A DNA stretch of 63,002 nt, counting the filler, from Parasitella parasitica NRRL 2501 (taxonomy: Eukaryota > Fungi > Mucoromycota), in NCBI GenBank assembly GCA_025201805.1. It is 9 parts of 9 records of this genome, joined end to end, with 100 filler letters (N's around TTAATTAATTAA, not from the genome) between each part and the next. Parts side by side here need not be neighbours in the genome. Positions count along the whole stretch, not along the records: positions 1 to 25,610 come from MU619381.1; 8 more parts are not named here. One strand, 5' to 3'. Each line of letters starts with the position of its first letter. Position 1 is the stretch's first letter. Below, in pieces: positions 1 to 63,002 of the stretch. Below the pieces are notes generated by a model that worked only from the letters and a program-made list of their open reading frames with translations, did no database searches and was not told the DNA's origin. Both the position numbers and the translations under genes were made by a program.

Positions 1-30
1 GGCAAAAAGTGTTGGAAAAACGAAAGAGAT

Positions 31-103
31 GCGGGTATAGCTCAGCTGGGAGAGCGTTAGACTGAAGATCTAAAGGCCAAGCGTTCGATCCGCTTTACCC
101 GCA
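31..103 (+). tRNA. tRNA-Phe (GAA), intronless
   Basis: Acceptor stem GCGGGTA/TACCCGC plus discriminator A; D-arm AGCTCAGCTGGGAGAGC; anticodon arm TTAGA-CTGAAGA-TCTAA; T-loop GTTCGATC; oligo-T Pol III terminator just downstream. Confidence 0.97.
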
Positions 104-177
104 ATAGCTTTTTTCACTAAAACTGATTTGTAGTGTGTGTAGTACCATTTTCATGGTCTAACGTATCGTATTTTTAC

Positions 178-1480
178 AGAATATTTGGGGGTACCTACAA
201 AATCTGAAAATAAATCTCACAAAAATGATCTAATCAAACTCACAAAAATGACCTAGTCAATCTCACAAAAAAAAAACTAAGGATTATAATAAAAAAGCAT
301 CATGCTTTATGCATGTTGGCGTAGCATATCTACATATAATAAATATACTTCGTTCTTCACTTAGCATCTTTACCACTTAGTTTTTTGGAATTATAAAATC
401 ATGTCTTTATATTTAATCTATCATGCCTAATAGAAACCTTCAACACAACATCACACATACAACTGTGGAAACCCGAGAGAAAATCTGCTTTGACCAATTT
501 ATGGATTATTTTATGACAGTAAAAGAAATCTGTCAAAAATATCGATTAGTTGATAAAACAGTCAGACATATCCTTGATTGATTTCGTAGAACTGACTCTG
601 TTGAATACCGTCCTCGGGGAGGCCCACGAAATATAAAGATTCAGCAAACCCACTCTGAATTTTTAAGAAATATAATCGATAAAGAAGATGAGGGAAACAT
701 TTTGACATTAGAGCAACTGCAGCAAAGACTTACTGACGAGTTCCCAGTAGAGTTTCCTTCAAAAAATGCAATTGGGATTTCTACAATCCAAATACATATA
801 ACTCAGAAGCTGCGCTTGACCCTCAAGAGAACATCGCCAGTGGAAGAAATACAAATAACTGAAAGAATAGCAAGAGTAGAGCGAAAAGATTACTGCATTG
901 GTCTTTCGCTCAAGGGTATTAATTACACGAGAAACTATATTTTTGTTGATAAAAGTGGATTTAATGCTTGTATGGTACCTGGACGTGCGAGATCAGCCAA
1001 AGGAAAGAAGGCCCATGTAATTACAAAGACGAAAAGGGGCAAGAACATTTCAATCATTGGTGCTATTTCAGCAAAAACGGGTTGAATCTTTACAAGCTTT
1101 TATGGTAGATGGTTCTACAAACAGGTTTATCTTTGCTGAATTTATCAAGCAGCGGTTGGAATGGGTTGATAATGTGTACCCACACCAAGAATTCTATTTT
1201 ATTATGGATAATGTAAAATTTCATTAGAGTCCTATTGTACAGGATATTTTTAAACACTCAAAACATAGCTGCCATTTTTTGCCACCATATTCTCCTGTGC
1301 TAAATCCTATAAAAACTAGCTTCAACAAATTGAAAAACTTTGTTAGAAGGAACCCAAAGAAAACAAAGAGACTATCTTGGAGCTCATTAAGGAAGCAGAG
1401 AAGAAAATAACGCCTCAAGACTGTGAAGGATGGGTCCATCATTGTGTCAATAACGTCAATAGATGTATAATAGAGATGTA
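178..1480 (+). mobile_element. Degenerate IS630/Tc1-like (DDE_3) transposon, pseudogenised transposase
   Basis: Fragments 'YIFVDKSGFN...GKNISIIGAIS', 'FIMDNVKFH' and 'FLPPYSPVLNPI' broken by stops/frameshifts; TA|CAG start and ~23-bp tandem repeats (CTCACAAAAATGA) at ~213-270 look like a terminus. Boundaries approximate. Confidence 0.75.
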
Positions 1481-1565
1481 AAATAACAGCTTATTGCACA
1501 TTCAATCTACTTTCAAAATAAAGAAGAATTTTATCGTATCTTGCTTTTTTACACTTTTTTACTGT
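1471..1565. repeat. Dispersed repeat, direct copy at ~41275-41368
   Basis: AGAGATGTAAAATAACAGCTTATTGCACATTCAATCTACTTTCAAAATAAAGAAG... is nearly identical at both sites; weaker similarity continues (~2380-2483 vs ~41555-41635). Confidence 0.85.
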
Positions 1566-1766
1566 TTTTTGCAGCAAATAGTATATTTGTGTAGAAACTG
1601 CATATTTATGTTAATTATCGGTTATTTATTTACTTAAGAAGTTAAATTCCTATTTAATTTTTCTTCATTTGATTACATATGCAGTAAATTTGAAAATAAA
1701 AAAAAATTCGCAAATAAAAGCGACATAAAATTGCAATTATAATCAAGTTTGGGGTTCTTTATTATT

Positions 1767-2040
1767 TATTCTGTTAAAGATATCCTTATCTAGAATGATG
1801 GGAAAACTCATTGAATGACGAGCTGCCATAATTGATATCTTTGTCATTGTTACTCTTATTCTGAATGTCTATTGTGTAAGGGAAAGCACTCTGATCAGGA
1901 GCATTTTCCTTCACACGACATTCATTGATAAGGTCTTAAATTACATTTGTAACCCGTTTTGATTTACATGACTTGATATGTTATGCGAACTCGAATGGCA
2001 CGAATTGACTATGCGTGACATTTGAGTCTTATTTTTTTTA
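1767..2040. repeat. Dispersed repeat, inverted copy at ~52218-52491 (3' flank of the CACTA-like element)
   Basis: TTATTCTGTTAAAGATATCCTTATCTAGAATGATGGGAAAACTC...TTTGAGTCTTATTTTTTTTAG matches the reverse complement of 52218-52491. Confidence 0.9.
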
Positions 2041-3217
2041 GATACTTGCTTTTAGTTATACCATTCCATTGCATGAATGACAGTATCCATGTTGGAATCG
2101 AGATGATATTCAGCCTCCAGTTGATAGGCAAAAACCGACAGTAGATATCACGTAACACGTGGATATATTTAGTTTATTGTGGTGCTCTTGTGCCAGGTCT
2201 CGGATTGGGGACTGCAGGCGATGTATATGATAATAATAAAATGAGAAAAAAATAACTGTTGAACTTAATAGTCTCTATGCTTTCTCATTTTATTATCATG
2301 TACAAGAGCCTGCTTGTTGTGCCAGTGTCAAAGGGCGCAGCGTAATGTTATGTAAATAAAATTTGTATAAAGTAATAAAGACTTTCTGAATAAAACCAGA
2401 TACAAAACTGAAGACTTTTATTGACATAAGATATGATCTCTATTTATACTAAAATATATCCCAATCAATGTTTATCCACATAACATCTGATGTTTGACAA
2501 GAAGTGTCAAACCTTATTAAATCACAGCATTTCCAGGACAGACCTATCTTTCTATTTTACATTAAAGAGAAGATTGGGTAGGATGTCTTCCCGACATCCC
2601 GCGATCTGATCTAGATGTATTCTTTGAATAAGCCTGGAACCTTGCAAGAGGTCCAATTGCAACTTGTAGCTTATTCCTTATTTGTAAAAGAATTACCAAC
2701 AATTAATATCATGATCCGTGCATTATGACTAAGTTAGATATGACATACTGTATGTAGCCTTTATATGGATACAACACTGCTGTGCCCAGTTAAGACCTGA
2801 TACAACATGAAAGACCTACGGGTGACCCTACTTTGTTTTACTGATGACTGATAGCAAGACAAGCAACATGGAGCCATCCAAATATCAGGATGTATGTGAA
2901 TCAATTTTACAAAAATTTGTTCGCTCATGATTCTCTTATTTTATCTGCTCTATCGTTTCCAATGTCGAGGAGAGGTATTTCCAAAAATGTCAGCTACTAG
3001 GGACTGAATAATATTAAGCTTTTTAAAGCGCCTGATGGCTTGGTTTCTATGTCTTCCAAAGCTCTTTTTTTGCTATCAAGATATGGCTCAACGGTTGTAA
3101 AATTCAATCAAGCAAGCTTGCTTATATATTTAGGATTGCAGGGCACAAATGGTGAGATGAATAAATTTACAGTTCCTTATTGGATAATGAACATAGTCAT
3201 CTTATAGCTTTAAGTTA

Positions 3218-4820
3218 CACTATTTTCAGAAATTATTGGGACATTTTAGAACAAATATTGGGACTATCTGTCATTAAATTTGGGACAAATCCAGAAATGA
3301 TTTGGGACATTAGCCTAATAAATATTGGGACACTTCTGGAAAAAACATTGAGACATTTTCAGAGAAAGTAAAATTCATTTATTACAAAGGCTCTTTCGCT
3401 AAACAAACATCGAATTTCTTAACAGAGTAGCGAGCAGAACCTTCAAGATCACTGTACAATACATCATTGCATGCATCGGTAATCCTGGTCGAAAGTGTTT
3501 CAGTTTTCAAGAGCCTCTCCCTCTTGAGCTTACTCTTGACCACATGCCAGAATTGCTCAATAGGATTAAGCTCAGGGGAGTATGGTGGGAGGTAAACACA
3601 TCTGTAACCTCGCTGAATGATATACCTCTCAATATCCTTGGCTGTATGGATGGGTGCATTATCCATAATAAGATAAAAATCTTTGAATTGCTCATGCTGG
3701 TCCATGATGTCCATCGTTTTCGCAACAAAATTAAAGTAATGGCCAGTTACAGTACCCACAGTTGTTGTTGCTTTTCCAGAAGACGTGCCAGCCAACTTTC
3801 TTTTCTTGTTGGATGTTCCAGGCAGCCTCACTTGAACATTCAACACCCCCCCCACACGCTAGTTGCACCAAGAATAGTGGTAGTCTTCGCTCTTGTTTGA
3901 GGGACAGGCACTTCAGCTCGAGTTCCTTTCTCTGACCAAGCCATTGTTCGCTTTAAATTGATATGAAAAGCTGACTCATCAATGAAAACACAATTGGACA
4001 TGTAATCNNNNNNNNNNNNNNNNNNNNNNNNNNNNNNNNNNNNNNNNNNNNNNNNNNNNNNNNNNNNNNNNNNNNNNNNNNNNNNNNNNNNNNNNNNNNN
4101 NNNNNNNNNNNNNNNNNNNNNNNNNNNNNNNNNNNNNNNNNNNNNNNNNNNNNNNNNNNNNNNNNNNNNNNNNNNNNNNNNNNNNNNNNNNNNNNNNNNN
4201 NNNNNNNNNNNNNNNNNNNNNNNNNNNNNNNNNNNNNNNNNNTAACCTTTCTTTGATCCTCTGCGTACCATCTATAAGCGGTCGTCCTTGATATATGACC
4301 ATGCGCTTTCCAAGCTTGATTAGGATTCATGCCATGGTCGTAGATAAGAATAAAAAATCTTGCTTTGTCTTTATCTGTGTAGCTGTTGTATTCAGCCTTG
4401 GGTTCATTCTTTTTATTTTTAATCTTTTTCTCCTTTACTGCGGTCAAGTCTCTTTCAGGTGGTTTCCTATCGACGTAAGTATTGTAGTTGGTAATGTTGC
4501 CGAGAGGGAAGGCTTCGTCGTCTACATCCATCTCGACAGCTTCGTTTCCATGCTCATCGACTGGAGCATTTATTCCATCTTCATAGTAAATTCTGATATC
4601 TGACATGTTATGAATAACGAAGAAATCAATTATGATTTCATCTCCAATCCCATTTAGTTTTGTCTCATTATAATTTCCAAAAGGGTTCCAATATTAATTA
4701 GGCAAGTGTTCCAAAACAGTTCAAGATTTGTCCCAAATTTAATGACAGATAGTCCCAATATTTGTTGAGAATTTGTACAAATTTTTTTTTAAAATGTCCC
4801 AATAATTTCTGAAAATAGTG
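3218..4820 (-). mobile_element. IS630/Tc1-mariner DNA transposon (DD34E) with TIRs and TA duplication
   Basis: TA|CACTATTTTCAGAAATTATTGGGACATTTT ... AAAATGTCCCAATAATTTCTGAAAATAGTG|TA; subterminal TTGGGAC repeats; transposase 4606->3382 with FIDES, MDNAPIH and LPPYSPELNPIE (34 residues D to E); frameshift in a G-run near 3845-3853; internal N gap. Confidence 0.93.
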
Positions 4821-4890
4821 TATTTGTTGGTGTCGTTAGATAGAATGGGCTGGAAAAAAGAGTGTTCATTAGCAGGCAGTATTATTATCA

Positions 4891-4944
<54 letters not shown>

Positions 4945-5327
4945 AATAACAACCGATTGCATATTGGTGCTTATCTATTTTTCTTATTTTGTTTACTTAA
5001 TGAGGCATAAAAACCTCAATCTTGTCGCTTTTCTATCTTCCTTCTTTCCATAATTATTTCCCTGTGCCTACAGATACAACGTTTTAAGACAAACCAGCAG
5101 TAGTGGCCTGGTATGCTTTTTATACTTAATCTAACTCATGCAAGCTCAATTCAACTAACATTATATTTAGTTGGTTTTAATAAATATCTTTAATTTATCT
5201 ACATTCTTATTACATCGATAATCTGCTTTGCTGTTGACTTCTTAGTGTACTTCTAGACTTAAATATTAGTACATAAAGGAAAAAGCAACTCAACACACTC
5301 TCTTCTTCATGTATCATTTTGATAGGC

Positions 5328-7649
5328 TTAATTGTTTTTTTTAGCCTTTGTAGGAGTTAAATATATATTTGGTGACAGTTCTTTTGAAGCACTACCAGCA
5401 TCATCAGTACCACTAGCGATGCTCAAAAAAAAGTCGTCGTCTTCTTTTGCAATCACCCCTGTTAAGATTGTATCCTGTAACTTGGTATGATGATTTTTCC
5501 AAATATACAAGTTTTTGAGCGTGGCTATGAACGAAGGCAATTGATGTAGATATTCTGGTATGGAAAGATTGTTGGTGTGTTTGGCTACGTAGATATTATT
5601 GATTTTCTTTACAGCAAACATGTAACCACGTGGGCCTATGAATTTTTTAAATAGTCAACAACCCTATTATTTAGATATATGTATGTGTATGTGCTAGAAA
5701 CAGTAGGGAATCAGCTTACCAACCCAGTCCATACCAAGCGTATAAACATTTTTAGAATCATTTTCAGAAAGGGGTAATTCAAGAAGTCTACTAAGAATGG
5801 CTTTGTTCATTCTAATATTTTTTGCTTGCTGAATCAGGCATTGCTCCTGAGTAACTTTCTTTCGCTTCCATTCGTTAGTTGATAGTTCAATATTTCTTGT
5901 TGACAATAAAAGGTCGATTCGACGACCGAAGCCTCGATTTAAAGGTATGCTATTTCCATAGATGTTTTCATGGTCTTTTGCAATAGACTTGCTAGCTTTA
6001 CTTGTTGTTTCGCCACTATAGGGAATAGGCAAATAAGTACATTTCGAGGCAACGTTAATAAAAGGACTTTTATGTTATCTACTTACTCTAGCAAGTTCAA
6101 GTTCGAATCTTTCAGTAGAATATCCAGAATGGATGCCACTTTTCTATAGCATGTCAGTTCTGAATCATTCTCGTTTGGCTTTAACGTATCGTCAGCTATA
6201 ACATTTCTAGCTATGATTTCCATTATGTCTAAAACTGCAGTAATGTCGTCCTCATTCTCCTCAATTGCCTTAACTTTTTCTTTTGCAATGGTCAATCTTA
6301 ACTGCTTGAGAGCAAGCCTACCTTTTGTATTTTTGCTAAGCTAATAAAGGAAGAAAGTCAGTGACTGCTTTCATAAAATAATTACAACTTACCTGAATCA
6401 TACGGTTAAAGGTCTCCTCCGATGTAACGGACATTGCAGGCGCGAGCTCTATATTTACACTGTTGACCTCTTCCCAAAATGATTCGTTTTTGACATATTT
6501 TTGAAAAACTTTCAAAGTGCTAGAGTTGACGAGACTCACAGTTTTTGATAGAGAGAGTCTAAGAAAAAAGAGATATAATGTTAAGCGTTAAAAGAGTAAT
6601 GGTTTTAAATGTTTACTTACTTCAAGGCGTTTACTTCATTAATGTCTCCATCATTAAGATCAAGTATCAATTTAGTTGACATGAGATCCAGTTCTTCGGC
6701 CATTGTGGTAGGTTTTAAATTTTTTGCCATTTTTTTGAGAGTGGAGATTTCTATTTGGCTTAAAGAACCATGGAGCTATATTAATTGTAAATATAAAAAA
6801 TTAGCGACCTAATAACATAGTTATTTCTCTAGATGAATGATTTACCCTTTTTGCTCCAAGAAAATATACCTCGTGGCGAACTTGCGATGCTAAGATGATC
6901 GGTCTGTTGACGGAGTCATAAAGTATATCTGTTTGATTTATTTTTCCTACAAAGTAAAATCTTGTCAGAAAAAGACATCAAGTTTTAAAGTAGGATATAC
7001 ATACTTTTATTTGCTGCATTTCCTGTTGGAAGCGGATTCTATATATAAAAAAATCACAAAGAAGTTATTTTATGCTTACAAACATAGCTGTTGTCTTTTA
7101 TGTATTTACAAAAAGGTCATCGATCTCGTCTCTACATCATTTAAGAAACTTTTTTAGCCTTTAAATTAATTTTAAAAGTTGTGGTTATTTGCCCAAATAC
7201 CTCAATTTTTGTCTTTCTTCAACAGTTCTTTCAGTAGTTTGTCTTTCAATAGTGGTATTGCTTGACGAAGCGCCAAAACTAATATTGCTTGATATCACAT
7301 TGCCGGTTATTTTTATACAGTTACTTGACTCATCCTTAGCAAGACATTGTTACAAATTAATGTTTAGTGACTTAACCGTTTGCTATAAATTTCTTTTACG
7401 TACCTGGTTTTTATCTTTGTTTTCACTTTCTTTGACAATATTGTTTACAGAGTCTTTTAATTCCTCACTGATTGATGGATCCCTTGCAATGCTTTTCAGA
7501 TGGTATAAAAATGTACTTTCGAGGGCTTTTTTGCTCTTTTGTGAATGTTTTTCTTCGTAATATTTAATGTAGTTAGACAAATCCCATTCAGAAAGAGGGT
7601 GTTCTGAGAAAAAACTATCTTTTGATTTAAGATGTTTATAGTTGTGCAT
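5328..7649 (-). CDS. Multi-exon hypothetical protein with C-terminal PD-(D/E)xK restriction-endonuclease-like domain (repeat/TE-associated family)
   Basis: Colinear minus-strand exons (7649-7383, 6539-, 6295-6083, 6032-5720, 5621-5328) separated by GT-AG introns; motif 'GE...SKAS...GRRIDLLL....ELSTNEWK' fits E..D..ExK. Exon structure and start are approximate; family call is from motif recognition only. Confidence 0.6.
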
Positions 7650-7847
7650 AGGTACAGTATCGATGATGCTTTTGAGAAACTAGACTCTTTAACAAAACTC
7701 ATAAACCTTGTGCAACGCGTTGTTACAATTGCCTAATAATATATTCTCCGACACATACGTCACCATCTCAACAATTCAAACACGATAGAAAAAAAAAGAA
7801 AAGATAAGGCTTTTCATCTCTTCTGTAAGAATCAGCAAAACATTGCT

Positions 7848-8355
7848 CAGGCTAGGACTCTTCACCTCATATTCAACCATGAGGTAAGTTTCGACAACCC
7901 AGCTTCTTTTTATCGTTTAGGGATTCCTTTTGGGAACTTAAGATAAAAGATGCCCGCCTGCTTAACACAGCATAAGCTAGACTTGGCTACTTATCCCTTG
8001 AGAAGCGACAACCCCACTTATTTGTAAGAACATCGCTTCCAACAAGCTTTGTTGTTTATGAATATGTTCGTCTAGGTGCTAATATTACCAATGTTTTGAT
8101 TGCAAAAGCAAGGAGACAGGCTAGGACTCTTCACCTCATATTCAACCATGAGGTAAGTTTCGACAACCCAGCTTCTTTTTATCGTTTAGGGATTCCTTTT
8201 GGGAACTTAAGATAAAAGATGCCCGCCTGCTTAACACAGCATAAGCTAGACTTTGCTACTTATCCCTTGAGAAGCGACAACCCCACTTATTTGTAAGAAC
8301 ATCGCTTCCAACAAGCTTTGTTGTTTATGAATATGTCCGTCTAGGTGTTAATATT
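7848..8355. repeat. Two 239-bp direct repeats (7848-8086, 8117-8355) with 30-bp spacer; candidate structured ncRNA pair
   Basis: Copies differ at 3 positions by my comparison; multiple internal hairpins; each copy is flanked by its own inverted repeat. Confidence 0.9.
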
Positions 8356-9459
8356 TCTTCTTGCAACTGGTTCAAAAAAAAAAATTCGCTTACGGCCACG
8401 TGCAGGTAATACGTTTTATACTCAATCTTGGTATGCAATGTGATGGAACTAATGTTGTTTTTTTCTTTTTTACCCATACGAGAACGCTTCTCTCTGCAAC
8501 GCTTTGGTTGGGTTCTTTTGCAAGGAAAAGCTTGAAGATCTCTGTCTTAAGTAGTTTACAGCAAGCTCATTTCTAGTAACCTTTAGACTTTGGCATCGAT
8601 GGCATAGGTGGTTTTTAGCGTTTTTGGGTAAGCACATTAGCCCCTGGAAATGAAGAGAAAAGGAGCAGAAACATCAAGGTTACCCTGATGACTGAACAAA
8701 CGTTGAATGAGCGACTTTTTCATTTTGAACATCCAACTACTTGGCCACATAAACGACAAAGACAAAGCAATAACAAAGTCTAAAGAAAAAGAGTTCAAGA
8801 ATATAAAAATGAAGTGTGTACTGGCTGCATCTGTATCTACTTAGTATTGTTTAAATTTACAATAAACATAAACTTAGAATTGGGTAAATCACTTATAATT
8901 TGAGTCCTTTTAGATCTATTGAACCTAAGTTGATAGATTACTGCCGCTACTCCTGATTTACAATGGTTGATCTATTATATTTAGAACTTTGTACTTTCTA
9001 TAGGGATAAACTAGGATATATAGATGTATGTATAGATGATGCGTCATCGCAGTTTTGTTAATTAATTAAAAAAGATAGGAAGAGGCACTTGTATATAATC
9101 TGAGACTGTATTGAAACTTTCTTAGTAGAGTATCTTTGTTTGAATAGAGCCTTTTCAATATGTAAAATGTAGACCCACCATTTTGCTTACAATTTTTTTA
9201 ATCAGCAGGATTGAATTTTATATCGCAAGAAAAGAATAAATATTAATAATCTTGGGAACAATAAAGCTCAAGTCTTTAGTTCTAGTAAGTATCCTAGTCA
9301 TCCGAGACTTTAAACTCAAAAAAGATACTATTCTTCAAATAATTGCAGACGCTAGCAACCAAGTTGCTCAATCATCTTTTGAAGGGTTTGCGCGCTATTC
9401 TAATAGGCGTTTTGATGACTGCCTTGCAGGCCGTCCTATTTAATAAACAATTATATATA

Positions 9460-9610
9460 CAGTACGACATCTTTTTCTTAAAAGGCACGACACTCTTCTC
9501 TTGAATCGTGCGACACTGTTTTTTTATAAAGTGCGACACTCTTTTCTAAAAACATACGACACTCTTTTTTTTAAAAGCGCGACACTTTAACTTTTTTTTT
9601 TGCGACATCA
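9460..9610. repeat. Array of ~7 CGACAC/CGACAT motifs at ~22-nt spacing, probable orphan Tc1-like terminus
   Basis: Starts TA|CAGTA; repeated [A/G]CGACACT(C)TTTT units resemble subterminal transposase-binding repeats. Confidence 0.55.
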
Positions 9611-10119
9611 TTTTGGCAGAAGGTGTAATCGTGTCCCAACTCAATTTGGAAATGACCAAAATTTATTTTCATTGGCCCAACCTAGTTTCGTCAACTGTAT
9701 AGGTGTATATGACCATTTAGATAGATGTTGTTGCTAGTAAAACTTAATACTGAACTCATTAATTAGCATCAAATGTGTCTCGTTCCTCAGTTCTTGAAGA
9801 ATACATTACATACAAATCAAAATTTACTGAAATTGAACTATTATCGAAACGTCAGTTGGCGTTATCAGGAAATTTATTTCTCAACCTTAAGCTCTTATGT
9901 TTCGAGTTAGTTAGTTGTCATTTCTATGTCTAGTGGTTGTAATTCTCTGGATTTCGATCATTATTATGTACGGTAGTCGACCTTGGGCATATGTAAGTGT
10001 ATCACACAACATAGATGACGTACGCGACAGATGGGCGGAACTTGACATTAGAAAAGTCGTATGTGGTGCTTTAGCCGCGCGTCCTTTATCTCTTTTTCCA
10101 TTTATCTACAATTTTTAAT

Positions 10120-10959
10120 ATGGAATTTGCCAACCCAATGGAAGCTACCTCAGTACCTATCGAACACAGATTTGAACCTTACGATGATAATGGAGGGTAA
10201 AGAATTACTGAATCAGTGAATCAGTAAATCATTGATAACATGTCGAGAACATTGATTGACGCCTTTTTTTCTTTCTTTCATGAACAGTACCTCTTTAGCC
10301 ATCGCAGGAAAAGATTTTTGTGTCATTGCTTCTGATACCAGACAAAGCACCGGGTACAGTATCAATTCTAGATATGCGCCCAAGGCGTATAAATTATCAG
10401 AGTCGTCTGTGATTGCCATGAATGGATTTCATGCTGACGGCCTAACTTTAAAGAAAGTGCTCGATCAAAGACTTAAGGTAACACTTAGAAGGTCCGAGTA
10501 TGCAGACAAATCAAGTACTAAGTATATCTTTAGTGGTATAAATTCAGTCATGAGAAAGACATGTCTGTTACGGCTGTAGCACAAATGTTATCCATCACGC
10601 TGTACCAAAAACGTTTCTTCCCTTACTATAGTTTCTGCGTTTTGGGAGGTGTCGATGAAAATGGTAGAGGAGCGGTTTATTGCTACGATGCTATTGGATC
10701 ATTTGAACGTGAAATGTGTCGTGCCAATGGCTCAGCATCAGCACTTATTCAACCTTTCTTGGATAATCAGGTTGGCAAGAAGAACATGGCAAATAAAAAG
10801 TTTGAAGATATGGAATTGGACGAAGTTCTCAAAATCGTAAAGGATGCATTTACTTCTGCTACAGAGCGTGATATTTATACCGGTGATAACCTTCAAATTT
10901 TTATTATTCGTAAAGATCAGCCTGTTGAAGTACAACTTCATCCTTTGAAGAGAGATTAA
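10120..10959 (+). CDS. PRE7: 20S proteasome subunit beta type-6 (PSMB1/PRE7), 3 exons
   Basis: RFEPYDDNGG|TSLAIAGKDFCVIASDTRQS, LYQKRFFPYY, AFTSATERDIYTGD, C-terminal LKRD. Confidence 0.95.
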
Positions 10960-11591
10960 AGACAGATAATAAAAACAGCAACAAAAAATAGTAATAAATG
11001 ATATAAAAAAAAAATTCATAAAGGAGAGAGAGAGTGATCTTGTTTAATAATGATAGACATTGTTGTCTGTATAATTATAAGGCTTCGAAGTAAATGTACA
11101 ATAGTCTTTCGAATGAAAAGGTGCTAGAGAAAGGAGGTTCTGTTCTTAGTTGTGTGTTTTGCCTCTTTGCAGGCAAATTGTCACACGCTATCGGCAGCCG
11201 CTTCATACTTGACAGTTTGCCATCTTCATAATTGGTGTATGCATTGCCTGCATAAAAGTTATTGATATCATCCTGTCTTTGGCTGTCTTTGTTATTTGAT
11301 AAGAATGAAAGATTGCTGCTGCTGTATACTGAAAAGTCAACATTGAATTTTATGGTTATCACATCCACCATCATCCTTTCTCTTCTCCACATGTTGCTTT
11401 CTGCTTCTTTAATAATTAAATTGTAAGACATCATTTTCATGGAAATAGATTTGTTTGTCCCTGGGTTTGAATAGCCTGAGAGATAGGCAGCTTGCATTCT
11501 TGTGAAAGCACGCCAAACTATCAACATGTTTGATAAAGTTTATTACAAGCAATGCAGCTATTTCGATTGGTATAGACATCTATACCTCAAT

Positions 11592-12780
11592 TCACTTCAA
11601 TATATCACCAATGTCACTACGAGGCACCCAGCATACCAAAGGCGTACTACCGCCTCGATAATGAGCTTGTATATGATAAAACAAAAGCCCATCGATATCA
11701 TATGAAAATCCCTGTGTTTTAAGATACTGTTCAGGATCATCAACGACTGCCTGTGTTTCACTTGTTGATACTGGTGTTATAGGTATAAATTTGTAAAATT
11801 GATTTTGGCCATCAGATTTGTCTAATTCATTCGACTCCAATTTTGTTTGTAGCCAGAAATGTCTGTAAAAAGGGGGTAATTAGATAGCATTTGCTAAGCA
11901 GAGCTAGCACAGAATATACCTGAAACTAGTATCGCAATTGTACAAAGGGTGTCCTCTCCAACACATAATATCCAGCACATAAAATGTCCAGTGAACTGCA
12001 TCGTAAACACAATCAAGGATACAGAAATCAGATGTACGATTCATCCCAGATCCATTAGGAAGTAACGATTGGAAGCGAGCCAATATGCTCCCTCCTCTGG
12101 ATCGAGCAATCGTTTGTCCCTTGCCAGAGGTAACAAGGCAACGCTTTCCCTTTGGACATATCATTAATATCCAGTCTGTCAGTAAGTCTTGCGGCACAGA
12201 CTCCATTGTCTCTGCGTACATGATCTGATTGCTATACACGCAGACAAATAGGTTAAAAACAACACAAACCCAGAGCTTAAATGTAATACTTGCGCATGAA
12301 TTTTGTTCTGGTTCTTTTTTTCATTCTTTTTCTTGGGCATTGTCTTGAAAATCTTGCCAACCTCTTCCATATCCTCATCTGAATCCCTAAATCTTTTGCT
12401 TGCGACAGCTGTTTCTTCTTCGGAATAGAAAGAAGAGTCATCTTCGAGAGCTGTACTTGGTGTGATTTGCCTTGCTTTATTTATCGTCGTTTGTCGTTGC
12501 TAAAAGAGACCTGAATTAATCACACATGGCCTATCCACGGCAATTGTATTATTACCTGTTTTTGCAATTCCAAGGCTTCTAGTCGTCTCTTTTCTTGTGT
12601 TTCTGATCGAGAACGGTTTGTAAGAGGAGAGCGAAAGCTCTGAAATGAGTCAAGTCGACTATCATTATCATCTGCAGAAATACGACTAAACTTGAAGGAC
12701 AATTCGGATAATTTAGCCTCTTGGGATTCTTGTTCATCTTTGACAGGGCTTTCAAAGGTAAATCCCTTAAAATCTGGCAT
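11592..12780 (-). CDS. SNUPN: Snurportin-1 (m3G-cap snRNP import adaptor), spliced
   Basis: N-terminal IBB-like 'QEKRRLEALELQK'; 'CPKGKRCLV', 'ILDCVY', 'YVLDIMCWRG', 'IDGLLFYH...Y..GSTPLVCW'. Confidence 0.9.
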
Positions 12781-12972
12781 TTTTATCAAACAAGCAAAGC
12801 AGCAGCAGCGAGCTAACTGAAACTTGGCCTTTTTATATGACGGTTTAATCGTGTATGGAGGAAGTACAGGTGTGCATTTAGCACGACAGCAAGCCTACAA
12901 ATAAAAGTTCAAAGGTTCTGATTTTCATGAAAAAAAATTGCATCAATCTTTTTCTGTCATCGATAGTATAGA

Positions 12973-13517
12973 ATGGCAAGTAAACGCTATTTATCTTTTA
13001 TTATGAGATCTCTTTATTGAATATTATCATAATTTTTACGAATAGGGTAAAAGGAAGACCAAGAGAAAGCCTCAAAAGAAGCTCAAGGATAAACTAGACG
13101 TTCAATTCAACTGTCTTTTTTGTAATCATGAAAACAGTATTGAATGTAAAATGTAAGCTGTCAAAAACTTATGGATTTCGGCCATTCGCGTTTTGTATCT
13201 AAACCTCATGCAGTGATCATTCCAATAAGGTGGGCATCTTGACTTGCAAAATCTGCAGTGTATCATGGCAATGTCCCATTACTTGTAAGTTGTGCTGATA
13301 CAAAAAAGATGAAAAAAAAAAAAAAAAAGGACATACTGACCATCGGTTAGATTTGGATGAACCTGTGGACGTTTACTCGGCTTGGATTGACGCCTGTGAG
13401 GATGTAAATCAAAAAAGACGTATGAAAACAGCACAAACATCCCGAGAAAGTAGAGGCGATTCGCCGCCTCAGGATCGATTGGACCCTTTTGACGAAGACG
13501 ATGATGAAGATTATTAA
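12973..13517 (+). CDS. ELF1: Transcription elongation factor Elf1 (zinc ribbon), 4 exons; absent from the ORF track
   Basis: Spliced product M|[35 protein letters not shown]...[17 protein letters not shown]|..[16 protein letters not shown], with an acidic tail. Confidence 0.92.
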
Positions 13518-13621
13518 ATAATAAAAGAAAATATCTTTTTGTGAGTATATATGTGTAGTTTTTATTTGATATTTTCGGTGGTTTTAGGAGGGTAAAGACG
13601 CAAGGGCTACACTTCTATAAT

Positions 13622-15049
13622 TTATTGTTGAGCACAGCGGACGCCGCCATGATCTTCGTCGTCTTCTTGGTCATCTTCCTCGTAAACATTACGTGACTGA
13701 CTTGACGCACCAAACGACTCCATATTAGCATCTATTAAATTACATTCGTCGATGATTTCTTGTTCGGGCTCTGTGGTTGGGCGTTTGGGCAGAATAGATT
13801 CTAATTTGGAGTAATCAACAGTAAAGTTATCAGGAGGAAATTCAACGTCAAACACTATGTAGAGATCGCCACGAGCATCAGGTCGCTTATACGTAGGCAT
13901 GCCCTCATTCGGAATACGCTTGACCATACCAGGCTTGATGACATGACCAGCAGGTTGTTTGACTTGAATGCCGCGACCATCCAGATGTGTCACAATGGCT
14001 TTATCAAAACCACAAAGTGCTTCAATTAACGAAATCTTTACGTGGCAGAGTAAATCGTTTCCTTCGCGAGTAAAAGTGCCATGCTCCTTTTGCCCCAAGA
14101 CCAAGATGATATCTCCAGGCTCAACCCCAGGCTCTTGGTCACCCTCACCCTTCATGACAATTTTTTGGCCATCTTGCATACCCTTTTCGATGAAGACTTC
14201 AAGGTATTTCTTTTGGCCCGTGACCTTCTTGCCCTTACACTTCTTACATCTATCTTTTGCAATTTCGCCAGTATGATCACATTCAGCACAAGGAACTTGC
14301 ATTTGTTGAATCATACCCATGCCGACTTGACGCATAACAACTTGGAAGCCACGGCCTTTGCAAGCTCCACACTTTTTAGTAGCACCAGTCTTGCCGCCCT
14401 TGCCTTCACAATTGGAGCAAATGACACTCTTCTGCAATGCCAACTTTGTCTTTTTACCTAGATACAAATCTTCCAGCGTAACATTGAGAGGAGAATTTGT
14501 GCTTTTGCCTCTACGAGGACGACGAGGCATGCCATGACGATGGAAATCGTCCCCACCGAAATCGAACCCCATCCCTCCACCTCCTCCACCAAACAGATTG
14601 GCAAACAAATCATCCGCAGACATGCCATAACCTCCTGCTCCTCCTCCAGGTCCATCTTCACCGAATCTGTCGTAGCTAGCACGACTTTCAGGATCAGAAA
14701 GAATCTCATATGCATGTGAGATTTCTTTGAACTATTAGCCATTTCAATTAGTAATGTATCTCAAGGTGATCTTGGGATGTCCGGCCTTACTCTTTCGCCT
14801 TCATCAGGGTTTTTATCAGGGTGGTATTTCATAGCCTAGGGAGCAGAATGAGTGAATTAATGACATTGGGCCTATTGAATGACGAACATAAAAGCTGTAC
14901 CAATTTTCTGTATGCCTGTAAATTTGGATTTAGATAGTTAGTCAAAGGGAAAGACGTTTAACTGTGCTGGGCTTTACTCTTTTGATTTCATGGTCAGAGG
15001 CGTCTGTTTCCACCTCGAGAATCTCATAATATCTACTCTCAACAGCCAT
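13622..15049 (-). CDS. Type I Hsp40/DnaJ co-chaperone (Ydj1/Xdj1/DNAJA family)
   Basis: J-domain exons (YYEILEV, KYHPDKNP, FKEISHAYEILSD), G/F region, CxxCxGxG zinc repeats, C-terminal CAQQ CaaX box. Confidence 0.93.
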
Positions 15050-15741
15050 GTTTAATTGCAAACTAAGATGGAAATCAAGTATGCAGAATGAAGAAGGGAA
15101 AGTAGGAAAGAAAAAAAGATTTTACAATTTTTATACCATGTCTAATAGCGGACGCATCTAAAAGAAGAAAGTCACCGACAACAACGCAGGTTTAGCTTCA
15201 GTGAGCATGCGTATCGTCTGTGTGGACCACTTTATGCGACATATCTACTCATTGATTGCACTAGACTTGTTACGGTATCATAACATCGACTCAATTAACA
15301 TCGTGGCAAGAAACTGCTATCGCCGAGTGCCAATCAATCAGATTTATTATTGTTGCACAATGTGCATGAAAAGCACTGCTTTCACACATCCTGGCACTAT
15401 TTTATCAATATAAATAAAAAGTCTTTTATGGTTTGAATCAATAATCCAATGAGTATCTACCCTCAATACAAATTCAATCAACACTAAATGTCAATAGAAA
15501 TACAGCTGGGCCATTGCTTCACGGATTGAATACACTTGAAACTATGTGCCTAGAAAGTTGATGAAGCTTATAGTGTTGTTTATTGGGTACATCCACCTCA
15601 CTTCAAACAAGCAATCTTCACAAAAAAAAAAAAGTCACTTTTTTTCTTTAAAAAAAAAAAAAAAAAAAAATTGCATCCATGATACTGATTTGACATTTCC
15701 CATTAATAAAAATCTCTAGAACCAAGATAGCATAAAATAAG

Positions 15742-16889
15742 ATGGTACAGTAATGCTTTGCAATTTGTTACAGATTCATATCATCTCACAGACTTGTAAA
15801 AGATTCGCAGAAATACTCGTCTTCGTAGAGAATATTTGTACAAGAAATCCTTGGAGTCCAAGGAACGCACAATCTATGATCGCAAGCAGAAAATCAAAGA
15901 AGCCATTGAACGTAAGCAAACGGTACATAGCAATAAAGAACGCTTATGTAGATGCTAATTGTGCTGTAAAAGAGGGAAAAGCTGTACCCACTGAATTGAG
16001 AGATATGGATAAAGCAAGCAAAGAGGATCTCGGTTATGACCAAGCGCAACAAGAGCCCTCCAGCCATGAGGACGACGAATATGCTCGTGGAGGTGTGTAC
16101 GACCCCAAGATTTTGATTACAACATCTAGAGATCCCAGCAGTCGTCTACAGCAATTCTCAAAAGAGATGCGTCTTGTATTCCCCAATTCTCAGCGTATCA
16201 ATCGTGGTGGACATGTCATGAAGGAGATTGTCGATGCTTGCAGAGCGAATGAGGTGACGGATCTGATTGTTTTACATGAGCATCGTGGCCAGCCAGACGG
16301 TATGATCGTTAGCCATTTCCCTTATGGTCCTACGGCTTATTTTTCGTTGCATAATGTGGTTCTTCGCCACGATATCAAGGATCAAGGCACCGTATCTGAA
16401 GCATTCCCTCATTTAATATTTGAAAACTTCAACTCAAAATTAGGCGCCAGAGTAAGTTTACATTTCTTATGGCTCGTAAGCATTTGACTGATGATTTCGT
16501 AGATTACTAATATCCTGAAATTCCTATTCCCTGTTCCCAAAGATGACACAAAACGTGTAATGACCTTTTGCAACGACAATGACTATATCTCATTCAGGTA
16601 ATTCAGAGAATGTTCGAATGTGCTGAAAGCAGCCTGTGTATCTAATCTTATGGCTAGACATCATGTGTATGTAAAGGCGGCTAATCAAGTGGAGTTGGCA
16701 GAGGTTGGCCCTCGCTTTGAATTGCGACGTAAGTAGAACATTCTTTTCGTATTGCAGTCAGTAGAGACTAAATGCCAAATTTAAATAGCATATGAAATTA
16801 GACTGGGCACGGTTGATTTAACAGATGCTGATGTAGAATGGCAACTAGCTTCATTCACTAGAACAGCAGCCAAAAGAATGGAGTTGTAG
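15742..16889 (+). CDS. IMP4: U3 snoRNP protein Imp4 (Brix domain), spliced
   Basis: M|IRRNTRLRREYLYKKS; DPKILITTSRDPSSRL; LHEHRGQPDG; HFPYGPTAYF; ELAEVGPRFEL. Confidence 0.95.
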
Positions 16890-17039
16890 ATTGTCGTCCA
16901 ACTTGTACAAACTTAATAAATACGCAATATCATTAGAATGTAAATGCCTGATCTGGATGTCAAAAGAGAGTACTGTATATAACATGGGTCCTTTTACTTC
17001 TTTTTCCTTTTTCTTCTTTTCACAATTACATACTTATAA

Positions 17040-17225
17040 ATGACAGAAACTAATAAACAGCAAGTGCCTCTGGATGCTGAAGGGAAGCCTCTAAAGCCTT
17101 GTTGCGCTTGTCCGGAAACTAAGAAATCTAGAGATGCTTGCGTTATGGAGAAAGGAGAAGAAAATTGCAAAGATTTAATTAAAGCTCATTTAGCCTGTAT
17201 GCGTAGCCTTGGCTTCAAGGTCTAG
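17040..17225 (+). CDS. COX17: Cytochrome c oxidase copper chaperone Cox17
   Basis: [37 protein letters not shown], twin CX9C. Confidence 0.96.
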
Positions 17226-17341
17226 AAAACATGTTATCGTACTCTCCTGTATTACCATTTTAAGCGAACAAAAGAAAATTGAGGATATATATAAATACAT
17301 AAAATCTGACAAATAAAAAAGAACAAGCTTAATAAAGTAAT

Positions 17342-18417
17342 ATGATTATCAAAGAACAACTTTTTATTGTCACTGGAGGGTATAGCTACTTTATACTATT
17401 TCCATATGGGCGAATTATAACCAACAATTTGTATAGAGCAAGGGGATTAGGTGAACAAGTAGTTCGTTCACTGATAAAACACGGTGCCTTTGTTTCTGTT
17501 GGTTTTTATCTATCACAGAGTCAATGGATTCTATTTTCGCTCACCTCTTATGTGTAGATATTAGACATTAATGTCGAATTATCCCATAAACTAATGGACG
17601 AACTAGGCCAAGACAAATGCTATTCCCATGGCCGGACTGATGTATCCAACGAGGTATGCGGTTTTATGTGTAGCGTAGTAGTGGAGTATTGTACAGTGGC
17701 ATTGCTTAACTTTATCTGTCAATAGGCAGATGTGGACATTGCTCTAGACAAGACCTTGGCTCATTTTTCAAATATCACTCTGGGAGGCGCTGTACTTTGC
17801 AGTGGCATTGTTTCGCCACCTAAAGCAATTGAGGGTTATGGGCCTGATCATTCACTGACTAGCTACCAGCAATTTGAGCATATAATTAAGGTTAATCTCC
17901 TGGGTACCTATTGTGTTGCACAGAAAGTTGCCAATGTACTCTTAAAAAATGAACCGAAAAATCAAGATGGCGAACGAGGCATAATTATCACTGTGTCGTC
18001 AATACTTGGGTTGGATGGGCTGATTGTCGGATATGGTACTTCCAAAGGTAATATCCCTAGAGGAATAGTGACAGCAAAGACGAGGCACTCATTTTTTTTT
18101 TCCCCCAAAATCAAGCCGGTATTAGCGGCTTGACACTGCCGCTCGCAAAGGAGCTGTCGCCGTTTGGTATTCGGGTTATGAGTGTTGCGCCTGGTGTTTT
18201 CGGTAAGTCTGTCACTTCTCATTGTATGTCATGCACTAACGATCATGTCATGACAGATACCCCTATTGTGGATAGATCTTCAAAAAATACTCGATTGCCT
18301 CCGTTTCCTAAGCGACTAGGAGATCCAATTGAATTTGCTGATTTGGTGTTACAAATTATCCAAATGCCCATGCTAAATGGCTCCACCATAAGATTGGATG
18401 GTGCTTTAAGAGCTTGA
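17342..18417 (+). CDS. Short-chain dehydrogenase/reductase (HSD17B10/3-hydroxyacyl-CoA dehydrogenase type II-like), spliced
   Basis: VTGG|ARGLG Rossmann motif, VNLLGT, DGERGIII, YGTSK catalytic YxxxK, LTLPLAKEL..GIRV, LNGSTIRLDGALR. Confidence 0.88.
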
Positions 18418-18533
18418 AATAATGTTCACATGTCGGACTTGGCTCCTCCCAGCTTTAGAATGACTAATAAAATCAGTTTATTTCTCACAATCTTTTTGTT
18501 TCCTTCCTTCTATACTTGTATTATATTTCCAGA

Positions 18534-20921
18534 ATGTCTTTTATGGGTGAGGGAGGTGCTGACTGTGGACCAGTCAATCCTATGGCTGGCCTTATGAAAC
18601 AATTTGGACAGGACAGATCTCTTCAACAAGTAATGCTTCTGATACTATACCAAGCTTTTTATATATATACATATATATATATACACTAACATCTCGACTT
18701 TATATAGGATCGTTTTGGCCCTGAGCAAAGAGGCGAAAGCTCCAAGGTAATGAATAAAACCTTGCTATGATTAAATAGGCTTTTTGCGTTAATTTGGACT
18801 CTTTTAGCCCTCTTTTCGTACTCGAAATGCAAACTTTGTGCCTGGAGGAGGTTCTTCGGTAAGATGGAAGCAGGTCCTCTTACGTTCGTTCTAATTGCTT
18901 GTTTAACCTAGATGAGCGAGGATTTCTTAAGAGATGGAGCTAACATGGAAAGACCAAATACGAATGTTTTTGAATTCAATGGGCTTAATCGTGAATTAGA
19001 GATGATGCAGCAACCACACCAACCATTGCCCCAGGCAGTAGCAGCAACACAAGTGCCTGCAAACTGGGCGGCAGACTTTATGCAGCATCAGCCCATGAGC
19101 CATGCTCCACAACAGTTTGATGAATTCGAAAAAGTCTACCAAGAACGGAGCCAGCAACGGCAACAAATTGTGCATGGAGCCAATTGGAACGAGGAATTCG
19201 AAGCATTTCGAGCCAGCCATCATCCTGGTCATTTTTCGACTCAACATGAGAGGGCTGCTTTCGAAAGAGCTTTTGATGAGGCTAAACAGGGAGCACCGCA
19301 AGCAGTAAATTGGGAGCAGGAGTTTGCAGCACAGGAATCGTGGGCTACAGAATTTGAGCAAGAACAGAACAAACCGACTGTGGTCAACAATGACAACGAT
19401 GCTCTTGCTAGAACAGCAGCCATGCTGTTGGATTCAGTCGACACAGAAGCCAATCCTAAATTCAAAAACTCTCAGTTTATGAACTTGATGCGTAAATTAA
19501 GAGACAGCGAAGTAACTATTGAGGGTGATAAAATGGTCGAAACTGGTAAATTAGCTGGCGCTGCAAACAATGATTGGGCCAGTGAATTTTCACAGCATGC
19601 TGGTTCTGCACGTAGTGGCAATATGTGGTCTGATGAATTTGCTGCCAAAGCAGAAAGGGGCTGGACATCAGAATTCCACCACGAACAAAATCAACATCAA
19701 CAGCCTGGTGATTGGGCCTCAGAATTTTCAGTAAACCAGCCCCAGATGGAACAAATCTTTGGAAAAGGCTCCGAGATGGACGACTGGGTTCAGCAGTACA
19801 ACAAGAATATAGCTCACTTAAAGGATGCTCAAGATCACGAATGGGACTCGATGCAGAAGGATTGGGAGCGCTTCAAACCTGAGCAAGGCATGGGCTATCG
19901 TGCAACAAACCCTGAATACAATGTGTACAATTTCACAACCAACAACCCCTATTTAATCAACCCTCAGGCCATAGATGATGTGGATCATAGCAATTTGGCG
20001 GTTTCAATTCTAGCCATGGAAGCAAAGGCTCAATTACAGACGTCAGATGCAGGTGCATGGAAAACGTTGGGTCTTCGACAACAAGAAAATGAAAGAGATG
20101 GTGCTGCCATTGCTGCATTACGGAAGGCGTTAGAAATGGATCCTTCTTTGCTAGATGGATGGCTGGCTTTGGCTGTTAGTTATACCAACGAAAATTGTCG
20201 CGCGGATGCCTACGATGCTTTGGAGCAATGGATTGCCAACCATGAGCATTATAAGCATTTGGCTAATGGGAAGGCCAAGGCTGGACCAGAGGGTCGCCAT
20301 GCGTACATCACCAATACGTTTTTAGAAGCAGCTAGAAGTTCTCCTGGTGTAGAAATGGATGCTGATGTGCAAGTAGGTTTGGGCGTTTTATTTAATGTTT
20401 CCGAGGAGTATGAAAAAGCCATCGACTGCTTCAAAGCTGCTTTGGCTAGCAAGCCTCAAGATTATTTGCTGTGGAATAAGCTCGGTGCTACTTTGGCTAA
20501 TTCAAGAGATTCTGCAGGTGCTATTGAGGCCTATTTCAATGCTCTAGAGATTAGTCCTACCTATGTTCGTGCAAGATACAATTTGGCTATCAGCTGTATC
20601 AATTTGGGTCAACATCGCGAAGCAGCAGAGCATTTGCTCACTGCTTTAGCTTTGCAACAGTCTAATGATGGCAGTAATGGTGCTGGGGGCTCTGTCATGA
20701 TTGATGATCATGGTAATCATGTGAGCGTCCCTGGAGGTATGGGCGATAACGTGTGGGGCAGTCTTCGTATGCTCATGTTAAAGTAAGATGGGGGAGGAGG
20801 AAGATCTCATAATATTTTTCTGACACTTTCTTTTTGTGGCCGTAGCATGAATCGTGAGGATTTGGCTAGACAATGTGATAACCACAACTTAAATGCGTTT
20901 CGCTCCGAATTTGAGTTTTGA
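18534..20921 (+). CDS. PEX5: Peroxisomal targeting signal 1 receptor Pex5
   Basis: N-terminal conserved Cys (ADCGPVNP), many WxxxF/Y motifs, TPRs (LWNKLGATLANS, YVRARYNLAISCINLG). Confidence 0.96.
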
Positions 20922-21055
20922 ACAACGAGTAGCTACTCCCACAACAGAAACTAGAACATACCATCGAAACACAGACCCTGCTAACTATGTATGGAAGCCG
21001 CCTTTTACATGTATATTTCCAAATCATGATTTTACTTGATTAAAATTTGATATTC

Positions 21056-23159
21056 TCAGTATATGATTTGCTCTGGATCATCACTATTAAAAATTGTATA
21101 AATTTTTTTTGACATGACTCTGTTGATCTTTCGGTCTCTTGATCTCAGGGCACTTCTCTCTACTTCTAGGTCAGCAAGTAATAGCTCTCCGTCAGCAACA
21201 TTCCTCCGCTGATACGATCGATGCAAGGATTGAAGTGTTGGATAGGAGCTGGAGATACTATTTGCGATGGCCGGTGTACACAATTGGATCTCTTGCAGCA
21301 TCTTCAAATAAGTGTCCTTGGCACCTCTGCCACATTTACCCGCTTTATACACATTGTTAATGTTTTTCGTCTTGTACCTTCCTAATGCCAAATCAGTAGT
21401 CAAACTCTCTATCCAGCTTGCTGTATCTTCATCGTCTTTTGTAGGGACCAGCATGACACTGCGTATTAATTGCAAGTAGTTTAGACATTCTTCTACATCA
21501 CTTTGTTCAAGTCCATCTTCTAAAGTTACTAAATTATTCTTTCTTTTGCTACTAGTGTTAGAAGACCCTTCTGCTGCATCGAACGAATTACGAACTTGTG
21601 TCTCAAACTGGCGTCTTTTCAGAAGCATTTTCTTTTTATAATACACTTCAAGTCCCTCAATTAAAAGCATAATTTGACGCCCATCACAATCTCTTTCAAT
21701 AACATCAATGTATCTATCAACAGTCTTGTTCTGTATGCGTTTGATGAATTGGGGCATATCAACATAGACAAGCACCACAGGTTCCTGAACAATTTTTGTT
21801 GTAGATATGGGAATGAATGCCTGACTATCTTGATCCCACTCAGAGTTGGTTTTGCGTCTCCAGCTCAGGGTATATGATGGATTTGGATTTGTCATCGTTA
21901 AATCTTGTATTTCTGCTTGTTTTCCCATTAATACCAGCTCAAGTAATTGCCCAGGCTTTGTTTTCAGAAAATCCGGGTGAATATCTACAATGATTTCCTT
22001 CAATATCTCATTTCTGTCAGCTCGAATTCTGTTTTCTTTTTCAAATAAAGTCTTGCGCTCCTTGTCCAGCTAACTAATCCGTTAAATAAAAAAAAAAGGG
22101 GAGGGGGTGGAGAATCGTATGATAACGACATTTAATTCATTAATACCTGCTTTTGTTCTTTTAATTTCTGCTTTTCTTGCAGCATTTCCATCTTTTTTCG
22201 CTTTTTTTCTTCGGCTACCTGCTCTCGTCTACCCTTTCTTTCTTCGCTCTCTTTTCTCTTTCTTTCAATTGCTGTCATAGCTTCAACATCTGGAGTCAGA
22301 ACATCATCATCGTCTAAGCGACGGCGACGGTTTCGAGCAGGCTCTATAGGTACATCAAAATCAGTAGCTCGCCGTTTTCCTTTTCTGTCCTTGATAATTG
22401 GCGAAATAGTCTCGATAGCATCACCATCGTCATTGTCGTCAAGTTCTACCACTGGTGTTGCAGGCTTTTGTATTAAAAGATCGTCGAAAAAGTCTGAGGC
22501 TGACGGTAATTCATCTATCATATCATCTACATCATCAAAATGTGTCCCAAAGATACTAGTGGGCTCTTCCTCTTTTTGATCATTGGGAGCTAGTCCCATG
22601 TCATCTTCCAATGATAAAAAAGATGGTTGAGATGACGGTGGATCATTGCTGTTGTCATTTTCTGCATTATCGTCTATAACGGAAAACAGATTGCTTGTCT
22701 CAGCATCTGGAGGTACATTAATAGCATCATGAGATACGTCTTTGGTCTGTATTTGATTTGCTGTAGTTTCCTTATCGTCTATGGCTCTTTGAATAGAAGG
22801 CGTATCATACAACAGTTCGTCAAAACTATCTTGTAATGAGATTGGCTTCGAATTTAACGTGGGCAATGGTTTTATTGATTGCGATAGTCCCTGATCATTA
22901 TCGTCGTCCGAGTCTATGATTAAGACGGCTGATTTTGATGGGTCTCGCTCTGTACCATCAAGAAACTAATCACCACTCCAGCGTCATTTTTACACAAAAT
23001 AAGGCATCTTGGTAGAAGACTTACCTGACCATCAAAAATTCTATTTAGAGTTGCCTCGACGCTTTTTGTAAGCTTCAGGTCTAATATGACGTCTGATCGG
23101 CTTTTCGAGCAGTCAATAGCAAGAACTTGTTGCACTAATTCCTCCAAATTATCCATCAT
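21056..23159 (-). CDS. EME1: Crossover-junction endonuclease subunit Eme1/Mms4 (inactive ERCC4 domain), spliced
   Basis: Acidic N-terminal region, 'LLIEGL', 'VEECLNYLQL', 'YLKMLQEI...A.SI...YPTLQSL', 'RKINRVMSKKIYTIF'. Confidence 0.8.
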
Positions 23160-24349
23160 TATGTTGACAGCAAGAAAAAGGAAAGTAATAAACCTTTTGT
23201 GGCTGGAAACGAATTTATATTGGGAGAGTAAAGTCTTGCTGCAAGTGTAACAGTGTAATACCGTACACATCTCTTTTGATACTCGCCTTGGTCTTTAGAT
23301 CTTCTATCTCAATAGCAAGCTCTCCAATGCTGGTGGTTGCGGCAATTCTTTGAAATCTCTTCCACTGCCCCTGTAGATAATTTTCCTTCTCTGTGTGTAG
23401 CCCTATATTATCTTTTTTGGTCCAACTATCCTTCTACATTCTCATGCTTTCTAAACTACTTTCTCTTTCCTCAAAGGTGCAATACTAAATGGTTTCCTCA
23501 CTGTTTTGATAACCAAAAATCTTATCATAATCATTATTCCTTAAGATTATGTCCTGTTTAAAACATCTTTCGCCATCTGTTGTTGCTACATGCTTCATCG
23601 ATACCATAATCTATTTATTTTTACCATTATTTTAGTACATACTGTCCCTACTAATCATTCTATATAATGGCAACCGACCTAAGAATTAAAGAAACTCATT
23701 TTTGTAAAATTACTAGATAATAGATTCTCATAATAAGCAATATTATACCATAATTTTGATATATTTTCTAGTCTTTTAGAACTAGATATCGATTTTTCAT
23801 CAATAAAATACTTTATTAGATATAGCGCTGCTTTACCGCAACGGTTCCCAAGTTCGATCGCATTAGTACTGTTCTTTCAGCAGAGGTTATGACCAAATCT
23901 CTTCAAATGTCTTTTACTAATGAAAATAAAAACTGTTTTTGAACATAACTTCTGATAAATAGGTTGGCCAAGGGAAATTAAATTATGCTTATATAACGAT
24001 GCTCATGCCTGGTTTGATGGCTCATAAAAGAGGCTTTTCTATTTGGCCCTTTATCGAAGCCTATCAATGATTATGTGCAATTTTGATGTGAAAGAGTCTT
24101 TGTTATCAGCTGGTAACTTTATAAACCTAGTGCTTACTACATATCGAATGATCTACCTTGGAAAATTAGTCTATTGGACTCTAATCTATATCTTAAATCA
24201 CTAAAATAACAATAACACATTTACACAACATTTCGCTGTGCCCTTTATACTGGGAAAACAGAGATGATCTTCCATATTTAAAGAGAGCACATTCCAAATT
24301 ATACGGGACAATATTCCCTTAAATAAGAATATAAATGATTGCAGCCGTC

Positions 24350-25610
24350 GTTTTTTTGTTAAATTTAAGTTCAAGAACAACTCGATCTGTATCAATAGGG
24401 CCAGAAAGAAGCGTTTGGTATGCAGCACACTCGACAAAACACTTGTTATTAGAGATATATTTTGTTGTTTGTCAACCATTCTATCAACGAACTGAGCAAA
24501 TATTCAGATAAAGTGTAAGAAAACGAGATACTCCTAGTAACCTACAGCATATTACATTATCTATTAGCTTTAGATGTATGTCGCCCACGATTTTTGTTCA
24601 TACGATAAACTAGGAAAAAATCAGACGTTTTCGAGACTCCTTCTAAGGCACATTTTTTCTCTAGGACTACGCATGGATTTTGTCATAAACATGATGCTTT
24701 TCTTTTCAAAATGTATATCCAATTCACCATTTCGTTAAACAACGTATATTTCTACTTTCATTCCATTAAGCCATTCCAGAATTAAGTCGAAGACCTATTC
24801 CACGCCCAAAATCATAGGGAAAAAACAAAGGGGATTCATTTCAGCCCACACGAGAATTCAATTATTATCAGAAATAGTAAAACTATAGATGTGATCAACA
24901 TATTGATGGGATGGATTGTTTGGTCAACTGCATGCGTTTGTACCTACTCAGAATATAAGGTGTTTTTGCTGCGAAGCAAAAACGTCATAAATGGCAAGAG
25001 CAAAGCCGTTTGGGATATGAAAAGGTGTTTTTAAAGCCTAATATAATTAATGTGGTTTGATGCAGGATTTAAAGGCTGACAAAAAACATTTAGCAAGCAT
25101 AGGCGCAAGTTGCAATGGCAGCATCATATTTCTGAGCTTGAATTTACCACTGCGACTACAGCCCCTTAGCAGTGAAGCATCTATTTCAATTGAGGAGCAA
25201 AGCATAAACTCCATAAACAATCTGGTTATGTCTTGATATGAATCAATAGCCAAGACGCTGAAAATATGACCTGAAAAGCTATTAAAATGTAGCTATATTT
25301 TTTGGTTAAAATAAATGCCACCTAATCATGACGATCACCTTTTTCCCCGCTTAAAAGCATAATCTACAATCTCCAATATCTTCATAAACTGTTAAGCGAT
25401 AGAGACACAACCTTCAGCCAAAAACTTCTTTTTTTGCAGCGTTTTACAACATATCCGAGTTTTACGCACTTCTGGCCATTTTTCAAATTTTTCTATGTTT
25501 GGACCCCAAACCTCATATTCGATTTTCAGTTTTCAACTTTGGGTCGATCTTCAGGGTCATTTTTAGGTACGGAATTGAGGTCCAAACCAAGTATACAGGC
25601 TAATACTAGT
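24350..25610. repeat. Non-coding repeat family; diverged inverted homologues at ~40510-40770 and ~43220-43730, further partial copies ~41740-42260
   Basis: For example TTTGGACCCCAAACCTCATATTCGATTTTCAGTTTTCAACTTTGGGTC (~25500) vs its reverse complement at ~43285-43330 and ~41797-41842; parallel spurious ORFs MAIDSYQDIT/MATDVYQDIT. Confidence 0.8.
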
Positions 25611-26774
25611 NNNNNNNNNNNNNNNNNNNNNNNNNNNNNNNNNNNNNNNNNNNNTTAATTAATTAANNNNNNNNNNNNNNNNNNNNNNNNNNNNNNNNNN
25701 NNNNNNNNNNTGTATGTTAATAAAGCAAAAGAAGCAAGCCAAAAAGTATTCAAAACTACCTTGACATTGACACCCAAACGACGTATAATGCGAAAAAAAA
25801 AATTTCATACATAGCATCATCTTTAGCTATTGCCTATATTCAGCAGTAAAAGTAGTCAGTCATTTAGTTGCTACAAACAAGTTAATGCACATAGCAATAC
25901 CATGCTCTCATATGAAATATTAAACTGAGCAGAGCCTCTATATATATTATTGACAAAAGGATTAATAGTTTGTTAGAATAAACTCGAAAACATACCATGA
26001 TAATAGCAATATACAAAATATGTTGCGTATCATTTCGTTATACCAAGCTGTTCGTTGATAAAAGAGAAGCTACAATTTCTTATGATAAAACTACAGTTAC
26101 GTGAAGATGTTATTACTCTGTATAATGTACTTATATTTGGCACAAATGTGCTAACATTGTATGTTTTTTAAGTTAAAATACCAGTTCATAAAGTTGTAAA
26201 AGGATAGATAAAACAAAAGAAAAAGGCCAAGGAGAGCTAACAAAGAAGCTAAAATAGTATGCATTCGGTCATCACAATATGCAATGTTTTGGGCTAAGCA
26301 TGCAGAAAGAAGCCAATGGAAAAACACCGCTACAAGAGGTCATCTCAAAATTGAAAGCAAACATGTACAAACAAAATATATACTTTATTCAAGTATATTG
26401 CTACTGGTGCTAGCATTATTACTACCAGCGTCTTCTTCAACATTTTGCACAACACTTTGGTTAGAAATAGGTATTTCTTCGTCACTTTTTGCTTTCAGAT
26501 GAACATTTGTATGATCGTGAGAGCATAAATAAACTTTTACTCAAAACAAATGCGATCTTTGGAATGCAATATCTCAACGAATATTTGGTAGCAAATGTTA
26601 CTACCAGCACAAAAAAAACCGAAATGTCTCAGAAATAATATTATGTCATTAAAAATGAGCTATCTCAACTTTTTTTTTATGAACGCACATTCTGTGGCAA
26701 AATTATTTAAGTTCTCACAAGCACATAAATACTCCCATGACCCTAATAATGTTCCCATTTGAGCACATTTATGT

Positions 26775-27814
26775 TTACCGAGAACATCCAGGAGGCCATA
26801 GTGCAAACCACTTTCTACGAGACACAAACTGAGCTGTAAGATATGGGCTGTCAAACATGACAAAGTAGCCAGCACGACGAAATTCTCCCTTGGTTCTTGC
26901 AGAGTAAATCGATGATATGACAGTTGATTCATCAAACCAAGCGCGGCCAGCAAGAACAAATTCGATATCACCAATAATGTTGATATTGTCTTCAGAAAAT
27001 TCACGACGATAATACTTGCTCAAAGCTTTTCGAAATTTGGACACTTTGACTCCTTCAAATTCTTCGCCATCATTTTCAAGTTTAACCGTTTTAAAGGGAA
27101 TCCAAAGTTGAGCAGTACAGTTTTCATCGTCATCATTGTCAAGATAAGAGTTATCTGAATACGAGGAAGGACGTATAATTTCACCTTCATCAGCAATGTC
27201 GAGTGTTTGATTCAGAAATGATCTAATTGCGACTTTTTGGATCAAGTTAGAGGCCTGTGCTTGCGTTTTTACATTTCTTGTAATCAGGTTTTTAAAGTAC
27301 CCAATCGCTCTTTCCTGGCTTCTAGTGCTGTATACTCTCAGAGGTCCCAGATTACGACAGACATACGATATGTGTGAGAGATAATGGACCACTGGTTTGA
27401 ATACGCTCGATGATAGTTGATTTTCGTTGATTTTACTATTGCAAAAACCAAAAAACACACGGAAACAAGCATCCATTTCGTCCAAATCACTTGATGAGAT
27501 ATCCCACTTGAGAGAAATAGCACATCCTCTTACTAGCTTCAACATTGCTTGTTGTGCATCGAGAGAACGTAACTTTGGGACAATCAAAGTTGGGACCAAA
27601 TAAAGCAGGAAGTCTCCCAAGTCAACAAGCTCTAACTCCCCTTGTTTTCTGAATAAGATTAAGGTAGGATCCTTCAAACTTGACAGGAATGTACTCTCTT
27701 GTAGCGTCAATTGCATTGCCAATTTCATTCAATATATTTTTGTCAATGAAGAACGGATACAATTCGCGCTCGTAATCATCAGAATCTCGGCTAATTTTGT
27801 GATAGTACTTGGTG
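26775..27814 (-). pseudogene. CACTA/CMC (EnSpm-like) transposase fragment
   Basis: 'DFLLYLVPTL', 'VHYLSHI...LGPLRVYSTRSQERAIG'; paralogous to 50254-51997; cut by a linker. Confidence 0.7.
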
Positions 27815-28006
27815 NNNNNNNNNNNNNNNNNNNNNNNNNNNNNNNNNNNNNNNNNNNNTTAATTAATTAANNNNNNNNNNNNNNNNNNNNNNNNNNNNNN
27901 NNNNNNNNNNNNNNGATTGGTAATTCTTTGTATACAATGACAAGGAATAAGCTATTAATGTACAATAGAACATGTTGTAATACACTTGGTATTACATACC
28001 AAGTTC

Positions 28007-30691
28007 AATGTTTAACCATAATGACAAATAATGATACAATAGATATAATCTAGGATAAAAAGATGGCATTTTCTTATCAATAAAGTCATTAGTTTTTGTG
28101 TCTGATTTTATTTTTATAAAGTTATACATTTTTTGAGCAGATCATATTTATATATCCTCTGCGCATAACAAATAATAATACAATGTGATTTAATCTTTGC
28201 ATATTAAGATAGAAGAGCACCAGTTCTTGTATCCGTTTGTTTTATTATGCATAGAGACTTTGTCATGAATTTGGTATCAAATATATGCAATGAAAAAAAT
28301 TACAAAATGCTTTTTTTTTGACAAACTGAACGATTTAGAACAAAAAATGCACTTGCTTTTTTAAATTCAGCAGAGTGCTCAATCAAAGGCTTTGGAGGTA
28401 TAACTGATAACTATACCATGATATATCAGTATGGGATCATCTCTTTTCCAGAAATCAGTAGTAAAAGATAGATCAGAATCTCTATATTCTGAATACAATA
28501 CCAAAAAAAAGCACAAAATACGTTATAACCGTGTAATATCTTCAAAATAATATTGATGTATGTCGCAAATTTCTCAATTTCGCTTATATGTTTTAAGCAA
28601 TGTAGAGATACGAGAAACAACCCATATGTCAATTATAATACACCATTCGAATGCTACAATGCATTCAAACTCGGCTGTCATAAGTAAAAGTCTAGATCAG
28701 AACTATGAGACTTGATATAAATGTTTTTCCTCTTTTTTCCTCTTTTCATCAAGACTTTAGATTGAAATAACTTTTCATCCAAACAACCAATTTTCAAAAC
28801 ATAAAAGATATTATATTCAACAACATCAAGTTTACTTATCATATAGCTTTGTTGCACCAGATCATAGTTCCTCCCTTAGTTTTGCCACTTTATATTGTTT
28901 ACTGTGTTGCATGCATTTACTGTTTACGCAAAAATACGGTCACTGTTGGGCGTAATAAAAAATTGGCAACTCACCCCCCTTTTTTTTCCTGCTTCTCTAC
29001 TTCTACTACGCTATTATGTTACTATTATATACTCTTATCTTTGATTATCTACGATGCAAACGCATGCACTTTGTGTTCATTATTGCTGGTATTATACGTT
29101 AAACCTCTTTGATTGTGGGAAAGTCGAGCTTTTTCTTTAAAAACAGTAAATATTACCCACGTTTTCTAAAAGACGCTAACTAACACTCTCATACGCGTTT
29201 TCTATAGAATCTATCACGAGAAAACAATCTACAGGATGGCGTGTTCCTAGTGCAGTAATTCATTCAGGTATTATTATTTATCATGTTTCCGTAAGAGCTT
29301 TTTTACTAACTGAAAAATCTTTTTTGTTCTACTTTTGTAGTTTGGTTCTCTCTTCATGTCAAGTGGATGGCCTATCATTGAAGATGGCAGAACCGCTAAT
29401 TGGATGTGAAAAAAACCGTAAGTTGGAGTGTTACAGAAGCATGGAGGCTGTTTCTACTCATTGACTGTGCTTACCCTAGCAGTTCTTGAGATGGGCCATT
29501 TTATTCGACGCTGTGAAGTGTGGTAAGGCATTTTTCGGCTATTTAGGGGGGGTATTCATTGAAATTTTACCAATTTCTATTTTTGGTCGAATTTCAAGCT
29601 CCGACCTACATCAAAACAGGGGGAAACCCTGTTTTTTTGTTTTTAGGATTTAGGTGTTTACTTAGCCAAATTAATCGTAATTTTATGAGAAAAACAAAAC
29701 AAAAAGAAAAATAAAAAAAAAAAACAGAATTAAAAAATACATAATCAACTTCCCACTTTATTTGAACATAAGCAATGAGCATTGATGTGCCAATTTTCCA
29801 ACCGGAAGTCAAACTCAAGTAAACTCAATCCTGAACAAAATGCAGGAACATATCCCAATGGATCATAGTCCTTATTTCTAAGTCAACATGAAATGTTCAT
29901 GGACAATAGATACAATCTATCGTTCCATTCTCTAAATCACACCATATCTCACACTTGTATCTTATCCTCCCGTCAGTCCACTTAGATTCACTAGTATATA
30001 AACCATCATTTTTTCCATGTAATAAACGAGATCTTTGCCTCCTGATTAATTCACAACTGTTTTATTTGAATAATTTCTCATTCTGATAAATCAATGTACT
30101 TCAATTGAAGATCGAAAATTGTCCAATGATGCGATATGATACGCTTGCGTAAATTGGAGAATAAAGTCTCTATTTCGAATCAAGAAGTGATGTATATTTG
30201 AGATATTTCAATACAATAAAAAGAGACTTGTAGTAATTCACAGCTTTCAACTGTAGTATCCGAACAATAAAAGAAGTATATCGTTTATTATGATATAAAA
30301 CAGGGTATTTATATCTTCAATTATTTACTACAACTGAGATGGTGGCTGTAATAACCAATAGATTAATGTGATAGTATGTTGTCACTGCTGATAAACGAAT
30401 AGAAAATACACCGTGTTAGCATTGTCAATTGGTTTGATATGTTTCATTGTTGAGATTGATCCAAGAATATGAGCTGATGTAACATATCAAACAATTTGTT
30501 CGCACTTTGACATTTGAGCAAGTCCGCATATCTTGTTGATGTCATGGCAGCCGAGACATTGCGATATCCAGTGACAGTTGAGATATTATACTGATTCTTT
30601 GTATTTGATACAATCATATAATATATTTGCAGTAAATCAGCAAGCGTAGTACTTGTAGTAATTGATATAGTGCAGATGTAGCAGTGCGTAT
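28007..30691. repeat. Left arm of a 2,685-bp near-perfect inverted repeat
   Basis: Reverse complement of 36742-39426 (position x maps to 67433-x); mirrored ORFs (28426/38801, 28849/38321, 29606/37615); only a few substitutions seen. Confidence 0.97.
29783..30093. mobile_element. Solo LTR (TG...CA), family also at 37340-37650 and 45421-45715
   Basis: TGATGTGCCAATTTTCC...CTGATAAATCA, with TATA-like and AATAAA motifs; same family as the TSD-flanked copy at 45421. Confidence 0.85.
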
Positions 30692-33600
30692 TCATCACGA
30701 TGATTCATTGAACACGGATCTTGACCAGGTCCTTATTCATATTACTTGGGCTGCCATGGCATCGTACTGTCGCTACTGTCACTCAGCCGACCACGCGTTG
30801 GTTGATTGCCCCGCTCGCGCACAGAACGTCACTTGTCGTTTATATGGATGCAAGGGCCACATTCGTAAGCAATGTCCCCGCCGCAACGAAGATCATCAAA
30901 AGGGTGTTAAGAAACGAAAAACTTCTTCGGGAAAAGAGCCATTAAATAATCGCCTTGAGCAAGCGGTCGCTCTCCCCTCTATTCTTGCCAATGCACCCAA
31001 ACCTTCCCCAATCTCTCCCGCTGCTCTCCTTACTGCTTCTACCTCCGTTGTCTCTCCCACAGTCGAGGAAACCAATTTTACGCCAACCACATTGGTAGTT
31101 GCCTCTGAGCCTTCGTCTATGAACCTTTCTACTGATGTTGTGGACATTCACGAACCTATCCACACTCATCATAGTAGGATTCAGACAAATTCCCTGCCAT
31201 TGCGTCCCTTCCCTTTACCCCACCATTGCACACACTGTGACCTGGAGGGTCATCAACGCACCACTTCCAAGCATTGCTTGCTGAACCCCAGGAACATTGC
31301 ACAACGGGAACAAGGCGACACAGCAACAATGCGTGATTCCAACTCTGATCTACTACTTGACTCTAACTATGATTCTGCTTCTCAGCATGGAATCACACCG
31401 TTGTTTTTTAAAAAAAAAAACTCATAAGAAACATGAATTTATTGGATCCTGTTACTAATAACGATACAATTTCTTCATCTATCGACTCGGCTTACTACTC
31501 TAACACGACTTCAACAATCCCGGATACTTCTTCTTCTTCTTTTGTTAAATTGAACATTGGGTCACTCAACTGCCGTGGCCTTACCAAGACCTCTGCGACA
31601 TCCACTCGTAATCAATTTATACGTTACCTTAGGACCCGTTCCCTTAATTTGCTTGCACTTCAAGAAACGCATGCCTCTTCTTCCTCAATACAGAATATAT
31701 TACACTCGCAATTCCAAGCCAACTCCAGTATATGGTCTTCTCATTGCGGGCTAATCTCTTTCTCTTCTGATATTTCGTTCTCTAACAGTATCCTGAGTGT
31801 CTGTGGACGCATTATCTCAACCACTGTATCGCATGCTTCTGACGCATTTGCACCGTTTACTGCAACGGTGGTGTATTTTGCGGCCTCCAGATCCGAAATA
31901 TACACATTCTCATCGAATATTCTGTCAGATCACAGTTCTGTTTTTCTTTCGTCTCCTTCTCGTTCAGTTATTTTGGGTGATTTTAATTACACCGATTCTA
32001 ATTCTTGTACGTCTCGCAATCGACAAGCTCATTCCTCATGGCTAAAGTATATTGCTGACCACTATGTCAATGGGATTACCGCCCCATGCGAGCGTCCTTC
32101 TGTTACCTTCCAACGCGGCCCTTCTCAATCTTGTATTGATTATGTTTTCTTATCCACAGATATTTCTTCTTCCATACAATTTGGTCACTGCCAAACCTCT
32201 TATATTCATCCAGCTTAGTCCAATCACTTTCTTTTATCATGTCATCTTCGATTGTATCTGTGCGCAGACTCCTCATCGACCTCAGCCGTCGGCTGAGGAT
32301 TGTGGCGAGCACATCCTCGTCTTGCTTCCAACTCTGTTTTTCGTCGGCAACTTCACCAAGCCCTTTCTCGTTGTGTTCACACACTTGATGATACCTTATC
32401 TGCTGCACAAAAATGGGAACAGCTGAAATGGACCACAGCTAAAGTTGCTCAATCCTTTTCTAGACGTCAAGCTCATACGATGTCGAAAGCTGAGGATCTT
32501 CTCCACCGAAAAAGAACTGGATTCCAACAAAAATTGATCTCGGATCCTTCTCTCCACTCCATATTTTGACATCATCACAGCTGATTATTGTCGAGGATCA
32601 GCTCGCTTCTCTCCAACAATACAATGTAGACAGCTTGGCTTTAAGATCTGGCATCATCCGGTGGCGGGAAAAACGAGAGACCTCTGCTGGTTTTCTTAAA
32701 CGCACGTATCCTCTAGAGCGGCTCGGAAACTCATCCCTCCACTAATTCATCCTTCGACTCAGATCAAATGCACCTCTAAAGCTGATATGCTTCATGCAGC
32801 GGCCACTTACTACGGAGCGCTGTATTCTCCAGATGCTATCGATATGGACGCTATCCATGTTCTACTTGCTGCCATACCGTCATCCGTTCGATTGTCGTCA
32901 GAATCGGCGGCACAATCTTTAATAGACCCGATCACATTTGAGGATTTGGTAGAAGCCTTTTCTCGGGCCCCTTCTAACTCACATCTCCTGGCGTAGATGG
33001 CCTGCCTTACCAGTTAATCCGTTTGATTGTCATCCACTCAGAGTGTCGTGAGATTGCCCTGGCTGTTATATCAATAACATGGCAAGGTCTCACATCAGGA
33101 TCTCACATCAGTCCCAGGGTCTTACTGTAAATTATGGGTAGCCATGATTTACATTATGCAGCTAGACAGTAGAACCCTAGTGTAATGCATGTGTATATAA
33201 TACATCAAGAGATGTATTATGAATAAAGGTGTAATTCTTTGTTGGCAGATTTATTTTATCAGACTTTTGACATAACACTGGCCACTTTTAACAATGCTCT
33301 CTCCTTTTCAGACATCGCTCCTCCTTCGTGGTTGGAATCTTGCATTACCCTACTACCAAAGAAAGGTACTCTGGATTTTTTGCAAAACTGGCGTCCGCTT
33401 TCTCTAATCAATACTGACGCTAAAGTCTTCACTCGTATTATAAGTAATCGTATGATTGACACTGCTGATACTCTGATCAATCCTTTTCAAACTGGTTTTG
33501 TACGTGGCCGCTTCATCGCTAAAAATAGTCTGCTAATGAAATTGTTGATGGAACATGCTCGCAATACCCAGTCTACTAGCATTGGTTCGTTGCTTGGCCA

Positions 33601-35752
33601 AGAAAAAGCATATGATCGTGTACACCCCGTTTATCTTCGCGCTGTTCTCCTTCGCTTCGGTTTCCCTCAGGCCTTGGTCGACTTTATTTCGCATCTTTTC
33701 TTTGATACCAACTTGGTCATCAACGTTAATGGATTTCTTTCTCCAAGTGTCCCTCAGCGTAGAGGTCTAAAACAAGGTGATCCTACCAGTCCGATACTTT
33801 TTAACTCGGCCTTCAAACCGCTGCTCCGAAAGATCCTGCAGGATCCAGAGTTCCCTCTCCATTCCTTCGTCCCCTTCCATTCCCTCTGTCAAGATGCTGG
33901 CTTACGCTGATAATATTATATGTCTATTGAATTCTCCTTCCGATTTTCATAGACTACAATCTCATTTACAAGTGTACTCTGCTGCCTCTAATGCTCTTCT
34001 TGTAAACTTCCATAAGACCGAGGCTTTCTCCTTGTCTGGATCGTCTAGGGTTTATGATTCTGTCTGGCGCGATGTTCTTCTACACCATCATGTAACAAAC
34101 TGGCATGATTCTCGCTCTTCCTCTCCTGTTCGTTACCTTGGCTTCCCTTTACACATACATCTCTTCCCCAACGAGATTCTTTTCTTGCTCAGCTTCTTGA
34201 CAAGGTGCAACAGGGTTGTCTCATTCACCTACAGCGTGGTTTATCGGTTCGTGGCAGGGCCACCGTCCTTAATGCGCTGATTCCCAGCAAAATTTGGCAT
34301 GTCCTTCGAGTTCTCTCTGTCCCTGCCTCTTTCTTTCGATCCCTCAAATCCATTATTTCTGAATTCATCAACTATAGGATTTTTCCAAGAATCGGGATTG
34401 ACACGGCCTGCTCCCCTCGTCTACAGGGAGGTCTCGGCCTCCTCAACTCGGATTTACAACAAAATGTTCTGCAATTTCGATGGCTGGAACCCCTCTTGTG
34501 CTTGTCAACGATCCAGCTCTATTCTTCTTCTTCCATCGTCCTTCCCAGAATTATTGGTTTTTTGGCTTTCCACCTTTCTGCCAATCCTGCTCCACTTTCC
34601 CCTCCTCCTCCTTTCATCGACCATCGCTTTTTTTTACTCTTTTCTGGCCGTCGTCCTACTTTTTCTCGACACCATGATAGCTCTTGGTATTTGCTCTTCA
34701 AAGCTATGGATCGTCTGCCAACTGACTTCACGAACACTGTCATCAGCGCCGCCACTTGTCTCAAGATTCCACTATTTTCTCTGACCCTTCCTGATTCTTC
34801 CCTTGTCGAGTTACCACGTTCCTTTTGTCAACTTCCTGCTTCCATTGCCTACACCCTCGATACATCCCGCGAGTATTGTATGCGACCCAAACAATCTCCA
34901 GAGTTTGTGGCCCATCCTAATCTTGCCAGAAAGTTCCTTAAACTGGTCAAACAAAATCAAATCAAGCTTGCTCCATTTTTTGTCCGGACTTTCATCCTTT
35001 CCCGTTTCTCCAACTTTGGTCGCTTCCCTTTCATTAAAATCGACAATCATCGGGTCGTCAATGTCTCACCGTTTATCGATTCTCTTTTCCCCCATCCCTC
35101 GACTACTTCTAGTGACCGCAATCATGGTTTTTCGCCTAAAATGTATCGCAAACTTTGCTCGGCCCCTCCTTCCTCTCCTTCTTACTTACCTCCTCCGTTC
35201 AACCCAAATATTCGTCCATCTTGGTGTGATTTCTGGATACTTCCCATTTCACATTCCTGTCGAAATGTTTGGTATCGTTACCTTCAACGCAAGATCCCCC
35301 ACAAATCTCTTCTACATCGCTTTCTTCCTGAGGTGTTTACTTCTCCATCCTGCGCTATCTGCCATCACCCTACTGACTCCTTGGATCATTTTCTGTTCTT
35401 ATATTCCTCAAACCCAGCGGTGTGGCATCATATTCAGCGTACATACATGGGCGAATCCTCGGCGTCATTTACATCCCACGACCTCCATCTAATTCTTACA
35501 ACTTTCCGCATTAACAACACTTTCAACCGCTCATCTCTTCTTATCATTGCCGCTACCTTGGAATCTATCTGGATCTCTCACTGGTCCTTTATCTTCAATG
35601 ACACTCCCTTCACCTTCGACACTATTATCTCTCTTGCCAACCGAAAAATCCTCCAAGTCAGGCAAGAGACATTTATCTCTTCTGGAATTCCGCATGCCCC
35701 CGCTTCCTTTCTTTTCTCTAGATCCGATTTAAAAAATTTAAAAAAAAAAAAA
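30692..35752 (+). mobile_element. 5'-truncated, degenerate L1/Tx1-clade LINE (Grem-LINE1-like architecture)
   Basis: ORF1 zinc knuckles (CRYCHSADHALVDC, CTHCDLEGH); ORF2 APE endonuclease (SLNCRGL, LQETH, LGDFN, IDYVF), RT (WRPLSLINTDAK, GLKQGDP, YADN), zf-RVT (CAIC..DSLDHFLF); many frameshifts; A-rich tail. Confidence 0.93.
33064..33277. mobile_element. 214-bp solo LTR inserted in LINE ORF2
   Basis: TGTTATATCAA...TTGACATAACA termini, 5-bp TSD CTGGC on both sides; removing it restores EIALATFNNAL. Confidence 0.9.
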
Positions 35753-36741
35753 ATGCATACAACACAAAACCACGAAAACAGGTACATAATTGAAAAGACC
35801 AAAAAACTCGCCTTCTCCCTATCCTCAACAAACAAAAAAACAGAAACCCCAAAAACATATTCGTGACCTTTTACTTTAAACTTCACTCAATAAAATCGAG
35901 ACCAAGGTCTCCATACAAACAAAAAAATGTTACGTTACGGTGTTTTTACTATTACGTTTTACGGTTACGTTACGGTTTTGTTATGTTACGGCTTTGTTAC
36001 GCTGTTTTTTTTTAATGAAATGACTGATAAACGTAAACCTATATAACGTTGTAGTTCTTTTCAACTAGGAAAGTTATTAATTAACTATTAAATAGAATCC
36101 CTGTTAACATCAAGAATTCCAATTGTCAAGCGTCGTGGTACTGACAAGACCAGTAAAACTATTTTGAAACATCCTTTCGTAAAGAACATCATTACGGTTG
36201 TCATTGTTGTGCCAGGTGTGCAATGTACAAATCCTGTTCTATGACAATACAACAAGGGCTATACGTCTTTGATCTGGCAGTACATTAACCTTTTTATGCT
36301 GGTTGTGAAATTACTAGTAAAAAATATATAAAAAATACTTTTTAAAACTGTTATTTATTTTTTAGATGAAGCTCATCAAAATGTAGAAGCTATATTTTTA
36401 TAACAGTTTTCCAAGGGTAAATGATTATAGATATGAACCTAAATTATATTGGGTTATTCATCCAGGACGTTTTGGCAGCAAGGATTGATAAAGAGATAAC
36501 CAATGGCGGATTTGACGAGTGTTGGAGTTGTTTCTATTTGCTCTTGATATTGGATTACGTCTTCTTAGATCCATGCTAGCCTGGTCTTGATGATTGTAAT
36601 CTTTGTGGAATATTCTGGGGTAATTTGAAGTTCATATTCACACTATTTACGGAGATTCTTTTTATGTGATGATCAGTTTATACTGATCTATTACACTGGT
36701 GCTCAGATCAGTGTTACTTACAGGAATAACCTTCTGGATGT

Positions 36742-39426
36742 ATACGCACTGCTACATCTTCACTATATCAATTCCTACAAGTACTACGCTTGCTGGTTTA
36801 CTGCAAATATATTATATGATTGTATCAAATACAAAGAATCAGTGTAATATCTCAACTGTCACTGGATATCGCAATGTCTCGGCTGCCATGACATCAACAA
36901 GATATGCGGACTTGCTCAAATGTCAAAGTGCGAACAAATTGTTTGATATGTTACATCAGCTCATATTCTTGGATCAATCTCAACAATGAAACATATCAAA
37001 CCAATTGACAATGCTAACACGGTGTATTTTCTATTCGTTTATCAGCAGTGACAACATACTATCACATTAATCTATTGGTTATTACAGCCACCATCTCAGT
37101 TGTAGTAAATAATTGAAGATATAAATACCCTGTTTTATATCATAATAAACGATATACTTCTTTTATTGTTCGGATACTACAGTTGAAAGCTGTGAATTAC
37201 TACAAGTCTCTTTTTATTGTATTGAAATATCTCAAATATACATCACTTCTTGATTCGAAATAGAGACTTTATTCTCCAATTTACGCAAGCGTATCATATC
37301 GCATCATTGGACAATTTTCGATCTTCAATTGAAGTACATTGATTTATCAGAATGAGAAATTATTCAAATAAAACAGTTGTGAATTAATCAGGAGGCAAAG
37401 ATCTCGTTTATTACATGGAAAAAATGATGGTTTATATACTAGTGAATCTAAGTGGACTGACGGGAGGATAAGATACAAGTGTGAGATATGGTGTGATTTA
37501 GAGAATGGAACGATAGATTGTATCTATTGTCCATGAACATTTCATGTTGACTTAGAAATAAGGACTATGATCCATTGGGATATGTTCCTGCATTTTGTTC
37601 AGGATTGAGTTTACTTGAGTTTGACTTCCGGTTGGAAAATTGGCACATCAATGCTCATTGCTTATGTTCAAATAAAGTGGGAAGTTGAATATGTATTTTT
37701 TAATTCTGTTTTTTTTTTTTATTTTTCTTTTTGTTTTGTTTTTCTCATAAAATTACGATTAATTTGGCTAAGTAAACACCTAAATCCTAAAAACAAAAAA
37801 ACAGGGTTTCCCCCTGTTTTGATGTAGGTCGGAGCTTGAAATTCGACCAAAAATAGAAATTGGTAAAATTTCAATGAATACCCCCCCTAAATAGCCGAAA
37901 AATGCCTTACCACACTTCACAGCGTCGAATAAAATGGCCCATCTCAAGAACTGCTAGGGTAAGCACAGTCAATGAGTAGAAACAGCCTCCATGCTTCTGT
38001 AACACTCCAACTTACGGTTTTTTTCACATCCAATTAGCGGTTCTGCCATCTTCAATGATAGGCCATCCACTTGACATGAAGAGAGAACCAAACTACAAAA
38101 GTAGAACAAAAAAGATTTTTCAGTTAGTAAAAAAGCTCTTACGGAAACATGATAAATAATAATACCTGAATGAATTACTGCACTAGGAACACGCCATCCT
38201 GTAGATTGTTTTCTCGTGATAGATTCTATAGAAAACGCGTATGAGAGTGTTAGTTAGCGTCTTTTAGAAAACGTGGGTAATATTTACTGTTTTTAAAGAA
38301 AAAGCTCGACTTTCCCACAATCAAAGAGGTTTAACGTATAATACCAGCAATAATGAACACAAAGTGCATGCGTTTGCATCGTAGATAATCAAAGATAAGA
38401 GTATATAATAGTAACATAATAGCGTAGTAGAAGTAGAGAAGCAGGAAAAAAAAGGGGGGTGAGTTGCCAATTTTTTATTACGCCCAACAGTGACCGTATT
38501 TTTGCGTAAACAGTAAATGCATGCAACACAGTAAACAATATAAAGTGGCAAAACTAAGGGAAAAACTATAATCTGGTGCAACAAAGCTATATGATAAGTA
38601 AACTTGATGTTGTTGAATATAATATCTTTTATGTTTTGAAAATTGGTTGTTTGGATGAAAAGTTATTTCAATCTAAAGTCTTGATGAAAAGAGGAAAAAA
38701 GAGGAAAAACATTTATATCAAGTCTCATAGTTCTGATCTAGACTTTTACTTATGACAGCCGAGTTTGAATGCATTGTAGCATTCGAATGGTGTATTATAA
38801 TTGACATATGGGTTGTTTCTCGTATCTCTACATTGCTTAAAACATATAAGCGAAATTGAGAAATTTGCGACATACATCAATATTATTTTGAAGATATTAC
38901 ACGGTTATAACGTATTTTGTGCTTTTTTTTGGTATTGTATTCAGAATATAGAGATTCTGATCTATCTTTTACTACTGATTTCTGGAAAAGAGATGATCCC
39001 ATACTGATATATCATGGTATAGTTATCAGTTATACCTCCAAAGCCTTTGATTGAGCACTCTGCTGAATTTAAAAAAGCAAGTGCATTTTTTGTTCTAAAT
39101 CGTTCAGTTTGTCAAAAAAAAAGCATTTTGTAATTTTTTTCATTGCATATATTTGATACCAAATTCATGACAAAGTCTCTATGCATAATAAAACAAACGG
39201 ATACAAGAACTGGTGCTCTTCTATCTTAATATGCAAAGATTAAATCACATTGTATTATTATTTGTTATGCGCAGAGGATATATAAATATGATCTGCTCAA
39301 AAAATGTATAACTTTATAAAAATAAAATCAGACACAAAAACTAATGACTTTATTGATAAGAAAATGCCATCTTTTTATCCTAGATTATATCTATTGTATC
39401 ATTATTTGTCATTATGGTTAAACATT
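36742..39426. repeat. Right arm of the 2,685-bp inverted repeat (contains mirrored solo LTR 37340-37650)
   Basis: Reverse complement of 28007-30691 in the same ungapped contig. Confidence 0.97.
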
Positions 39427-39647
39427 CACCATGGCGAAAAAAAATGATAAATCTTGATCATTTTTGACGAATTTGTCAGTGTATTGATTGTTTTGTCAAT
39501 AATGACAAATTTAAGCAGAAGAAAATTAACCTTTGATCGTTTTGTGTNNNNNNNNNNNNNNNNNNNNNNNNNNNNNNNNNNNNNNNNNNNNTTAATTAAT
39601 TAANNNNNNNNNNNNNNNNNNNNNNNNNNNNNNNNNNNNNNNNNNNN

Positions 39648-40440
39648 AAAAAAAAAAAAAAAAAAAAGAAGGCGTAGCCAATTTTTCAATACGCCTGTGA
39701 CCGTATTTTAGCGTAAACAGTAAATGCATGAAACACAGTAAACAATATAAAGAGGCAAAACTAAGGGAAAAACTATAATCTGGTGCACCAAAGCTATATG
39801 ATAAGATGAATTGGATGTTGTGGAATATGATACCTTTTATGGTTTGAAAATTGGTTGCTTCGATGAAAAGTTATTTCAATCTAAAGTCTTGATGAAAAGA
39901 GGAAAAAATGAGAAAAACAGTTATTTCAAGTCTTATAGTTTTTCTCTGGAATTTTAATAATGACAGCCATGTTTAAATGCATTGTAGCATTCGAATGGTG
40001 TATTACAACTGACATGTGGGTGATTTCTCTTGTCCCTACACTGCTCAATACAAGCAACCGAAAATGCGAAATCTGCGACGTGCAGCAGCAGTATCATTTT
40101 GAAAATATTACGGTTGTAAGATATGTTGTGCTTTTTATTGGTATTGCATTCAAATATGAAGATTCCGATCTATCTTCAGTGCTGCTTTCTCAAAAGAGAG
40201 ACGATTTAATACTAATTTGTCATGATATAGTTACCAGCTATACCTCAAGAGCCTTTGATTGAGCACGTAGCTGAATTTAAAAAACAAGCGTATTTTTCTG
40301 TTCTGAATGATTCAGTAAGCCAAAAAAAAACCCCATTTTGAAACAGTTTGATTGCACATTTGATTCCAAATTCAACACAAAGTCTCCGAGCATAATACAA
40401 CGCATTGATACAAAAAATGGTGCTCTATCTAACTATGCCA
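39648..40440. repeat. Diverged third copy of part of the inverted-repeat arm (~38450-39240)
   Basis: GTGACCGTATTTT..GCGTAAACAGTAAATGCATG, AAGTTATTTCAATCTAAAGTCTTGATGAAAAGAGG and GCCTTTGATTGAGCAC are shared and colinear. Confidence 0.85.
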
Positions 40441-43400
40441 AAATTAAAGTGAATTGCATTGAAAATAATGAATAAAACCGAAAAACCGAAATTTTGTTTT
40501 TTTGGCCCAAATGTCTGATTTTTTATAGTTTAATGTATGAGCAAAAATTGTGGATGACATTTACTTCTACAGCTAATAGATAATATGCAGTATTCTCTAG
40601 GTTGTTAGCAATGTCCTTACATTTTAACTGAACATTTTGCTCAGTTCATTGATTGAAGGGAGGAAAAACAACAAAGTATATCGGTAATCACAAGAAACCT
40701 TTTTAAATGTCGGGTAAACTACATAACAAACGCTTTCTTCCCCTATTGATATAGAGATCGAGTTGAACCTCCTGAGTTTGAGTTTAACAAAGCTAAAGTG
40801 AACAAGACTAGATTCCCATCATAAAATATTGTCATCTTCCCAACAATAGAAGCTATGACTACAAAGATAAACAGATATAGCAGGGATAGAAATTGACATA
40901 TGTCAAAATAGCATGTTGTGCCACAAACTAAAGCCTGAAAAGGAACAATTCATCAAACAATGAAAGCTTCCTAATCGCATGAATAAGAATTATGTTTCAA
41001 ATGCCGTCCTTGATCCATCGTTAGATCAACAACGTCAATAAACAACTCAATAATATTCACACTCACGTAAGATTAGAATAGCTACGATAGAATTATTCTA
41101 TTGACCTGATGAATGACCATCTCTAATCAACCCAAGTAGTATGAAAGTAGACTACCAAGCCAGAACGGCTGATTAGAATTCATAACACAACATATAAAGA
41201 ATAATGATGGAACGGTTAAGAAATAACGAAACAATTATCTGCTAGTAAGACGACACCCAAATAATATAAATAGAAGAGATGTAAAATAACAGCTTATTGC
41301 ACATTCAATCTACTTTCAAAATAAAGAAGGATTTTAATCGTATCTTGCTTTTTTACACTTTTGTACTGCGTTTCGCTGCAAAAGCAACCATGTTGTAATT
41401 ATATATAAGATTTTTAAGAGAACATTTGTTTTCCCTTATAATTTGGAATAGGTTCTCTTTACACTGTATATATGGAAGATCAGCCCACCGTTTTCCTAAT
41501 ATGAAATGCACAGCAATATAAATGTTGTGCAAGTGTGTTATTTTAACGTGATAAAAACTTTCTGAATAATGCTCCAAGTACACAACTGGAGACTTTTATA
41601 GACGTAAGACTTGATCAATCATTATCCACATAACTTGCTATAAAATCAGCAAGATCTTGTTTTAGCAGTATCTCGACAACTAAAATAAGTGTTGGAATTC
41701 GGTAAGTGTGGTATAAAGATACAGCTGTTATACTAATATGGGGATGTATACTTTTTTTGGAACCCAAATCCGTATCTAAAAATACCCTGAAGATTTACCC
41801 AAAGTTGAAAATTGAAAATTGAATAAGAGGTTTGGGGTCCAAACAGCCCGAAATCCGAATCATATTCAGAGATATTTCAGAATTGGATATGTTGTTGTAG
41901 AATAGGTCAAACGGCGGGAGATATTTTGGCTGAAATTTGTGTTTCCATCCCTTAATAATTTGTAAAGATATCAGTAATTGAAAATTATGTCTTTTAAGCA
42001 GAAAAAGAAGTAATATTTCAGATTTGATGGTATTTATTTCATCCAAAAATAAAGGTATACAAAAATGGTTTTAGCCCGTATTATGCAGTATCTCAGTTAT
42101 CGATCCATATGGAGGCATATACGCAAGGTGCCTATTAGAATCATGCTTTGTTCTTCAATTGAAAATAGGTGTTGGGCTCATTTGCAGCGAAAAAAAAGGC
42201 TGTAGATTAAATCTCAGCACTGCGTTTCCATTTGACCCAAACCAAATTTCGAGCTTTTTGCACATGGCTCATTGCTAGATATCTCATAAACGCAATAGGT
42301 ATATCGGATGTGCTTACTAAGTGTTTTATGACAGAAAATAAATTCTGCATCCAACCATATAGATTGCAAGAGTATAGAAACACCTTTTCTTATTACCACT
42401 TTTCAAATATTCAAAAAACGCTTTTTTTGATAGTTTTTGAATAAAATCAAGCATATTTTGAGCACATTCAGCTCTTTGAAGTTGATCAACCAAACCATCA
42501 TGTCAATACCTACACATCAATATATTGTCCACAACTGTAGCTTCATTATATCTGCCAAAAATCAAAATCTTGTCTCGACCAAAATGCATCTACAGTTTTC
42601 CGGTCCTATACTTAGAGGGCCAAAATGAAGCCATTCAAAAGGGTAAAAAATCAATTCCGTTTTTCGAACTTTTCTCTCTCAGAAATTGGTATTTTTTGAT
42701 CAAACAAAAGCCTTTCCGTAGCTATGTTGTAGCTTTATTTTTGTATTGCTATATCATGATGTATCCTTATATACCATTTATTGCTCTGTAAGTTACGAAA
42801 ATAAATTCAGCCCCTGCTAAAAACATATGAAAAAATATTTTTTGGACATATCTATGTAAAAAATAATACATCTAGTAGAGAATCAGGTTCCAAAAAGATT
42901 TTAATAACCACTCAAGCCAAAGTGTCATAGTAGTTTTTTGAGAAATAGGGGAACAAAGTTTAACCTAAAAAGACAAAATTGGCCCAAGCTTGTCAAATTC
43001 GAGCTTGAATACGACATGTTTATTACCAGCAGATGTACCAAAACGTGCTTTATTACTTTACTTAAGAACTCGAGCATGATTCAATTGTGAAATTTGGTAC
43101 TTGTTATAAGAACATATGCTGTAAAATTTGAAAAATTTGCAAAATTTGGTTTTGGGAGTATCTTAACAGCAAAGATAGATATCGAGAATCAGAAGACGTA
43201 GTTATGTACAGTTATCATACCAGTACTTGGATTTATACTTGCCTTGGACCCCAAATCCGTACCTAAAAATGACCCTGAAGGTTGACCCAAAGTTGAAAAC
43301 TGAAAATCGAATATGAGGTTTGGGGGTCCAAACATAGCAAAATCTGAAAAATGGCCATAGATGCACAAAACTCTGATATGTTGTAAAATGCTGCAAAAAA

Positions 43401-43830
43401 AGAAGATTTTGGCTGAAGGTTGTGTCTCTATCGCTTAATAGTTTGTAAAGATATCAGATATTGTAGATTATGCTTTTAAGCGGGGAAAAAGGTGATGTAA
43501 TAATTAGATGGCATATATTCTAACCAGACCATGAAGCTACATAGAAATAGCTTTTGAAGCCATAGTTTACAGCATCTTGGCTACTGATGTATACCAAGAC
43601 ATAACCTTATCGTTTATGAAGTTCATGCTTTGCTCCTCAATTGAAATAGGTGTTTCACTGATAAAGGCCTATATTCGCTGTGGCAAATTCAAGCTCAGAA
43701 ATATGTTGCCATTGCAACTTGCGCTAATTTNNNNNNNNNNNNNNNNNNNNNNNNNNNNNNNNNNNNNNNNNNNNTTAATTAATTAANNNNNNNNNNNNNN
43801 NNNNNNNNNNNNNNNNNNNNNNNNNNNNNN

Positions 43831-46224
43831 TGGCAAATATTCACCGGTAAAAACAATTCGTGATACTGAAAACCACGTACATGTAGAAATCCCGCATGAA
43901 AAGAATGGAATGCTTCTTGTACCAATCGCGTTTGGTCTCCCGCAGCCTTGGAAGTTTCAATATGTGCAAGCCCTCTTAGACACTGGTGCCTCTCACTCTA
44001 TTGTTAGTGAACAGTTGGTTACGTCTCTGGGCCTACTTGTAAAGCCTGAAGGATGCCCAATCTCGTTTACTTTGGGTAATGGAGAAACGATCATCTCTAC
44101 CGCAATTGTCAACACCAAGATTCGTTTGAGCAACACTATTTTCCACTCTGAATTCCATGATCTCCACGTAGTCCCTCGTAGCAGCTTTGATGTTATTTTG
44201 GGAATGGACTGGGTCTCCGAGCATGGAATCAAATCACAACCATCAACTGTGATAATGTTGATTTTTTTTTGCCCTATTCCGTCGCCCGTGAAGCAAATCA
44301 ATTCATTCGTTCGTAGTCCCATGTACTCTGCTGTTTCTACTCCTGAAACAGATAGTCTTAGTTACCATAGTTGTAGTACCCCCATGTGTTCCCCTGTTGT
44401 CACCCCTCCTGTGGATAGAACCACTTACGAGTTGTTTAGCCAAATTATCGGATTGAATAAAGATACTACTTCGTCAGCTTATTCTTCTGGTTTACTGTAT
44501 GAATCTCATAGTACATACGATCTTCCGCCTGCATCTGCTAATGGTAAACACACTTTAAGCACTATGGTTGAATCCTCAAATCTAGATGTCATCGAACCAA
44601 CACTACCAGCCAAGTATCAAAAATTTGAAAAGGTTTTCTCCAAGACAGAAGCTAATAAACTGCCTCCTCATCGCCCCTATGATCACAAGATTCCGTTAGT
44701 TGAAGGTGCTGTTGTACCGTATGGTCCCACTTACAGTATGTCACAAACAGAACTACAAACTCTTTATGATTACATTCAAGAGAACCTCGCTAAAGGTTTT
44801 ATTCGGCGTTCTGAGTCTCCAGCAGGTGCTCCTGTGCTTTTTGTCAAGAAAAAAGATGGAAGTTTACGTATGGTAGTCGACTATCGAGGTTTAAACAAAG
44901 TAACCATTGCCGCCCCATCTGTTTTACCATTAATTTCAGAGACCCTCGGCCAGTTGAACCAAGCCTGATATTTCACCAAGTTGGATGTGATCGGGGCATA
45001 CAATCTCATTCGAATTAAACCAAGAGACGAATTGAAAACTGCCTGGGTTTATCGATATGGCCATTTTGAGTACACTGTCATGAGCTTTGGTTATGCTCTG
45101 CCCCCCTGCCACGTTTCAAGCCTTTGTCAATGATGTATTACGCGACTATTTGGATCAATTCATAGTGGTTTACTTGGACGACATTTTAGTATTCAGCAAA
45201 ACACAGGAAGATCATGCTCAACATGTGCGTCTCGTTCTCAAGAAACTTCAGGAAGCCAATTTGTCTCTAAAACTGGAAAAATGCGAGTTTGGTGTCTCTT
45301 CAGTTTCTTTCCTAGGTTTCATTATCAATGCAAATGATATCTCTATGGACCCTGAAAAAATACGTGCTATTCAAGACTGGAAACCATGCAACAGTGTCCA
45401 TGATATTCAAGTGTTTTTGGTGATGTGTCAATTTCCCAACCGGAAGTCAAACTCAAGTAAACTCAATCCTGAACATATCCCAATGGACCATGTTCCTTAT
45501 TTATAACTCAACATGACATGTTCATGGATAATAGATACGATCTATCGTTCCATTTTCTAAATCATACCATGTCTCACACTTGTATCTTATCCTCCCATCA
45601 GTCCACTTAGATTCACTAGTATGTAAACCATCATTTTTTCCATGTAATAAACGAGATCTTTACCTGATTAATTCACAACCGTTTTATTTGAATAATTTCT
45701 CATTCTGATAAATCATTTGGGTCTTACCAATTTCTATCTTCGGCTCATCAAGAACTGCTCGAAAATCTGCAATCCCCTCACGGCTCTATTAAAGAAAGAT
45801 ACCCCATATGTCTGGTCTCCCGAAGCTGCCACCACGTTTAACGCACTCAAGACTGCTATTGTTTCAGACCCTGTCCTCCGCCATTATGATCCCAAGTTAC
45901 CATGTCTTATTGAGACCGACGCCTCCGATTTTGCTTTAGGTGCTGTATGCAGTCAAGTAGATTCATTTGATATTCCGCATCCCATTGCTTTTTTCTCTCG
46001 CAAGTTACTACCTTCCGAGCAAAATTATCAAATCTACGACAAGGAGCTTTTAGCTATCATTGCTGCATTCAAACACTGGCGCCCTTACTTGGAATTTTCT
46101 CATGAACCAACTATTGTTCTTACAGACCACAAAAATTTAGAATATTTCACGACCACGCGTGGTCTTAGCCGCTGACAAGTCCGTTGGGCTGAAATTCTGT
46201 GTAATTACAACTTTGTAATACATT
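43831..46224 (+). mobile_element. Degenerate Ty3/Gypsy LTR-retrotransposon pol (PR-RT-RNase H)
   Basis: [10 protein letters not shown] protease; [27 protein letters not shown] and YLDDILVFS RT; ETDASDFALGAV...YDKELLAI...TDHKNL RNase H; premature stops at 44968 and 46175. Confidence 0.95.
45421..45715. mobile_element. 295-bp solo LTR inserted in the Gypsy pol
   Basis: TG...CA termini, TSD TTTGG; removing it restores VFLGLTNFY. Confidence 0.92.
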
Positions 46225-46420
46225 TGTTGAGATCTGCAAGATCGAAATATAAGAAAAGTATAATATAAAACGTTGAATTAACGAGATACGAAAACTTGAG
46301 ATTACTTTATTAAAGATTCAACTTTGCATCTGCTATTTATACTTTTTACAACATAAATTTTTGGTGACTTATTTAAAATACTAGTCGATACTAATCGATA
46401 AGAATAATTTGCAAGCAACA
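46225..46420 (-). mobile_element. Probable LTR of another nested element truncating the Gypsy pol
   Basis: TGTTG...CAACA termini; minus-strand TATAAATA and AATAAA; Gypsy homology stops here; no TSD visible. Confidence 0.45.
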
Positions 46421-46662
46421 TCATATCCTTAACAGGGTACGATGTATTATTATACTACAAGGCTATTGATCTTTGATCTGACAGTACCTTATTGTTTGTC
46501 AATCATACAGATGTGTGTTACAGATAACCTTCCTGATTTGAAACAAAGAATTTATTCTCCTGNNNNNNNNNNNNNNNNNNNNNNNNNNNNNNNNNNNNNN
46601 NNNNNNTTAATTAATTAANNNNNNNNNNNNNNNNNNNNNNNNNNNNNNNNNNNNNNNNNNNN

Positions 46663-48090
46663 GGGTAGGTCTGTTCAGTGTTGGTCAGATCAGACTGAAC
46701 TGTGTCGGCAGAGTACAAAGTAATCTTATCGCCAATCACATTCTGCATCACCTTGTTGTTGATAACATCAACATTAATGTTTTTCGAACAGAGGATTGCC
46801 CTTTCCTTGAAGAAATCACTATTTTGCAGAGGACGCTGCAAAACATGCCGAGGATAAATATCTTCAATGAACTGATCAAGGTCAGTCATCTGTCTAAAAA
46901 AAGAAGGCAAAGTAATACTGCCAATCATTACTGATTCGTAGTAGGACATCTTGCCGATCCAATCTGCAAATTGACGGTCGATTTCATTTGAGTTGGCTAG
47001 TCTCATATTCTCGGTAAGCATCAATTTTTGCAATCTAGGCCACAATCTTGACGAAATCAGCGACGCATCTACAATTTGAGGACGACCGCCTTGCTTGACG
47101 ACAGGAGGGATCTGGGCAAAATCACCACCAAGAACGACAGGAATACCACCGAAGGAAACTTCATCACCACAACTGCAGATATCACGGAGTGTTCTGTCAA
47201 GAGCTTCAAAGCAATAACGATGTTGCATTGGCACTTCGTCCCAGATGATCAATGCTGTGCTTCGAATGAGGTCAGCAAGGTCACCATTCTTCTTGATAGC
47301 ACATAAGGATTGCTCGTGTATGTTTAATGGAATCGCAAAGCGAGAGTGAGACGTACGCCCACCAGGTAACAGCAAAGCAGCAATACCAGAGGAGGCAACA
47401 CAGAGAACAATCTTTCCTTGGCTTCTATAATAATGACAAAGAGTATTGTAGACAAATGTTTTACCAGTTCCAGCTGGACCTTGCAAGAAGAAATGAGAAT
47501 TGTTGGTATTGCTGTTGATGGAGGAGGTGATGGAGTCAAAGATATACTTCTGGGTGGCGTTCATTTGAGCATACTTTTGCTGATATGAAAACGCTTCCTG
47601 ATCTCGTAAATATGACATTTCGCTGAGGATCAGTGAGTTGCCTTGTATATCAGTCATTCTATTTATCAGTCCATTCCAGTTGAAGAGAGGCAAAGGCAAA
47701 TTGAATTGATCCAGAGATCTATCCTGAGCACCAAGAGACGTCTGAAACAAATACAGGCCGTAATCCAGACTACGGGCTCCACGAAAGAACTCAGCATTAG
47801 TTTGTACATCGAGCAGTTGGGAATACCCCTTTTGCATAATTGTATGTTCGAGATCATCACAAAAACTTTCACAAAATTGATTCCAGATCTCAGCAGGTGA
47901 TACCAGAGAGTTAAACATGAGCGCAGACACAAACATTGAGCGCATGGCATAGCCAGAGGCAAAAGTAGCAGCTTCTTGGAAGGTTTTCATCCATTCCTCA
48001 TCATCTTCGATTAAATATAGCATCATGCACGCTTCACGGTAAGTGGCACGTTCTTGACCATTCACTGTTCTCAAGTGCGAAAAGGACGTA
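46663..48090 (-). mobile_element. Helitron RepHel fragment (PIF1-type helicase)
   Basis: LRTVNG....TYREAC, FLQGPAGTGKT, VASSGIAALLLPGGRTSHSRFAIP, IIWDEVPM, GGDFAQIPPV, LTENMRL, RAILCSKN. Confidence 0.93.
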
Positions 48091-49693
48091 CAGTAGGTGG
48101 ATTAATGGTCCGGATGTTTTGCAAAATTCGCTAAAACAAGATGTAGATCATGAACAAATTGTCCAATCATTACAAAATTAGCGTTATTCAAGAGAGAGAA
48201 TAGTCTTTAATATAATATAAAGATTTTATCTTGATTGGTCAACGGAGATCGAAATAATTTGGAACTAAAATTCATGTGTGCATCCGGACCATTTTTCAGG
48301 GTACTCAAACGTAAATGGAAGCTCATGGAATCTCATGGATTTCGTTACCAAAACAGTCACAACTGATTAGTCATCAGTACAGAAGATATAAAAACTGTTT
48401 TAGTTGATTTTTGGTCTTTTCTTTCTTCCTTTTTTATATCAAACTCGCATCTCATTGATAGTATATAAAATGGTACGCTCTTTGCCTATGGACACTCAAA
48501 ATAGTGTCAAGAATTTATTGCAATCTGGTTATTCTTATTCACAAATTATGAAACGCGTTCCTGGAGTCAAAAAATCAACTATTTCTGACTATAAAAAAAC
48601 GTAAGTGGTTTCCCAATTTGCAGTCATCTGTGCCTGGTCGACGTCCTGTTTTGAAAGAAACATCTCGAAATGCCATTCGTAAAAAGGTAGTACTTGGTGA
48701 ACTTAAGACTGGAAAAGAAGTAGAAACATACTTGAATGATCTTGGATTCAAAATTGGATATTCAGCATGTCTTAAATTACTCAAATCATTGGGATTTCAG
48801 GCAGCCAAAAAGAAGAAAAAGCCTATGCTGAAGCCTAATCATAGAAAACAAAGACTTGAATGGGCCAAAGCTCATCGCAGCTGGACAAAAGATGACTGGA
48901 GAAGGATGATTTTCTCTGATGAAACCAAAATCAACATTTGGGGCTCTGATGGTATCAAGTACTGCTGGAAAAGACCAGATGACAAACTGCAATTTCACCA
49001 CTTAGACCTTACAGTCAAGCACGGTGGTGGTAGCCTCATGATGTGGGGTTGTATAACATACGATGGTCCTGGATACGCTTGTCAAATCTTCGATGGCACC
49101 ATGAAAAAGGAAGACTATATACATATACTGGAAACAGCCATGATGGATACTTTAGATTGGTATGGTTATGACCCAGAAAAAATCTATTTTCAGCAAGACA
49201 AAGACCCTAAACACACTGCAAAGGTTACCAAACAGTGGTTTGCGGATAATAACTTTAATGTTGATTGGACTTATAGCTGGCCACCCCAGAGCCCGGACCT
49301 AAACCCTATTGAACACGTCTGGCACCATCTAAAATTAAAATTGAGCTCATATCCCACCAAGGCTAGAGGAGTACATGAATTGTGGGAGAGAGTAGAAGAA
49401 CAATGGGCTACGTTTACCAAAGAAGATTGTCAACGATATATTGATAGCATGCCTGCAAGAATTGAGGCAGTAATCAAAGCTAAAGGTGGTCATACTAACT
49501 ACTAAAGTGATTTTATAAGCACCCTGAAAAATGGTCCGGATGCACACATGAATTTTAACCCCATATTATTTCAACCTCAGTTGACCAATTAAAATAAAAC
49601 TTTTTTTATTTTATTAAATTTCATTTGCTCTCTTTAATGACGTTGGTTTTATGTTGATCGGATAACTTGTTCATAATCTACATCTTGTTTTAG
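48091..49693 (+). mobile_element. Tc1-like transposon (DD37E) with long ~210-bp TIRs, inserted at a TA in the Helitron
   Basis: TA|CAGT start; transposase 48470-49505 with one +1 frameshift in the A7 run at 48593-48599; FSDETKIN, KHGGGSLMMWGC, FQQDKDPKH, WPPQSPDLNPIEHVW; TIR blocks 48268-48302 = rc of 49521-49556; right end runs into a linker. Confidence 0.93.
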
Positions 49694-49793
49694 NNNNNNN
49701 NNNNNNNNNNNNNNNNNNNNNNNNNNNNNNNNNNNNNTTAATTAATTAANNNNNNNNNNNNNNNNNNNNNNNNNNNNNNNNNNNNNNNNNNNN

Positions 49794-51997
49794 TTTTTTT
49801 TGCAAAAATTAGATATGCAAGACATGCCACCTTCCAAGTCGCTATCTTACCAGGAAAGTCGAAATCAGATTTTGAATCTTTTTTGAGTCCAATTGTAGAA
49901 GAGACAATTTTGCTTAGCAAAAAGACTCTGGTTGTTCAAGCCGGCAAAGCTCCACCTGTTCGTTGCAAAGTCTATGCACTTTTCATAAATGGTGATGGAG
50001 TTGAGATCAACAGACTGCTGCGATACTCAGGCCACACTCAGTAAGTGAATATCTGATGGAATGGCAGCATTGTTGAATTAATGTGTTTTGGATACTGTAT
50101 AATAGTAAATACGGTTGCCGCTTCTGCGTGACCCCTGGATCTCATAGAGTAGACGGCCCAAGAAGATCAGGCATGTACTTTCAAATCCGCAATGCCACGC
50201 ACAATGAGAACAAGAGACAGTTTACTTTTGAAAGAAACAGATCCTAATTTCGTATGCTGTTACTGAAATATTTTGATCGATTATTACAACAAGTACTTAC
50301 ATGTTTTTTAATACAGGCGAACAACAATTATGGCATAAAAGGACCCACTATATTTGGATTGCTTCCTTATTTCATGTCTGGTATATATCACTTTGGTTTT
50401 GACGAATTGCACGGAATTTCCAATCTTGCAAAATTGTTCTTTGATATGATATCTCCCCGATATAATGCCAATTTCAAGTATCATGGCAATGAATCAAATT
50501 ATCCATTTCAGCTGTCTAATGCCAGTTTTGAATGTGTCAAGATGGGCATGAGAAACTCCAGAAAATTCATTCCAACGGGAGCTTTTCAATCCAGCTTCAA
50601 AGCTACAGACCAAAGCAATGTAAAGGGATTTTACAGAAGTTTAGACTGGATTGCGTGGCTGATACATGTGGTTCCTACGCTTGTTGTTGGACAATATGAT
50701 GATCTGAGTATCAGAAATGCCATCCTTGGACTATCTCGTGCCTGTGCTCTTTCCTTGCAGTGGGAGGTATCAAAAGACGACATAAAAAAAATCAAATCGT
50801 AAGTATTATTGCCCAAGTAAATTTTGATTGCCGTACATTGACCTTTAATATGTTACCATACTTGAATTAAAAATTAGGTCTTCAGAAGTATGGTTTCGTT
50901 GCATTGACAAACTAATACAAGCCAAAGTCCTCTCCAATTCGGTGTATACAATTACAATGCACCATCTCCATCATATACCCCAAATTATAGAGCAATGCTC
51001 TTCGCTACGTAATATCTCTGTTAGATCGCTGGAAAGAGAAATCGGTAACTACAAAAAAAAGATGCGAGCAAGAGTGAATGTGGACAAAAATGCTGTAAAC
51101 GTGCTAGAACAAACCACACAGTACAAGTTTTTGGAATCCACCAAAATGCTCGATTGTTCTTCTTTGTACGATAGAAACCCTGAATATATGTCAAAGGGTT
51201 ACATAGATCATCCGGCCACAATATATCAAGGCACCAATGATAGTCAGAAATATCCACAATTATGGCAGCCTTTTGGAGATTCATTTTTCCTGTCTGATGA
51301 ACCAGCTTCTTCCATTGAAGATTTCACCACTGTTTCCAAATTCATCAATGCTCTGGCTGGATACAAACGACGCTATCTTGGCATCAGCAAAAACACAAAT
51401 ATTTCAATCAACCTTCATCAGTGTGTTCAATCAGCATCGAAACTTTGGTTTGATTCACACATCATACGGTCAGCACTCTTTAAGCACAAGAACATATCCG
51501 AATCTAGCGGCGCTAATGAACGAGGCGGTGAATACATCATGTTTGATTCAAACATTAGAAAAAAGTATGTATTCCTTTGCCGTTATTACCTTCTTGCAGT
51601 ATATACTGATTTAAATCAATATAGAGTCAATCGTCAATTCGTTCCGATGCCGCATTGGTTTGTGGGCAAAGCACTTTTTTTCTTCGAGGCAAATCTTGAT
51701 CTCGTCGAAGGCCAAGCCCACGGAAGCCTGTATGCTTTTGTTGAGGTGATGAAAAACCATAAGACATCGCCATATTCAAAGTATGTGCCTATGGTTCAAC
51801 CATCTCGCGAAGATGAAACCAAGAAGTATGCTGTGTCAGACGTTGCCGATATTAGAACAATTGCCGGTTTAATCCAAAAAACTGATATCAAAAACAATAG
51901 AGCCGAGTCTAGTAACTGGTATTTTGTGATATCTCCATCTTCTGCTTTTGACCAGGACATGTCAGTTAATGCTGGTAAGCTGAGTGATCTCCTTTAG
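49794..51997 (+). mobile_element. CACTA/CMC (Transposase_21/tnp2-like) spliced transposase, partial
   Basis: FESFLSPIVEE, FINGDG...YSGHT|..YGCRFC, FGFDELHG, YRSLDW, MHHLHHIP..I....SLRNISVRSLEREIG; GT-AG introns. Confidence 0.75.
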
Positions 51998-52606
51998 CTC
52001 CGTGTAGATTCATTTATATACACTTTTATTGTCCATCAAATTTTAAATAAAGTTTACAAAAAGAAAAAAGGGGTTTTATTCGTATCTTTTAAAAACGCTA
52101 TATTTATTGCTGTTGTTTTTAACAGCAATCAACGATTTAGGGCGGGTGTATGAGCAGGAAGCACGGAAATATTCAAATTGCCTGCAATGAAATGGTATAA
52201 CTAAAAGCAAGTAACTAAAAAAAATAAGACTCAAATGTCACGCATAGTCAATTTTTGCCATTCGAGTTCGCATAACATATTAAGTCATATAAATCAAATC
52301 GAATTACAAATACAATTTAAGACCTTATCAATGAATGTCGTGTGAAGGAAAACACTCCTGATCAAAGTGCTTTCCCTTACACAATAGACATTCAGAATAA
52401 GAATAATAATGACAAAGATATCAATTATGGCAGCTCGTCATTCAATGAGTTTTTCCCATCATTCTAGATAAGGATATCTTTAACAGAATAACTAAAGTAT
52501 GACGATNNNNNNNNNNNNNNNNNNNNNNNNNNNNNNNNNNNNNNNNNNNNTTAATTAATTAANNNNNNNNNNNNNNNNNNNNNNNNNNNNNNNNNNNNNN
52601 NNNNNN

Positions 52607-55600
52607 TAGCTCAACAATACATGTCACCAGACTGGACAGATCATGAATTGCTGGGTTTTACGCTCAACTATCAAGTTACCAACGGCCGTGGCTCGGGAGT
52701 TTGGAAGGCTAACCCCTTTTTAGCAAGAAGCAAGAGATTTCGCCAAGCTCTGGCCTTACACCTTGAGACTAACATGACACATTTCTCTACGATTCAGTCA
52801 TTTTCCAACCCACAGCAACAATGGGACTGGATAAAGGGTGAAGTTAAACTTTTTGTTAAAACCTTTCAGCGAGAGGATAATAATTGGAGACAGAAGCAGC
52901 TTCATAAACTACAGGCCAAAAGGAATAAAGCTCTCCGACATAAGAAACATCGAGGATTGGTATTTCAAGGATTGGATTTTCTTAATTCGCAAATTCAAGC
53001 TTTACAACATTCAATAGCAGAGATCGAAATATTAAAGTCTGGTAAGATCTGGCGAGAAAATGGAGAGAAATCTGCCGGCTTCTTGAAGCGAACGGCTATA
53101 TCCCGACAAAATCGGCGCACCATTACCGAACTGCGAGATCCGGTGTCAGGCGAACTATACAGTGATCTTGCAAATAATTCACGGATTGCAACTGGCTTTT
53201 ATACTAGCCTCTTCACTCCAACGCCAACAGACCCTATTGCTCTAAGTCAATTGATCCGTAGTATTCCCCCACACTTGAAGGTTACATCGGAACAGCAGGA
53301 CGACCTGTTGGAGGTAATAACAGTAGCAGATGTTTTGACAGAAAGCAAACGCACTCCCAGACGAAGTAGTCCTGGCCCTGATGGCTTGCCTTATGAGATT
53401 TTATATCTAGTAATGCAATTTCCCCCGTACCAAGACTTGATCTCCCGGGTTTACAAGGACGCTCTTCAGAGGAGTAAATTTCCAAATTCCTGGAACGAGT
53501 CTGTTATGTGTCTTCTCTATAAAAAAGGTGATCCGGCGGATATGAAGAATTTTCGACCTTTGTCGTTGGCCAACACTGACTACAAGTTATTCACTCGTAT
53601 TCTGTGTCACCGTATCATGGAAGTTGCATCTCAACTCATTAGTCGACATCAATTAGGCTTTATACCTGGGCGTTTCATAGCGGAAAATGGCATGATCTGT
53701 CAGCTTCTCATGGAGGATGCTCAGCGAAAATGGACTATAGCCGAACAAACGGGTACTGATCCATACTTTAGACAGCTCGATTCCGATATTGGCCTTCTTC
53801 TTGACCAAGAAAAGGCATATGATCGCGTTAATTTAGACTACCTGCAAAAGGTCTTGCTAAAGTTCGGTTTTCCGAGGAAGCTGATCAACTGTGTTAAGCA
53901 CTTGATGGGGGATAACAAGATTCGTATCAATATCAATGGACACCTCACTGAGTCAATTGTTAAACTACGAGGACTGAAGCAAGGTGATCCATTGTCACCA
54001 ATATTGTACAACCTGGCGTTCGAACCCTTTTTATTGTCTATTAGCCATGACAGGCATTTCAAAGGTTACTTAATGGGGTCTTCTTGCACAAAAGTTTTAT
54101 GCTATGCCGATGATGCTCTTGTTTTTGTTCATGATGCCGATGATCTCAATAGACTCCAGGTACACATGGACCGGTATTGTGCGGCCTCAAACGCTCGCTT
54201 CAACAATGACAAAATCCAAGCCTTCTCGGTTTCTGGACGCGATACCTGGCATCTTTGGGAACGTTATCTGCGCCCTTTGCAGATAAACCATCTTCACTCC
54301 GTTGAGGATGATGAACCTTTGATTTATTTAGGGTTTCCATTGATTCATAGCCGCATCCAACGTATAAATTATATGGGGATATTGACGTCTACGATCTCCA
54401 CTGCTTTACAAACCCATTCAACTCGAGGCTTGTCCGTGGTTGGTAAGGCGACAGTATTGAATTCGCTTATTCTATCAAAGCTCTGGTATATTTTGCGTAT
54501 CACGCCCCTGACAAAGGCAGATCTGCTGAAATTACGGTCCTTGGCCATTCAGTTTTTGAAGAAGAGCATTTTCCCTGTGATTCCTTGGAGTATTTGGATT
54601 TTACCGAAAGAGCAAGGAGGTCTAGGAGTGGTGGATATAGAGATACAGGCCTCGGCTTTGTACTTTCGTTGGTTACAACCTTTACTAGCGCACGATCAAG
54701 CTACCATCGACTCACATCCCGTCTACTATCTGCTTAGTTATCATCTCCGAAATGTCAATGGCTGCAAGTACCATCATATTCCGTTGCTATTCCCTATCTC
54801 NNNNNNNNNNNNNNNNNNNNNNNNNNNNNNNNNNNNNNNNNNNNNNNNNNNNNNNNNNNNNNNNNNNNNNNNNNNNNNNNNNNNNNNNNNNNNNNNNNNN
54901 NNNNNNNNNNNNNNNNNNNNNNNNNNNNNNNNNNNNNNNNNNNNNNNNNNNNNNNNNNNNNNNNNNNNNNNNNNNNNNNNNNNNNNNNNNNNNNNNNNNN
55001 NNNNNNNNNNNNNNNNNNNNNNNNNNNNNNNNNNNNNNNNNNNNNNNNNNNNNNNNNNNNNNNNNNNNNNNNNNNNNNNNNNNNNNNNNNNNNNNNNNNN
55101 NNNNNNNNNNNNNNNNNNNNNNNNNNNNNNNNNNNNNNNNNNNNNNNNNNNNNNNNNNNNNNNNNNNNNNNNNNNNNNNNNNNNNNNNNNNNNNNNNNNN
55201 NNNNNNNNNNNNNNNNNNNNNNNNNNNNNNNNNNNNNNNNNNNNNNNNNNNNNNNNNNNNNNNNNNNNNNNNNNNNNNNNNNNNNNNNNNNNNNNNNNNN
55301 NNNNNNNNNNNNNNNNNNNNNNNNNNNNNNNNNNNNNNNNNNNNNNNNNNNNNNNNNNNNNNNNNNNNNNNNNNNNNNNNNNNNNNNNNNNNNNNNNNNN
55401 NNNNNNNNNNNNNNNNNNNNNNNNNNNNNNNNNNNNNNNNNNNNNNNNNNNNNNNNNNNNNNNNNNNNNNNNNNNNNNNNNNNNNNNNNNGAAAAAGTTT
55501 GGCAAGGTGTGATTTTTGAATTTCTGTGTCCCACTACGACTATCAGCGACATCAAAGAGGCTCTTTTGTCCCTGGATTTTACCGATATTTGGTATTGCCA

Positions 55601-55976
55601 ACTTACCGGTATCAAACCATACAAAATCCTCCTCATCTCTTTATCTCAACTCTGGCTCGCTCATATGCGATTTATCTTTAACCAAACGCCAATGGTACCT
55701 ACAACAATTCTGGCTAGTATCCGATCCTCTGTCCATCAGGCCATTGGGGAAGATCAATGCCATACAATTCTGTAGCTAGCATTGCCATTTTAGTTTTCTT
55801 GTTTTTAAAATAGTTTTTTTTTTTTCTCTTATCTCACTAACTTCTTTATTGTTCTTATCATTATTATTTATATCTATAACATTATATTTTATCTCAATTG
55901 CACCCGCCTCTTCGATAGGAACTCATATCCTATAGTACGCGGCTCAATCAATAAACACAATTTAAAAAAAAAAAAA
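52607..55976 (+). mobile_element. L1/Tx1-clade LINE ORF2 and 3' end with poly(A); frame open in the sequenced part
   Basis: WTDH (end of APE), WKANP, ENGEKSAGFL, SPGPDGLPYE, FRPLSLANTDYK, LLDQEKAYDRV, GLKQGDPLSP, YADD, YLGFP; AATAAA then A13 at 55964-55976. Confidence 0.95.
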
Positions 55977-57270
55977 GATCCAAAACTCGTGTAAATTGTG
56001 GTCCATAAAAGCAAAGACTTCACTGCTTGAAGTGCTCTCGACAAGGGCTGTTATAGAAGATTTCCCAGAATAAGAAGAGTCACTGCTGTTAAGCTATTCA
56101 ATGCAATGGTAAGTTTTCTTCAAAAATCGAATTTTCAGCACAACGTTCTTGCAGAAAATGTTGGTTTCTTTATCCAAGTGGGATTCATTTCACGCATACG
56201 CAATATTCATGTATCGCCAAAATTGGATGCTGCATTGGAATAATGAAATATAACTTGTATATATATATTTGCAATTAGCAAAACCTGGTAAAAGCATGAG
56301 ATCGAAATGGCAAAAAAAAACATTGGTAAGGTATAATATACTATGGTTTGACATATGGCTTTATTAAAAAAAAAATTTATAAACTTCTTTTCCACAGATG
56401 TGGCCAGTTGATATCGTCGCGCAGCCTCTGAAGCAGTGATTGATCGATTTTCTGCAACTTATGCTCGATAACAAGCTGTCTAATGACGGTTGGAATATCT
56501 CTGGACGATTTTTTTTTCGGCCCTTCTGTCTTTAGTTGATGAACTATGAGGTATTTTTTTTTTAAATCAAGTAGGATTGAGAAATGTGAAATGGTATGTA
56601 AAAGAAAATAGAAAGGTTATAATTAAGCTGAATGCAGGCCTTGTAATGTATACAAATGATACAATCATTACAATCCTAATTAATGTTTGCATGTCGTGTC
56701 GTTATGTCATTGTCAACTTATTGTCATGTAGCTGCCATTTGTAGTCGAAATCAAGACAAAAGACCCGTTTGTGTAAACATTTCTAAAAAGGTAAAAAAAA
56801 ATGAATCATGTTTTGAAAGTTTTAATCATAACTTTTGTTCATGTAACGTCGTTAATCCTGTCGTCATAATATTTGGTTTGTGTTATATTATTGTTGTGTT
56901 ATCGATAAATTTAAGATTATCCTATTTTATAATAAACCCTATTAATCTAGTGGATTGACCAATATAATCATTATATGCAATATGGTCGAATGACAGATAT
57001 TCTTGAGAAGCAAAAAGTAGAGGAAAGCAGCCCGAATTGAAGAACACTATTTCAGATTGTATCAAAATCTTTGTTTAGGAAGTTTTATTCTTTGTTTGCA
57101 CTTAGTCAAATTCACAGACTTATTGCAAGTTAAGACAATACCTAAACCTCATGGTTGCATCACATTGTATCATGAAGCTATATAAATTGGAGTGCAATCC
57201 TTCATTTCTTTTCTTTCTTTTTTTTTTTTATTGTATCTTTTTTATTTCCATTTAAAAAAAACAATTGCAA

Positions 57271-60200
57271 ATGTTTCGACAATTCAACTCTATTTCATCA
57301 GAAAGGGCTCCTATTCTGATTCATCCTATCAATCCAAAGCTAGATGCCGTGAACGACTTGTGCCAACCACTGCTTTTGCCTCAACCGGAGCCTCAACAAA
57401 AATCAGCTGTACGACAACACCGTACCGCAACTGCTGTGGCTGACTGGGAAGCAACCATTGAAAAGTCTATTCAAAGTATTGTTTCTATCAAATCATGCCG
57501 ACCTCGAGGTTTGGACACAGAGACGCCCGGCTCTTTCACTGCTACTGGTTTTGTTGTAGATCCCGAGTTAGGCATTATTCTCTCAAACAGACATGTTGTG
57601 TCCATATCTCCCACAAGGGCCTACGCAGTTTTCTGCAATTATGAAGAAGTTGAGCTGGAAGCAATTTATAGAGATCCAGTCCATGATTTTGGGTTCTTCC
57701 GTTACGACCCTTGCAAAATTAGATTTTTAGATATTCCCGGTATAGAATTATTCCCTAAAGGAGCCAAGATTGGACAAGATATCCGTGTTGTAGGGTAAGT
57801 AGATAAATAGCAGCTTTCTGATAGCGTCAGTTTCTCATCATAACCATAGAAACGATGCTGGGGAGAAGTTGAGTATCTTGTCAGGCACATTGGCAAGATT
57901 AGATCGAGAAGCACCTAATTATGGGGTTGGTAATTACAATGACTTCAATACATTCTACTATCAGGCTGCTTCCAGTACAAGTTCAGGGTCTAGCGGCAGT
58001 CCCGTATTGAATGTCGATGGTAAAGCAATCGCATTGAATGCAGGTGGCGCTTCATTATCTGCGTCCAGCTACTATCTACCACTAGACCGTGTTCAGCGTG
58101 CGCTACGCATAATTCAAGATGGCAGTAAGAATATACCACGCGGAACCATTCAGACAACATTCGAGTATCAATCATACGACGTTTTAGTCCAACTTGGGCT
58201 CAGTCGTCATTTAGAAAAGAGGTTAAGAAACCTGTCTCGACAGCAACACCAGAATACGGTCAACGAGGGATTGCTCGTTGTCAAATCAGTATTATTGGAT
58301 GGACCAGCATATGATATCTTGAAGCCAGGTGATATACTCCTGACTTGCAATGGCCAACTACTACCTCAATTATTCGTTGATCTAGAGGAGAATTTGGATA
58401 ACTCAGTGGAAAACAGTATACCTATCAAGATGACCGTGAGTAGAGCTGGAGAGTTGAAGGAAATCGTCATCCATGTTCAGGATTTGCATTCTGTAACGCC
58501 TTTTCGTTATCTGGAATTTGGAGGTGGTGTTTTGAATGATCTGTCGTATCAGATGGCAAGATCATATGGGTTGTCACTGAAAGATGCCGGTGTGTACGTT
58601 GGTGCTGCCGGTTTTTTGTTGGGCGGTGCTCGTGCTATGCGTAGCTCCATCATTGTTGGTATTAACAACAAACCCGTGAAATCGCTTGATGATTTTGTCT
58701 TGGCTGTGTCACAGATCGAGCAAGGCAAACGAGTTCCTATTCGATTCTATACATTGGCAAGCCCGATGAAAACTAAAATCATGCTTGTTCATATGGACTG
58801 GAGATGGCACAAGTTCCAGATAGCAACACGAAACGGTAAGCATCCCTGAAAAATATTACGAGCTCAACTGACATAGCGTGTGTGTGAAAAACAGATACCA
58901 CCGGTCATTGGGATTACAAGGTATTGCAAACTCCTCTGAAGCATTATTCATCTGTCAAAACAGCCAAGGAAAGTATCGAGTACAACCATGCCGACGAGGA
59001 ACTAGAAGACCCTATTGAATCATTGAAGAAAAGTATCGTCGCTATCGAATCCAGCCCACCATTTGTTGTAGATGGTTCGAGGAACCCTCGTTCCTATGGC
59101 ACTGGCGTTATCGTGTCTATGAACCCACCTCTTATTATCTGCGATCGCGATACAGTGCCCATCAGTCTCACTGTCATTTCTCTCACATTCGATAATTCAA
59201 TTACGATTTCTGCAGAGCTTCTATTCTTGCACCCATTCTATAATTTTGCTGTGTTGAAATTCGATCCAATGCCTGTCATTGAAGCCGGAATAAAAATGAA
59301 AGCGGCTACACTCGATGACCAAGATTTCCAAGTAGGAGAGGAAGTTACTTACGTAGGCCTTTCTGGTAAGATTCGAAGCAGCACATGCTTACAGCACTGT
59401 ATTTAGCAATATCTTGTAACACTAGGTCGAAGCGAGATTGATGTAAAAAAGACTATTTTAACAAGCTTGGGAGCTATTAAAACCGCCGAGACGACTCCAC
59501 CTAGATGGAGAGCCACCAATGTCGAAGCTTTCAGGGTGAGTGATGGCGTGTTAGCTAGTCAAGGCGGCTTATTTGCAGATCTTTCTGGAAAAGTAAGAGC
59601 CATCTGGATGAGTTTCTCAATAGACAATGAAAGAGGACAACTATCAAGTGTTTTTGGTGGTTTACCATCAAGGCTTATCATGCCTGTCATAGATAAACTC
59701 AAATCTGAACAGGCTCCTGTTGTCAGAGGCCTTGATGTTGAAGTCGGAACACTCTTAATATCGCATGCTAGACATATTGGAGTCTCTAATGAATGGATCA
59801 AAAGAATAAAGAACAAGACAACTGACACGCAGCCATCTGTTCTCTATATTCTAGGCATTACTGACATATCAAGTCTCTCTGGTCAGATCCTGAAGCCGGG
59901 TGATATTGTCCTAACAATCAACGATACCATATTGACGCACATTTCAGATTTTGGGTACTTCCATGACCAAGAAACATTGAAAATGGTAAGTTACAACGTT
60001 TCTTTCGTTTCAAGCTCACCCATACCTATATACACTTTGACATATAGACTATTTTTCGAGACGGCCAAGAACTCAACCTTACGGTGCCTACCACCAGTTT
60101 CGACGGTAAGGAGACTACCGAAGTAATAAGCTGGCAAGGCATGGTACTTCAAAACACGTACGCTTCGGCTAAAGAACAAGTTCAGAATAAGGTTCCTGAA

Positions 60201-60626
60201 GGTGTTTATGTAGCCAGCTGTCTTTTGGGTTCACCTGCTCAAGCAAGCCTGGCGTCGGGTATTTGGATTACTGAGGTTGATCAAATCCCTGTCAAAACCG
60301 TTGGCGAGTTCCTTCAAGTTGTAAATTCCAACAATATTCTTACCCCCCAAAAGAAGACAATCCAGAATCTAAAGAGAGGTCTAATCGATGTGTCTAAAAA
60401 CCAAGACAGCAAGACTTTATCATTACTAACTCCCCCCACAGAAGATGAATTTGAAGATGACCTTGATGACGGTAAAAACCATGTGCAAATCAAGTTTGTA
60501 AGAGCCAATAATGCTGTGCAAGTCAGAGCCATGAAACTAGACAAAATTTACTGGCCAACATGGCATTTGAAAAAGAATGAATCATCTGCTCGAGGTTGGG
60601 ATATGACATTTTTCGAAACTAAATAA
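57271..60626 (+). CDS. NMA111: Pro-apoptotic HtrA-family serine protease Nma111/Ynm3 (tandem protease-PDZ), spliced
   Basis: [36 protein letters not shown]|[39 protein letters not shown]. Confidence 0.92.
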
Positions 60627-60720
60627 ACCAAATAAAGGGGGTGGAGGGAGGTTTTTTTCTTCTGCGTATATACATCTAATTTTTTCTTTGGTTTATTAAG
60701 AGAGCGTTCGTTCATCATTA

Positions 60721-61316
60721 TTACAAAGAAGTTAAATCGACCAAATCAAATCTTCTTGGCTTGGGTTGATCCATGGGAATAGGAAGTGTTGCCTCGCGCT
60801 CGTGAACAATGCCGACTACTCTACGCTTGGGATGTTGAGCATCCTTGTAAAAACGAACATATCCAGGTTCAAGTGCATACAGCGTATGATCTTTGCCTAT
60901 GCCAACCTATGCATCCGCACACAAAAAATCAACTTTTTGTACTGAAAATACTCCACGAACGAGATATCAAACTTACGTTATCGCCAGGATGGAATTTAGT
61001 ACCTCTTTGACGAACAATAATATTTCCTGGGATCACTTCTTGCCCGCCAAATTTCTTGACACCTAGCCTTCTACCGGCAGAATCTCTACCGTTACGAGAA
61101 GAGCCACCCGACTTTTTTGTGGCCCAACGCACTTGAGTTGATTCTATACACATTGTATTTTAAATATTTCGAACAAGGGTGTGTCGTCTTTTTCATCGAG
61201 TTACCTGTTGTATTTTGTAAGAAGGATGCAATCATTGGTCTAGTTGTATTTGCCCATGAATAAGATTTGGTAGATGTTGAACTAAACTGTGAAAAGGTGC
61301 GGTTTAACAACGACAT
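60721..61316 (-). CDS. MRP7: Mitochondrial ribosomal protein bL27m, spliced
   Basis: Presequence, [48 protein letters not shown]|[20 protein letters not shown]. Confidence 0.93.
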
Positions 61317-61477
61317 CTTGATGGAATTGTGGAATTGTATAACAAGTAAATGGAACCTGGTTGATATATCTTTTGAAACGAGAGCAGGGTAAAATGACAA
61401 GGTCAAAGAGTCACGACGACTAATGATTAGATCTCAGTTTTGCTGGTGTCCCCCACTCAATTTGGTAGCACCATTTA

Positions 61478-61881
61478 ATGTCTTCTTCCACAACCAAACA
61501 GACCTTTACCTTGGGCAAAAACCCTAAAGCCTCGGGTACCAAATCACTTGATCCCCACCGCTCATGGTCTCATGTAGCCGCAGGAAAGATCCTGTCTTGC
61601 CACAGTTCTCAACAAACAGTTGCCAACGGATCCAAACCTACATCCTCGAAGCCTAAAAGTGGCCTAGCACCCCGCTCTTCGACCCAGGATTCCAAGTATG
61701 CCACTCGAAAAAACGATATATTTGTTGATGTCATTACTCCTTACATCGTCGCCAAGGAACCCAACAGTACCTTGATCGAAATTACTGATATTGCAGATAC
61801 TTCTGCTTTGAAAAAATTTCTCGGTTCCTTTAATTCTGAGGAAAAGTTTCCTTTTTATGGCGCTTTATTGAAAGTGCGCAA
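61478..61881 (+). mobile_element. Probable LINE ORF1 5' portion, truncated by a linker
   Basis: Low-complexity N-terminus with 'RSWSHVAAG' motif typical of L1-like ORF1; C-rich sense strand like the other LINEs; no diagnostic domain visible. Confidence 0.55.
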
Positions 61882-62049
61882 NNNNNNNNNNNNNNNNNNN
61901 NNNNNNNNNNNNNNNNNNNNNNNNNTTAATTAATTAANNNNNNNNNNNNNNNNNNNNNNNNNNNNNNNNNNNNNNNNNNNNAAACAAGTGATCTTGAGTT
62001 GAAATTGAGATATGTTGTAGAGCAGAAACGGATGTATCGAAAGAACTAA

Positions 62050-63002
62050 GGATGCAAGATGGATGTATCGTAGTTGTCGAGATATCGTCGTTTGAAAATA
62101 GCGTAAAACAGAACTTGTAAAAAAGTGATGTATACGCGAAAGAGCCTTCTTTTTTTTTTTTTTTTTAAAAAATTGATGTATACGCGAAAGAGCCTTATGT
62201 AAAAAAGTGACGTTTAAACGAAAAAGTTTTCAAGACCTTAGCCATATCTATTCCAACAATTTGTTTACTGTCTTGACCTTATCGAAGCCTATGTGAATAT
62301 TTGCGTCAAGCAAATAAAGCAAATTTTATTATATTTTTAGATATAAATTTTTAAAAAAATTTTTTTGTAAAAAACTATGTAAATGTTTTATTATTATTTA
62401 TGTTAGTTTAAAAATTTCTTTAAATGATTAGTATATTTTACAATTACGTATTTTATTTTTTTAAAGTAGTAAATTTTTTTAAAATTTGAGACAAATTTTT
62501 TTTTTATTTTAAATTGAATATGACAATATAGTAAATAAAAGAATTTTTTAAATTATTATTTGTTTATTAGAATGAAAAGTACTTTTTTATTTATGTATAA
62601 TGTAAGTTTGTGTTCAAATATAACATTTTATAATTGCTTAAAATTTAGTTTAATATATACATCTTTATTTTTGGAACAGTTAGTTAAAACTCAAAAAATC
62701 AATCAATATAGGTTTTTTGTTGGCAAAACTGATAAAAATGCAAAATGTTAGTTAATTTTTTTTGATGCGGTAATGCCAATTGAAATATAAAAAAGTAAAG
62801 TTATCCGAACTCTTAAACATACGGAAATTCGCATAGGTCGTGTATAACACGTAACTTTTTATATCTGGTAGAGGTCCGTCATACGTTCATGCGAAGGCTC
62901 ACAAAAGTAGGCTCTTTCGCGTATCCATCAATTTTTTCAAAAAAAGTTCAACTTTGAAGCACGATATCTCGACAACCAGCATACATCCATCTCGCATCCA
63001 AC
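62050..63002. other. AT-rich core (~62320-62765) enclosed by imperfect inverted repeats; candidate centromere core or foldback/MITE
   Basis: I count about 60 G+C in 62341-62760 (~86% AT); 62050-62098 and 62167-62195 match the reverse complement of 62952-62999 and 62909-62937. Confidence 0.6.

Follow-up and report, generated by a model that had tools for sequence, protein, structure and literature searches.

A tandem pair of stem-closed modules in Parasitella parasitica, probably encoded by a non-coding RNA gene family absent from Rfam

What is encoded by a 239-nt sequence that stands twice in tandem, each copy closed by a helix of its own, beside a nuclease-like gene of the fungus Parasitella parasitica NRRL 2501 (Mucoromycota)? 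The stretch of DNA analyzed here (the window; 63,002 nt, filler included) joins parts of nine records of assembly GCA_025201805.1, and positions are counted along it. A preliminary description had taken the two copies for an array of non-coding RNAs cut out through their flanking stems, possibly in partnership with the nuclease, or else for a small element that inserts at the center of palindromes. Our analysis suggests that the locus is probably (at a probability of about 0.6) a plus-strand gene for a structured non-coding RNA, with a multi-hairpin module of ~240 nt, that belongs to a family absent from Rfam.

Layout of the tandem unit and its closing helices

The tandem repeat that had been described was recovered both by a repeat search and by direct reading (Table 1). 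The two copies are 99% identical and start 269 nt apart (TRF: period 269, copy number 1.9), and unit 1 differs from unit 2 by three substitutions (7985 G/8254 T, 8069 T/8338 C, and 8079 C/8348 T). We had considered whether the junction of a simple duplication had been copied in inverted form to give the 30-nt spacer between the units (8087-8116); this was replaced by the simpler reading that the spacer comprises the 3′ strand of the first closing helix, or clamp, and the 5′ strand of the second. The order of elements on the plus strand is thus 5′-P1-[s1-U1-s1′]-linker-[s2-U2-s2′]-P1′-3′. Conserved motifs that remain unpaired within the module include CGACAA, which occurs twice, and the loops UAUCCCUU and CCAAC.

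Table 1. Elements of the tandem locus and of the region 3′ of it, in window positions.
Feature	Position	Strand	Basis or remark
Outer helix P1, 5′ strand GAAUCAG	7829..7835	+	MFE fold of 7826-8380
Clamp s1, 5′ strand CAAAACAUUGcu, unit 1	7836..7847	+	10 bp with 8089-8098; fold and shuffles
Unit 1 (U1), structured 239-nt module	7848..8086	+	Repeat search; covariation-backed helices
Clamp s1, 3′ strand acCAAUGUUUUG	8087..8098	+	Fold
A-rich linker AUUGCAAAA joining the two clamped modules	8099..8107	+	Unpaired in MFE fold
Clamp s2, 5′ strand GCAAGGAGA, unit 2	8108..8116	+	9 bp with 8356-8364; fold and shuffles
Unit 2 (U2), three differences from unit 1	8117..8355	+	Repeat search
Clamp s2, 3′ strand UCUUCUUGC	8356..8364	+	Fold
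Outer helix P1, 3′ strand CUGGUUC	8367..8373	+	Fold
A-rich tail, ending at conserved CAG/GUAAU	8374..8402	+	71% identity to C64; least conserved part
Candidate intron-like segment GUAAU ... ACUAAU ... AG	8403..8476	+	90% identity to C64
Conserved non-coding downstream region, probably of the same transcript	8477..9235	+	Homology to C64

The claim that each unit is closed by its own helix was borne out, in that both clamps are present in the minimum free energy (MFE) fold of the 555-nt stretch with a pair probability of ~1. In clamp s1, CAAAACAUUG (7836-7845) pairs with CAAUGUUUUG, and in clamp s2, GCAAGGAGA pairs with UCUUCUUGC, with one G-U among its pairs. When the flanks were shuffled, the observed energy was matched in 0 of 2000 cases for clamp s1 and in 9 of 2000 for clamp s2. 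The flanks had been called unrelated between copies; they do differ, but they are not wholly unrelated, as both clamps start with GCAA at the 5′ end and finish with UUGC at the 3′ end. The same MFE fold contains an outer helix, P1, that encloses both units and is absent from the preliminary description. Its wobble pair U7832-G8370 would be a C-A mismatch if read on the minus strand.

Homologous loci and compensatory change

A genome-wide check for further copies by BLAST and covariance models identified at least 10 units at eight loci, denoted C145 (the locus of this window), C64, C62, C43, C93, C52a, C52b, and C110. The units form three clades, with 52-64% identity between clades in the 3′ half. 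Three locus pairs, including C145/C64, are segmental paralogues with shared flanks, and C52a and C52b are 5′-truncated. Single-unit loci combine a 5′ flank of the s1 type (as in unit 1) with a 3′ flank of the s2′ type (as in unit 2). Between C145 and C64, leader and unit are 94% identical whereas the flanks are 63-78% identical, a contrast that, judged from sequence comparison, may be counted as a sign of selection on the unit. In both of these loci, A-rich runs follow P1′.

The second locus with two modules, C43, carries two 241-nt units that are 98% alike and 36 nt apart. Its clamps (AACAUU/AAUGUU and, as the counterpart of clamp s2, AGAGAAGG/CCUUCUCU) differ in sequence from those of the window and are again paired, so that the pattern of flanks that vary while remaining complementary recurs at a very diverged locus; these clamps only marginally beat shuffles (~10%), and the s1 clamp there has a pair probability of 0.19. 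Counterparts of P1 were identified in C64 (AAUCAGC/GCUGGUU), C62 (AAUCAG/CUGAUU), and C43 (CACUGG/CCAGUG), and the 5′ sequence of clamp s1, AAACAUUG, is kept in C64, C62, C43, and C93. Collectively, the flanking stems look selected. The unit of C64, 94% conserved, nevertheless lacks a good inner clamp, which suggests that the clamps may not be essential.

Across the homologues, 88-95% of alignment cells that correspond to predicted pairs are paired, versus 29-54% when the partners are slid. In the alignment of 10 sequences with 18 pairs, 88% of cells are paired (29-48% with slid partners) and both sides have changed in 7 of the 18 pairs; none of 500 shuffles equaled the observed percentage paired, the count of cells with both sides changed, or the covariation score. 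The alignment of six sequences with 30 pairs yielded 95% paired cells (39-54% with slid partners). An example is hairpin H1, where ACCUCAU/AUGAGGU is replaced by UUCCUUG/CAAGGAA in C62 through four double changes. Compensatory changes were seen in four helices, and the ~240-nt module contains at least five that covary. Since the homologue set consists of one genome and a few metatranscriptome contigs, few independent lineages underlie the covariation. The helices contain many G-U pairs, which would become A-C mismatches on the other strand; this favors the plus strand as the one that folds. Not all hairpins that had been proposed survived the comparison: ACCUCAU/AUGAGGU and CUUUUUAUC/GAUAAAAG are backed by the paralogues, but GAAGCGA/UCGCUUC and CAACAA/UUGUUG are not kept, and the helices GCUaCUU/GAGaAGC, UUUGUA.A/UUAUGAA, and GCUU/AAGC are conserved among paralogues instead. 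The compensatory changes, together with stops in six frames, uphold the reading of the unit as a structured non-coding RNA module.

Coding potential, known RNA families, and the neighboring gene

All six frames contain stops, and tblastx similarity is equal in every frame. A protein-coding exon was therefore rejected, since all frames are stopped, there is no frame bias, and indels of 1 and 2 nt are present relative to C64. A coding exon of the form ATG-AG/GTAAGT was likewise rejected, as neither C62 nor C64 retains the site and no frame is free of stops.

In line with the preliminary description, which had found no match to snRNA, U3, SRP, RNase P/MRP, or a canonical hammerhead, a scan of the unit region with Rfam 15, whose families include snRNAs, SRP, RNase P/MRP, U3, snoRNAs, self-cleaving ribozymes, and the TPP riboswitch, returned no match at the gathering threshold, and at E ≤ 10 a single chance match was obtained (IsrM, 9 bits against 376). 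The downstream region and four paralogous loci were also without an Rfam match. Elsewhere in the window, a tRNA at 31-103 is the only Rfam match above the gathering threshold, and ARAGORN reported only a tRNA-Phe at 30-104. Inspection of the unit by eye detected neither UGAUGA nor CUGA as expected of box C/D RNAs; of H/ACA features, there is no ACA three bases from a conserved 3′ end, and matches to ANANNA are not conserved between clades. Rfam snoRNA families did not match the unit. An intron-hosted snoRNA was rejected on the basis of these boxes being absent by eye and of GUAAGA, just upstream of 7829, being missing in C43 and C93.

Size, CAACCCC-like motifs, and a site farther downstream that resembles a 5′ splice site led us to consider telomerase RNA. 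Telomerase RNA is encoded by a single-copy gene with a template of ~1.5 telomere repeats that is conserved among relatives. As the unit is multi-copy and as C62, C110, and C43 do not retain the CAACCCC and CCCUAAAC motifs, this candidate was rejected; a search with two candidate telomere repeats identified no telomere repeat for the genome. A resemblance to the 5′ region of U2 snRNA (AUCG..CCUUUUGG..UAAGAU) was also dismissed, as it is lost in other clades and was not reported by Rfam. Screening of metagenomes with the pattern GATTYCTTNNRGGAA N40-70 TTATCCCTT matched 14 loci, and nhmmer found none of these to be related to the unit, suggesting that the matches are due to chance.

The nuclease-like open reading frame (ORF) does lie near the units, as had been described, but it is on the minus strand and head to head with them, and its ATG, at 7649, lies 180 nt away from 7829. 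The proposed partnership was not substantiated: the gene and the units occupy opposite strands and, of at least 17 exon copies in the genome, only that of this window adjoins a unit. By locus, the gene is beside a unit at C145 and its segmental paralogue C64 only, among the eight loci, and C64 contains just the first exon. The tblastn set consisted of C64, C62, C52a, and C110, the last three of which gave no match to the gene, and none of the other exon copies is near a unit on the other unit-locus contigs. Pfam returned no significant match for the five exon ORFs, searched singly, and a PDB sequence search with the motif-bearing exon returned no match; assignment to the restriction-endonuclease fold thus stays a visual guess. 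The units have nothing to do with the adjoining nuclease-like gene, which disposes of the tempting but mistaken idea that a nuclease and its guide RNA stand side by side here in a eukaryote.

Transcripts, alternative explanations, and significance

Contigs from three RNA libraries (three studies; soil or insect) cover the unit region only, and not 6900-8050 or 8440-9300. These are assembled contigs at a depth of 2-6 that carry no strand, end, or abundance information. One contig runs unbroken from unit 1 through the spacer into unit 2 (8057-8355), and two others, X11 and X14, pass the 3′ clamp and reach position 8381 or beyond before continuing into diverged sequence, with X14 terminating in ...CACAUGCAGG. 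These contigs indicate that uncut molecules exist. Run X3, in which coverage extends evenly over the whole region, may include DNA; because its depth is consistent with DNA, it was left out as expression evidence.

The splice-like signals of the intron-like segment are conserved in clade 1, recur in C52a and in part in C110, and are lost in C93; no spliced joint between 8402 and 8477 was seen in the RNA-library contigs. From 8477 to ~8900, identity to C64 is ~90% with indels of 1 and 2 nt, and BLAST homology to C64 extends to ~9235. The first ~100 nt of this downstream region also align to C52a, and all frames within it contain stops.

The most likely history of the proposed RNA gene would begin with a stem-closed module, of which a second, tandem copy arose long ago. 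The U copies may since have been held 97-99% alike by gene conversion, which we infer because 97-99% identity within loci contrasts with ~60% between clades. The clamps, which share too little sequence for conversion, would have drifted apart through compensatory changes. Because the clamps differ, cross-pairing between the 5′ strand of either and the 3′ strand of its counterpart would be avoided. Each module would be insulated by its own clamp with the outer helix around both, and loci with a single module, such as C64, could have collapsed when the two repeats recombined. The gene may be transcribed abundantly by RNA polymerase II, and the RNA may act as a scaffold on which two identical modules are offered for protein binding; the function as a ribonucleoprotein (RNP) scaffold is a guess. 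Tentatively, and with less confidence than in the gene itself, we suggest that a new class of large structured RNA, found in early-diverging fungi, is represented by the locus, with an ancient two-module architecture, modules homogenized by conversion, and co-evolving private clamps. Such an RNA would act as a bivalent RNP scaffold or, alternatively, as two domains that sense a ligand or a protein and control the processing of their own transcript.

The contigs bear most directly on the idea of a precursor array, in which an RNase III- or Dicer-type enzyme would cut at the flanking stems to release RNAs of ~240-260 nt, possibly with the adjacent nuclease. Each unit does have its own abutting helix of 9-10 bp, with the same design at C43, and one contig, X6, has its end precisely at the final base of unit 2 (8355), which may be coincidence. 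We nevertheless regard such excision as unlikely, since one contig is unbroken through the spacer and two reach beyond the 3′ clamp, the part assigned to the nuclease is refuted, and helices of 9-10 bp are short beside those of known RNase III substrates. A cis-acting sensor, that is, two tandem aptamer-like domains with their own P1s that control use of the splice-like site or transcript stability, would account for the P1-type closing helices, the conserved unpaired nucleotides, and the presence of two modules per transcript. It would also give a role to the conserved CAG/GUAAU located 29 nt past P1′ and to GUAUGA, which in C43 directly follows P1′. The TPP riboswitch, to our knowledge the only riboswitch class known in eukaryotes, acts on splicing in fungi and provides a precedent. 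However, no conserved or common coding gene lies downstream at any unit locus, the splice-like signals are lost in C93 and no spliced joint occurs in the contigs, and ~240 nt is large for an aptamer, all of which makes a sensor distinctly unlikely.

Recent copying offers another way to account for units that are so alike. A mobile or retroposed element (MITE-like, SINE-like, or inserting into palindromes without duplication) would be consistent with the multiple copies, the 5′ truncation of C52a and C52b, and the A-rich runs past P1′ in C145 and C64. Yet only eight loci were found, three pairs of which are segmental paralogues, and neither target-site duplications nor shared terminal (inverted) repeats are visible among the copies. 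Moreover, the helices keep pairing via double changes across clades that are 52-64% identical, unlike the neutral decay of transposons, and an internal T5 run (7906-7910) speaks against SINE-type transcription by RNA polymerase III, for which a T-run is a terminator. We consider this explanation very unlikely. Insertion at the center of palindromes, the alternative offered in the preliminary description, fits poorly given that the transcript includes AAACAUUG, which is shared from clade to clade, that single-unit loci combine the 5′ flank of unit 1 with the 3′ flank of unit 2, and that compensatory change occurs within units. Finally, with only three bases separating the units, the repeat could be a functionless recent intergenic duplication, made by a mechanism that incidentally also produced the hairpins and the complementarity of the flanks; templated or snap-back repair is able to create inverted filler at junctions. 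The 94% identity of the unit against 63-78% for the flanks between old paralogous loci, the covariation, the recurrence of the same design at a locus that is ~60% identical, and the coverage by RNA-library contigs render this highly improbable.

Comparison with known systems places the proposed RNA gene among several partial likenesses. Tandem riboswitches, such as those for glycine, likewise consist of two homologous domains side by side with differing P1-type helices of their own and a short linker, but they are bacterial, have 50-100 nt per aptamer, bind a known ligand, and regulate a gene downstream, whereas the modules here are of ~240 nt, eukaryotic, and without a downstream coding gene. 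The two glycine aptamers have also diverged from each other, in contrast to modules that are 99% identical. Dimeric Alu/7SL-derived RNAs share a left module, an A-rich linker, a right module, an A-rich tail, and paired module ends, and are abundant non-coding transcripts, to which the candidate transcript here may be likened. The unit family differs from them in its internal T5 run, which speaks against RNA polymerase III, in its small number of loci (eight), and in its conserved downstream region, which is not repetitive; it lacks target-site duplications and any similarity to SRP RNA (Rfam). The RNase III stems around 16S/23S rRNA in bacterial operons and the external stems of box C/D snoRNA precursors are also mutually pairing, unit-specific, and abutting; rRNA processing stems are ≥20 bp with proven cleavage sites, whereas the stems of the units, putative cleavage sites at most, are 9-10 bp. 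The omegaRNAs of IscB/TnpB and the retron msr-msd, the latter with flanking a1/a2 inverted repeats, are structured RNAs by a nuclease-like gene as well. There, the RNA is on the same strand as, and adjacent to or overlapping, a protein gene with which it always co-occurs; at the unit loci, the gene points away from the RNA and accompanies it in a single case.

Published fungal motif sets come mainly from Ascomycota. These sets and the bacterial OLE, GOLLD, and ROOL RNAs, which we take to be unrelated in sequence to the unit, were likewise recognized by structure and covariation, with function unknown at discovery. Two of the fungal sets comprise 15 (PMC5640933) and 17 (PMC8216456) structured-RNA motifs. 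Judged from Rfam and from the descriptions of these motif sets, the family appears not to have been described before.

Universal RNAs comprise rRNA, tRNA, snRNA, snoRNA, SRP, RNase P/MRP, and telomerase RNAs. Beyond these, the TPP riboswitch, and a few candidate motifs from screens, we know of few eukaryotic RNAs with a structure backed by compensatory evolution, and of almost no covariation-backed RNA structures from Mucoromycota-like fungi. If the tentative reading as a new class is true, the family would join a very small number of structured RNA families in eukaryotes that are defined by covariation and lie beyond the universal set. Pairs of near-identical modules per transcript, with private clamps, at two loci that are ~60% identical, would constitute a natural experiment, and it may therefore become possible to test how tandem RNA domains avoid misfolding, how conversion plays against stem co-evolution, and what role an orphan RNA has.

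Structure and Distribution of the Clamped Units

A repeat search of the window recovered two direct copies (units 1 and 2) that are 99% identical, with starts 269 nt apart, a 30-nt spacer and three base differences (7985/8254, 8069/8338, and 8079/8348), in agreement with the preliminary description. In the minimum-free-energy fold of positions 7826–8380, the private flanking helix of each unit (clamps s1 and s2) is formed at a pair probability close to 1, together with an outer helix (P1) around both units. Shuffled 3′ flanks matched the clamp energy in 0 of 2000 trials for s1 and 9 of 2000 for s2, bearing out the earlier observation that each pair of flanks base-pairs and abuts its unit; one unit with its flanks gave a folding z of -3.1 on either strand. 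The tandem clamped units are therefore real and not due to chance. That the flanks are unrelated between copies held only in part: the closing stems are different, but their 5′ strands share the start AGCAA and their 3′ strands share UUGC.

Features of the window, related loci, and matching contigs (window positions unless a locus is named)
Feature	Position	Strand	Remarks
tRNA-Phe (GAA)	30-104	+	69 bits in Rfam
Tandem repeat	209-271		23 nt, 2.7 copies, after tRNA-Phe
Transposase remnant	3382-4606	-	Tc1/mariner-type; ORF 3382-3855 matches Pfam DDE_3 (E 4e-21); upstream ORFs broken by a run of N (a gap or withheld sequence)
Poly(A) run	4894-4942		49 nt
Nuclease-like gene	5328-7649	-	head to head with units; ATG at 7649
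Outer helix P1	7829-7835 with 8367-8373	+	7 bp
Clamp s1	7836-7845 with 8089-8098	+	10 bp, abuts unit 1
Unit 1	7848-8086	+	239 nt
H1	7862-7868 with 7877-7883	+	supported by paralogue pairing
H2		+	CUUUUUAUC/GAUAAAAG, apical UUCC/GGAA; supported
Small hairpin		+	UGCU/AGCA; supported
H4		+	GCUaCUU/GAGaAGC, loop UAUCCCUU; supported
Long hairpin		+	UUUGUA.A/UUAUGAA, cap GCUU/AAGC, loop CCAAC; supported
Clamp s2	8108-8116 with 8356-8364	+	9 bp including one G-U, abuts unit 2
Unit 2	8117-8355	+	239 nt
X6 contig (soil)	8057-8355		299 nt, crosses spacer
X11 contig (soil)	8129-8381 and beyond		260 nt
X14 contig (insect-associated)	8192-8381		212 nt; then 22 diverged bases ending ...CACAUGCAGG
Dispersed repeat	starts about 9305-9600	+	at least 6 further contigs (C225, C182, C15, C207, C106 twice, C6) carry copies at 83-93% identity
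Tandem array	9456-9586		23/46/69 nt, adjoins dispersed repeat
Proteasome beta-type subunit gene	10256-10959	+	at least 2 exons; Pfam Proteasome E 1.6e-18, 2.4e-12
Clade 1			C145 (window locus, two units); C64 (one unit)
Clade 2			C62; C52a (5′-truncated); C110
Run of N, C62	L004 1414-1437		directly upstream of unit, after T run >20; 5′ leader unreadable
Clade 3, C43	L038 1433-1950		two units
Clade 3, C52b	L040 (contig C52) 1490-1690		5′-truncated
Clade 3, C93	L043 1484-1745		single unit

The unit recurs within this genome: BLAST, together with a pair of covariance models constructed for this analysis, identified at least 10 units at at least 8 loci in three clades across 32.8 Mb, both counts being lower bounds. 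In the well-aligned 3′ half of the unit, identity is only 52–64% between clades and 97–98% within the unit pairs of C145 or C43. C145/C64 and C43/C52b, whose shared flanks are 79% and 90% identical, are clearly segmental paralogues; for C62 and C52a, similarity (85%) is limited to the unit plus a short stretch 3′ of it. Between C145 and C64, the leader and unit are 94% identical, the A-rich tail 71%, and the next 500 nt about 90%, while the surrounding DNA is 63–78% identical, showing that the unit and a region downstream evolve more slowly than their surroundings. Downstream of the clade 3 units, a length of about 220–1000 nt of non-coding sequence is likewise kept among the C43, C93, and C52b loci (77–90%). 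Where loci form such pairs (C145/C64 and C43/C52b clearly, C62/C52a within the limits just given), each has a fuller member and a collapsed or 5′-truncated one, a pattern that would be expected after whole-genome or large segmental duplication.

A Conserved Fold with Private Clamps

Across ten sequences from all three clades, 88% of cells in three helices (18 pairs) were paired, versus 29–48% with slid partners, and seven of the 18 pairs had double-sided changes. In 500 shuffles, the observed values of percentage paired, covariation score, and count of double-changed cells were never reached. Six clade 1 and 2 sequences gave 95% paired for 30 pairs in six helices, versus 39–54% when slid. H1 exhibits four double changes (ACCUCAU/AUGAGGU in C145 to UUCCUUG/CAAGGAA in C62), and this compensatory change backs one hairpin of the preliminary description; two others, GAAGCGA/UCGCUUC and CAACAA/UUGUUG, do not persist in the other clades. 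A relative's contig in public run X3, with 23 differences from unit 2 over 189 bases, replaces an A-A mismatch in H4 with G-C and two G-U pairs with A-U. The motif CGACAA follows both H1 and H4 in all clades. By sequence comparison, these data show a predicted modular RNA fold that is conserved. G-U and U-G pairs are frequent in the supported helices and would be A-C mismatches on the minus strand, which points to the plus strand as the RNA.

Stops interrupt the unit in every frame; translated similarity among loci is equal in all six frames, and 1- and 2-nt indels occur in comparison with C64. These features indicate that it lacks coding capacity. Neither the unit, the downstream region, nor four paralogous loci matched Rfam at gathering score or E ≤ 10, consistent with the earlier failure to match known RNA classes.

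The two-unit locus C43, found only with a covariance model (E about 0.006), comprises 241-nt units that are 98% alike and 36 nt apart. Its 5′ flank AACAUU pairs with AAUGUU at the spacer start, and the spacer end AGAGAAGG pairs with CCUUCUCU 3′ of unit 2; the 5′ clamp strands share the start GCAAA. Together with its outer helix, this predicted layout matches that of the window, with clamps that are statistically weaker (about 10% of shuffles reach them; pair probability 0.8–0.9 for s2 and 0.19 for s1). In our own alignment, with strands aligned position for position, four of six outer-helix pairs changed on both sides between C145 (AAUCAG/CUGGUU) and C43 (CACUGG/CCAGUG); C62 has AAUCAG/CUGAUU and C64 has AAUCAGC/GCUGGUU. 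The 5′ clamp sequence AAACAUUG is kept in all clades, and its complement, CAAUGUUU, lies in the 3′ flank of C93. Every single-unit locus has a unit-1-type 5′ flank and a unit-2-type 3′ flank. Private clamps and an outer helix are thus shown to be a feature of the RNA family.

Transcription and Candidate Roles

Of the 20 public runs (13 studies) that contain parts of the stretch, five are recorded as RNA. Three RNA libraries, each from a different study (X6, X11, and X14), gave contigs within 6900–9300 only on the units, with none on their flanks. This pattern favours an abundant transcript carrying both units and extending past the 3′ clamp, the contigs giving no strand, ends, or level; transcription of the units is probable. 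X3, which covers everything at DNA-consistent depth, was left out as expression evidence. Pol III is unlikely because of a T5 run inside the unit (7906–7910), and the transcript is therefore taken to be Pol II-derived.

The preliminary description proposed that units are excised at the clamps as candidate ~240–260-nt RNAs, possibly acting with the adjacent nuclease. The nuclease fold is a putative assignment of that description; searches of single exons against Pfam and PDB sequences gave nothing significant. At least 17 relatives of the exon with a D...ExK-like motif occur in the genome, only the window's copy lies beside a unit, and among the other unit loci searched by tblastn (C64, C62, C52a, and C110) only C64 retains a piece of the gene. 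The partnership is refuted, and the RNA has no link to this gene. Several copies of the gene family, spread over the genome, carry in-frame stops, and the family may itself be repeated or mobile. Excision as such is doubtful, given that the X6 contig crosses the spacer and those of X11 and X14 run past the 3′ clamp. Splice-like signals (CAG|GUAAU, ACUAAU, and AG; 8403–8476) kept in clade 1 would suit a tandem sensor acting on a downstream site, but no spliced joint was seen there in the RNA-library contigs and such a sensor is unlikely. We consider it improbable that the units are a mobile element and very improbable that they have no function.

Origin and Novelty of the Two-Module RNA

We infer that a stem-closed module was duplicated in tandem, after which gene conversion would have kept the modules alike; the clamps, changing by compensatory substitution, would have escaped it after their divergence. 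On this view the 30-nt spacer would consist of the 3′ half of s1 followed by the 5′ half of s2, and no exotic junction would be necessary. Unlike clamps would also keep a 5′ clamp strand from pairing with the other clamp's 3′ strand. A locus that recombined between its two repeats would be left with one unit and mismatched flanks, as C64 appears to be. The two-module form is probably old, being present in two of the three deep clades, though each two-unit locus could also have been duplicated independently.

We know of no described counterpart of the clamped-unit RNA, the fungal structured-RNA surveys PMC5640933 and PMC8216456 being considered at the level of title and abstract. Tandem riboswitches have two domains with a P1 each, like the clamped modules, and dimeric Alu RNA resembles the window RNA in setting an A-rich linker between two modules and an A-rich tail after them; the processing stems of bacterial rRNAs are a further close analogy. 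Membership fails in all three cases. With evidence from one genome and a few metatranscriptome contigs, we regard the units as a new RNA family with a putative role: an abundant Pol II RNA that would present two identical modules, whose conserved unpaired motifs (CGACAA twice, UAUCCCUU, and CCAAC) may be binding sites, and which would thereby act as a bivalent RNP scaffold.
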